Positions 1-64,000 of a DNA stretch of 64,000 bases are shown here, one piece after another. The stretch's first letter is position 1, and each line of letters opens with the position of its first letter. This DNA is from Yuukianura sp. NJ FZ-2021 (taxonomy: Eukaryota): assembly GCA_046563655.1 (NCBI GenBank), contig CM102290.1, positions 3,224,001-3,288,000 on the forward strand. The letters run 5' to 3'. The notes under the pieces are model-generated. The model had not been told where the DNA came from, ran no database searches, and saw only the letters and a list, made by a program, of their open reading frames with translations. The translations under genes and the position numbers were made by a program.

Positions 1-693
1 AAGATGCAAATTTTAAATCACGGCGGGCAAGCGGGGGAAAATTTAACTGGGCACGTCCATATTGGACAATAGTAAATGGTCAATTTCATTTGAGAGACGA
101 TTTAATTGATAATTCGTATTTGATTAATGTTGGCCGCTGTTCTCTTCCCAGAACTAAATTCATCTTTAAAAAAAAGTCTTCTAAAAATAAACTTATTGTT
201 ACACAGACTACCGAAAAGAAAATATCCAAATTTTAATAGATGTCATTTCAGTACACTTTCACTTTCATCTGTGCGTGCAACTGCTTGAGGAAATGGAAAT
301 AGCCTTCACGATTGTTCAATCCATTTACTAAACAATCAACTTCTACAGATCTCTCTTTTCTTAATTCCATTTTGCTAATTAAGTCAAACAAAGGCTATTT
401 ATTTGATTGTTCTCTGATATAAATAGGACTAAATAGAAATGTTAAAGACATAGGAAGTAATATGAAGTACAAATGCAGCACTGAAACGTTTTGAAAATCA
501 TTACCCTAAGTGGCTATGAGAAAAAAAAGTTTAGATATTCAGCGTCATTTCTTTCATTTGAGAGAGCAACAGTTTAAATGTCAAGTCTTTTAAAGTTAAT
601 TAATAAAAAAGACGAGGAGATCTAAAGAAGAAGTAGGGACGCACACCATACCATAGCGTTGTTAATTGGTTGAGTAACTTTGGTTTTTGTCAA

Positions 694-3354
694 TTACTTG
701 CTGTAGCCCCCTGATGTGGCTACTGGAGCACCATAGCTTGACTGTGGTGGAGCACCGTAGCTTGACTTCGGTGGAGCACCGTAGCTGGATTGTGGTGGGG
801 CACCATAGCTAGACTGTGGCGGAGCACCGTAGCTTGATTGAGGGGCTGGTCCATGACCTTCGAAAACAGCGGCGACTATAATGATTTGTTTTAATTTAAA
901 AAATTTAAGAATGCCATACCTCCTGTGGGTGCTCCGTATTGCTGACTGCCACCTTTGCCGCCACCGCCACCTGACGGGGCTCCGTAGCTTGATGAGGGAC
1001 CTGATGGGGCTGGAAAGTAAATTAAACATAAAAATAGGTTTGGTGTGCCTTGGATTTCGAACTTTTTAAAACAACAGTAAATGACTTGCCTCCGTATTGT
1101 TGCTGGCCTGACGAACCTTTAGACGAGCCACCTAAAGAACAAATTCAAACTACTATTTCATGCAAGACTGAAATAATCCGGCGCTAAGTACCTGGTGCAC
1201 CATAGCTTTGACTTGGTGGTGAGCCATAGCTTTGACTGGGTGGTGAGCCATAACTTTGGCTTGGTGGCGATCCATAACTTTGACTTGGTTGTGATGGTGA
1301 GCCATAGCTTTGACTTGGTGGGGAACCATAACTTTGACTTGGTGCCGATGGTGATCCATAGCTTTGGCTTGGTGCCGATGGTGAGCCATAGCTTTGACTT
1401 GGTGGGGCTCCGTAGCTCTGACTTGATGATCCTCCACCGGAAGGTGCACCATAAGTTGAAGCCGGTGGAGCTGTCATAAGACGGTATTTAGCACTGATGT
1501 GAAACATTAGTTTGTACGGTTGAAGAATTTAATTTTCGAAAGGTTTACCTCCATAACTTTGTTGCGGTGCAGCTTTTGGAGCTGTCAAACGCAGGCCAAA
1601 AATTTAGCAAATGAACTGTAACTTAGCAACACTGACCATTGTGCTTAACCTCACCTGAGTATTGCGGAACTGGGCCTATCGTAGGACTCCCGTATGCAGG
1701 AGACGGACTCTTATATCCAGACGACGCTAAATTTCATCAAATTTTGACTGAAATTAACTTTACCGCTCTACATCATTTAATGATAAATTGCATACCTCCT
1801 CCTCCACCGGAAGAGTAGCCGGTAGGTGCCGAGTATGAGCTGGATCCACCCCCTCCGCCTAGATTTACAAATGTTAGCTGATTGTTTAACAGAATTAAAG
1901 TAAATGTAGCTTACCGCCACCAGAGGAGTATCCACCCGAAGAGCCACCGCCTAAGACATGGAAATGAATTAAAATTATAATTAAACTCAAATTTGTTGAA
2001 AATACCTCCGGAGTAACTACTGGAGGGTGCAGACACAGGAGCGGAGTAAGATGGAACGGGACTTGCTGCGTAACCTTCCAAATTTCATAAGTAAATATAA
2101 TTCAAAATTTTAATTTAATACTAATTATCTCAATTACCGCCTCCACCACCCCCTCCTCCTCCTCCAGAATATCCACCGGAAGGACCAATCGGGGCAGAGT
2201 AGGCTGAAAAAAAGTTGTACTAATTAATTTAATTTACCTAATTGTATTTAATTGTAGATTTAGGATGGAGTTGCTTAGTTACTTACATCCTCCACCTCCA
2301 CCACCTCCTCCTGAGTAGCCACCTGAAAACAGTATGGAAAATATTATACAAATTTTGCTTCAAATGTTATTATTGTTAAGTGCGCTCACCTTTGCTACCT
2401 CCGCCACCACCTCCAGTATAGCCTGAGTGACCTGCCCCACCTCCAGAATATCCACCCCCACCTCCGGAATATCCGCCGCCACCTCCACCGGAGTGGCCTC
2501 CCCCACCCCCAGAATATCCGCCTCCACCACCGGAATATCCACCGCCACCTCCACCGGAATAGCCTCCGCCACCTCCTCCATAACCACCACCTCCTCCTCC
2601 TGCAAATTCAAATTTCCAATCATTTTCGTTTTGAGGTTCGACTTCTGTTGAGATTGTTGTAGTCCACTTAAGTTATGTTTGGCTGCGTTGTGTTGTCGGA
2701 ATTAATGGATTCAGTGTAGGTTTATAGTTATGAGAGGTCAGTTTACGTTTGTCTACCTTTCACAGGGGTTATTACGATGTAACCCCCCATGCCCTTTTGT
2801 TGTGTCTGCGGTGGTCCATAACTGCTACTGCCCCCATGTCCACCTCCGCCTTTGCCCCCTTTTCCCTTATGGAAAAGTCCCTTAAGGTTAAAACCACCTA
2901 GGAATTTCGTCAAGGGTAAAGTGGATGTAAAACTTCAGTTCCAAAAAGCGTCATTCGTTCAGCGTTCTACACGTCAAACGTAGAAGGTCAAATAGTAACG
3001 TTAGCTTTACGCTGACCTTTTCCACGACCTCCGCCATGCCCCCCTCCACCTCCTCCTCCTCCTCCGCCGTATCCACCACCGCCACCTCCATATCCACCTC
3101 CTCCTCCTCCGGAATAACCTCCCCCTCCACCAAGTGGCGGAGGTTCGGCCCAATTCATTTGGACCAGGCAGCAGACCACCGCGACCTACAGGAGGATTGT
3201 AAAATTTTTGAAATTTGTCAAATCATAGGTCAAACTGGACCGGATGAAGAAATTTTTCAACTCTGCGTCAAAAATTGGCTGCGTAATATTTACATTTTCA
3301 AAGAATAAAATGTTGAAATTGTAGCGTTACCTTGATGAGTTTTCTCATCGCCAT
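694..3354 (-). CDS. Secreted Gly/Ser/Tyr/Pro-rich low-complexity structural protein (pro-resilin/cuticular-protein-like), about 497 aa, 15 coding exons
   Basis: Exons 3354-3331, 3185-3017, 2897-2757, 2599-2390, 2322-2287, 2203-2138, 2074-2006, 1950-1915, 1858-1796, 1726-1655, 1581-1549, 1470-1192, 1131-1090, 1009-920 and 857-694 join in frame. Signal peptide MAMRKLIKVAVVCCLVQMNWA, then GGGYSGGG, PSQSYGSP and PPQSSYGAP repeats resembling resilin YGAP repeats. No chitin-binding R&R domain seen. Confidence 0.88.
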
Positions 3355-3537
3355 TTTTTGAGTAACTTCACCCAAGAAAATGCCAGGCGGATTTCAGCAA
3401 TTTGAGACTGGAACCCACGTACGAAACTACAAACCAGAACTTTTTAAAACAAAACTCTTCCAACAAAATTTTTTCAACAATCTCTCTAAAAAGTGCTCTG
3501 GTCAGGATCGTTCAGATCCTTTGGGTGCCAAATTGAA

Positions 3538-3574
3538 GTCTGAAATTAAAATTAGGATTTGAGCCACCTTTATA
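3538..3574 (-). promoter_or_regulatory. TATA box with initiator-like element for the resilin-like gene
   Basis: Minus-strand TATAAA at 3574-3569 and TCAGAC (Inr-like) at 3543-3538, about 30 nt downstream and about 190 nt before the ATG. Confidence 0.6.
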
Positions 3575-6159
3575 CCTTTCCCCAGTCACCTCCATCCTTG
3601 CGCCTGCCACCAAACAAATTGTGGTGGATTCACAAATCACACAATTGCATTGCAAAAAAAAAAATCAATCTGAATTGCATCTCTAAAAAATTTGGCACGG
3701 GAGGGAGAAGGGAATAAATTTTGCTATTGTCATTTCAGAATGTCCATCGATGTTAATAATGAAATTCAGCCATCCCTTCCCGTTCCCTTCAGGAGAGAGG
3801 GAGGCCACTTTACTTTATGCAATTGGACATGCTGGCGTTGAATAGCTTTTAAGTTCATCAAAAAAAGAAAATTGGAATTATAAACCAACCGATACAATTG
3901 TTCCTTGTGGGTGACGCTGCTGGTTGCACGAGGACAACCGTCATGATTTTTTGAAGTACTTTTTTTGCGCTTTTGCACAACTTCTTAGAAATTTACAAAA
4001 GAACCTTTCAACGCTTCCGAGGAACTCCAAATGTAATCAATTAGGAAGAATTTTTTTAAGTAAAGTTTTAATGCGCAGATTTGAAGTTGAGTAAAAATGT
4101 ATTTTGCTGTTTCTGAATTTCGAAATGTGTCTTTTTTTACATCCACTACCTTGCAGTAGACAAACCTTGCAGCACAATAAAATTTGACAGAATTATTGAT
4201 TGCATTGTTCGCATTGAAAGTAAAATGATAAATTTTCAACCTTCACTCAGATGAAATCCCCAAAATTGTGTGTTTTTTTTTAGATTTGTGGAATAATATT
4301 TTTGATGTACCGTTTAATAGTACACGTTTTTGAAATTTTTGTGTGAAAAAGAGAGCCTCATGACTGTAGGTTTTTGACTTTGCATTGAGTAACTAATGAT
4401 CGCATAGAAGAAAGTCCTCTTGTTCGGTTTCTCTCATCAAAGAATTCGTATTCTTAGTCTTGAAATTTTTTTTACAGCCCTGTGGCATCCTCGCCATTTC
4501 ATTTTCTACCAAGCAAGTATCCACTGCTCATCTTTGCCTGCAAAATTGAAAGCGGTTGTCGTCTTGAGCCCAAGTTCAATCCGCTTCTTCAATTACTAAT
4601 CATAAATGTAAATTAATCATTAATAAAATCTCCCCTCCACTTTTCATCTTCATTAGGTCACCTCTTCTTACTAAAATGACGACGACGGATAGGTCTTAGC
4701 ATTTAATTTCTCTTTTTAAGACGTTGGGATAGGAGGATACACTATGGGTATACCGAATGTCAATTTAAAACTTAATTTAATGATCAATCTCACTTTCAAA
4801 TTGACACTTGACAAGTCTGAAGGAAAAAGTGTTTTTCATCAATAATAGGAGTTAGCCCTACTCAATGCACTTTTTGTTGCATTTTCAAAATTGGCATAGT
4901 CATGTTCTTGTGTCAAGGGGATCACTTGGACTACTTCACATCGTCGTTTTTTTTTGGGACAGGGTTAATCATATCCTTCAACCCTTTCAAACGCTGCGGT
5001 TTCAGCGATGTACTCGCTTTCTTGATTTCAAAATTTTTAATAAAGTGTCAAAGAATTCTCTCCAAATTATCCAAATTGCAACTCTTCCTATCAATGCATT
5101 TCAATTGTTAAGGACATCTTTTTATCATTAGAAAATGAACAATTTGAAATTTATGTTTTATAGTTATGCTGATCAGAATCTAATTTCCACTTTACTTTCT
5201 GAACACACCTCTTCATCACGACTTGGAATTGGCGTAACTTGGGTTGCATTTTGCATATTCAAAGATTCAAAGGATAAGTGTCGTTTGAAATTTTGAAGTG
5301 TAGGACTTACATAATTTTGATTTGCAAATCCTAATTACAAATTAGTGTTGGCTCTCTAAACAAAAGGCGGATTCAAAGGGTCTCAACGTAAGGTAATCCA
5401 AGATCACTTGAAAATTGGACACAAGGAAATATCGCTTCAAATCTACCCGTGATGTGATCACATTTAAAACGATTGTACTTTAGGTATTAAGGTATTTGGT
5501 ACATCAGTTTAGAGATCATTCAATTCCACAATTTGCCTTTTCATTTTGCAAAGTCGCAAAAACTATTTGCAAAGTCGCAAAAACGATTCGCAAAGTCATG
5601 AGACGTTTTGAGCTTAAAAATACTAAAAGGAACAGGGTTTGATTCTATTTTTTTTTTCTTCTTCTATTGTTTTTGTTTTGTGGTATTTAAACTCAAAGAG
5701 GAAACACGCAGTGTGTTCAATCTTCAATGACTTTTGAAATCAAAACCGTTTTTGAAATAAATTAAAAAAAAAGAAACCTTACTCACGGTGGCATGAAAAG
5801 TGAAATTTTTCATCGTCGATTAGAACAAAAAGGGAGTCGTTCCTTTGCCTTCAACTACACCTAACCAAAAGCACCAGCAGAACAATGGGAATCGAAGTGC
5901 GAATCTGGTTTCATTGTTTGGACTCTACGTTATTTGGTAACTAAAAATAGCTCTATAATTCTTACACTTCTCTCAACGTAAAATAACAGTAAAGAGGGAA
6001 ATGGAAATTAAATAATTTGCAAGTAGTACTCCGCAGTCATTTTGTGGCTGCGTCGTTTGGTTGATGATTAACAACGGTGTTTTAAAAAATTTCAAAAAAA
6101 GTAAGAAAATAAAGATTCCTATATTGTAGTGATTTCTATAGCCATTGACTGGCTTACAA

Positions 6160-6830
6160 ATTTTAAAAAGGTACCCTCAGATTTTGACCAAATTTTGAAA
6201 AAATCCATGGACTATAGTCCATGGTTTTTTTCAAAATTTGACGAAAAACTTGATGTTCCATTTTGGAGTTTTCAAAATTTCTAAAAATTCTTCTTATTGA
6301 TTGAAAGTTTTTCGCGAAGAGATTAGGTCTCTATCGCTTTCCGTTCTCGCGATATAAATTTTCGAAATTTTATTTTGATTTTCAAAACCTTTAAAAATTC
6401 ATATCTCAGGAACGAAAAGTGGTAGAGAGGTAAACTCTTCGGCCCTGAATTCACAAAAATATGGAGTATTTTTAGAAATTTTAAAAAGGTACCCTCAGAT
6501 TTTGACCAAATTTTGAAAAAATTCATGGACTATAGTCCATGGTTTTTTTCAAAATTTGACGAAAAACTTGATGTTCCATTTTGGAGTTTTCAAAATTTCT
6601 AAAAATTCTTCTTATTGATTGAAAGTTTTTCGCGAAGAGATTAGGTCTCTATCGCTTTCCGTTCCTGAGATATAAATTTTCAAAATTTTATTTTGATTTT
6701 CAAAAACTTTAAAAATTCATATCTCGGGAATGGAAATTTTTTAGAAATTTTAAAAAGGTACCCTCAGATTTTGAAGTTTGGGAAAACCTTTGATGAAAAA
6801 CTTGATGTTCGATTTTGGACTTTTCTTGCT
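6160..6830. repeat. Tandem 318-bp repeat (two copies plus a partial third) with a central palindrome; interspersed repeat family
   Basis: AAAAAGGTACCCTCAGATTTTGA recurs at about 6165, 6483 and 6752. Palindrome CCATGGACTATAGTCCATGG at 6205-6224, and at 6523-6542 with one mismatch. A related copy lies at 52834-53100. Confidence 0.9.
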
Positions 6831-6953
6831 TCTCAACTTTTCCTACATTTCAGTCCACTTGGAGGTATGTGGATTGTTTCTGTTTTGAAATTGTGCTTTG
6901 AACTTCAACCTTATAGCGATCATGTGGCTCCAGCGCTGGACTCAAGTCATATA

Positions 6954-7894
6954 CCGTAAATGCTCTAATGCAAGCGCGTATTCTAATATAAGCGCATACT
7001 CTAATGCAAGCGCGGTTTCAGCGGGGGCAAATTGCGATATAAGCGCGGTAGCTTAACTTGAGTTTAAAGCAGAGCCTAGAGCAAAGTGACATCATCTGTT
7101 TAACTTCTATGTTGCTAATTTGACTCAAATCAAAATGTAGCACTTAAATACAAGTTTTAAAAATGGTGTAACTAAAATACGATCGTTTGATCTCAGTTTT
7201 ATGTTAAAAGTGGTTCAGTACGCTTCTACTAATACCACGGATGGTAACGCAGCTCACTTCGGAATACACCAAAAACAAGTCTTCAGTTGGCTGAAGCAAA
7301 AGGATAAAATCGGTAAAAATTTAACTAATTTTACCTTTCGACTCGAGAAAACAACTTTCTAAAGAAGCAGACAAAATGGTTTACGATTGGATTTTAAATC
7401 AGCGCACCAACTAGCAAAGTGTCTCCTTCAAATCTATTCGTGTGAAAGCTGGGGAAGTCTACTCTGCAGTGCTTCAAACAAACGAATTTCAGGCCAGCAG
7501 TGGTTGGCTACAAAAATTTATGATGCGCCATGACCTCAGTTTGAGAAAGAAAGCGTCGTTGGCTCAAAAAGATCCAAATTCGTTATTTGAGTAGCTTGTC
7601 GAGTTCGTCATGTACACTTCCAACCTCGCTGTTACGAATAAAATTTCCAACCCAAATATTATTGCCATGACTGGAATATTTTTTGACATGCCAAGTATTA
7701 CTACAGTGGGCACATTTGGAGGAGGCTTGAAGAAAGCAACAGTGACGCCAGCGACGAATGGGATCACTATTAATTGAATTTTGGCTCACTTCAAACTTAT
7801 TAATTATTGCGGTAATAAATAGTGTTCTAATAGAGGCGCGTCCGAAAGGTCGAAAATTCTTATAAGCGGCGCGCTTATATTAGAGCATTTACGG
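6954..7894 (+). mobile_element. Internally deleted pogo-family (POGK-like) DNA transposon with decayed transposase
   Basis: TA TSD (6952-53 and 7895-96). TIRs CCGTAAATGCTCTAAT...ATTAGAGCATTTACGG with 18-bp subterminal repeats. Remnant translation: Brinker-type DBD (RSFDLSFMLKVVQYA...FGIHQKQVFSWLKQK), CENP-B-type HTH (FQASSGWLQKFMMRHDLSLRK) and the start of the DDE domain (IIAM..IFFDMPS), with stops and frameshifts. Confidence 0.9.
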
Positions 7895-8535
7895 TATCAC
7901 TTAATGCAGTGCAAAATCAATTCTTTCAAAAAACGCTCCAGTTGTCTATATGTTGTTAAAAATAAAATAAACAAAACCAAAAACAATACAGTAGTGTAGA
8001 ATTTATAACTTCAACTTTGTAAGGTACGAAAACTGAACTTAAAAAAAAGCAAAATTAATCAATCAGGTTCTACTCAATAAGATAATCGGGGAAAAGAAGA
8101 AAAAGTTACTAACTTCTAAATACAATTAATTTAGTCTAAAGCTGTTAACTGAAAATAAAACTTTCCAAATTAATTGAGAAACTAATGAAACATGTAATTG
8201 ATCGGAGTGAGCTTTGTCCAGTCGTTACATTTACATACCAGTAAAAATCAATTTATACCCGATCATTTTCCAAATTAGATAAGAATTGGACAACTGCTGA
8301 GTTGATTTCCTTGATATTTAAGTGGGACTTATAAAAACATTATCTTAATATGCCTAGACATCCTTCTTCACTGGAAAAAAATTTTTCAACATTTTTAGCA
8401 ACACTATTTTTCTTAGAAAACACGTTTAAACTAAACGTTATACTCTGTAGACTTACTGCTTTTAAACTTTGCCTGACATGCTTTATGGGGAGTAATCTGA
8501 AAGTAGTGGAATTTAGCGGTGAAGGAACTGAGTTT

Positions 8536-10106
8536 CTAGTCCTTTTTCAAAGGATTGACGCCGGTTGTTCGGGAGAGGTAGTGCTTCCGTGGTCCCAAGT
8601 GATACTTCCCTAGTTTTGGAGGTGGGACTTTGAACAGTTCAGCATCATCAGTAGTACAGTTGACAGTCTTCGGTACATCCAATGGTTTGGAAACCGGTTC
8701 CACTGGACCGCGATTACGGTAGGCCGCCTTTTCCTTGTCTCGACATGTCCTTGCAGCCTCGCCGACAGCAGCAATCACAGCCGTGGCGGCTATTAGCTCC
8801 CGACGATCCTCCTCAGTCGACTCCATCTTTTTGTAGTACTCCAACCGTTCCATCTCCCGCTTGTGTCTTGCTGCCTCACCAACAGCAGCGACAGCAGCAG
8901 CTGAATTGATAGCAGACTGAAAGACAAAATTGAACTGACTTTAGTTTTGAAATCTAGTATCCAATCGATGGCTAATTACGTCAGTTCAACTTCAACTCAT
9001 TAATTTAAAGCGTATCTTTTCTTGAATACCTGGATTCTAAGTTCTTCCAAACGCTTAGCCTCTGAAGCAGCGGCAAGCATGTTAATTGCATTTCCACTCG
9101 ACATCCCCGAATTCCCTTGGTCCGAATATCCATTCCCAGTACCCTCATACGGATACTCCTTTTCACCATTCACAAACGATTTTGCTTGCGGCGGCATCTG
9201 CATACCCCTGGGATCTTGATAGAAACCGTAGTTCCGGAAAACATTTGTAATGTCCAACCGCTGCTCAGTCTGATTTGGGGGCATGAGATTCGGAAGACTT
9301 CCTGCTCCCAGCATGATGTTCAAATTCTCAGGATAGTCTGCATAGAGCTGTGTGTATGAAGTACCGCTAGCATGAGTCACGACTTTCATTGGCAGTGGAG
9401 CTGTATTTGTAGGTGGTTGTAACTCGAACATTGCCTGGACACGCTCCGGAGTAAATCCACATTCAGATGGTGCAGTGACGTACCGTGGTTGAATTGCATA
9501 AATGCTCTGGTCTTCCGTGTAAATTGCCTGATTCGGAGTGGTGGAGGTGTAGACAAATTGGGGTGGATCGACTCCATTCCCACCGTAACCAAGAGCTTCA
9601 GCATACAGTAGACGAACTTTTCTAGGAGATCCAGTCTCTTCATCGCTATCTTCCGCTTGAGCTGCTGCAGCGACATAGACGATGCGAAGATTAGAGTCGT
9701 CGAATGATGGATCTGGCCGAGTGAATGCTAAGTCATCGGGGTTTGAGTATATGAAACGCACTGTTCGCTTTGGCCGTGGAATGATCTTCGGACGGTCCGG
9801 TTCCTGTCCTCGACTTTCTTCCTGTTCAGTCTCCATAACTGGTGGTTCTTTAGGTTCTTCCTTTACATCCGCTGGACTTGGACATGGCTCAGTTTGTACT
9901 GGCACTGCTCCACCTGAAACGAGAATAGACAGTTCATCAATCAGATGGCTTTAACAAGTTGAAGAGCACTGGAAATATATAATTGTTGCACATTAGATTA
10001 AAAAAATGAACTCCCAGGTACCATTTTTGTCAACACCTGGAAGCAAGTTATAATATATACGCGACAATACTCGCGCCAGATTCTCTTGTTTCTGTTGGTT
10101 GGACAT
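8536..10106 (-). CDS. Uncharacterised protein of about 436 aa (3 exons), or the 3' exons of the upstream zinc-finger gene
   Basis: Exons 10106-10061, 9913-9030 and 8916-8536 join in frame with canonical splice sites. No recognisable domain. Helical motif AAVGEAAR occurs twice. Confidence 0.65.
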
Positions 10107-10159
10107 GATTTTAATTATTAATCAACTAAACCGAACTTAGCAAACAAAGAGCAAAATGT

Positions 10160-10920
10160 TATTTCGTAGTGAGTAGCGAAGGCATGAGCGACTTTATGTT
10201 TTTCCCAGAGTTTCTCTGTCTGTCTGTTTGCTGGACACTATATCTCTGGAACCGTTGGGCCGATTTTCAATCTGTTTTCACTAGTGTTGGTGGACGCTTA
10301 AACGTCCAGTGGCTTAATTGCCACTTCCAGTGGATATCCACTGGAAGAAACGCGCACCAAATGGACGAAACGAAAAGTGGATGGAAGAAATCACAAATTT
10401 TGCGCGAAATTCAAATCAATTCAAATTTAAATTAACGAAATGATATCAGAAAGCTTTACTTTCGCCATTATAGTTAATATATTATTTAAGACGTATTCAA
10501 AAACGATATTTACATAGTTTTTGTACTGTGTTTTCATGTTTTTTAGTTTTTTCTAGTCAATTAATTCAAATTCGGAGGGCAAAGCTCCGCCCCTTTGGAT
10601 TCATCTATTTCGTCCATTTCTTCCACTGGATATCCAGCCGTGGATGAAATGAATGTCGAAAAAGTGGATATCCACCAACACTGGTTTTCACACATACATT
10701 TCACACGGTCGGTTCCGGTATAACCGGGTGTAAACAATTTCCGGGTCAAAGGTCAAGGTAAAGTACTTTCTTTTACGGGAATAAAAAATCACGCCCTTAC
10801 AGAAGGTGTTCATCTCATTGAGATAAACAACTTCGTGACCTTGACCTTTGGCTTGGTGCTTCAAATGTATGAATCATTGTCACAAATCCTTTTGTACACT
10901 TCGCTACTTCGTTACGGCGT
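10160..10920. mobile_element. DINE-1/HINE-like non-autonomous element (Helentron-associated type)
   Basis: Subterminal inverted repeats AGTAGCGAAG (10172-10181) and CTTCGCTACT (10899-10908), a short (CTGT)n run, a core TATATCTCTGGAACCGTTGGGCCGATTTTC and a GGTCAAAGGTCAAGG inverted pair. Family assignment rests on structure only. Confidence 0.5.
10282..10683. mobile_element. hAT-type MITE (402 bp) nested in the HINE-like element
   Basis: TIRs TAGTGTTGGTGGA...TCCACCAACACTG. Exact 8-bp TSD GTTTTCAC (10274-10281 and 10684-10691). Internal perfect 24-bp palindrome CTTCCAGTGGATATCCACTGGAAG (10324-10347). Confidence 0.85.
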
Positions 10921-11360
10921 TTACAACGGTTTATTAGCAGAGGCCGGAAAAGTAAGATAAATCTTTTTTAGGACTTTAAAATCTTTAAAAACTTTAAAAA
11001 ATTATAAATTCTTTTCTGGGAATGAAATCTATTAGAAATTAAGAGCCATCTTTTTCGACCAGTTTTTCTAAATTTTGTTAGATTTCGACCAAATCTTGCC
11101 TAAAACCTATTATTCTGCTAAAAATTTTTCCACGATTTTTCATTTATCTCATGAAAACTCAACTCCTGTCAAAGTTTGATGCGTGAAATTGTGTGTTCTG
11201 AAGGTTGTTTCTCCGCAAAACTTGATTTCTTGCCACTTTCTTTTGCAAAGCGTAAAACATGAGTAAGGAAAACACATTCTAAACTTGTTACATTGAATAA
11301 TATTGAATAAATTTCTAGATTTTTGTAGTAGAACTTTTTTAAGACTTTTCTGGCTTATTT

Positions 11361-14300
11361 TTAAAAGGTTTTAAAGCTGTTAACACGTTTTTTTAAAAAA
11401 CTTTTCCGGCCTTTGCTTATTAGTATTAGGTAGCGAAACCTAACTTTACAGGCATGCGCGTGTGTGTCAATCTGTCTGGGTGTATGTATTGCTCTTGAAC
11501 CTTTTGTTTCAATAGTTGGCAAATTCCGCTTACTTTCAGGAGCATCTGTGACATCATACTTTACTTCTTCATCTGAGTCTATATCCGAAAATGAGGCCTG
11601 TTCTCCCGGAGGCGGACTAAGAGACACATTGCCTGGTGGACTACCAATACTGCTGCTACAAGTTGAGCCAACCCTTTGAAGTGGTGATGGGGGAATGGCT
11701 TTCATTGATGGGTGATTGGCGATCCTGTCGTGTTGAGCAACAAAGGCATGGAACATCGAAAAGCCATTACTGCCACTGTCTACATTTTCGACGTCTTCTG
11801 GAGGGATAAGATTGGAACAATAGATGTAATCAGTAGGGCTTGAAGAAATGTCATCGAAGATCGGAAACAGAGCTCCATCCGGAATACCTAGAATGGAATC
11901 TAATTCGTTGTAATCCTCGTCAGTTCCAGGGGACTGAGGAGCAGTAGAAATGAATTCAGGCCCATGTCTGTCTTGAATGATGCTCCCAGAGTCATTTCTC
12001 CCACTCAACTTCTCATCTTCCGTCAGCTTCGCATTCAGTAGTTCTGACAAACTTGGTCTTGGTTCCTCTGCCATATCGACTGACTTAGGTGATGACATTG
12101 GACTTTCTCCTGTTTCTGCGTCTGAGATGTTCTCGTATATTAGCTGGGATTCGTTGCATCTTTCTTCAACTTTGGTAGAGATAGGTGACGCTGGTGAGGA
12201 ATTATCCTCTGCTTTTGCGTAAGATATTTCCACAATTGTGTCACGTTCTGTTGTTCCCGCTTCGACCTTGGTCAACGCTGGTGACATTAATGGAGAAGTT
12301 TCTTTCGCTTCTGCATCGGGAGTCATATCAACTAATTTGCGATCACCAGCCTTTTCTAGTACATAAGCCGTCGACATAGGTGGCGCCGGTGCAGAAGCGT
12401 TCTCCACCATTTCAAGTTCTGGAAATGTTTCGCCTACTTCGGTTGACGACCTAAGAGGGACTTCAGCTTCTGCATCAGAAGCGTTTTCGATCATTTCAAG
12501 CGCTGGAAATTTATCAGCTGCTTCTGGTGGCGATGTAGGAGGGTCTTCAGCTTCATCATCAAAAGCGTTTTCATTCAGTTCAAGTTCGGGAAATTTCTCA
12601 TTTACCTCTGTTGGCGATGTAGGAGGGTCTTCAGCTTCATCATCAAAAGCGTTTTCATTCAGTTCAAGTTCGGGAAATTTCTCATTTACCTCTGTTGGCG
12701 ATGTAGGAGGGTCTTCAGCTTCTGCATCAGAATCATTTTCGATCATTTCAAGCTCTGGAAATTTATCAGCAACTTCTGGTGGCGATGTAGAAGGCTCTTC
12801 AGCTTCATTATGAAAAGCATTTTCCATCAGTTGAAGTTCGGGAAATCTCTCATTTACTTCTGATGGCGATCCAGTAGGGTCTTCCGCTTCTGCATCAGAG
12901 GTGTTTTCAATCGGATGACGTTGGGGAAATTTCTCATCTACTTCTGTTGGCGAGGAAGGAGAGTCTTCAGGTTCTGCATCAGAGGCGTTTTCAATCGGTT
13001 GACGTTGGGGAAATTTCTCATCTACTTCTGTTGGCGAGGAAGGAGAGTCTTCAGGTTCTGCATCAGAGGCGTTTTCAATCGGTTGACGTTGGGGAAATTT
13101 CTCATCTACTTCTATTGGCGAGGAAGGAGAGTCTTCAGCTTCTGCATCAGAAGCGTTCTCAATCATTTGAAGTCTGGGAAATCTCTCATCTATTTCTGTT
13201 GACGATCTAGGTGGGTCCCCTTCAGTTTCATCATCAGAAGCGTTTTCGACCATTTGTAGCACTGGAAATTTAACTTCTACTTCTGTTGGCAATCCAGTAG
13301 TGTCTTCAGTTTCATCATCAAAAGCGTGCTTAACCAATTGAAGTTTGGGAAATTCTTCATCTACTTGTGTTAGCGATCCAGTAGGGTCTTCCGCTTCATC
13401 ATCAGAAGCATGATCAATCAGTCGAACCTTGGAAACCTGCTCATCAATTTCTGTTGGCGATCTAGGGTTTTCAATTTCTGGAACAAAGGCAATGCTAGGT
13501 TTATGTAACCGAATTGTAATTCTACAACAGGTTGTCCAACAAGCTACCACGCCGGTAGGATTTCTGTATCTGGGGCCATGAAACTTTTTTCCAAGTTTTT
13601 TGGTCAAAATTTTCGAAAAAAAAATTTTTTTTTCGTTTTTTTTCACTTTTTATCATTTTTTTTAAGTTTTTTTTTTTTAAATTTTTTTTTCGAACAAGAT
13701 TCCTTAAAATTTATTCCGGCAGTTTAATATAGACACAACAGAACTGTATTATAAGTAATAAATTTCATCATATTTTATCATGTTTCAAACTTTCAAAATT
13801 AAAAAAAAAATTGGTATATATTCTAGTTGACCTCTGACCTCAAGGAGTGGTTGTAATGTCATAGTCCATAGGACAAAATTTATTTCCCTCATGATTCTGA
13901 ACAATTTTCATAAGGATCACTTTTGAGATTGTCAGGGGTGCCCATTTTATTTTCTGGACTTAGAAAATTTTCGTCCAAAATCGCAAAAATATGAGAAGGG
14001 GGGACCCTTGAGGTCAAAAATTTTTTTTGCTCCAAACGTTCCAAAAACTTTTGAGACATGATAAAAAGTGAAAAAACGAAAAAAAAAAAACTATCGAAAA
14101 TTTTGACCAAGAAACTTGGAAAAAAAGTTTCATGGCCCAAGAAACGGAAATCCAACCAGCACGCCATTGCTCCGAATGAATTGGTCCAGCGTTTTCTACT
14201 CAAGCGTTTTCGACTATTTCAAGCACGGGAAATTTACCTCCTACTTCTGTTGGCAATCCTTCAGTTTCATCATCAAAACCGTGCTTAACCAATTGAAGTT

Positions 14301-17287
14301 TGGGAAATTCTTCATCTACTTCTGTTACCGATCCAGTAGGGTCTTCCGCTTTATCATCAGAAGCGTCATCAATCAGTCGAACCTTTGGAAATTGCTCATC
14401 TACTTCTGTTGGCGATCCAGTAGTGTCTTCCGCTTCATCATCAGAAGCGTGATCAATCAGTGGATCTTTGGGCGATTGCTCATCTATTTCTGTTGGCGAT
14501 CCAGCAGGGTCTTCAATTTCTGGATCAAAAGCAATGTTAGGTTTAGGTAACCGAATTGTAATTCCTACAACAGGTTGTCCAACAAGCTAGCACGCCGGTT
14601 AGATTTCCGTTTCTGGGGCCATGAAACTTTTTTACAAGTCTTTTGGTCATAATTTTCGAAAAAAAATTTTTCTTTATATATGGGAAATCCAAAACAAAAG
14701 TCTCCAAACGTTCCAAAAACGTTTGAGACATGATATAGGTTTTCAATAATCTTGCTTCAAACAACTTTTGGCACCAATTCAGCACCAATTCCATTTGGAT
14801 TACATGCAAACAATTACCATAAAACGGAAGATTTAATATTTTCAAACAATTTTAAAACTTCGACTTATTGGACAACCTTCTGTAGAGAAAAAAAATATAT
14901 TTCTTTTTGTTGGTTTACGAACCTTCATCAGAAGCGCTCGCAATGGGTTGAAGTTCTGCAGCGTTCCTTCGCTGCGACAAGTATTCAGCGGCAGCTTCAT
15001 TTGCCAATTGTTTTGCAACTTCCTTTGGTTGATTATGAGTATTTTTAATGTGGCGATCGAGGTTGTCTTTACGCCTAAACGCCGTAGTGCAAATCCAGCA
15101 TTTAAATGGGCGTTCGCCTGAAATCATTCGAGAAAGTAGTTGCGTATCTGATGCGTAACAAGCGCTGATTGATTATAATACCAACGTTTGTTTTATGGGA
15201 TAACCAGAATTTATTACCAGAATGTATAACCATGTGACGACGGAGATCCTTGCTGTTTGAAAAAGCTCTTGAGCACTGATCACAGGCAAATGGACGTTCA
15301 CTGGAATGTGTCCTCAGGTGAAGATCTAGTGTCCATTTGAGTCCAAAGCTTTTCCCACAGTGAGTACACATAAAAGGACGTTCGCCTGTTTCATAAAATA
15401 AAAGTTTAAAAGTTAATTACTTCACTTCATTCAAAAATTCAATTTTCAACACTGTTCAATTTACCTGTGTGCGTTATAACATGCTTCTTGAGGTTCGTCA
15501 TCCCAGTAAATCGTTTGTCGCAGTAGTCACAGGAGAACGGACGTTCTCCAGTATGAATGAGAAGGTGAGAGCGCATGGCTTGAGTGTTGGCAAAACCGCG
15601 GCCGCACGTTGGGCAAACAAACGGTTTTTCACCAGTATGAGAGCGCATATGTCGTGTCACTTTTCCACGCTGATTAAAGCCTTTGCCGCACTTGGGACAA
15701 GTGTATGGCCGCTCTCCTATTACAAAAGTAATTTTACAAAAATTTCCATCTTAGCATCCAGAATTTTTAAAATTTTCAAAACATCCAAACTTAACCAACC
15801 CGTATGAGTTCGAATGTGGTATTCGAAATGGGATTTGGCAATGAATCCTTGGCCACACTCCTGACACTTGAAAGGTTTTCTCCCGTTTTGGCAAAATTCG
15901 TGGTATTTGATGTGCGCTTTCGTTTTAAATTTCTTCATACAAATTCCGCATTGATAAAGTAAGGGGTCGCCTGAAAATTAGCAAATTATGAAGAATGTTA
16001 AAAAACAAAGATTTTTTTCTGAAAAATCATAACCAAACTTACCACTAACGATGGAAATATGGTCGTAAATAGTCACAGGATTTCGCTTTTTCTTTGTTTT
16101 TCGTTCCGCATCACAACTTTCATTCGGTAAATGATTTTCTGGCGTATCGTCTAGTGCATCTTCCTCATGAATACCGTTAGTCTGAGAAGCATCTACGGAA
16201 TGAGACAGAGATGAGCTACTTGTCGTGGAGGATGTTCCAGGGGATGTTCCACCGTCGGGAGACAAACTCTTGGCAGGGGAATGCCGTTTCTTGACTGGAA
16301 GTTCCGGATGTGAGGATCTCGTAAAATCAGTCGGAGTTATCGTAACCGCAAATTGTTCCGGCGGAAGACTCTTCTTCTCGGGCAGCGTTCGGCCATTTTC
16401 AGCAGAACGCCTTGATTTTCGTTTGCTACAGCTATCCGGAGGAGGTGTGGGCGTGCTATGGTGAAATCCATTGGTTAGAGTAGATCCAAGACCAAGTCCT
16501 AGACACGCAGAACTGGAAATGGTTGAAGGGACATGATTTTCAGGAGGAGTGCGGATTTGGGAAGCGTAGGAAATTGGTGGTTGTGGGGGTGGGGGTGGAA
16601 GGACGGAGGGATGACGGAATCCATTGGTCGGAGCTGGCCGTCCATTCAAGCTCGGCGTAGAGGGGCGAAGAGGTGGGGCTGAAAAAGAAGTGGTTGAGCG
16701 GTGTCGGCTACTGCGCAGAACACGATCAGATTCCTGGGCAGGAGGAGGAGCTTTAACCCGACGACTGGCAGCTTGGTGACATTGTAAGCAACCGGACTGA
16801 TTTGTAATCAAGCACCTTCGACATTTGACATGTTTGCAACATCCTTCTTGAACTGGTTGTCCAGTACTGTTGATGAGGCTGAAGAGTTCAAAGCATTCTG
16901 GACAAGTTGCAGTACCTGTCCAAATTTCAAACAATATATGATCTTAATGTTGCATAGTTTATCTAAAAAATATTCAGTCAAAACTTTCTCCATGTAACAC
17001 CAGTTCCATTGTTTGACAAAAGGAACAACTTTTTTGTTTCATGGTCCCAACATTTTTAGAAATTGAAAAAAAGTTTTCGGCTGAGGCCGCTTCTATATTT
17101 TTTTAAACCGCTTGGCAATGGCTTAAAAAAAACCTTGAGAAAACTTACCGTAGAGATCAATGAAGTATCTCCTCTCCGCTTGCGCGTCTCTCACGACGAC
17201 ATTTTGTTGAGATGTCGCCTGTTGCATCTGCGAATGGAGACCGGATGCTTCCCTCACATTTTGTCCAGTCACTGGCTTCCGGGCCAT
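11361..17287 (-). CDS. RING-finger + 8 C2H2-type zinc-finger protein with a C-terminal acidic 28-aa tandem-repeat region
   Basis: Exons 17287-17149, 16915-16043, 15970-15800, 15716-15465, 15385-15218, 15117-14923, 14519-14238 and 13477-11361 all join in phase 1. RING-like CPEC...CCKHVKCRRC...CLQC. Fingers have TGEKP/TGERP linkers; the first is C2HC. The 3' end is uncertain (stop at 11361 or a donor near 11450). Confidence 0.82.
12390..13477 (-). repeat. Coding tandem repeat, 13 units of 84 bp (28 aa, EAEDPPTSPTEVDEKFPELxxIENASDA)
   Basis: Units are visible in both DNA and translation, with some adjacent units near-identical. About 3 more units at 14519-14238. Confidence 0.95.
13525..14165. 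mobile_element. Longer, right-truncated copy of the TA-flanked MITE, with internal inverted repeats of about 110 bp
   Basis: Begins TA-CAACAGGTTGTCCAACAAG like the 14568 copy. 13548-13657 is an imperfect reverse complement of 14058-14162. Confidence 0.65.
14568..14882. mobile_element. Tc1/mariner-like MITE in an intron of the zinc-finger gene
   Basis: TA on both flanks. Imperfect TIRs CAACAGGTTGTCCAACAAG and CTTATTGGACAACCTTCTG. Confidence 0.7.
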
Positions 17288-20200
17288 TACAAACTAAAAG
17301 TGGCAACAACACGACAAGTCCAGTCAAAATCAAATTTTCTTTTCTTTTCTGTACTAATGTCCTAAAAAATTTAAAAGTTAACTTTATATTAAATTTTTAA
17401 ATTTCAAGGAGAAAGGTTTTTTTTTATGTTAACCACTTCCAAAATCAAAAACCTCAAGAACCATTGATCATGCTGCAATTATTCTGTGCTCAAGAGTGAT
17501 TTTGTGATGATGAATGCAAGAATGGCAATGGGAATAAAAAGAATTTTGAATAAAAAATGAATTTTGGATTTCTCTTTCGAATTTTTGTTATTCGGTATAA
17601 AAGAGATAATTGTTTAAGAAAAAATGAGACTAGGATTTTAGAAAAACAATCTTCATTTTGTTGAGTACACGGACGGGAATTTTCTTGCAAAAACCGAAAC
17701 CGCTTCCATCACACCCCATCACCCCAAATTTTCTTTTCAATCATTTTCATAAAACTGAATTTTATGAAATTTTGTCATGCTGCAAGTTATGAGATGCTAC
17801 TCTCCGTGTCACACCAACTTCTTCCATTTTCCTGAAAAATCAAAGGAAAACAATTTATAAATTGTTACGAACCAAGAAAAAAAAAATTCAAAAACGTCCT
17901 AACTTTCAAAACGTTAAACTTCCAAAAAAAATGTTGCCACGTTATTTCAATATCTCTCATTCATAAAGTTTAAAAGACCTTTGAAACTTTACATAAAACA
18001 AAATTTCAAAACTGTATACTCTCCGTATTCCATAGTTCAATTTACGTTTAGCGTTGAACAAATTTCAGAGTTGACACGTCGACACATTAACTTGACACCA
18101 TCGAGCCCACCAATTTTCAATATCTCACTATACTTGACACAATCGACGGAGTCATCCAGGCCGAGCACATGACCAGGAAGACCACCACAACCGTATCGGA
18201 CCACTTCCAACGCTGCCACCATTTACACATAACCTAAAATTTTAAACAAAAACCAAAATTAGTGACACATAAACACACACTGTCATAAATCATTCATTTG
18301 CGTCCAAGTAAAAAAAATAGCGCAAATCATCAGCATCTTAACGCCTTTCACACTCACAGCATCTTGTCTCAGTCAGCACTTCGAAAAAGTTAACAAAAAC
18401 ACGTTCCGTTGTTGTATAAACTAAAAAACGAACCGAAAAAAAGAGGGGCAATTCCATAATATTGTTTACAGTTTGAAATTCTATATGCCACTGTCATCAA
18501 AAAGCTTCAACTTCCTAGAATTCGCTCCAAATTCCAATTGTTATATTTTGACAATTTCAGCACGTCGCCTTTTCAACTCCCAATGAAATTTGCTCCTGAA
18601 ACTTCATCTCTGATTACCACGCCAAATGTAATCAACTACACCAATACACAACCTCAAATCCAAACCAAATTCAAAACACGACCAAAATTTTAATTAATTC
18701 TCTACCTATACACCACTTCATCCAATTTCCAAATCCAACAAATCTCCCGGGATTTTTTGAGACAAAAAAAAAACTTTTGAAATCGAATTGATCATATTTC
18801 GATCATACACACAAGTCTGCTGAATCTAATCCAAAAAAAAATGATCCGCAAATTGTATTATTTACTTCCGTGCTAAAATCCGCAAACGTCTTTTTGTCCT
18901 TGGTAAAGACTTTACTTTTATAACATATTTTAAGTATTTATTCCAAGATGGAAAATTTGTATCAAATTCTTTTTAAAACTCCTTCCCAAGGTAATCCTTC
19001 CACAAAAGTCCAAAGTCCGCTAAAAAAAAGCAGAGCATCCTTGTTCTGCGATGTGAAATTTGCACGTTTTGGAACCTTGCAAAAAGTTTCAGGGCCATTG
19101 TACTCCCAAGGTTTGAACAGTTCATTCCACACACATATACACCAAAAAAAATTGTTTTGCAACCATACTTAAGGTTTAGTTGGTTGTGGTAAGGATAGCC
19201 ACGTGCTTCCAACTGCATTTTAATATCGACCACCACAATCAGCTTAATATACTAAAAAGTACAAAATGCATGTGAAATTAAATCCAGAGAAAAACTAGTC
19301 CTTGTCAGGGTTAATTCCCACGTACAGATGCAAACTAATAGTAGTACATCCTTCTCCAAATAGTAAATGGGAGATTGGCCTTCAGAATTAAGGTCAAATT
19401 GCCCACAACATAAGTTCACTTTATACAAAAATTTCTAAATTCTGCCAAATGGCATGGCAAGTCCATAAATTTACTGGAAATGGCACAGGGTCCAATTTTT
19501 ATATTTCAGTAAAAAATAATTATGTTTGCTATATGTTCTTGCTTCATTTTCAACTAAAAATTAGAGTTTACGTTCCTTTGAATAAACTTTTAGAACAACT
19601 TCTATGCATAATTGAATCTTACGGCATTCCACTTCCGCGTTCAAAGTTCAAAACAACTTTCCAAGTGACACAAATAAGACAATAGAAGTGCAACCTACTG
19701 AAAAACAACCTGTGGAACATGACATGGACAACTTAAAGTTAAAAGAGGGCAGGAAGCAGCATTTCTGATGTCACCGAATCATGGAATCCTGGAGGGTCCT
19801 TGACAACCACTTCCCTGTCCACTTAAGGTCCTTGGCTCTACTTTCCTTTCAAATACAGCGCTATGCATAAGTTCAGTGCAATGGGCGGTGAAAGCTCAAC
19901 TTTCACTGTCATTTAAAAAAAATCAACTTTGCCCAAAAGTATGTCAACCTCAACCTGTTTTAAAATCCATTATTCTGAAATAACACAACTTACGTGGGTG
20001 ATTTTCCAAAAAACACTTCCCGAAAAACACTAAAAAAATGAAATCATTTGGAACGAGGTCAAAGAGACCAAAAAACGGCACAATTTGTGTCACTATTCCA
20101 TTGCAGCTGCTATTCTAATAAATACTTCCTGACGTTCTGCTTTCCAAGCTTTCCCCAGATTCCAAATACCCTTGGGACTGAGCTATCCTTGCTGCTTTCG

Positions 20201-23200
20201 TTCACTTTTGACCTTGGTGCACTTTGGTTGCAGCAGTAAGTTTTCAATAATAGGCCACTCTAGCTTTCACTTCCACTTTCTCCATTTGACCGCCTTTTAC
20301 ATCCTAATACCCTAACCTAACTTCCTCATCCAGGAACAAACCAAACGCCAAGACCTTCATTAATCCACCCACTTTTACCCTAACATTCTTAACCTAACTT
20401 TACGTAAGCCTTCCAACCACATCAAACACATTAAATTATTAAACACAATTAAGTACCCCTACCAATTTCATCCAGGTGAGTTTCAAGGACCGCAAACTAA
20501 CACTTCCTTTCTCTGCTTTCACCAATTAATTCCTCATTCTAACTCATTTTCAACCTTGATGCCCCTGAAGTGCCACATTTCGAAAGTTTCGAAAAGTACA
20601 CTTAGAAACATCTTTGTTAACTTGTTTCCAGAAGAACGTCGTTTAAGAACAAGATTTCTTAGCGCCTGATAACCTCGACCTCATAAAATCTCCAACGTGA
20701 CAATCCGTCAACCAACTTTATCTCAACACCCATAAATCTTACTGGCACCTCCATTGAAATGTATTCACAAACTGCAAACTGTGACAAGAAATGTTCAATA
20801 CCAAGAAAATGTCGGATCCAAAATCATTTCTATCCAACTTTTCCCATTCCAAGTGCCAATGTGAAATAATAATGTAAAACTTAAGTTATTCCAGACTCAA
20901 CAAAGCAATTTAGTTAAACTAACAAAACTACGAACTTAATCTTTTTTAACGTAAATGACCCTTGTTCCCTCTTCCAGAACGTGTCATTTTGTTCAACATG
21001 ACAATTATCAAAAACTATTCGGACATTAACAAGAAGCAACCCGAAACGCTAAATACAAAATATCCATAGACTTTCAAGTTGAAAGTTTCAACTCGTTCCT
21101 CGAAGTATTAGTGTTCGCTTTAAACAGTGTGAAAAATCATAATTTGTTAATGATGGTTGAGTCATGTCAAAAATTTAGAGCAATTTGAGTGGTGACAGAG
21201 TGAGTGGTCATTAAAGGCTCCCACTTTTCAAAACAAAGGATCCAAATTTTACTGACTTGACACTACTAACCAACTCAGAAATCTAACTGGATCAAAGGTC
21301 TAACCAAAAAGTCATAAACATTCGATCATTTCAGTTGTCTAAAAAACAACACTTTTCCACAAGTTAAATTTATGTCCTTGTAAAATTATGTTCTTCGCTT
21401 GTCCTTTTTTACCAAATAGCACCATCAAATTTTTAAAATGCGAAACTTCTTTCTTAATTAATGCATCCAGCGTCACAAAACTGCTTCTGCGCATTACAGA
21501 ATCTGGACAAGCATTTCCTGGTTCAGGTCCACTTTAAATTAACATGTGCTTCTGAATGCACGTTTGCGGGAAAAACGAGGTAGAAAAACTACAATGACCA
21601 TGACCATGACCATGACTTGAAAAAAGTAAATTTCACAAAAGTTGGATTTTAGAGCTCTATAAAAACTTAAATGCAATTCTGTACATGATCTAAAGTTCAC
21701 CTACACTACTGAGAGCAAAAACAAAAATTAATTTCATAACAAAACAAAACCCAGAAATTTCACACGTTCATTTCCCAAGGTATGATTTCTCATTTCTAAA
21801 AAAGATCTGATCGCATGAATCCGTGTAAAATTTACTGTTGTGTACGCTAAAAACATTAAAAACTAAATTGCTGAGCTTCGCAAGCTAAACAGACTTTTTT
21901 AAATCTGCAAAATTTTGGCAATATATTTGAAAAATGGGATTTTACGTGCATGTGTGAAATAATTAAAAGGAACGAAGGGGAGGGACAAAGAGAAACACAA
22001 CAGCGCCATAAATTCATATAATTTTAAGTGCTAAAAATTACGATTATTTCAATTTTCAATAAAATTCTGATTTTATCCCACGTGGCTCTCACAAGGAGGA
22101 AATGTACTTTTCCTTATAACTTTTTGCATCTATTTCAAGGTCAAATTTACCTCACCAACAACCCATCTCAAAAAACTACTTAACTTAAGCATAAAACTTA
22201 TCCAGCACCTCCCTGCTACTGCAAAAAAAATTCTGCATAAGGTTGCATGGTGCATAAGTATAAAAGTAATTTAAGAATGCAAAATCTACCTCGTCAACCA
22301 TCATTCCAAAAAAGAAAATTATCCACTCAATTTAGTTTGAGGTGATCTCATAAACATATACGACTACAGAAATCAAGTTTTTTGCTTGAAATTTTTTTCT
22401 TTCGAAATTTCGTAATTATATAAATCATTATATGTTAAGCATGTTGCACTTGGTGCAGTTCTTTACAAATCAAGAATCGTGAAGAACGTTGCAACTTTTC
22501 TGACTTTCAAGGATAAAATTCCATCACTTTTTCCAAATTTTTCAAAAAAAAAAAAAAAAAGAAAGTGAAAATGATGTTAACCTGACCTGACTACGATGGA
22601 CATCATCCCGGAACCCATTCATCTTCAACGACTCTTTGGCATGGTAGTACAAGTAGTAGGCATTCTTCGTCGCTGCCAATGTATTCCAAAACTGGTAATT
22701 CCAAACCGAACTCCAGGTCGTGTCACCATAGTTCAAACTCATTTTGAATGGCAATGGGGAAAGGACTTGAAAATTCGGGAGGTCAAAAGATCACTGGACT
22801 AATTTTTGCGTTCAATTGACTTTCACCACTTACAAAGACTAATATTGGCTCAGCCTTGCAATTTTAGAGACAGACGTGACATCATAGACATTTCAAATAA
22901 AAAAAACTGCTCAATTTTTTTTTGTCTCCTGTATAGTTTGTGGCCTCATACTCGTTACCACAGAGGTTTTTTCAAAAAGAAACTAACCATACGCTACGCT
23001 TTCAAAAAAAAAAAAAAATCTAAAAATGCATTTAGGTTTTTGACTTTGAGCCAAATTCAAATTGAAATAAAAGTCAAGACAAAAGTCAAATTTTATGACT
23101 GAGGCTAGACGCTGTTGACAAAAAAAAAAACTAAAAACTAAAACCGCGACAATTTAGTATCACTTTCAAAAATTCGCAAAAACAAAATTCTATTTTCCAC

Positions 23201-26200
23201 AAAACCAACAACAATAACTCCCAAAAACCTAAACTTTTTGGATTTTAAAAATAAGCTCTTCTCTTCTCAAATTCAAAATCGGAAATAGACCTAATCTGGA
23301 CAGTGTGAAACCTTTTTAAAGAAACTTATGAACCTCGTTCGTCTAAATTCCAACTGGAGCGCGTGGACTTTGATGCTCCTTGTAAGATTCAGTGCAATTT
23401 TGAACCACCCTCCTGGAGATCTCCTATTGACCGACTTGCAAAAAAATGTATAGCAACTGCAACTGCCATCCACCTCCCCAAAAACACCCACCCTCCCCTG
23501 GTTCATTCCTCCAGTAGAACTTTTTGGACGGAACCATGAAAGAGGTAATACATCAGAATCAGAAAGTAGACGGGAGCTCGCGCTTCTGCCGTTCCAGCGC
23601 ACGTTTTCAGGAATAGTGCAAGGATTTTTGCCAACTTTCGCCCACTCCCCCCGTGCATTGCATCGGTGCAGAAAACAGCAACTGAACTTTTCTCTATTTG
23701 CCATTTCTCAACACCACCTTCCTCTGCATGCTGCCTTGCTGCATTTACACTGCACTTTGAACTTCGCCAAATTCAAACGTCCCTGCCATTCTCCTTCAAA
23801 GCCCTCCCACCGCCCTGCTGCTTCCAGGCAACAGCGATCACCTACCCTAGCATTTCTCCTAACCACCTTACCAGTATTCAAGCATCCCTTCAAAAACATG
23901 GCCCTTCAAGGGCTCTCCTAAGTCCTAACATCCCTCACATAACCTAACCACATTCACCTAACGAATCCTTAGAACTTTTTGGGCAATTGTTAAGCTAATG
24001 TAACCTAACATTTAGAGGAAATCAAGGAAAGCTCTTGGCGTGCTTTGACTTCCCACTTTCACAAAAAAGTTCCCACTTCAAATACATCAGGAAATAGGAA
24101 ATGAAATGACCGAATTCATTACATGCAAAATCAAAGTTGGCGGAAAAAAAAACAATGTAAAAGCAAAGTTAGCGGTAGAAAAACGGAAGTCAGACAGACA
24201 CAAAGGCCTCTCGACATATGCCAAAATTTGCCTTCCAACTTAATTTAACAAACGTTCACAAATTCCAAATTTTAGGAAATTAGTTTTCTTCACCCTGATC
24301 AAGTTTCTGGAACAACAAAAAGTAGAAGCCTCCAGGGACTTTCTCCGGCACAACTTTCCAATCAAATTGAAAGTGAAAACCTTTCATCCCTGGCTATTCT
24401 AATTACTTTTCCAACACTTCACTTTCATTTTCTCCGTGGTTAAAACGCCTTTCATGACTCCTTTTATGCCCAGTACAGACTGGAGTCTTTGAATAACCTA
24501 ACCTGATGTTTACCTGGTTGTTCTAACGTAGATATATTTTACGTCCTCTTTTAATTTAACATGACCTGTCCACTTGGAAATTGAAAAGTGAAAGTGGCCA
24601 AAGGGGACAGAGAAGAAAGTCTCAATGGGATTTTGAAATCTAACTAGGTTGTGCATTTTACAGACCAATAGACAGTCTTGTCCTTTGTGGCTCGAAGGTT
24701 TAAAATTTTGAACAAAAGTACAGGAAATAATAAAAAGCATTTGAAACTCTGGGAAAGTGATGGAGAAAAGGACTTTCATGGTGGGTCTTAACCGCTCAAT
24801 TCTAATCCCCACTTTTAAATTCCTGGAAATCATTGAAAATTGAAAATTACCTCGATTGCTTCTTGTGTCTCCAAAAAACAATAGCTTAAAAACCACAGGA
24901 GGATTGTACATTGTACTCTTGAGTTATACTGGGAAAGTAAGGTTTGAAGTGGTCTTTTCAATAACTATCATCAAAGTAAAACTCAAATTTTCAAAATTTT
25001 CCAAAAAAAAATCTCAAAGGGAAGCACAATCCACAAAATCAGCAAAGGAAACCCAAGTATGTAATAATAATTGTTATACAAGTAAATTGCACAAAAAAAA
25101 ATTAAAATTTGGAAAACCACTAATACCACTAACCACTAACATGCATAAACGATTATTACTCGAAAAAGAACAAAGCAGGAACGAAAAATCCAAAAAGTGG
25201 GCACTTTCTCCCGAAAATGTATGAAAACCCGCCAAATTACATTCTGTATCGTGATAAATTCAATATTCAAAAAAGCAAATTCAAAGGAACCGGAACAGGA
25301 ATGTCATTTTTGAAAAAACCGAAGAAAAAATTATTCAAACTAATCGTAAGTTCATCGACCTCTGTAAAGAAAAAAACTCGTGCAGTTTTAAAAAAATTCG
25401 TTTTCCAGGAAGACGAGAATACTAAACGAATTCAACTTAACTCGAAAAGGCTCAACTATTTTCTTCTCTTTTTAAAAAACATTAATTTGAAATTGTTCTG
25501 AACTTTGCTCCTGCTGGCTAACACAAAATGGCGGAATGTGGTTGGCAGAAAGTCCGTTGCCTCTTTCCAAGAACTTTTTCATACAAATTAATAAACCGCT
25601 TGCACCACAATGCAGATTGTAACAAACCAAAATTACATTTCTAGTTTCTGCATCTACGTCACCACTAAACTGCTACACCGCTTTCTAGAATCATACGCCA
25701 TGGGCCACGACTTATCCGGATGCACAAAGTCAAAACGTGTTTAGAAAATTGCATTTTGGAAAGTGCAGCGGCCTAAAACCCCCTTATATTTTTCGAACAA
25801 GACAGTAACCGCAATAACTAATTGAAAATCAGTTTCTAGAATCCTTCGAAACTAGTGAACGCCCTTCACCCCTTCAACTCTAACCGAACATGTTTCAAAA
25901 ACTTGATATAATTCCCAAGGTGCACTTCATTTTTAAGAAAACGCTCAACCCCTAACGGGTAATATTGAGCAGCACGCCAATTTGATACAAGCAGAACCAG
26001 AAAATGGCTAATTTTTAGACAAAGTCTCTCCTTTCTCCTAAAAAATGTGTAAAAATCATAAAATCTTGCACGGGGAAAGCAAAAAGTAAAACATGGTTTG
26101 GTTACTAATTTACTGCAACGTGTAGAAAGTAATTCAAAATCAAAGCCTTTCTTTCTCTTTTCATTCTCTTCGTCTCAAGAAAATACATACCGAAATAAAG

Positions 26201-29200
26201 TTTTCCTTTGACAAAATCCTGAAAGCAAAAACTTTTTCTGTTTCCCTTTGTTAGCATCATTTTGTTAAGGAAAGATCCATCAAGGAGAGCAACAAACACA
26301 ACAATTGAAATCAAACTTCTAAAAGTCTATGTCTTACACAATGTTAACTAAAAGGATACCACGGAAATTAATACGATCGCACTTCGCACAAGGCAATGGC
26401 ATTTGAGTTTGTTCGCATAACACCATAACGTAACCTTCACTAGCAGCCTATCCCTATAGCACGTCACGTTACGAAGGATACAACACATTCGTTTTTTGAT
26501 ATTTTTTAACTAAAGTTTCAATTTCAGTAACTAAAAAATTTTTTTTACCAACCACCTACAATTCTTGCGAACTCCAAAAATGATTGGTTTTAAATTTTTC
26601 AATTTAAATTCGTCTCACTAATTTTTTTTTTTTTTTTTTTGGCATTTGAACTACAAAGAGAGCCCGAAGAAGTTTTCGGTCAGTCAATTCAAATTCGAAG
26701 TTGCAAAAATGCATTTTGCAATTCTTATTCTCATCCATTCACATTTTTGCACTCTTCAATTCACATCTTTTTTGAAAATCTTACTGCGCCTCATAAAAAT
26801 AATATGCGGCATGATTCATATTCCGTTTGGACTCATATTTTTTTCTCAAAACTTCGCCAATTTTTTATTCAATTTCAATTCAATCTACGTTCTACCACAA
26901 GTTATTTGGAACTGCGATTCATGAAAGTGGCAACGGCATGTCGCCACACGATTGCATTCAATTTACAAACCAAATTCAAGGCAAATATACGAAAGGTGTG
27001 AAAACAACATCTCCTCATCTTGTTTGAAGCCAGGAAGAGAAGATTGAACTTTTTTCAAAAAGAATCATGGCTACAACACACAAACGAGACACACGAGTGA
27101 TGGCGGGTTCTATGGTTACTTTCCAATTGTCTCCAACTACAAAGGCTAAAATGGGAGACAACGCTAGGCAACTGGCAAATTTATTCAGAAACCTCCTAAG
27201 CTAGACAAATTGAGCAACAAAGTACCGAGAAATGGTTTTTAAGTTTCTGCCGCAAACAAAACTCTTTTGAGCTTTTCAAAAAACTGTATATAAAACCATT
27301 TACCTCTCAATTCCAACTTTTTTTCTCAAAAAATTATGAACGTTATAACGTTTATGAAAAAACCAGAAAAGCGGAATGTCGCCCGCCTCCTCCAACTCCT
27401 CAACGCAAAACTTGAAAGGGGTTGCTGCCACGCGGCCAAATAATACCACAGAACGAAGCTCGTCGAGAAAAATGAAGGGAGTAACTAAATTGATATGCTT
27501 TTCTTGGACCTGCCCAACATCAATAACATTACACTTAAGGTATAAAGTTAGAATTATTGCGTTAAATATGCAACCTGCTTAGGCCTAACGTCTGTCACTC
27601 GTTTGTCATGCACAGGGAAACCATACACCGGCAAATGTGTACTTAGGAACTGTTGCAGAACTGTTTCCAGGTAATTATTATGTCTAATTAATCAACTATA
27701 ACTGCCAAAACGAAACGTTTTTTGTAACCTAACAATCGTTCTTCAGCCGTACTAATACGAAGGCGAGTGAAATGCACAGGTTACCTTATTTGCCGAAGTT
27801 CGACTTCCACGTTTTGGCATGATGAAGATGATCAAGACGTTGCGTTGTTTTAGCTAGTTGAAGATATTGAAAAACTAACCAATTTTCTGCAATCACGGTT
27901 AGTAGAGTCCGTAAAACTAATTTTCTTGTAAATATTAATAGTTTATCACCACAGTCTTATTAGTTCAAGTACTATCATGACAAGAATTAAGACATAGTGG
28001 GCGCTGCTTTCAATTATTCTAATTTCTTCAACATACACATTCCATAAGTTATCACGCAGTTGCCTTGTATGTGATGTTCATTTCGACATCACGAACAGCA
28101 CCAGAGGTCGCCAGCGGCCTCACTACAACCGAGTAACGACCATGCTTGGACACTCACCTTACCAAAAGTCGGCATCACTTTACAAAAAGTTAGTAAACCA
28201 AAAGTTAGCATCGGCCTCACCCATACTCGGCAACGTTTGAAAACGTTGTTCGAATGCTATTTCTAAGTATTCTACTTAACTTGGTTCGAAACCTGATTTT
28301 TGCAAAATCTGCCTATACTAATACAAGGGCTTTCATGAAAAGTTTTAGAAATTTTTGTTATAAAAACGAAAAGGACAAGAAATTCGTGAAGGGAAGGAAA
28401 TCAGTCTTTTTGGAAAGAAAAAAAAATTACAGAGAAGAAATTTTCTCAAACTTTCTCCTTTGCAAAAATTCTCATCCTTCCTTCCGCCTTTGTCCAACAT
28501 TAAAATAGAATTTTGTACATTTTCAAAAATTTTTTGAGCGGAGACTAAAAGTCAGACGGAGGACCATTTTTAAGAGAAGGATTTCAAAGTTTACGGGGAC
28601 AAAGTACCACTAAAAACTTTGTTCAAAATTGAATCTCCGAAGAGTTCCCGGATGCAAATATTTCGGAGGAACACGTCATTAACTGGTCCAGAAAAGTCAG
28701 TCAACCGAACACAACCATCAAAAGCAATTCCCATAAAACTCATTTTTACAGCTCTCTTTCCTGGAGTCCTTCATAAAAGAAAAACTTGAACAATTTCATG
28801 TATAACAACGTTAGTAATACTGGCAGCATTCACGTCAGTCTTAAAACTTCGCGTTTCTGCTCCAGAAATCCAAAAACCAACTAATACATCAAATTAAGGG
28901 ACATAAAGCATTTTAATACCCCTAAACGTTTTGTCTCAATCTCAAGTTTCCGCTTCTACCTTGATAAAGTAATGCTTGGCAAGTATCCTTGGTTATGAAT
29001 TCAGAATTGTTAGGTTAAAAGGCACTCTCAACTCTTAGGTAACTAAAAAAAAAAAACTTAATATCTACACGACGACGACACACTGTGCTCTGAGATGTTC
29101 AAAGTATCCATGGAGATGCTGGATACTTAAATCTTTACTTATTCATACCGCTAACTAGCAAGTATGGAACCAAAATCCTCGTAACTTTCCTCTTTACCAT

Positions 29201-29766
29201 GAAATTACACTGCCCCTGCCTCTTCTGGACGAGATGAATCGAGAGTTATGTATTTCCCAGTATACATCTACACAATTCCATCGCTTCCTCAAAGATTCCC
29301 TGTCATTATCCATTGATTACCAAGCCTAAAATCTTCAGCATCTTCAGAAGAAAGTGGAATCTAATCTTGGAAAGTTGATTGGAACAGCCAGGATGTTCAT
29401 CAATAGAAAGATGACACTAACAATAGCAAATCAGCTCCAACCAACCATGGTTTAGCAGAGCAAGATTGAGGAGGATCCTACCATTCCATTGATTTGTGCC
29501 AGAATTGAGACAATCCTGGACAGAAATGAAGTCTCAGAAAAATTTGAGAGAGAACAAAAGTTAAGCATAGGAAGTATCAAAGTTGGCACTAACTAGAAGC
29601 ATCCAGCATCCCGACAGAGTTCACACCAACAGTTAGGAACAGTACAAACTAAATCAAGATGGCAGCAAACTGCCTCCACAAAATGAAACCACCGAGGCGA
29701 ACCAGCACTCTCAGACTCAACCATTTCAAAAAACTTTTCGCAATTGAATTCAAAATTTTACCTTAC

Positions 29767-32700
29767 CTTTTTTTTGAAGAAGAGTTTTGAATCCTAAAGT
29801 TTCGGATGATGATGAAGATGATCTTCCAGTTGACGAAATTGAAAAACTAATAAGTTTTCGTAGAGCAAGATAACTTCTCGGCAGTAATTATTGTTACAGC
29901 GTTTTGTGCGCTTTCAGTCTTGAGTTCGTTCCAGTAATAAAATGGATCTGAAACAAAAACGAAATCCAAATTAATTTTGAACAAAAATTAAAACTTTTTA
30001 CTTAAAATTATAAAAGTTTTACGAAGATTCAAAGCTAACTTTGCTTCGTTTACCTGTCCTACTTCAGTGTAGACATAAAACAGACGACTACACCTAAAAT
30101 GTAACTTTCAAACTAAAATTCTGGCACGTTTTGTTACATATGACAAATAAGATCTTGGTTGCCCGTTAGTTATTAAACACACTCTTTTCTAAGGTTCGTT
30201 CACCTCGTGTCCCAAAAGTTAATTGATTAAAATTATTATTAACTATTAATATTAACTAAGTTTTCACTATTAAATTGTTCCAGGTGGTTTTTACAAAATA
30301 ATATTAATTTTTCTCTAAAAAGTCTTCCTTTTGCAATTTAGTGCAACTTTCGGCCTTGATCAAAATGCATGTAGATGTAGAAGGATAGGGTCAAAGACAC
30401 TAGGAAAAGGAGGCTTCAGAATTACTTTTGTCCAAGAACTGAAGTCTACTTAATTAAAATCTTATAACAAAGTAGTAACATGCTTCTCCAATCAACTGTG
30501 GGTAACTAAGTCACTCACTTGGAGACACTTCTGGCAGGTTTTAGGCTATTCCAGAAGTGTCTCTTAGTTAGTAGCATTATTCAGAAGTGCCGCATACCTA
30601 GAGACGCTTGACCTGGAACATCTTCCAGTTCCGTCTCTCCACAAATCAATTAAGGAATTCCTTCGCTACATAATCTTTTCCGGAATTCCCAATCTTTCCG
30701 GAAGAAGTTTCCGGAAGACTTCGGTTTTCTGCCTTTCTAAAGGTTCTCCCGCTTCTTTTCTGCCTACCAAAATATCGCTTATTCAAAGCCCAGATTTCAG
30801 CATAACGCTTAGCTACGTCTAAGAGTCTCCGATTGTAATTGATAATCAACTTCATCTTTTGATTTTTGATGAATTTTTGAAAAGTGAATTGAAATAATAC
30901 TAATCTGAACCTAAGCGGAATAATTTGATGAGGGTCATGAGTACCTTTAGATCAGAAGAGATGCACTTTAGCTTCGAGGTCACAGAACGACTAATGGTAA
31001 GAGACTAATGAATTATGGAGGTCAGTATCAGTAAGTTAAAAGTGGATGGAGGTACTGCCAAGAGCCCTTTTACAGCACCGCAGGGTACTCACTACAAATC
31101 TAATTTTAAAATTTAACCTTAAGGGAAGGAAGTGGGGAGGCTTAAGGAACAGTTTTTCATTTCAGGGGCCATTTACTTAAGAAACCTTATGTCCTTCCAA
31201 GAGTTACTCAAAAAAAAACTTTTGTTCATTGTTAAGACAAAAATATGACAGAATTTTTCCAATTCTCAAAATTTTAGAAAAAAACTATCCCAAGTCCTCT
31301 TAAACTCCTCAAGAGCACTTCGCAGCTTAACCATTTTTGTAGAATTGAATGAAACCAGACAAAGAAAAAATAGCCAGACGCTTCTTATGAATCAAATATG
31401 TTGATAATCAACTAAGACCTGAGCACTTTCTTTGATTTCCTTTGATTTTTGCTAATCATAGTCACCTGATGGATCAAGATCGATCGGAGAAGCAAGTGCA
31501 TAAGCAGGCGACTCGAAGTCACATGACTTATAATCGCTGCAATCGCTTTCTCATCTCGTCTGATCCAATCGCTGGACTAGAATGACGCAAAAACGCAAGG
31601 ACGTTACTACTATCTTACCACGAACAGCCAAAATATTCATTTGTTGTTTCAGCTCTTCGTCTTCATGGTAAGATAGTAGAAGAAACAAAGAAATTATTGT
31701 AGTAGAAAGCGCGCTTACTTGATTTGAGAGTGAGACCAACATAGGGACTGTGCCAAGTAGTGTAGTGATCGATCAACCAAGTAGTAAAATGCTTGAGCAG
31801 GATATTTTGTTATGCTTTCGTTTCACCATGTCCCCGGACGTTGCTTAATTTGAGTATCCTGAAATATTAAAGAAACATTAGATTACAAATTGTACATTCG
31901 ACAATGAAAACGAGATCTTAGGTAGGTTACCCAACATCTTCGGCAGTATGTATACACTCCAAAGTTCTATGACCTTTGCTTACCTTCAAACAGTTGAGGC
32001 ATATATCCACCACATAAGTTGTGTCTCGAGTCCTTAAGGGGTCACTACCACCACCAAGTACGCTACTCATCCAAGTTGGTCATGGTTTTTCTCTAAATTG
32101 AGACTGTTTTGATGAACTTTTCGAATAGTTTGAAACTGGTCCTTACGTCGCTATTCAATTGATCTTGAACAAGTCTTTAGGGTATGGCCAGGGACTTGGC
32201 GAGGTGAATTGGGATCCTGTGAGGCTACACTATAACGAAAAAACGAATAATGAAAGAACTGTGGTCCTTGTTTTGGTTGGATTTGGACTGAGGTATACCA
32301 GTAATGGTGGGACGTAGGAGAAACCGTATGTAAGGATGGGCCTCAGATCACAGCCACCAAATACAGATGGAGCAAGAGGCCAAACCAGAACTTTCTTCTT
32401 CCCGCTAAGTCCGGTGAGTCTTTGTTAGTGGTTTTTCAGTATTTTCCCTCCGGGGTAAAGCCGTTACAGGTCAATCTATAATCTACAGAAACATGAAGGA
32501 GTTAATCGTTTAAAATGATTATTGTGATTGATTAGCACTATAACATTCACTGTACTGGTGTTATAACACAATTTCTTACATCAAAGTCTGAGTCATAATG
32601 ATTCAGAATAATCTGTTTGCGTCGTCGTATACAACTCCATGAACTGAGCGTGCCTCCCTCCCACAGTCCGGCTTTTTGGATTTAGTACGAGGTTGGATCT

Positions 32701-33120
32701 TGCAGTGGAAGGATGCGTTTCAGGAACGGATCTGAAATAAAATATGAACAATACAATGGGTTACTATTACTAATAGCATAGGTGGACTAAATACCTACCT
32801 AGTAATCGTACGTCAGTGACTAAATGCCGTTTTGAACCTCCGTATTGATGTAAACGATAGCCTGTGTAAAGTTGCACTTGCGCAGTAGTAACACTAGAAT
32901 ATTACATAAACAGTCCTCACTGTTTCTCATTTCGACTAACTGTAGACTCCCATAAACGTTACCTTACCTTCCAGTTTCAATTCAAGATAAATGAAGCTCT
33001 CGTTATTCGAATTCTAGAGTATCGGATCGGCAAGTCGTGAAGTGACGAGACGACGACGACGGGATGACGGGAAGAGACCGGTGCGGTGTGTTGAAGTAGA
33101 CAGTTACACTACTTAACGCT
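29767..33120 (-). ncRNA. Putative spliced long non-coding transcript, or distal 5' UTR exons of the zinc-finger gene
   Basis: Exon-like blocks with canonical minus-strand splice sites (about 33120-32968, 32861-32799, 32731-32580, 29947-29767) and no long or recognisable ORF. Confidence 0.4.
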
Positions 33121-35420
33121 GACCCTTGACCCTTGAGCAGAAACGATGAAGAAATCGTGCCGATGAGAAGATAAAGGAGGTTATTAAAAGTGTTGACCTC
33201 GAAGGAGGATAAATTCTTAATAGGTTTGATAAATTAAAATCAAAAGAAAATCCTAACAAAGGAAAAACGGGCGGTTGTTTGGCGCGTATCACATGCCGTT
33301 TGTTTACGTTTTGAAAATTTAAATTTCGGAACAGTTCCTGCCGAACTCTCCGAATTAGGTGGCCAGCAGGATACTTAATTTGGTACCCAAGAAAAATAAC
33401 TTGCGATGACGAATTAACCATGAACTATACGAACAATAAACTAACAGTTGAAATTTTTATTAGAGTCCATTTTACTAATTCCTGTTTTCAATCTCCGTTT
33501 TACTTTTTTTTAACCTCGAAGCAGTTCTACTATGCATATTTTGCAATAAAATTTTCTGTTTTATTTTGCCATGTGTAATAACTGCGGTACCTATACAGGC
33601 TTAAACGTTGGTACCCCTCAAAATTTCAACTTTGAACACTCATAGCTATAGCCCATTGACGGAACTGGAAAATTCTGAACGGTTGATAAAATTCTTATAT
33701 TTTAGCGTACAATTTATTATAATGTACCTGAACCTTGCTGGATGAACGATATGCCGTAGTAATGGATACTAACGTAAGTTAAGTATTCGAAGATACAACT
33801 CCTCAAATAACCGTGGACTCAAACTTCGGTATCCTGGATACCTAACTTTGTATTTTCCACGGGTTACAAAATCAAGTATACTAACCAACCACCTAAATCG
33901 GGGAGCAGGGCAGGAACTGTCAAACGCAACTCGTTTCTGGCGTGGCGCCAAAATTTGAAAAAAACGACGCCCTTATCTTCTTTGTCTTTGCCTGAGAATT
34001 TGTTTGGCAATTCAATTAAAGTACAAGGTTAATACTTTAATTAGGAATCATTATTAACAATTACTTTTAATATTAAAACTAATCATAATCAAGTCATGTT
34101 ATTCATAGTTAACTAGTTAACTTTACTTTTCTTTGTAATTTGAGTTCATAAAGTTTAATGTTTCTGTCTTTCAACAACTTCCGCATATTGCATTTGCACT
34201 TCAACTTTCAAGTGGAAAGATATTTAGGATAACATTAGAAATGTGGATCAAGTTTGTAAATTATGATGAAACGGGTTTTAGACATGTCGCAGATTTGGTC
34301 GATAACGGGGCTCCAACTAGGTTACTGTGAATCCAATTGAGTCACCAGCACACTTCTTATTAAGCCTTAAGAGCTACATCACAATTACAGATTAATTGGC
34401 ATCATTTTTATCAGGATACCTCGGTACCCAGCTTGTCATTATCTACCCTACCCGTACAAACATCGTAAACTTTAAATTAACAGGTTGCAATTTCAACATT
34501 TTAAGAATTACATTATCAATTTTTAGTAAAACACGCAGTAAGATGAAAAAGATACTCAAAATAACCACTTTTAATATTCATCATCTCATCTCTTAAATTA
34601 AGAGTCTTAATTGAAGCGTTAATTTTCTAATTGGTGTTGTATTTTATTCCTAGGTTTCGTTATCATCTGGCCAGATCTGGTACAGTCTCTGCGGTTTCCG
34701 GGTCACGACATTTTCAACGTCCTTCCGCAAATACCGTAAATACTGATACCAAGTTTAGCACCCAAAGATCCAAGTGGGTGTGCGGAGATCAGCATACCTT
34801 TGGGTGACAGACATCCGAAACAAGGGCGGTAATCAGAATCCTCATTGACATCTCTAAACCTTTACCCCGTACCCCAATTTACTAAACTATATTTTGGAAG
34901 TTGTCATTTCCTCTTGAAACATCTTTATTTTTTGGTCCACTGCCACAGCCACAGCCACCCACACAAATTACTCATCATCTAACTAATCATCAGCACTTCT
35001 ATCTATGTCTGTCATGCAAGTAACTTCAGGACACTCCCTGACCTTCGAAGACAGCTAATTTATTTATCTGGATCAAACGGCATTTGCTAAAAGTCGGCGG
35101 ATGTAAGTACAACGTTTTTAAATTTATTGCATTAACTAGGCTTCTGACATTGTTTACGGTATTTTCGTTTGTTTGTTTTGTCATCTGCTTCTCCGTTCGG
35201 AACATCAAAGACAGTTGTTTCCTTTCCGTGTCGTGCTTCTCAAGTCTTCCGCTTCCGCTTTCTTCATCTCATCCGTATTACAAAGTTTGTATTTTTTTGC
35301 TTTAGAAAGAAAGTTCAAAGTTCAAAAACTGGCAGAAGTTACGAAGCAGCTGTTCGAACAGTACCTTTGATCAACGATCTCCGTTTGTCTAATCAACCAA
35401 GGGACCTGGACTTAAACCTG

Positions 35421-38400
35421 ATGCCGGTTAGCGCAAGCACGATGGACGAAAGCCCTCGCAAAGGTTAGTTCAGTACACCAATGAAAACAGCTAGAAGATA
35501 AAAAAAATATCTGACAATATTTACATTTATTGTTGCAGGAGAGAAGATCTTTATGATCCCGAAAGTGAAGACTGAAAAATCTACGACTATTCTAATTGAA
35601 AAACGCGACGTAGAGCTTGTAGATAAAAGTGACAATGTTCATGTAGCTGGAGGACATCATGAAGGGCTGATAATTCAAAAGGATTTGGCTAAGGGTGGAA
35701 GCGGTTAGTTTACAAGCTACCATGATTAATATTGCTCATAACAAATAACGACGACAAAACATCGGTTTTTATTTTCAGCGAGTGACGCTGGTCCATGCAA
35801 GGCATCGCTTGAATTCAAAGTGTTTCTAGTCAATGCCAAAACGCTGAAGCACACTCTAGAAAGTAGGATACTCCGCTTTTGGTTCAAGGATACTTGCAGT
35901 AATGGGATTGACTATGCAAAATCTGCACAAGAATTCTTTAAACTTCTTGTGAGCCCCACGGACTTCCCACGAGGTTAGAACAATGTTTTTTTTTCTTTTG
36001 CATTTAACTTCTGTTCTTAATTTGTTGTTGCAAAATGTAGATTACGTTGGATTTATTACGAAAACGTTGAAGCTGCTTCAAAATGGTCACAACCCGGAGA
36101 TTCGTTGCATCGAAATGGAGCTTAATCAGTTAGAGGAATTGGAAACCGCTCCGGAGCGACCCAGTAAGTTATAAATACCTAAAGTTACGAAATATTCATC
36201 AAAATCACGCAGTTCGTTAGGAAGAAATCGTAATTTATAACGTTAAGCACTGAAGTAAGTTATTCAGTAGCTCAGCGTCGTAATGTTAATATAAAATGTA
36301 TGTTCTGGAATTAGCCTTACCAAACGGACTACTCATTACACTTAATAGCAGGCGAACTCCTTTACGTAAAGGTCAGGTTTTACTTTTCGGTTTTGCTGTG
36401 ATTCAACAACGACTAAAACGTCTTACCGTGGGTGCCGTACTTACAGTTCGGATTGTCTTTTCTGTGTTAACCCTACGAATGTAACTTGTCAAGGATTTCT
36501 TCTCTGATTTGAAATCCTTTACTACTTCCAACACTTATCTTACTAACTTGAGTGACAAGTATCACTGTTAAATTCATCCTGTTGGTTTTTGAAATTATCC
36601 TGTTCGTATAGTGTGTCTTTTGTCCAAAAGATTTCCAATATTGACTTTTTTCTTACTTTTCAGTGTCAGCCGATGATGGTACGCTCGGAGGTGGTGAGAA
36701 GATCCAAGTGACAGAGACAAAAGTATTGGAAATGATTGAATCGGCTTATCCAAATCCATTGTCACTTACTGAAATTGCCAAGTAAGACTAATTTTAAAAT
36801 TGGGCTGAACGTTGAGCAAGTTTTTATAGTTGTGCAATGCTGTTAGGCAAACTTTGAGCGAGGAAGAAGAAATCTTGAGCCATTTGACTTCATTGCAAGA
36901 CAAGTCTTTGATCAAAGCGCTGGACAATAATTCGTTTACGCGTGTTGTCCAGAATGAGCGCAGCGTCAAGGTAAAAATCCAACCTAATCGCTTTATAATG
37001 CTCGAGTCAACGAAAAAGTGTGAAACTCAAGTCATGTGACTTTTCCTTCAGATTGTGAACCAAATGCCACAAATCGGAAAACGAAAGCAGCCTACCATTG
37101 CCATCATAACTGCTCAATATTGTGAGAAATTGGCTGTCGATGCTATGATTGAGGATCAGGAAACGTTTGTTCGTTACACTACTGTTGGTATGTGTTGATG
37201 ATGTTTTGAACTTTACATTTGCTAAATTCCTACGTTATTAAAACTTTAGGAGAATCAAACGTGTACACTCTGGGCACAATTGGTTACCATCGGGTTGTTT
37301 CAACAAAACTACCAAGCGTGGGACACACAAGGGAAGCCATGATTGCTGCTGGAAATACAACCACACGTCTATTGGGTACGTTTTGCAGTCCACAATCTAC
37401 CATTTTTAAATACAATTTTGCAAAACCATGGTCTTTTTTTTTGTTTTACGTAGGAACTTTCCAAAAAGTGGACTTTGTGTTTCTTGTGGGTGTTGGTGGC
37501 GGAGTTCCACATTTTACGGACTATGCTAAACATGTTCGACTGGGTGACCTCGTAGTTGGATCTGCGGAAGGGACTGGAAGGTAAGCAGACTTTCACTATA
37601 TGAGATTTTTACTTGAATTTTTAACAAGTTTAAGGAGATCTATGTTTTCAATTCATAGATCCGTTTACATGTATTGCAAAAAGAAACTGGAGCGCAGTGA
37701 TGGGAAATCGGAATTTGACACGAGAGGCTGGATTCCAAGTTCAAATATTCTTCAACAACTAGCCAAAGCTGTTTCCACCGGAGTACGTTATTTGTAATTG
37801 TCGTAGTGTTAACTGGTTTAAAAACATAACTTTTAATTTAATACAAATGTTTTAAAGGGCGAAGAGGATTGGGCAGACCATTACGAAGGAGGCTACAAGA
37901 AGTTGAAAGAGCAAGAAGCTGACTTCTCTCGACCTCCGCCATCTTCCGATAAGTTGTACATGGCTATTGGAGAGCGAGAAGTGATTGAAGTTGCTCATCC
38001 TCAACCGCTATCAGCTGATGAAGCTAAAAAGTAAGTTTTCAACTTCGGTGTTAACTTATTGACCTTCTCGTGTTCGGGATTGTAACACTCAATTGTTTTC
38101 AGGAATCGCTTGGAATCTAGAATTCATTTCGGCACAGTTGCATCGGGAAGAGAAATTGCACGGGATGATCACGCTCGACAGGAAATGGCTTCGCACCATG
38201 GCATCTTGGCCTATGATTCTGAATTTGACGCTGTTTTGGAAAGTATCATTGGAAATTGTCGAGATGCTTTCATTGTGATTCGTGGAATTTCGGACTACAA
38301 GGTAACCTTCCGAATTTCAGTTTCACTTGTTACTTGTAACCCCCAATTGTCATGGCTGTGTTTAGGATGGTACTCGACGACGGGATTGGCAACCTCATGC

Positions 38401-38467
38401 AGCACTTTTGGCAGCCGCATTTACGAAAGCTCTCATCATGCGTATGGATCCTCCAGAAGATGCGTAA
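35421..38467 (+). CDS. Protein with N-terminal domain, probable winged helix and C-terminal purine nucleoside phosphorylase (PNP_UDP_1) family domain; recalled as Drosophila CG12065-like
   Basis: Multi-exon in-frame model from ATG 35421 to TAA 38465-38467. Motifs PTIAIITAQYCEKLAVDAM, FLVGVGGGVPH..VRLGDLVV, IHFGTVASG and IRGISDYKDG..DWQPHAALLAAA. Confidence 0.88.
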
Positions 38468-39439
38468 GATTTACATTATGAAGTTGACGGAACTTAATTG
38501 GCCTATGATTCCTCGTTCGGTGCGACATTCTACTTCTTAAATTTCAGTTAACTCGTATACTTACTTAGACAAGTCTCAAATTATTAGCAACTAATAGGCT
38601 TAACAGCTCTAAAGACACGCTGACCTTCCTTATGAGCCCAGTGCTAGTGCTAGCAAATTAAGGACGAAATGCTTGAGATGCTTGTCAAAAGCTGAATTAT
38701 TTTGTTCAGAATATCCTATAAACTATTATATTTAAGTGTCAACTCTATGTCACTGCACTAGTGGAACCAAATCAGCGTACAAAAAGAAAAACTACAAATG
38801 CCCAGTCTCATCACGTCTCACCAAAATCTGATATTATAATTAAGCATCGAACTCTCTTTAATTAAGATTAGAATTACAATTGAAATTTAAATTAGAATTG
38901 AGTTAATTATTATGCACAAAATGTTTTCTTTTTCATATAATTGTTATATACAAAAAGTGTTCAGTTTACATCATCAGAGTCTTAAAAAATGATTATTCAC
39001 AGAGTTAGTCAATACTGCTTGCCTAAACTCAGGTTTAAGTTTCAAATTTTCAATTAAGTTTAATTTTTAGTGAAAGTGAACGAAAGGTTAATTCACTTAT
39101 TGATCAAAATAGATATAGTAAATGTAAGATTCTTAAAAAATCGAACAAATAAAGATCAAACCACCATACCATCAACATGATATTGGTGTTAACCCCAATA
39201 ACTTCGTGTTCTTATGCTACCCATCACTAAAAGTGCTTTTAAAACGTTAATTTAATTCAAAGTTAATTAAGAGCAGTATAAGAACCAAGGTGTCAATTTA
39301 AGAGTTTCATCTGCTGTAGTCTAGTTTCAATGTTGTTTTCCTTCCGTAACAACGAGGACCCCGTTGTTACGTGTACACAGTACACAGTGACCCCGCATGA
39401 CCTTAACATTTCAAACAGTCCAAGTTAGCATTACTTTCA

Positions 39440-41070
39440 TTATGGAAGTTCCATATCTTAGTAAGGATGGAGCCTCATGTTCCTGGACGAAGAGTTTGGC
39501 GTGTTTGGCGCATGGATTTGGCGATTGAATTTCCCTGCTTTCATGGTTTTCTGAAAATGTTCAGCTGTTGAAGCGTTATTTTCAGTATTTCGTCTGTCTA
39601 CAAAACACAAGAAAAGTAAATGTTAGAGGTCACTAAATGTTGCGCTGGTTAGGAAACATGGGGCGCAGAAGTAGAAATAGTCTCATTTGACCTTTGGTTG
39701 TTGACCTTCATGTACTGGGTGTTTCCGAATGTGGATTATTTGTGGATGGTTGTGATTCTAATTTGCATGTAGCTTTAGAACTCGTGTCTCACTTTCCCCT
39801 CCTTTTCTTTACCGTATCGGACCATCGAGTCCATTGTCATGCTGCAATTATGACATATTTTTGGGCGGCCTGTTTTCGGGCCACATTAAAACTATGGCAA
39901 ATCAACACTTGAACAAAAATTTGCCAATTTTTTTTGAATTTTTAACTTTGACGGTATCAATTTTTAGGTTTTAGTTTATCCGTGTAACGTTAAACTGCAC
40001 TTAAAATTGAATTTTGAAGACTTAATGCAGTAGAAGTACGGAGGATGCGCAGTTGAAAGTTACAGAACACTTTCACAATTTTGAAACTTTTGAAACTAAT
40101 TCGTGTCGAACTCACTTAGAAACGATTATTAATCGAATTTGAAATGTTATTCATAAGGGATAATCGTTTCCAGTTGCAATTACTTGTTAAGTTCCGGTAA
40201 TTCAGATTAAAAGTCTGCTTCTTTGTCTTTCGCAAGGGATCTCCTTGAAAATAAACAACTGAAAATTAATAAAGAATGTTAGTTAGCATTCATTGTTAAA
40301 CGGCTGAAGTCTAATTTAGTCTATGCGTTATGCGTACCGTCATAAGTATCGGAAAAACTGAAGAATGTCGGATTCATAGTTCCTTCCAGGCTACAAGTGC
40401 CAGTTATCTAACTACTAACACGGAGTTTCTTGATCGTTGACCTATCTCAGGGTCTGCGTCCGACAATTCCCTCATCCTGTGTCACGTCTGGGTCGCTTCA
40501 ACTCTGTAATAGTTCAAGGACATTGTTACTAATTAAATACAAACTCTTGTCAGGACTTAGTCCATAGCCAAAATCAATGGTAGCGAAAGTAAGTTCCCTT
40601 AAGTTTGACGCATTGACATAGACGTTAGGACTTTCCGAACTACGGATAGTTAACTACGCCCTCCTTCTTGACCTTACCAATCTATCCGAATCGGATTTCG
40701 ACGTCCAGATTCATTTTTAATTCGTTTTACCCTCGGCAACAAATTGTAGGTCGTAAAACCTGGATCTTCTTGCGTATTGTGGACGATACGTCCCAGGATT
40801 CATGCCGTAACCTTTGACACGGTTGCCCAGGGCCTTCACATAAGCACAAGTCCACATTCCTGGACATATTTATACTTGAATTAACGTAAAATTTTAATTT
40901 TACGACCAAAACAATTAGTTTACAAGGTGTAGTTCGGAGTAAACCGACAAAGAGAAGATAAAGTGCACGGTATGTCCATACCCAAAAAGTATTGTACAAC
41001 TCCTCACTACTACAGGCGAAAAACCCTACCTCCACCTAGTTCCTTCCGGCGCCAATTTCAAACCTCACTG
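39440..41070 (-). ncRNA. Putative spliced lncRNA or small-ORF transcript divergent from ILK
   Basis: Several minus-strand exon-like blocks with GT/AG ends and an Inr-like TCAGT near 41070. Only short ORFs. Confidence 0.3.
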
Positions 41071-42141
41071 AAATTTAAATTCACAATCAAAACAATAAAC
41101 ATAAACAACAATTTTGTTATTGTTGTAAATAAAGCAAACAAACGTAAATACAAATTACAAAAAATTAACTGAAATAATTAACTAATGACAAATGAAACCG
41201 CCGGAAAGTTCCCTTTTTTGACAATTAACGATTACTCCAAACCAACTATTATATTCGCAATTATTAAATGTCAACTGCTAAGTATTTCGGCATTGAAGTG
41301 AAGTTGATGATTGATCATGGATGGCATAAGTAATGTATCTGCTGGACTTAAGAACGTTCGTTTTTAGAAAGTTCAATGAATTGAAACCCCAAAAATGGAT
41401 GTTGAATAATTTCGATTTATTGAATTTGAGATATTTCCACTGTTATGATTAGTGAAATGACGGATGAGAGTGTGGAGAGTGGCTTCAGTGGAGAGAACAT
41501 GACCGTTAATCGTTGATGAGTAATATAAAGTGGAAATTAAGCGAATTTGCAAGTGTAGGTGGATTCATAATTTTTCAGTCCTTGCCCAAATGGATCCACC
41601 GTAGCTAAAACTTCAATGGATGGATGGGTGTGGGTATACTACGGTAAGTTTTGAACAAGTTTTTGCTCTTATGTCACTTTGTGGAGGAGTTCTCAGCCTT
41701 CTTCCTGTATCCTCTGCATATGGTCTTTCAGAAAATTTAAGACAAAATCTAGGCCAAACCCAGTACAAGAGCTTATACACTTTTATTTTCAGGCAGAAGA
41801 ATCAACCATTCAACGGCCCACTCGAATAGTGTCTTGGTTGTAGACGTAGAGGAAGGAAACAACTGCAAACGGCTCGTAAGTCCATTGACAATTGATTGTT
41901 CACACGAATCAATATCAATTTAAACAAAGTGAAATGATTTGCTCTTGTGTATAATTCCAGAGTGCCGAATGGATAGGTGAATTCGACAGGCGACACTCAC
42001 ATATCAAGCATATCAACGAAGCAACCTGCTAAAGGACTTTGTCGCGACGGGAAAACGAATACAAACGCAAATCATTGAGCCTAGTAAATTACTGAGTAAA
42101 CAGTGCACTAGGCCGTCTGGTTTCTCAATCGCTGGCCTACT

Positions 42142-44608
42142 ATGGAAAATTTATTTCAGTCACTGTGGTGTCGCGAAGGGAATCTTCTTCAAGTACGTCT
42201 TTGGCTGGAAGATGTTGAAAACGATTTGAATCAAGGGTGAGACTTAACTGGTTTTTTGTCAAGTTCACAAATTCGTCGACATTTTACAGCGATATTACCT
42301 ACTTATGTTTGTCTTTGATTTTTTTTGTCAGGGATGATCATGGATTTAGCCCGTTGCACTGGGCAGCTAAGTACGGTCAGTACAAAATTGCCGAGTTACT
42401 CATTCAACGAGGAGCGAGGATCAATGTTGTCAACAAAGGTGATGACACACCACTTCACGAAGCCGCGGCTCATGGACACCACGACGTCGTTAGGCTGGTA
42501 AGACGTTCTTTGGCTTTACCTTAGTCATTCCGTTAAATCTGAAAGTATTTACGAATTGTTTCCTTGTCTTTCAGCTACTTCACAACAGAGCCGAAGTAAA
42601 TGCAATCAACGAACACGGAAATACTGCGCTTCACTATGCTTGCTTCTGGGGTTACGCTGATTTGGCAGACGAATTGGTTGGAAAGTTTGGTGCCTTAGTG
42701 TCCGTTACCAATCGTGATGGCGATACACCACTGGACAAGTGCAAGGGGTCTCTCTCTAAACGGCTGCATGGTGAGGAATTACGAACTTCAATTCAACTTA
42801 ATTTTAACGCAAATATTCCCAATCTTACGTAATTTTAGCCTAACTGTATGTAATTTAAAATTCTTGCATTATTACAGAAAGGGCTGTGGAATCTGGACAA
42901 GATTTGAAGAAAATCCCATATAAAGATCAAAGCTGGCTTGGGCTCAAGACTCATCGCAGCCGTAAGTACCACTATCGATTATTATGGAATTTCACAACAC
43001 TTTTAATTACCTAGAACTTCGTATTCCAGTGTTTCCTTAAGTTAAAGTTGTAGTTGTATTTTTCATGCTCAATGAAGTGACATACATGTCAAGCCAGGAT
43101 TTGGTTCTGCATGTTGGGAAAACTTGGCAAGGGATACTGCTGATTTCTTTTGTGATGGAACATGAGATGGAATCAGAGAGAGTACAAGGAAGCAAAGTCC
43201 TGTAGGAATTTATGACAAGATACGACTTAAGCTTCGGTGTGAAATGAAGTTTAATTATTCATTCGGTGCGGGCTTTATTTAGGGGTGGGTGGTATGGCAG
43301 TTCCGACACAAATTATTACTATGTCTCCAGGAATTGTTCCAAAAGAAACAACTCCTCGGCAGAATTAGTTTTTGAAAAGTCAATTCTAGCAGAGACTCTT
43401 GATATTTTAAGATTCGCATCTGTAGAGGATTTTGTTTTGTTAAATTCGTCACAAACGCAGCGGTACTGGTTATTAACAGTGTTTTTCGCTTTGCAGGGGA
43501 TGCTACGCTCTCTAGACATAAAGGAATAAACGTCAAGGACTTGGCCTTAACTCAACAGTTGTCCGAATCCAGCTCGAGTCAAACTTGGAAAGGACGTTGG
43601 CAGGGAGCCGAAGTTGTTGCTAAAATTTTACGTCTGCGTGAATGTACTCCGCGAATTTCGAGGGATTTCAATGAAGAATTTCCGAAACTGAGGTATTTTA
43701 ACACAAAGCAAAAGTTTTTGAAAGTATAATTCATTACAGTTTACTAAAAACGGATTTTTCTTTGCAGGATTTTCTCACATCCCAATATTCTGCCAGTAAT
43801 TGGATGTTGCAACTCACCTCCAGATTTGGTCGTAATTAGCCAGTACATGCCTTATGGATCACTCTACAACGTCCTCCATCAAAGTACGAACATTGTAGTT
43901 GACTCGGCTCAAGCACTTCGATTTGCCTTGGACATCGGACGTGGAATGGCATATTTTCATAATCTGGAAAAATTTATTCCTAATTTTTACTTGAACAGTT
44001 TTCACGTCATGGTGAGCTTATAAAAGCTTATTTTTCGTAACTTTTTAAACTAATTGTTATCAACTTACAGATTGACGAAGATTTGACTGCTAGACTTAGC
44101 ATGTCGGATGCAAAGTTTAGCTTCCAGGATAAGGGTAAACTTTATCATACTGCTTGGATGTCTCCTGAATGTAAGTGTGAAATTTAAAAGTACTACAATA
44201 TTGGCAGTACCTACTCCTTTCTAATTGATATTAATCTTTGACAGCTTTGAAAAAGAAGCAAGCCGATATCAACATCAAAGCAGCGGATATGTGGAGCTTT
44301 GCAATTGTTTTATGGGAATTAGCCACACGAAATGTTCCCTTCGCAGATCTCAGTCCAATGGAAGCTGGGATGAAGGTACAGCATTCTTAATTTTATGTCA
44401 GCCTATGAATTTAAGATTTTTTAATTTGTAATGTCATATTTTGGATTTGTAGATTGCAATGGAGAGCCTTCGAGTCTCAATTCCGCCAGGAACGTCTCCG
44501 CACTTGACCAAACTCATTCGAATTTGCATGAATGAGGATCCAGGGAAACGTCCAACATTTGATATGGTCGTTCCAATCATTGAGAAAATGCAGGCCCACT
44601 CTTCCTAA
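42142..44608 (+). CDS. ILK: Integrin-linked kinase (ankyrin repeats + pseudokinase)
   Basis: [30 protein letters not shown], ankyrin repeats, [51 protein letters not shown] and [14 protein letters not shown] all match ILK. Confidence 0.97.
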
Positions 44609-46388
44609 GGGGACTCCAACAACTATCATCATGGCAGACACATATTCTCCATCTTTCTAAGCCTTCACTGCCGCCATCGTCAACTTCATAGTTGTGCTTC
44701 CAGTGTTCATTGCTTTGGTGTATACCAAACCAAGTTCTGTATTACTCTAAAAGACCCGTTTTTGAAATTTCGCGTCCATGGAATCTAAACCGTCACTCAT
44801 CAACAACACTACGCTGCCTTATGTACTATTTACCCACCAAAGTGTTTTTCATTTCAAAAAACAACGCCTTTGGAACTCGTTGTTCTCAGCTTTAAAGCAA
44901 GTATTGCAAAATATTTAGGTTAATCGTTTATTACAACTACTCAGGCAAAGCACAATTCTCTAAAGTTTTCTACCTCACACAATTCACAGCATTTTTTGTC
45001 CAACTGTATACTAAAACGTTTGTAAAAAGTGACATGTAGCAGATCTATGCTTCTTCAGTTGTACATTTCTGTAAAAATCACTTTGAAATTAGAAATTTTA
45101 GTAATCGGCCTCTCTTGCTTCCAACAATTTTAAAGCTTAGACTCTAATTAGTTGAATTTTTTTTAGTCCTTAAAAAGTTCTCGCCACAAAGAACCCCGGT
45201 GCTATGTGTAGTTTCTGCAAGAGTTTAGTTTTAGACAATGTCTATGGAATAATGAAAACTAATTTTGTTTATCACAATGACATAAATGTCTACAATGTCA
45301 AAATAATGACAAGGACGAAGTGTTTTAAAACTACAAAACGAAACTGCCAAACTAAAATCTTACTTTGAATGTAATTTTAAATTTAACGTTTAGGTTTATA
45401 CTTACTACCTACTTAAAACTGTTAAAAACAAAGATGAACTCATCATGTTGTGTGCCTTTGCTTTCAAAATATAACTTAAGAAATAACTGCTCTGGAATTT
45501 TAACAAAAAAAAATGATCTAAAAATAGTAAAGTAGAGTGATCTAAATTTATAACTGAACTTGTAGATTTAGTGAAAAAAGTGGTCGAAACTATTAAAATT
45601 GTGAACTTGAAAGTATTAATAAAAACCAAAACCTTAATTTTCATTTACTTTTTTCATCAAATTTTCGTGTCCAATGTTCTCATATGTTAAGCTTGGTTGC
45701 TCATATCTGCTGATTGACTTGACCTGTTGTTTTGTTGACCTCGGCAGAGGTCATTGACCTCCCGTTTTGAAATTTCGCGCCTACTACATGGTGCTGATTT
45801 AACTTCTTTTTTTTTTGTTATCTAAATCCAACTGGTCAATCAATAATCGTTTAACGCCAAAAAACTAGGCTATAAGGAAAAACAAAAACCAGCGAAAAAA
45901 AATTCCGTTTTTGAAATAATGTTTTGTTTTTCAGAATTGATTGAGATGAATGGTAGAGAATTAGGCAAAGTCATTTATAACAGTTCAAAGAAACCAATTA
46001 CTCAAACATTACACTTTGACTTGTTCTTGTTCTGGAGTCATTTCATGGATTCAACACGCCACGGTGAACTCGAAGAACATAACCTTTGTAAAAAGAAAAA
46101 AATTCAACTAAAAGTTATGGTGACATTTTGAGTAATTTGATTAACACTTCTGGATCACCAGTCATCTCCGGTGTCACTAAACCCATTACTTCCCAAGGGG
46201 ATTAAACTTAAGTTAAACTGCAGTTAACTTTCAATTTACTCCAATTTCCATAAATATTTCACTCCAGTTTTACCAATTTCAAAATTCCAAAACCAGGCCA
46301 ACATTTCATCAATGCCAGAATTTTTCAAAACTACTCCCAATCAATTTTCTTTAAAAGCTGATTCAAAAATTTTAAACTAGACGAGACG

Positions 46389-46659
46389 CAAGGTTCCTTG
46401 ACAACGAATAGATTTTCTTTAATAGGTTGGGTACTACCTTGCTTGTTGACAGAAAAACGAGACAAAAAAGTTGGTGCTAATTTCAGTACCAATCCGAAAA
46501 ATTGCTACCAATTTGTATTAAAAAATTCGACTGTATCGTTATGACTACGATGCCCTGAAAGACAAGACACTCACTTTTTTTTTTGCAAATTCAAAAAAAA
46601 AAAAAAAAACATGAGGTATTACCCAACCTATTAAAGAAAATCTAAATCAACAAACCATG
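46389..46659. mobile_element. MITE with 8-bp TSD (P- or hAT-like), copy 1
   Basis: Termini CAAGGTT...AACCATG, subterminal inverted GATTTTCTTTAATAGGTTGGGTA, exact TSD ACGAGACG (46381-88 and 46660-67). Confidence 0.9.
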
Positions 46660-47651
46660 ACGAGACGGATCAAAAGTTTATGGTTTGCAGAAATTATACT
46701 CCCGAAAAGTTTGACAGTGCGATGGTTAAGATGTAAATTATGGAAAAACTAGCCTTTGACCTTTGACCTCACTTTTTAAATTTATCCAAAATGCTAACCT
46801 AACTTTTGTTATGATTTATGATTCAAGTACCCATGTAGATACCGAAAGTACCCGTAAATAATTTTAAGGTTGGGATTGCGTTATCCTGGAATCGTAGATG
46901 GGGAAAAGATTTCTTTATTCGAATCCAATGAATCTTCTGTTTTTGTGAACATGGAATAAGAGGCTTTGGGCCGATGACTTCTAAATATAGTTGAGAACAT
47001 CTTAGGATTTCTGAATTCTAAAAATACGGTTTAGGGCATATGACTACGTTCAAATCCAGGAAATCTTGAGAAGTGTACTTAACAACCCTTCATCCCCTTC
47101 CGCCACTTCAATTCCCCTCCAGTGTCGGGACACGACGCTTCAAACACTTTCAGTCAGCATCAAACCGCATAAACTTTACTTTTGAAACAATTGGACACCC
47201 TAGTTGGGCAATTCTTTCAAAGTCTTGACCCCCCTTGACCTTTTGGTCACTTGGTTCCAAGTTTAATACAATTCGCAACCGCAGTGCAAAAAAGACATAA
47301 GAAGTTAAAGTTGCGAAGTTCAAGTCAGCGTCTGGTCTATGTGTTTTGTATGGTGGTAAACAGTTTATCAGGGGAAAAGCAGAGTGTTTTGTGCGATGAC
47401 CTTGTGCTCCGGAGGTCAAGTCATTCGGTATTAAACCTCTAAGAAACTTAAAGGTTCCAATCTTCAAATTAAGAAAAAGAACATTGACCTTAACTTGTAC
47501 ACGCATCACTTCCTCAATAGCGTCCACTAGTCTAATCTCTCAGTATTTTTTGGAAGTTCAGAATGTTTTGAGCTTCAGTACAAAAAGTATCAAAATTTTG
47601 TTTCAAAACAAAAATTCTGGAAGTGAAAGTTCTGAAAGTGAAAAATAAAAA

Positions 47652-50600
47652 ATGAAAGTGAAGTGGACATTGACAGTCGTAGGTTTATTTGTAGCAGTGC
47701 AAGTGCTATGCTGCGTTTCGGGTAAAAAAAAATTTTTTTTGACGTCGCCTAATTTTTTAAAATTTGACTAGCATCAATTTTAACATATTAAAAGTTTTGA
47801 TCTGGCCATCCAACTCGATTTTGGGATTTGCTTTTTCTTTTAGTGGAATCTAAAGAGTTGAAAAATTTTGAAGAACGCCGTACATCAAAAGATTTGGTGA
47901 AAATGTAAGAAACTCTACTTTTGATCTGTATTTTAACACTTTTCCAGTTGCGTAAAAGCCATTCATTTGAACAATTTAAACAATCAAAGGACCAGTATTT
48001 CCTTCAACACTTCATCACTTTTGAAACCATAAAATTCATTAACACCTTCGCTTTTTAGTTCTGGAACTCCTTCCGCTTCGTTTCCTGTTCCATAAATCTG
48101 TCACATTCACTTTCATTTGACATAAATAGTCTCATTTAAGACATCTACAAGGAAAATGAAAACAGGACGAACACAGTTCTTGCTCTTTTTTCAATTTAAA
48201 ACAAGAATGAATTTTTGCATTCTTTCAGTCACACAAATTTCAGCAAATTGGTGAAAAAACAGGGACATTATAAAAGTTCAAATTGTGCGTGTGGCTGTGT
48301 CACACGCCTTTCTTTCCGCAGATTTCCAACTATTTGTGCCAAAAACTCTAAAATGTTTTCCAATTTTTATTTTTTCTTTGTCGTTTTTTTTTTATATAAA
48401 ATGTGCGTTATTGAATTAGTGGCGGGAGTCGTTGGGAAAGACAGGCAGAGGCATCATATGAAGATGGCGGAGAATATGAGTATGAAGAGGAGGGTGAGGA
48501 AACTGACAATACGACTTCTACGCCTGCGCCACAACGAAATGTAAACAACGAAAATCCGAACAAACCTGACAAAGAAGATGGCGAGGAAGAGCGACACGAA
48601 GACACGAAAGACACAGATTACGATGGAGAATATGAATATGAAGATGAAAACGGGAATCATGAAGAGGTAAGTGAAAAATTATTTCAAAATTTCAAAATGG
48701 TAAAAAAAAATTCCAGTACCAAAAACTTCTGCAAAATTTAAAAAAAAAACATAGGAAGAGCGCGATCGTGAGGAAGAAGAGCGAATTCGTTTGGACGCCC
48801 AGAAGGAAGAGGAGCGACGACAAGAAGAAGAGCGCGTCGAAGCTGAAAAACGACGCAAAGAGGAATTGGCTCGTCGTGAATCCGAAGCGCGACAGGAAGA
48901 GGAAGATCGTGCAGAAGACGAACGGCGGGAAAAAGAGCGACTTTTAGCCGAGCAGAGACATTATGAGGAAAGGAGACGAGAGGAAGAACGACGTCAAGCG
49001 GAAATGCGAAGGGAAGAAGAAGAAGAAGATGACCACGATCATGAAGAAGCAACGACACCGGAACCGGATGCTGAAGAACCATCAGTCGACGACTTGACTA
49101 CTGCTCAGCCAATGACAGACTCCGAAACGGAGTCACCGGATCACGAAGAACAGGAAGAGAGGGGCAATGACCTTGAACGACAGCATGGTGACCCAGAACG
49201 GGAAACTGAAACGGAAGCTCCGACGGAACAAGTGGATGTGCCAATACAGGAGTCAGGACGACACGACTTGGAGCGATACCGAGAAAATACGAACCCCGAA
49301 CCGGAAGTGAATCCGGAAGAAAGTTCGTACGAATATGTCGAATCAGAAGAGAATCCAGAGGGACACGGTAATGACGACATGGCGACATCAACAACATCCA
49401 CGACAACGACAAGTACGACAACTCCGGAACCAGTAGTCGAAAAAGGTGGGATTTTCATTCATTTTTTAAATTTTGGACAAATTAAATTAAATAAATTTTG
49501 TTTTCAAATTTGAAAACCGGCAAGATTCGTTCCAACTTAACTTTAGCTCAAATCATAAGATTTCATTACTAAAGAACTCTTTTTTTGAACGACGGCATAG
49601 AAGTTCATGAAGACGAAGAGTATGAAAGTTCTGTTGAAGCCGTCGACGAACATTTGGCGACGACGGAGCAACCGCCACCACCACCCTCCGTCCCACTTGA
49701 CCCACCTTCATCCACCGCTGCCCCACCACTGCGTCCTCTCCAGCCCTTCCAGACTTCATCAGTGGCTCCTTCTTCCGAAGAAGTTGAGCCTTCGCGGAAT
49801 TCGGACGAAGTCGACCACGATCGGAATCCAAATTCGAACACCGTTCTAGACCAAGTTGATCCAGAAGAAGACCAGCACCGAGTCGATCCAGGTCACATAG
49901 ATCCAAATGAGTACGAAGTTGAACCTCCAGCGTCAGCCGAAAATGAAATCCCGGAGGCCCCTGAACCACCGCCTCGTCAACCCGAAGTCAATAAGCCACC
50001 AATGACCCCACCGCCGGAATTGAGTCCACCAGAAACCGGGGATTCCCGGGTTCTCGGAGAGCGTGAAAAGTATCATCACCAAGACTTGGATCTTGACGAA
50101 GACGAAGAGGAAGAGGCAGAACTGTACGAAGGTCGAAGGTTCAGCGCTGAACGACGAAATAATGAGGATCCCAGACACGGAAGTGACAGGAGAGTTCAAC
50201 CCGCTCCATTAGCTCCGACTACTGACGAGAAGCCTGTAACGGATTTGAGTCAAGAGCCAACAGAGGAGGAGGACACTGACGCTGATCATGATGGAAGGCG
50301 TCCTGATGATGACAGAAACAGTCATACGACGCCTCAACTTCAACCGACGCCAAGTCAACCACGCCCTACAGAGTCCCCGTTTCATTCTGAAGAAGTTTCT
50401 GAAGAAGAGCCAGACGAGCCGATTGGTCAACCAGAACAAGTTGACCGGAACGTTGACCAGGGGAGGTCAATGACCCCTGATCGACCTCATGTTTCGTTTG
50501 TGCCGGAACAACCAAGGTCTCCTGGAATCGAATGCTTCTCTGGCTATAAGCTGTCGCCCGATGGAACAGAATGTCTAGGTAAGAAAAAAATTAGTGATTT

Positions 50601-53600
50601 TATTTTTTGAATTTTTATCTTCTTTTTCATTCCCGAATGTTTTCATGCTTTCTAAACCGCTAGCTTTCGCATTCCTTTGAAAACTATCAAAGTTTAGAAA
50701 ACTACAGTAAAGTCCCAGTTACTAAAAATTCCACTTCCTTGTTTCCCTGTTCAAACGACATGGGTTGAGACACCGTAAATCGTAGCACTTTCGAACACTT
50801 TTTGATTTATGTAAAGTCGTATCGTTTCGAACAAAAAAAGAGACACGGTACATTGGAATATGCTCTCCGTCTCCACCGCCCGCCGTTTTAAAAGTGGCTT
50901 CCGGGATTAGATGGGGTGAACGCAAAAATTCAAAAAAAAAAAAAAAGTATAGCTTTCCAACATTCTTTTATGCCTCGTAACGCACTTTACGCACTCTGCC
51001 ATCTCACACTTTAGACACATTCATTACGCACTAACGGCGTGAAGGTTAATTTAGTTATTACGCAATTTATTTCATGAGAAGATTTTTAAACAAAACTAAT
51101 TTTAGGATTGTAGTTTTGTAAGAACCCACTTTGTTCTGAAATTAAACAATGACTAACGATTTTAAAACAAAGCTGTACATTTAGCATTGCATAAAAAACA
51201 AGGAATTTCGTTTGTTTTTGCTTTTCGAAAGACCAAAATACGCTAAGAATCCACTTGGATTATTATTTTAAACCCCAAAAATCCGGGTAACTTAATTCCT
51301 AGAATCAACAACTTAAGGAAGTGATTTGGTACTCTCGGAGAATCATTTGTTATGCTACAGGAAATCCGGATTTAGAAATATCTTTATTCTAAAAACAAAT
51401 TTTTTGTTCGAAAAAAAAATGGTTTGAAAAAAAAATTAAGTTGAAGCTCTCCTGATCTCCTCGCTTAGTTAATCCATTAATTTTGTATTTTCTTGGTATT
51501 TTTTAGACAAGAAAAAAAAAGAACTTGGCAAATTATTTTTAGTTTTCGTGCTACAAAACGCGTTACGCGTGTAAGTAGCTACAATTTTTGTTTCAGACCG
51601 GAACTAGACATATAAATTGAAATTTGTTTTGTTTCAAAATCTAGAAAAAATGTGTTAAACTTTGAAAGCTTTTGTTGTAATTTTTCTTGAAATTGAAAAT
51701 GTGGAAATGGTTCAATTTCATACTATTGTGCTCCATTTTTTAACTTCTCATACTTCCTTTTGAATTTTTTTTCTTAAAATTTAAAAATTTTGGTCACCAC
51801 CTATCAACTTTTGATACTTTCTGTTGTATTTTCTTTTCTGAAATTTCAAAATTTTGGAAGACGTTCAATTTCTTTTTCTTTTCTTTGAAAGACGTGGATG
51901 AATGCGGCCTAGGCGTTTGTGGACCTTCGCAAATTTGTGCAAATCTACCCGGTTCGTATCGCTGTGCCTGTAATCCTGGATTTATCAAAGATTTTAGGTA
52001 AAATTAATTAATTCACGTTAGTTAATCTTAATCACAATTGTTATTAAAATTTACAACAATTTTGGCAGAAATGAAAAGCAGTGTCGAGATTTGAACGAAT
52101 GTGAAATTGGAAATGGAGGTTGTAGTCAAGACTGCGTCAATACGCCAGGGAGCTTCTACTGTTCATGCGCAGATGACTTCGATTTGGCTCCAAATCGACG
52201 TACTTGCCTCCGTCGTCCACCACCACCTCCAACTACGACAACAACAACTTCTACAACAACAACTACCACAACTACAACTCCACCTCCACCAACAACAACA
52301 ACTCCCCCGCCAACCCCACCTCCCCCACCACCTACTCCATCGTTTGACCATGGCAGACAATACAGCTTCCCATCGACTCCACCACCTCCGATTTTGGTGG
52401 GTAATGAAGAAAGTCCCACCAAAAATTGTCCCACGCCACCCGTCCCCCGTGGAGCTGGAATTGCCTATCTCTATTGCTCTCGGAGTCCAGTCGGAATTCA
52501 TCATCGACACAGTCAGTATGAACGGAGACTTATAGAGGACTGGACAGCAAGGAAAACTAAAGCGCCTCAAGGGAATTTCCAAAATATGGTTCCAACTGGA
52601 ACAGAAATGAGGTCACCACAACAAGGACATGCGCGCCAATTTCGAAATCGGCGCAACTTGCGACGCAGACAGAGACAAACGACGTACTCACCGGGCAGTA
52701 TGTGCGAACTTCGTTGTCGGTCGGGTTTTGAACTACGAGGGCACTACACTCTCCATTGTAACGCTTCTGTCGGAGCTTGGCAAGGAACAACCAACGGATT
52801 CTGTCAAGGTACAAAATAAAAAGAAATTGTACATTTTTTCAAAATTTGACGAAAAACTTGATGTTCGATATTTGAGTTTTTAAAATTTCTAAACATTCTT
52901 CATACGTTTTGAAAGTTTCTCGCGAAGAGATTAGGTCTCTATTGCCTTCGTTTCCCGAGATATAAATTTTCAAAATTTTATCTTAATTTTCAAAAACTTT
53001 AAAAAAATTCATCTCGTCAACGAAAATCAATAGAGAGATAAACTCTCCGCTACTGAATTCACAAAAATATGAAGTGTTTTTCCAAATTTCCAAAAAATTT
53101 CAGCCTTACCAAAACCGGACAATCTTCCTGCGGTGCCAGCTCATACCGAAACGACTCCGTCAAATGAAATACCGAGAGTGGCTCCGTATCCCGGTATGGA
53201 CTTTTTGCCAACTAAACCATCAGCGTCGTTCCGTCAACCAATTGACTTGACCACAACGTTTCGTCCAATATTCCACCAACCTAGACCAATCACAACAGGA
53301 ACACGCGAACCGATGACTCCGCCCCCTCCAGCATCCAGATTCTCTGATCCAGTGGAAGTCGAGAGATATTGGACGAAACCCAGGATTCAGTCGCCATTTG
53401 TGCCCACTACGACACGTCGTCCGTACTACCAATACACACCAGTCACTTACAGGCCAATGACAACTCCAGCGCCACCTACAACGACAACGTCCAGAAACAG
53501 TTTCATACAGCTATCATACAGTAAGAATTAAAAAATGAGTTTTAAAAACCCAAGGTTCGTTGACTTTGATTTTCTCTAACAGGTTGGGTAATACCTCTTG

Positions 53601-55655
53601 CTTTTTCGATTTTTGCAACTTTTCATTTTAGAGCATCCTAGTCGTTTTCAATTCTACATACGAATTGCTACCAATTTTTGGGATTGGTACCATTTTTTGT
53701 TTTTTTCGTATTTTTTGTCAACAACTGAGGTAGTACTCAACCTGTTAAAGAAAATTAACTTTTTGTTGTCAAGGAACCTTGTAAAAACCTATTGTCTGAA
53801 TTTTTGAAGCATTCTTGTTTGAATTTTTGAAGAATTCAAAACACCTTGGATTCGGTGTCCCGATGACATTCGGATTGACCTGCAACCAAATCAAAATTTG
53901 GCTTATGTAATAATTCCACAACCACAAACCAACGTTGATTGGTGGAGGTAAGAAGTTTGAATTGAAAATTTCAAAATTTCAGAAAATTTTGATTTAATTT
54001 TTATCATCTTGACGTTAGGCAAGTGAGCGCAGAACCTTCCTGGGCAAAAGGTCTGGAGACTGAAATTGGACCTGGAAAGCAGCGTATAACTTTCAGAGCT
54101 AGAACTTCAGCTCCGTTCAACAATACTGCCGAATGTGCCTTTACGCTGGAAGTCAGAGGTTGAACAATTTTTATAAAAAGCAGACAAATTTTTATTCAAA
54201 ATCTCAATTTTTGAAACTTTTTATGAATGCTAGATATGGATCCACCACGAGTCAGAGAATGTCCAGAATCGCTCACTCTTCGGCTCAATCCAGGTCAAAG
54301 TGCCCGCACTGTGACCTGGTTGGAACCCCATTTCAGTGACAACGTTCGAATTTCCTCAATGAAACAATCTCATCATCCAGGAACAATTCTCACCCTCGGA
54401 GAGCATCTCGTCAATTACGAAGCCAAAGATCCAAGTGACAATGTCGCCCGCTGCTTCTTCACTATCACGATTCTGCCGCGTAAGTTCAAATTTGAATCAG
54501 ATCCAAAGTTACCAAGGCAGAGAAGCGAATCCACCCATGCCTCATAAAATTTGGTCCATTGCACAAGGAATTCCATCCGGGAAATTCATTCTCATTTTGT
54601 TAAAACAGAAAATGATTTATTCAATACAAGTCTTGAACTTCCGTTTTTGTGTAGTAGAAATTGGAACATTTCAAATTATGAAAAAAATTTCAAAACAAAA
54701 TTGCATTTTTTTCCAATTTTGCCAATTTTTTCAGCAGCGTCAAGTTCATACAATGGAAACGGATTCCACACGACGCATCTTCGGAAGCCACTGAGCGAAG
54801 GCGTCACTGCCCCCACGACCACAACGTCCACGACCTCTGGAAGGCCCGAAGTCCATTCGGTCATGCGCAATGTCGTTTGCTACGTTGGGAAAAAAGGACG
54901 TCGAATTGTGTTTCTATCGGTAAGAGATTTTAAAATTTTCAACTTTTTTTCAAAAACGATTTTATTTACATTCATAGCTGGCGTTTTCTGCGTTTCAGCG
55001 TGTCATCCCCCGCGGCTGTTCCGAAATGACAATGGATATGATTGGTGAACCGACGGGTCCTGGATCCTACAATACTTTGAACACGATTAGTCAAAATTCT
55101 GCTGAAAACATGGCCACGAGTCAAATCTCGAGTGTTAGTTACACTTCTCATGACACGCCCCAGAGTGCATCTGCTTTTGGCCAGGCTCTGTCCAACGGTC
55201 GCAACACAAATCGAATGGTCCACAGCAGCAGTTCTGTTACCAATGGAGCTCATGGCACAAACTCCAAGTCATCCAGCTATGCCATTGCCGTGTCATCCTC
55301 TTCCAGGAACTTTGAAATCCCATTTCTAACGGACAAGCAAGTCTACGAAGAAGATGACCTCATACCACCCACAAATCTTCCTCAGAGGTCATCCGCTGGT
55401 GCAGGAGAGGTCAATCAACCACTAGGTAGTGCCACTAGCACTGTAAAGAGAGGCAGAGGACGACCAATGAACGGTGGGGGACAACGGCGTCAGAGGCTCC
55501 CGGGAAGTGTTGACCTCAGGGCTGGAGGTCACCGTCGTCCTGCTGCAGGAAACGACCAAGATCAGGATCCAACTACACCTCCGGTTGAAAATAAAAAGTA
55601 TTTTCGCCATTTCAATTCATGGGGAACCACAAATGGACTACTTCGGGGAGACTGA
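47652..55655 (+). CDS. Large secreted extracellular-matrix protein: signal peptide, acidic/charged helix, calcium-binding EGF domains, mucin-like T/P tracts, Sushi (CCP) and two HYR-like domains; recalled as Drosophila CG7526-like
   Basis: About 13 exons in frame from [23 protein letters not shown]. cbEGF motifs [20 protein letters not shown] and [27 protein letters not shown]. Sushi [14 protein letters not shown]...[50 protein letters not shown]. Confidence 0.88.
52834..53100 (+). repeat. Dispersed copy of the 318-bp repeat, filling almost a whole intron
   Basis: Shares CAAAATTTGACGAAAAACTTGATGTTC, CGCGAAGAGATTAGGTCTCTAT and CTGAATTCACAAAAATAT with 6225-6480. Confidence 0.9.
53551..53781. 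mobile_element. MITE with 8-bp TSD, copy 2 (inverted relative to copy 1), intronic
   Basis: Termini CAAGGTTC...GAACCTTG, exact TSD TAAAAACC (53543-50 and 53782-89). Confidence 0.9.
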
Positions 55656-56803
55656 ATGAAAATTTCGTCTTCTGTTCAAGGAACTAAAAAGTAGAAAATG
55701 GGTTTCGTTTCGACAATTTTGTTCAATTTTCAAAATGGTCAAAAAAAGTTACTGGAAATCAAAAACTGGAGTTTAGTTTAGTCTCTAACTAATCTTTTTC
55801 TGTTTAAAAACCACTTTTGTTACTCTACAATTTAGAAATCTATTAAAAGACTAATAAAAGAAATTGGAGAGGTCTGATTTACCAAATAAATCATCACTGT
55901 ACAATTCCGGAGTATTTGCAATTTGCAAAATTTGAAAATTTTTTTTGCAACAATTTGCAAAGTAATAATGGCCAGAAGTGTTTTAATTGTAAACAATTTC
56001 TACTTTTAATGGTTCTCGAACCATTAAAAATTTAACACGCCTGATTGAATTTCATTGCCCATTGTTATACCCTTGATTTCAATATTTTTTGCCAAACTCA
56101 ATTTAGCACACTGCTGCAGTTAAATTGAGTTTGGCAGGAATTTGACGCTGTAAAGCATGAAGCTGCTGCCAACTTGAAAACGTCCTGTACTAACACTTTC
56201 CCTCTGGCATTTTCCGTACCCTGTTAATATTTTGGCCATGAAAAGTAAGAGTAGAAGGGGTTGATGGCATTATAACAATGGCTTGACACCTACCTGTATC
56301 CACTTGTAAAAGACCAGAACATAACTTAGGGTGAGGCACATCTCCCCTCCTATTGTTTGTTACAAGATGCGTTTTAGCACTAGCACAGAACAAATCCAAA
56401 TTGTTGATTTTCATTCATTTCATGACTCAGTTCCAACTCCAACGGTACAGACACACCTTAGTTGAGCAAATTTTCTGGAGAAAGTCCAAGGTAACAGTCC
56501 AAGTCAAAACAAAAGTCCAACCAACAGGTAAGACACAAAAGTTACAAAGTTAGTGTAAGTTATTTTAATTTTGCCCAAGCAAGGTTGTTTGACGCTAATT
56601 CTTCACCAATGTTGACGAATCTTTCAATTTTTCCAATCCAATTTTGAAGAAAGCTTCTCCAATGTTATGTTTCTACTGAAAAAAGTTAAAGTCTGACTTT
56701 TAGTATCAATTTAGTTAATTCAATTGTTATGTTTTAGTAAGTTACTTCAAAATTGTGTATTTACAATGGTGTTACGTTGTTCCAGTAGTTCCGAAAATGC
56801 AAA

Positions 56804-57228
56804 ATGTCCATTTTGGAGGATAACGACGCCTGGGAAGAGAATCCGTACTTCAAGGAACACGGAGACGAGTGGTCCGACTATACTGCCTTCTACGTCGCAA
56901 TTACGTTTTGTACTCTCCTGGGAGTGTCTATCATAGTACTCAACTTGGTACTGTGCTGCTGCTCGCCATATAAACAGTACTGGCGAAGTCCGGATACTGG
57001 CAACAGGTAAAACGTTTTCAGTTTCTACTTCTTCTGGTTTATGACTTGTTTCAGATTCTGAAAATATTGAAAAAGTATATAAGGAATAAGCGTCCTTTAC
57101 ACAATTTTTGAATAAATATTTTCAGATTAATTTTACCGATTTGGATCCGTAACCCGGGAAAGCAGCCTCCGTTGACTCTGCAACCAGAACTGGCTGGCGT
57201 TCACGTTTCTGCTGACATCGAACATTGA
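56804..57228 (+). CDS. wrm1: Small single-pass membrane protein, 101 aa (wuermchen-1-like)
   Basis: Exons 56804-57006 and 57126-57228. AWEENPYF..DYTAFYVAITFCTLLGVSIIVLNLVLCCCS..YW...TGNRLILP. The ORF is well supported; the name is from recalled similarity and arrangement, not a search. Confidence 0.72.
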
Positions 57229-57257
57229 AAATAGAATATTGTACTTTTAGCAGCACA

Positions 57258-57494
57258 ATGTTTCACGTGTACTGGCCAGCACTTGCTGTTCTGACGATGA
57301 TTGTCATCCTTACTGTCATGCTAATCCTCATCTACGGCGACAGAGTTTGCAAGAGGGTCAAATCCCGGACGGACAACATTTGGCAACGGAGGTCAGTCAT
57401 CCAACAGGAACAGCTCGTTGCTCAGCAACGCCAACTTCAGTCCATGGAACTACGCAAACAAAGTGCATCCTACGGACATGAAATTGAACTTTAA
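57258..57494 (+). CDS. wrm2: Small single-pass membrane protein, 78 aa (wuermchen-2-like)
   Basis: MFHVYWPALAVLTMIVILTVMLILIYGDRVCKR..., starting 29 nt after the ORF1 stop. Name is from recall. Confidence 0.68.
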   Translation: MFHVYWPALAVLTMIVILTVMLILIYGDRVCKRVKSRTDNIWQRRSVIQQEQLVAQQRQLQSMELRKQSASYGHEIEL

Positions 57495-59465
57495 CTTATA
57501 AAAACATGGGCATATTAATTAAATTTATACAATTTAACATACTTTTTAACTAACTTGCTAACCATAACTTAACAGGTCTAACACTATGAGGTCAGAGCTT
57601 TAAAAAATTTCTGAGGGGAAGAACTAATGTTAACATCATGACCTCAACATATTTTTGATACGATTGTCATATTCCGGATCCCGTTGACCTAGCTTCTTAT
57701 TCTCCATTTTTCAAAACTTTCCGAAAATTTTTGTTGTTACTGATTAGTACTTACAATTAGTTTTATAAAACAAACTTTTTATACAGTGACATTATGCTTG
57801 ATGCCAAAAATTTCTGAAAATTGTTCCGTCCAATTTTACAACTCAACCTGGGCTCTCTAAATCGTTAGCACAAAATTGCTATTCTTAAAAATAAATAAAT
57901 TTTAGTAACTTAAAAAAATAAGGAAACCTGAAAACAAAAAAAGTATTTTTGACTTCAGTTTTATTATTTTTTTACGACATTTTTCGTATTTAATACAGAA
58001 GTTATCCACATGAAGGAATATTTCATTTGACCTTTATTTCTTTTCCTGCTGATATTTTTCTACCAAATTTTAAATCGGGGTTTCAAATTAAAAGTTTCTT
58101 TACTGTTTATGCTTGGAAGTCCATTTTAAGAGGAAATTGCAATTTTTGAAACGAATTCTCACAACTACTTCCAACCAACCAAAAAACAAATCCATTAGAA
58201 TTCCTAAAATGTTTTTTCGGTAGGAGTATTTGTTACTACTTCTGGACTTGGAACTTTAAAAAATTAAGAAAAAGAAATTTTGAAAATAGAAAGTTTCAGT
58301 AATAACCATGATCTTTCAGCCGTAAAAGTGTTTTTTGCCACAACTGCTGCGGCTACTTACTTTAGTATGTTGGATTTTCACTGGTTCCACGCCTTGTTTC
58401 CTTAAAATAAAATTCCCAACCCTGGACCTCCAACAGTTTTTAACAAATTTTCGAATTTCGATAGGACACCGCAATACCCAACTACAAAAGTCTGCGAATG
58501 TTCCAAAAAGTAATCTCGCGCATTCTCAACTAACTTTTCATTTTTTGAATTAAGTCCACAAAACAAAACTAAATATTCCTTATGATCACGTGTTTTTCTC
58601 CATTGGAAGTTAGTAACGCCACTTACTTGGCGCTAAATTAGAAATTATTTTTGGACTCAACTTCAATGTTCGGAAAGTGGGAGACGTTCTTTAGATTACC
58701 ATATTAAATATTATCGGCGGAAACAAGCAAAAACGTTTTTACGAAAAATAAGAGATCACTTTTACGTTGCAACTAATAACGTCTCTTATAAAAAACAAAC
58801 AGGTCACAGAGTTCTAGAGTTTTAGCTTTTTCTTTTTGTTAGAAGTTAATCCTCCCATGTACGCGCATCTTCTAGGTCAAAGGTGAGAGACGGGCCCTTT
58901 AGTAGAAGAAAACAGAACGACAGTCTTTTGGTCAACCTTAATATTTCACTTAAGTGAAACCATTTCCGTAAATCCCCCGTTTCACAATAAGTACTCTCGA
59001 ATTCGTTCCCTCCTCCAGTTTCAGCAAGTATTTCTAAATTAAGTTATATTTTGTGTGCTATCAAAACGGATTGCCCCAATACACAATGATCACCTATCCA
59101 TTGTATCACATGGTGTTCATATGCCAAGAATCTAACGAGCACAACCTCCATCTTTGGCAACAGAACAAATGTGATGTACAAAACTTTGGAAAACAACGCC
59201 CTCAAGTTATGTCTTTACCTCCGCTTCTATGGCCTGGAGAAAGTTTCTGACTAAATCAGAAACTTTCTTCAGCTCAACACTTTGGGAAACAAATTGACGA
59301 GTTGTTGGACACACAAGATTAATGTTTAGATGCAACCTTAGGGTTCCTTAGAACGCAATCTCGCTATGTTTTAGACGGTACACGACCGTTTGGTTTAGCC
59401 TTTAGTCAGTGTAGTATTCTGAATCTGAGGGAATGCAGGTTATTAACTGTGTGGCAGTCGTCTTA

Positions 59466-62339
59466 TCACTGGGTTGAGGGCATCAGTCCACTCCGACTGT
59501 GCTGATGCTGTCCGGTGTTGATTGGCGAAGGGTTTGCAATACTTAGAACATCATTGAATGACTGTTCTAAACAGACTCTGAGCTCCGCAAACGTAGTGAT
59601 GAGTACGCTCTGCGAATCACGTGAGGAAAGGTACACCTAGCAAAAAAAAATATTTGTAAAACAACTTGTTTATTCTTTACTCTGGTAATATGATATTAGA
59701 TTTAATGTAAGACATACTTTTTCTGAGATACCCGAATCCAAACGATTGAGACAATGGATGACATGCGACATATCAACAAATGGTCGTCCGTCGGACGTCA
59801 CTGGATGAAACACGAAATCTCGAAATAGTTTGAGCAGATACCTGTTCCCAGTCTCCGCCCAAGCAGAATCCAATGCAAGTCTGTTAGAAAACAGAATGTA
59901 TTTTAGACTATTGTTATTACGGGGATTACATTATGAAAATGAAATTTATAAACCACTACTAAACACCACTTCAAATTAGAAATAATCAAAACTTACTCTT
60001 CGCGTTCCAAAACTGTATTGAGTTTCACGATGAGTCTGAATAATCGTCCATTCTCCAGTTCTTTGGCAAGATCGTCCTCTAGAACATCCGCCCTTGCTAC
60101 AGCAGCATCCAGTTGATTGTAGAATCTTGCGCCAATCATAGGCATTATGTCGTTGATTGTCCTGGTCCCTGTCGGCCGAGGATTCATCAAGTACATGATC
60201 AAATTCCTCAAATCAGATGAATACGTCCTGGATATAAGATCCATTGATGTCACAAGGTTATCGTGTTGGATGGCTAGAAGTGAATTGCATGCCAGGGCCA
60301 GAATTAACTTTCCCAAGGACAAGAGATCGTCAAACTAAAGTTAATAGGCAAAACAGAAACAAAAATAGTGTTAATTTAAATTGATTGTTCAATCCTGTGT
60401 AAAAGGGCTTACCTGATAGAACTGAGTCGCTGACACTTGGTGATTAGCACTCGGATCAAATCCGACAATGTCATACACTCCACAACAATTGAGTCGAATG
60501 GTTGGTCTCGTCTTTGACACCGCCAAGATCTTTGAGGGATCAAGAGATCTCACAGAAAGACCGGCCGAATGAATCGTTCTTATAATGGAGCTCAATTGTA
60601 CCACATACGCCCAAATCAGATTCTCAGGGAGCATATCTAAAATTCAAGTGATGACTTAGTACTCATGTGGTTACTTTGCAAAATTAGCGAAATAATGGAA
60701 TTGCTGTGTTCTTACTAGCATGATGCTTCAGGAGAGCATTCTTCTGATGACTGTAGGGTCTTGGAACCGTTGGATCTCCAGTATTAAAAGGGTCCACATA
60801 ACCGTTGGCTTGACTATTCCGGTCAAAGTAGCGAGTCATAAAAGTCTCGGCCGCAGGAAAGTAATCGTAGACAAAGATGAGGGCTGATTGAAGAAAAAAT
60901 ACAGGTAGAAAATTAGAACATGATTTTGAACTGGATACTGCCAAGGTCAGGTATCCAAGCAGAACTCACAGCTGTCGCCAAAGGCCTTGGTAGTGAAGAC
61001 TTCTCGCAGAGAAACTAAATTCGTATGCACGATTTGTTTCCATGCGTCAATCAATCCGATACATTTAGAACTTGGAATCCGAAACCCTAAACAAAAAAGA
61101 TTTTTAGTTCAGAAAGTTAATTTAAAAAATATTTTAATTTATTTGAAACTTTACCTTGAATTCGACGCAAACAGTAACTGAAACCAGTCTTCATATTGGT
61201 AGCCTTGTAGACTGTTGTTGGATAACCAAATGTTACAGACTGTTGGTTATTTGCCTCCATTGGGCAAATGTCTGTAAAATGTTCGACTTGTAGTGGTAGA
61301 TCTGGAAGGTTTTGTCGGCATGGCTGTGCAAGACTCAATGTATTTTTATGCGTTATCTCTTGACGAATGTCGTCTGCAACAAAGTACGATGTTTGAGACT
61401 GTACTGGTTGGACTGTAGGATTTGCATTGGCCGGTGGCAAAGTCCCAAGTCTTGGCGAATAATCCTTTAAATGTGATGGTGGGCCGGAGTACACAGAATA
61501 GCTCGGATAAAGTAGAGGAGCAGAAATGTCCTCAGTTAATAACTGTGGAGGCGCTGGAGTATCTTCCGTGAAGTAGTACACTGTGCCACCTACGTTCCAC
61601 CCACGGCTGTCCTCTGCCGCTTGTTCCACCCAAATTTGAGGCTGTCGTAAATCGTAATTATTCTGCAAAAATTATTAACAGGACCACGACTACTACGTAA
61701 AGGAATTACTTGATAAGTCATTGGTGGTATAGGTGTTGGATCTCGTGAAACAGCTAACGGGGGAGTTCCGTTTCCTAACAATGCGGCCATACTATCCTCA
61801 CCGCCGTGACAATATGTTCCGCCGTTTTGATACATTCCACCATCTAAGCCACCCATGGCACCAACAGACTGCAAACATAAAAGAATACAAGGTATCAAGT
61901 TATAATGAAAGCTAACTCAATGGACCTTTATGCTTAAGTTCAAATGGATAAAATCATAAACTAATAACGTAAAACTTGAGGTCTTACTTCAAGGTTGTAC
62001 ATTTATGTAAAGATGAAAGAAACATTACGGTCAATACTAATACGTCAAAACTGAATATTCTTTTCGTATTATACTCGCTTACATTTGCCGCTCCAGCTCC
62101 GTCAAGGCTTAGAGATGCCAAGCTTTGAGTCAGATGATGGCTAGCATCCCCATTTCCACTGGATGTATTTCGAAGCTGTGAAAAGAACAATGACTTAAAA
62201 CCAATGAATTTAACCATTGTAGAATGAAAACTAAATAATCTTAAATTCTTACAGCCGCATAGGTTGCTAACTTTGATTCCTGTGGAATTGACTGCGAAAG
62301 CCCATGCCCAACATAGTTTAACGGGTAGAATTGATCCAT
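59466..62339 (-). CDS. PAN3: PAN2-PAN3 deadenylation complex subunit PAN3
   Basis: N-terminal ESKLATY, pseudokinase region YKATNMKTG..YCLRRI and LREVFTTKAFGD, then DIMPMIGARFY, ELENGRLFRL and WAETGNRYLLKLFRDFVFH. TGA at 59468-59466. Confidence 0.96.
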
Positions 62340-64000
62340 TTTATCGCATCGTTTAATTATACACAACACGGAGTTTTGTACTTCGTCGAACCTCCTAGTC
62401 AAAGATTAATAAAAATAACTTATGTTAGTCCATCATGCTTTACTCAATGTATCAGTTGAATGATTATTGCATGCCGTGTGTAATTTAGTTGTTACCTGCT
62501 CGTATTAGGTCTCAGTTGTAGTAACTAATGATTGATTACTGCTCTGGCATAGTATTCGATGCTCTCAACAGGTTTACATCCATCTGAAGGTACAATTACA
62601 TTGGTTAAGTTTAAAGCAGCACTACTGTCAATGAACACTGAATGCTAGTTATGTCGTTGTTGATTTCTACGTAGAAAAACTAGAGCCCAACACAGCTGTT
62701 CTTACCTGATTTCATAACTCTGTGTAAGCACTTCGCAGAACAACCTTTGGTTTGTTTTATTAGGATATTTTTGTAAGCTATAAAAACAGGAAGATACGGT
62801 ACTAAAAAGTTTCGGTTGACGTAAACCTGAGCCGACAAGTTCAGGTCATCTATTCTCGCTAAACGTTTAACCGACTTTGTTTTTGGATTCGCACTATTGT
62901 AGCCACCAGTGTGTGACAATTTCGTCACTTCACCATGCATGTAGTTGTCGCCATCGTCGGTAGTCAGAATACGAGAACAATTTGTCTACAAGACATCACA
63001 AAACCTAGCACTGTGTTCGCGTTTTAAGCTAATCCATGCTAAATAATACCTAGCATGAAAACTAACATTTACGAAACTAGTAGTTTAAACATAATGCATG
63101 GTTTAAAAGATTAGTTAATTTCAAGTTTGGTCAAATTTTTTAAGTATTTTTCTTCTATTGCTGATCTTTAAGTTGGGTTTGGTCCGCACTGGCAATTGGC
63201 TTCACTATATTCCTAGGTACTTTACTTTTGGTTTTTTTGTGTTGCGGTGCTGCCAAATTGCTTTCTTATTGACGCCAGCGGAGAGAAAAAGTGCAAAATC
63301 ACCCGATAACATTGTATGCATTTGGGTGGAGACAATGGTTGGTGACATTGAAAGGACTAGAAAAATCGCTGAAGTTCAAATGGGTGACTACAGCAATTGG
63401 CAACAATATGTCAGCTCCAAGTTTGCGTCAACCATAATTCTTTACTTTTCCTTTCACTTTTTAAGCTCTAAATGCTTCTCAAAGAACCCCATCAAAATGT
63501 CCGCGTTTGAGAGTTTTGCGCCACACCAGCTTGTGATTTCAATGTGAAAGAATTAAAATATGAACAATTATTTGAAATCAAGGATTTTATTAGATTTCTA
63601 GGCAAATTGTGGATAACTATTTCTGAACCTTGTACAATAAATTACGTTACTTGGCTACAATGAATAGGTAAGTTACATCACGGATGATCCCTTCGCAATG
63701 TTCACTATCATCTATAGAATACCAAATTGATGTTGGCTGGAATTTGTTCCAGCGTTTTTATTGATTTTAACGCTGCACAACTTCTGGTAATTCTAATTAT
63801 GATTATAAAAATTAACGGTATAATACATACAGGTCAGTTGTCAGTTTCATGATATTTTGGGTAATGCCTGTCAATTACTAAATGACCTCTACAAAAGGCG
63901 TTTAACAGTTGAACTTCAACTGAATGAGTAGGCATTTGTTGTCCAATGGTTAGGTAACAACTAACAACGATTACACCTTCAAATTTTTATACTAATAAAA

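Follow-up and report, generated by a model that had tools for sequence, protein, structure and literature searches.

The window (the whole 64,000-nt stretch of DNA that was analysed) contains two tandem open reading frames for small single-pass membrane proteins, ORF1 and ORF2, which are best explained as a würmchen-type bicistronic gene of arthropod type. ORF2 would be reached by scanning through an AUG-free ORF1, and the ribosomes would most likely be divided at a pair of AUG codons around the ORF1 start; we put the probability of this reading at roughly 65%. A single capped mRNA would then encode a Wrm1-family single-pass protein (ORF1) and, 29 nt further on, a single-pass microprotein (ORF2), with 40S subunits scanning from the 5′ end across ORF1 to reach ORF2. 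The division of ribosomes between the two products would most likely be set by two AUGs lying 7 nt apart. Initiation at the ORF1 AUG would give Wrm1. Initiation at the upstream AUG (uAUG) would give a peptide of 8 codons terminating 17 nt past the ORF1 AUG, after which scanning could be resumed over about 315 AUG-free nt and end in reinitiation at ORF2. Ribosomes leaking past both AUGs would also feed ORF2.

Architecture of the candidate bicistronic gene

A preliminary description of this DNA had proposed two membrane ORFs of 101 and 78 aa separated by 29 nt, and the gene model read from the sequence agrees. All features are on the + strand. ORF1 opens in exon 1 (56804..57006), where its AUG lies in the context caaaATGt, and the exon ends at the donor CAG/GTAAAA. 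Alignment and hydropathy show that this exon encodes an acidic N-terminus, the transmembrane (TM) segment, a CCC motif and a YW..TGN motif. The 119-nt GT..AG intron that follows (57007..57125; acceptor tttcag) splits a codon after its second base, and its position is backed by homology in that family members read over the junction into the motif encoded by exon 2. This second exon, stop codon TGA included (57126..57228), encodes the conserved P.W...P..QPPL motif and completes a spliced ORF1 of 101 aa. The intercistronic spacer of 29 nt (57229..57257) contains neither an ATG nor a poly(A) signal. ORF2 (57258..57494; 78 aa; start context cacaATGt) encodes an N-terminal TM segment and a basic, Q-rich tail, and its C-terminus reads ...YGHEIEL. 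A putative poly(A) signal, ATTAAA, is found 24 nt past the ORF2 stop (57518..57523), and a second one, AATAAA, is found at 57890. Each ORF has one hydrophobic segment of 19 aa (mean Kyte-Doolittle values of 2.5 for ORF1 and 2.9 for ORF2) which is flanked on its downstream side by basic residues, such that by hydropathy both products are small transmembrane proteins, as are those of wrm. A search of Rfam returned a chance snoRNA match only (17 bits, the cut-off being 35).

The 5′ end of the gene is modelled from signals in the DNA. An 8-codon uORF (56797..56823; context gaaaATGc) runs from an ATG at 56797 to a TAA at 56821-56823. Reading the sequence and checking it with a script bore out the earlier claim that it is out-of-frame and overlaps the ORF1 ATG at 56804; it begins 7 nt 5′ of that AUG and stops 17 nt past it. 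An acceptor-like ttgttccag (56776..56784) lies 12 nt before the uORF ATG and, if used, would make the ATGs at 56609-56766 intronic. Further upstream, an Inr-like TCAGTT (56427..56432) is a speculative transcription start site (TSS) for a non-coding 5′ exon. It is the single occurrence of TCAGT[TC] in 55651-56800 and is followed by AG/GTAA donors which would end the exon at 56490 or 56527; no ATG is present in 56425-56528.

ORF1 is a Wrm1-family protein followed by a conserved, unnamed microprotein

An exhaustive phmmer search with the protein encoded by ORF1 exon 1 yields 82 relatives at E<=1e-3, and 27 of these reach <=1e-10. XP_065218263.1 and XP_065350775.1 are among the proteins recovered. 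All of the named relatives are insect proteins, and two carry the NCBI name 'uncharacterized protein wrm1': one from Planococcus citri (match P0054, E 7.3e-8) and one from Cloeon dipterum (match P0059, E 1.5e-7). The link to Drosophila würmchen, which the preliminary description had drawn, is supported for ORF1, by way of these named insect proteins rather than of the D. melanogaster sequence itself. Pfam has no family for ORF1, and a word-based protein search with single queries (ORF1 exon 1 or ORF2) found no relatives. Weak matches to Commissureless, made by 4 of 26 Wrm1 relatives (best E 0.0028), were judged to reflect the composition of a single TM segment and set aside. In the ESM Atlas, ORF1 falls among generic small-TM clusters, with SMIM5/18/22 at 0.92; these are leads, without confirmation from Pfam.

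As summarised in a review, the septate-junction gene wrm of Drosophila (Königsmann et al. 2020, Dev Biol) is bicistronic and encodes Wrm1 (162 aa) together with Wrm2, a TM protein of 57 aa. The gene in the window resembles it, as far as that summary goes, in having two small TM proteins in tandem on one gene, the first of them in the family that NCBI labels wrm1. The sizes given there differ from those found here, ORF1 being shorter (101 aa) than Drosophila Wrm1 and ORF2 longer (78 aa) than Wrm2. Compared with the long insect forms of Wrm1, ORF1 is aligned without the acidic tail that ends ...ESDI/ESEI.

ORF2 is also conserved as a protein, with 17 relatives at E<1e-5 in a profile search based on three sequences, and it is placed 3′ of ORF1 in each of the three related loci found (L001, L002 and L003; see below). 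The subtypes of the two proteins co-vary: an MS..-type ORF1 is paired with a ...YGHEIEV-type ORF2, and an MGNQ-type ORF1 with a ...SMSPEGRREFEI-type ORF2. None of the 22 ORF2 matches has a gene name, nor does any ORF2 cluster member listed. The search thus exposes a conserved protein family that is unnamed in any public source consulted, which suggests that the second cistron is routinely missed by annotation pipelines. ORF2 may be regarded as a positional counterpart of Wrm2, the agreement between them being one of position and of single-TM architecture. The würmchen two-protein layout would on this reading not be a Drosophila oddity, and a Wrm1-family gene beyond the named insects keeps its downstream microprotein. 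A match of ORF2 to Orthoreo_P10 (19 bits, below the Pfam cut-off of 21.4) was judged another single-TM composition match and rejected. The ESM Atlas places ORF2 in generic small-TM clusters only, all below 0.9.

AUG codons are absent between the two starts in four related loci

The preliminary description had also reported that no ATG lies between the two start codons of the spliced mRNA. This is correct: the 332 spliced nt separating the starts of ORF1 and ORF2 contain none in any frame, against an expectation of 5.4 from base composition or 4.9 from a dinucleotide model. The probability of such an empty tract is about 0.001 by dinucleotide shuffling (20,000 shuffles) and 0.016 if the synonymous codons of the window's own ORF1 are permuted. 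By contrast, the intron of the same gene contains one ATG and ORF2 contains four internal ATGs.

Could the layout and the ATG-free tract be functionless, or ORF2 untranslated, the whole being a product of chance? ATG-free gaps of at least 332 nt are not rare in the window: the + strand has 6 of them and the − strand 8 (14 in total). What lies beyond chance is that the gap matches cistron 1 exactly, and does so again in all three related loci. For this comparison the window locus was set beside L001, L002 and L003, which were retrieved with a four-sequence alignment as query. The four loci have the ORF1-spacer-ORF2 layout in common, and the tract between the starts, 317-360 nt long, contains no ATG in any of them, so that the proposed deep conservation of a bicistronic layout with an AUG-free first cistron stands, as does the predicted AUG depletion in relatives. 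With 4.0-4.9 ATGs expected per locus, dinucleotide shuffles give per-locus probabilities of zero of 0.0012, 0.0038, 0.0046 and 0.0037, and a joint probability of about 1e-10; when the Met-less protein is fixed and synonymous codons are redrawn, the joint probability over the four loci is about 3e-5. ATG is the sole trinucleotide missing from all four tracts. Each of them has 5-8 copies of the complement, CAT, and each ORF2 has 4-5 internal ATGs. Only 15 of 49 four-fold sites are identical between the window and L001, and 11 of 45 between L002 and L003; neutral sites are saturated, and the loci are effectively independent there. A recurrence of this kind (joint P 3e-5 to 1e-10), together with the 17 protein relatives of ORF2, makes the chance explanation hardly credible.

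The source of the depletion differs in part among loci. When synonymous codons are permuted within each locus, the probability of zero is 0.30 for L001, 0.24 for L003 and 0.40 for L002, which means that most of the signal in these three is due to the lack of Met and to codon choice and is not a clear-cut purge of out-of-frame ATGs. Avoidance of Met extends through the family. Beyond the start codon, Met makes up 23 of the 5216 residues of the 82 exon-1-equivalent segments and 6 of the 1655 residues of 12 full-length members, compared with 55 of 1542 residues in the 17 ORF2-family proteins (a share of 0.4% in the Wrm1 family versus 3.6% in the ORF2 family). These observations point to the removal of AUGs from cistron 1 by selection in four independent lineages, and an AUG-free first cistron offers a signature, readable from sequence alone, for finding and validating bicistronic genes in animals.

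The position of the intron is common to the window, L001 and L002. The L003 contig is intronless and carries both ORFs. It is without five introns that L002 has and continues into the next gene, making the nature of L003 ambiguous as evidence for a single mRNA.

The conserved tract points to scanning from the 5′ end

The conserved AUG-free tract favours access to ORF2 by scanning from the 5′ end, and speaks against a separate mRNA or internal ribosome entry (through an IRES). If ORF2 is indeed reached in this way, a purge of AUGs from all three frames between the starts would follow. The purge in all four loci and the spacer without a poly(A) signal lend indirect support to a single mRNA, in which both cistrons would reside.

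A different RNA for ORF2 could come from an internal promoter, from spliced-leader trans-splicing at TTTTAG/CAG, or from cis-splicing of the exon-1 donor to this acceptor, which would fuse the N-terminal half of Wrm1 in frame to ORF2 in a protein with two TM segments. The acceptor-like tandem TTTTAG/CAG to which the preliminary description had drawn attention is present (57245..57253). Its two AGs sit 5-8 nt before ORF2, and splicing from the exon-1 donor to either of them would keep the ORF2 frame. An in-frame acceptor has a 1 in 3 chance of arising, and this one is not conserved. Spacer sequence is not conserved between the window (29 nt) and the other loci (60, 29 and 57 nt); the pyrimidine-preceded AGs in the L001 spacer are out of frame with ORF2, and the L003 spacer holds no AG and thus no acceptor. 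A conserved Wrm1-ORF2 fusion isoform was accordingly rejected, the in-frame acceptor being found only in the window, where it could nevertheless yield another isoform. A different RNA would moreover give no reason for the purge of AUGs from ORF1 in all four loci, and we regard this explanation as improbable.

Still less probable, in our estimation, is entry to ORF2 by termination and reinitiation after ORF1 or through an IRES in the spacer. Spacers that are short (29-60 nt) and AUG-free would suit such entry, but neither mode needs an ORF1 devoid of AUGs. Reinitiation is described as most efficient after ORFs of few codons, whereas ORF1 has about 100. An IRES is hard to reconcile with spacers that vary in both length and sequence and have no match in Rfam.

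A candidate role for the AUG pair at the start of ORF1

The AUG-free tract fits leaky scanning and reinitiation after the uORF equally, and the choice between them turns on the start codons. In the four loci, position -3 of the ORF1 AUG is A, G, A and A, and +4 is G in two of the four. The weak cistron-1 context that is typical of leaky scanning is thus found in none of the loci, all four contexts being strong, and the window's caaaATG is a motif called optimal in the sloth paper (PMC9681215). A uORF which overlaps the cistron-1 start, with A at -3, is present in the window (8 codons) and in L001 (7 codons), its uATG probably lying within the mRNA in both cases. In L001, the closest relative, the uATG is again at exactly -7 relative to the ORF1 AUG, and a similar ttccag is found 28 nt 5′ of it. 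Between these two loci, conservation in the 5′ flank is confined to the block GAA[A/G]ATGC...ATGTC, the remainder being unalignable. In L002 and L003, the sole upstream ATG opens a uORF of 5 or 3 codons whose end precedes the ORF1 AUG by 13-15 nt. This uORF may be intronic since it lies just upstream of an acceptor-like cccctag or acctag, and the overlapping uORF is for this reason documented in only two of the four loci, both of one subfamily.

In plain leaky scanning, 40S subunits would skip both AUGs and start at ORF2, leaving the uORF as an incidental feature or a damper of ORF1. An AUG-free first cistron is the hallmark of this mode, and the two distant loci without an overlapping uORF (L002 and L003) are AUG-free all the same; a TSS close to the AUG pair would also create a short leader, which would itself favour leakiness. 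Precedents come from animals and algae. Drosophila stoned and Snapin have AUG-poor first cistrons (Wall et al. 2005, cited in PMC11892635), leaky scanning has been proposed for them as well as for Drosophila sloth1/2 (PMC9681215), and access to ORF2 is cap-dependent in these genes and in green-algal bicistronic loci (PMC11892635, PMC9681215). The window gene resembles all of them, as they are presented in these sources, in its AUG-deficient cistron 1 and its short spacer. It departs from them in the start region: their ORF1 contexts (those of sloth1, stoned and Snapin among them) are described as weak or diverged, whereas here the context is strong, in all four loci, and a uORF overlaps the start in the window. 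A strong context makes plain leakiness a poor explanation, and L001 has kept the uATG at -7 although neutral sites are saturated. We therefore consider leaky scanning by itself unlikely. Simple leakiness should be low given such a context, and a diverting uORF would help.

Bypass of ORF1 through the uORF, followed by reinitiation at ORF2, had been put forward in the preliminary description. It is plausible, with some comparative support from the -7 uATG in L001 and with viral precedent, and as a kind of mechanism it is already known. A stronger form, that the uORF serves solely to take ribosomes beyond the Wrm1 AUG to the unannotated microprotein, in a cellular and maintained 'start-codon fork', is a possibility that we advance tentatively. 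Were it true, the stoichiometry of two partner proteins would be hard-wired in the mRNA, and the trick of KSHV ORF35/36 would operate in an animal gene, with an age spanning species whose synonymous sites are saturated. If the -7 uORF diverts ribosomes at all, the gene would be the cellular equivalent of what has until now been demonstrated in viruses, and would give a simple handle on how two septate-junction-related membrane proteins are kept in proportion.

Comparison with known uORF-dependent systems

In delayed reinitiation of the GCN4/ATF4 type, a short uORF lets ribosomes pass one AUG and initiate at a downstream one; what they skip is a decoy ORF, and stress regulates the output. The ORF that would be bypassed in the window, in contrast, encodes a conserved protein.

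A closer parallel is the ORF35-36-37 mRNA of KSHV, in which the strong AUG of ORF35 is overlapped by uORF2, and 332 nt are scanned before reinitiation at ORF36 (PMC3561293). Going by that account, the two would share a short uORF (11 codons in KSHV, 8 here) that overlaps a cistron-1 AUG in strong context, about 330 nt nearly or fully free of AUG before cistron 2, and cistron-1 homologues that are poor in Met. The AUG-poor tract of the KSHV type, from the uORF stop to cistron 2, has its equivalent in all four loci, each with no ATG over this interval. In KSHV the arrangement belongs to a virus, includes two uORFs and has been proven by experiment; here it concerns a cellular gene of an animal, with a single uORF and a tract entirely free of AUG, described from DNA sequence only.

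For the AUG pair itself, the nearest likeness is to TYMV p69/p206, where AUGs 7 nt apart are reported to compete by 'initiation coupling' (Matsuda and Dreher 2006, cited in PMC5382211 and PMC8593136). As cited there, the resemblance consists in an out-of-frame AUG pair exactly 7 nt apart, with A at -3 of both AUGs and no strict first-AUG rule. Both TYMV AUGs open long ORFs, whereas the first AUG here opens the 8-codon uORF.

Gene layout and membership of the Wrm1 family

The layout proposed in the preliminary description (a short upstream frame, a spliced first cistron, a spacer and a second cistron) was confirmed directly in the sequence, with all elements on the forward strand. The uORF runs for 8 codons from an ATG at 56797 to a TAA at 56821–56823, out of frame with ORF1 and spanning its start at 56804. 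Exon 1 of ORF1 (56804–57006) ends at a CAG/GTAAAA donor, the 119 nt intron (57007–57125) contains one ATG, and the cistron closes with a TGA at 57226–57228 to give a 101 aa product. A 29 nt intercistronic spacer without a poly(A) signal leads to ORF2 (57258–57494; 78 aa), which has four internal ATGs. Each protein contains a single strongly hydrophobic segment of 19 residues followed by a basic stretch which, using the positive-inside rule as a guide to membrane topology, suggests that both are oriented with the N-terminus out and the C-terminus in. The window is animal DNA, and its other genes include those for an EGF/Sushi/HYR protein, an ankyrin-plus-kinase protein, C2H2 zinc fingers and PAN3. 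A stop-free frame of 124 codons on the reverse strand (56747–57121) runs across exon 1 of ORF1 and its intron and is probably a by-product of ORF1 codon composition.

The 68 residues encoded by exon 1 served as the query of an exhaustive phmmer search, in which 82 relatives scored E≤1e-3 or better and 27 reached E≤1e-10. Every match carrying a name is an insect protein, from groups which we take to be beetles, midges, a wasp, stingless bees, aphids, a mealybug, mayflies and butterflies or moths, and two (from Planococcus citri and Cloeon dipterum) are labelled 'uncharacterized protein wrm1' at NCBI; a Pfam search found no family for ORF1. The alignment preserves the order of an N-terminal part, the transmembrane segment, a C-rich juxtamembrane patch, YW..TGN and then the motif encoded by exon 2 in the window, and this continuation bears out the splice model. 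Long insect forms add an acidic tail ending in ESDI or ESEI; this tail is missing from the window protein and its closest relatives, which are short forms. Judged by these similarities, the window gene belongs to the wrm1 family.

A review describes Drosophila würmchen as bicistronic, encoding Wrm1 (162 aa, at septate junctions) and Wrm2, a 57 aa transmembrane microprotein. The suggested link to würmchen is supported for ORF1 by its sequence relatives; ORF2 agrees with Wrm2 in position and single-TM architecture, in which respects the layout of the window gene resembles that of würmchen.

Many public gene models of the Wrm1 family (P0001–P0082) are faulty: some, such as P0001, P0002, P0005 and P0010, read through the intron after ..TGN(R) into unrelated tails, and others, such as P0024, P0035 and P0046, carry spurious N-terminal extensions. 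The long Wrm1 tails (-S-D-I, -S-E-I) resemble PDZ-ligand motifs of the S/T-x-hydrophobic type, and the C-termini of the ORF2 family (-I-E-V, -F-E-I) resemble those of the hydrophobic-x-hydrophobic type.

Related loci and an unannotated ORF2 family

A scan of metagenome contigs yielded three related loci (L001, L002 and L003), in all of which ORF2 lies directly downstream of ORF1, so that the deep conservation of layout anticipated earlier is supported. L001 shows synteny with the window, in that the DNA upstream of its two cistrons corresponds to the last part of the gene preceding them in the window; its exon 1 is 76% identical, its intron is in the same position, its spacer is 60 nt and its ORF2 74 aa. 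L002 and L003 form a more distant subfamily, the former with a 57 nt spacer and three exons for each cistron, the latter with a 29 nt spacer and no introns. The single 1274 nt contig of L003 (1–1274) carries both cistrons together with the beginning of the adjacent gene, and lacks all five introns that L002 has across these three genes (two in ORF1, two in ORF2 and one in the adjacent gene); its source is either cDNA or an intron-poor genome. ORF1 of this subfamily begins MGNQ... (L002 2830, L003 124), which resembles an N-myristoylation consensus; a myristoylated N-terminus would be unexpected here, given the prediction that it faces outward. Two further proteins, P0003 (a Wrm1 relative, 100 aa) and P0110 (an ORF2 relative, 90 aa), each come from a 1379 nt JGI contig; this is probably one and the same contig, and would then be a candidate fifth bicistronic locus.

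As a single query ORF2 gave no matches, and a profile combining it with the equivalent proteins of two related loci recovered 17 proteins at E<1e-5. All share an MF..YWP N-terminus followed by the transmembrane segment, and they fall into a subtype of 71–78 aa ending ...YGHEIEV and one of 107–125 aa ending ...SMSPEGRREFEI. No gene name is attached to these 17 or to the cluster members listed, in any source including NCBI and UniRef, and the second cistron therefore seems to have been systematically missed by annotation. The ORF2 family is conserved yet unannotated, and its likeness to Drosophila Wrm2 is one of position and architecture.

AUG avoidance between the two start codons

The 332 spliced nt between the start codons in the window contain no ATG in any frame, as originally noted, against 5.4 expected from base composition and 4.9 from a dinucleotide model. 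This outcome arose in 0.1% of 20,000 dinucleotide-preserving shuffles and in 1.6% of sequences in which the synonymous codons of ORF1 had been permuted. ATG-free stretches as long are not rare in the window (6 on the forward strand and 8 on the reverse); what carries the signal is that the tract coincides exactly with cistron 1 and, most of all, that this is repeated in relatives. The depletion in orthologues that had been put forward as a check was found in L001, L002 and L003, such that the tracts of all four loci (317–360 nt) have zero ATG against 4.0–4.9 expected. ATG is the only trinucleotide absent from all four, CAT occurring 5–8 times per locus, and the ORF2s have 4–5 internal ATGs each. 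Identity at four-fold degenerate sites is random-like (15/49 between window and L001, 11/45 between L002 and L003), so the loci approximate independent trials, with shuffle probabilities of 0.0012–0.0046 each and about 1e-10 jointly, or about 3e-5 when the Met-less protein is fixed and synonymous codons are redrawn. Counting against a clear purge in the three relatives, permutation of their own codons gives zero ATG with a probability of 0.24–0.40; the signal there comes chiefly from the avoidance of Met and from codon sets that shun ATG to begin with.

Met scarcity carries the in-frame part of this signature to named insects. Beyond the start, the 82 aligned Wrm1-family segments have 23 Met among 5216 residues, some of these being true starts in over-extended models, and 12 full-length members have 6 among 1655. 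The corresponding figure in the ORF2 family is 55 of 1542, so that Met is some ten times scarcer in the Wrm1 proteins.

Scanning as the probable route to ORF2

We consider it likely (about 85%), from the sequence patterns described, that ORF2 is reached by 40S subunits scanning through the AUG-free ORF1, because the purge of AUGs from cistron 1 would otherwise make no sense. Three rival routes, namely a separate ORF2 mRNA, an IRES and reinitiation following translation of ORF1, are disfavoured since none would need such a purge. The spacers moreover lack a poly(A) signal, and that of L003 holds zero AG and hence neither a splice nor a trans-splice acceptor, which speaks against a separate message; against an IRES, they differ in length and sequence, and an Rfam search of them found no family match. 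The window does have a tandem acceptor-like TTTTAG/CAG of the NAGNAG type (57245–57253), with both AGs in frame with ORF2, and joining the exon 1 donor to it would produce a two-TM fusion of the N-terminal half of Wrm1 to ORF2. We rate this isoform low because the acceptor is particular to this species and would be in frame by chance one time in three.

Plain leaky scanning is the model proposed for sloth1/2 (PMC9681215) and, as cited in PMC11892635, for stoned and Snapin. As the sole route here it is disfavoured by the context of the ORF1 AUG, with a purine at -3 in 4/4 loci and G at +4 in 2/4; the window start, caaaATG, is of the kind called optimal in the sloth text (PMC9681215).

A possible diverting role for the uORF

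In the preliminary description, the uORF would ferry ribosomes beyond the ORF1 AUG, with reinitiation at the next AUG, that of ORF2. The observation was confirmed and this interpretation is partly supported; that the uORF diverts ribosomes to a material extent is a tentative proposal, to which we give slightly less than even odds. The uATG lies at exactly -7 from the ORF1 AUG in both the window and L001, within a conserved block, GAA[A/G]ATGC...ATGTC; the remaining 5' flank is unalignable and the uORF peptides differ. An acceptor-like ttccag precedes the uATG in both loci, so that the mRNA should include this codon with or without a 5'-UTR intron. A non-coding first exon from 56427 is plausible: the Inr-like TCAGTT at that position (forward strand) is the sole such match in the intergenic region, and the candidate exon is ATG-free with a donor at 56490 or 56527. 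If it is used, the ATGs at 56609–56766 would be intronic. The sole upstream ATG in L002 and L003 opens a uORF of 5 or 3 codons ending 13–15 nt before the ORF1 AUG, which may be intronic because acceptor-like sequences follow it closely.

A validated precedent for bypass exists in KSHV, where an 11-codon uORF spans the strong ORF35 AUG, reinitiation occurs at ORF36 after 332 nt are scanned with one Met codon within, and ORF35 homologues are Met-poor (PMC3561293). AUGs 7 nt apart are likewise described as competing for scanning complexes in TYMV and reporter mRNAs (PMC5382211, PMC8593136). First cistrons free of AUGs are a signature already known from stoned, Snapin and green algae, and KSHV and HBV provide known cases in which a uORF mediates bypass to a cistron further downstream. 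What appears to be new is a wrm-type first cistron kept AUG-free across diverged lineages, the conserved unannotated ORF2 family and a candidate cellular case of the viral design. In the literature searched, wrm appeared in one review passage and one table entry, with nothing on its translation, and these points may already have been published.

Other open frames in the window

A 762-codon open frame on the reverse strand (11361–13649) encodes many acidic repeats of ~35 aa (...ENASDAEAEDSPSSPTEVDEKFPQRQPI...), with a shorter copy at 14200–14586. Low-complexity reverse-strand frames at 694–1528 and 2376–2672, with SYGAPP(Q)S and GYSGGGGG repeats, are reminiscent of arthropod structural proteins, cuticle or chorion-like.
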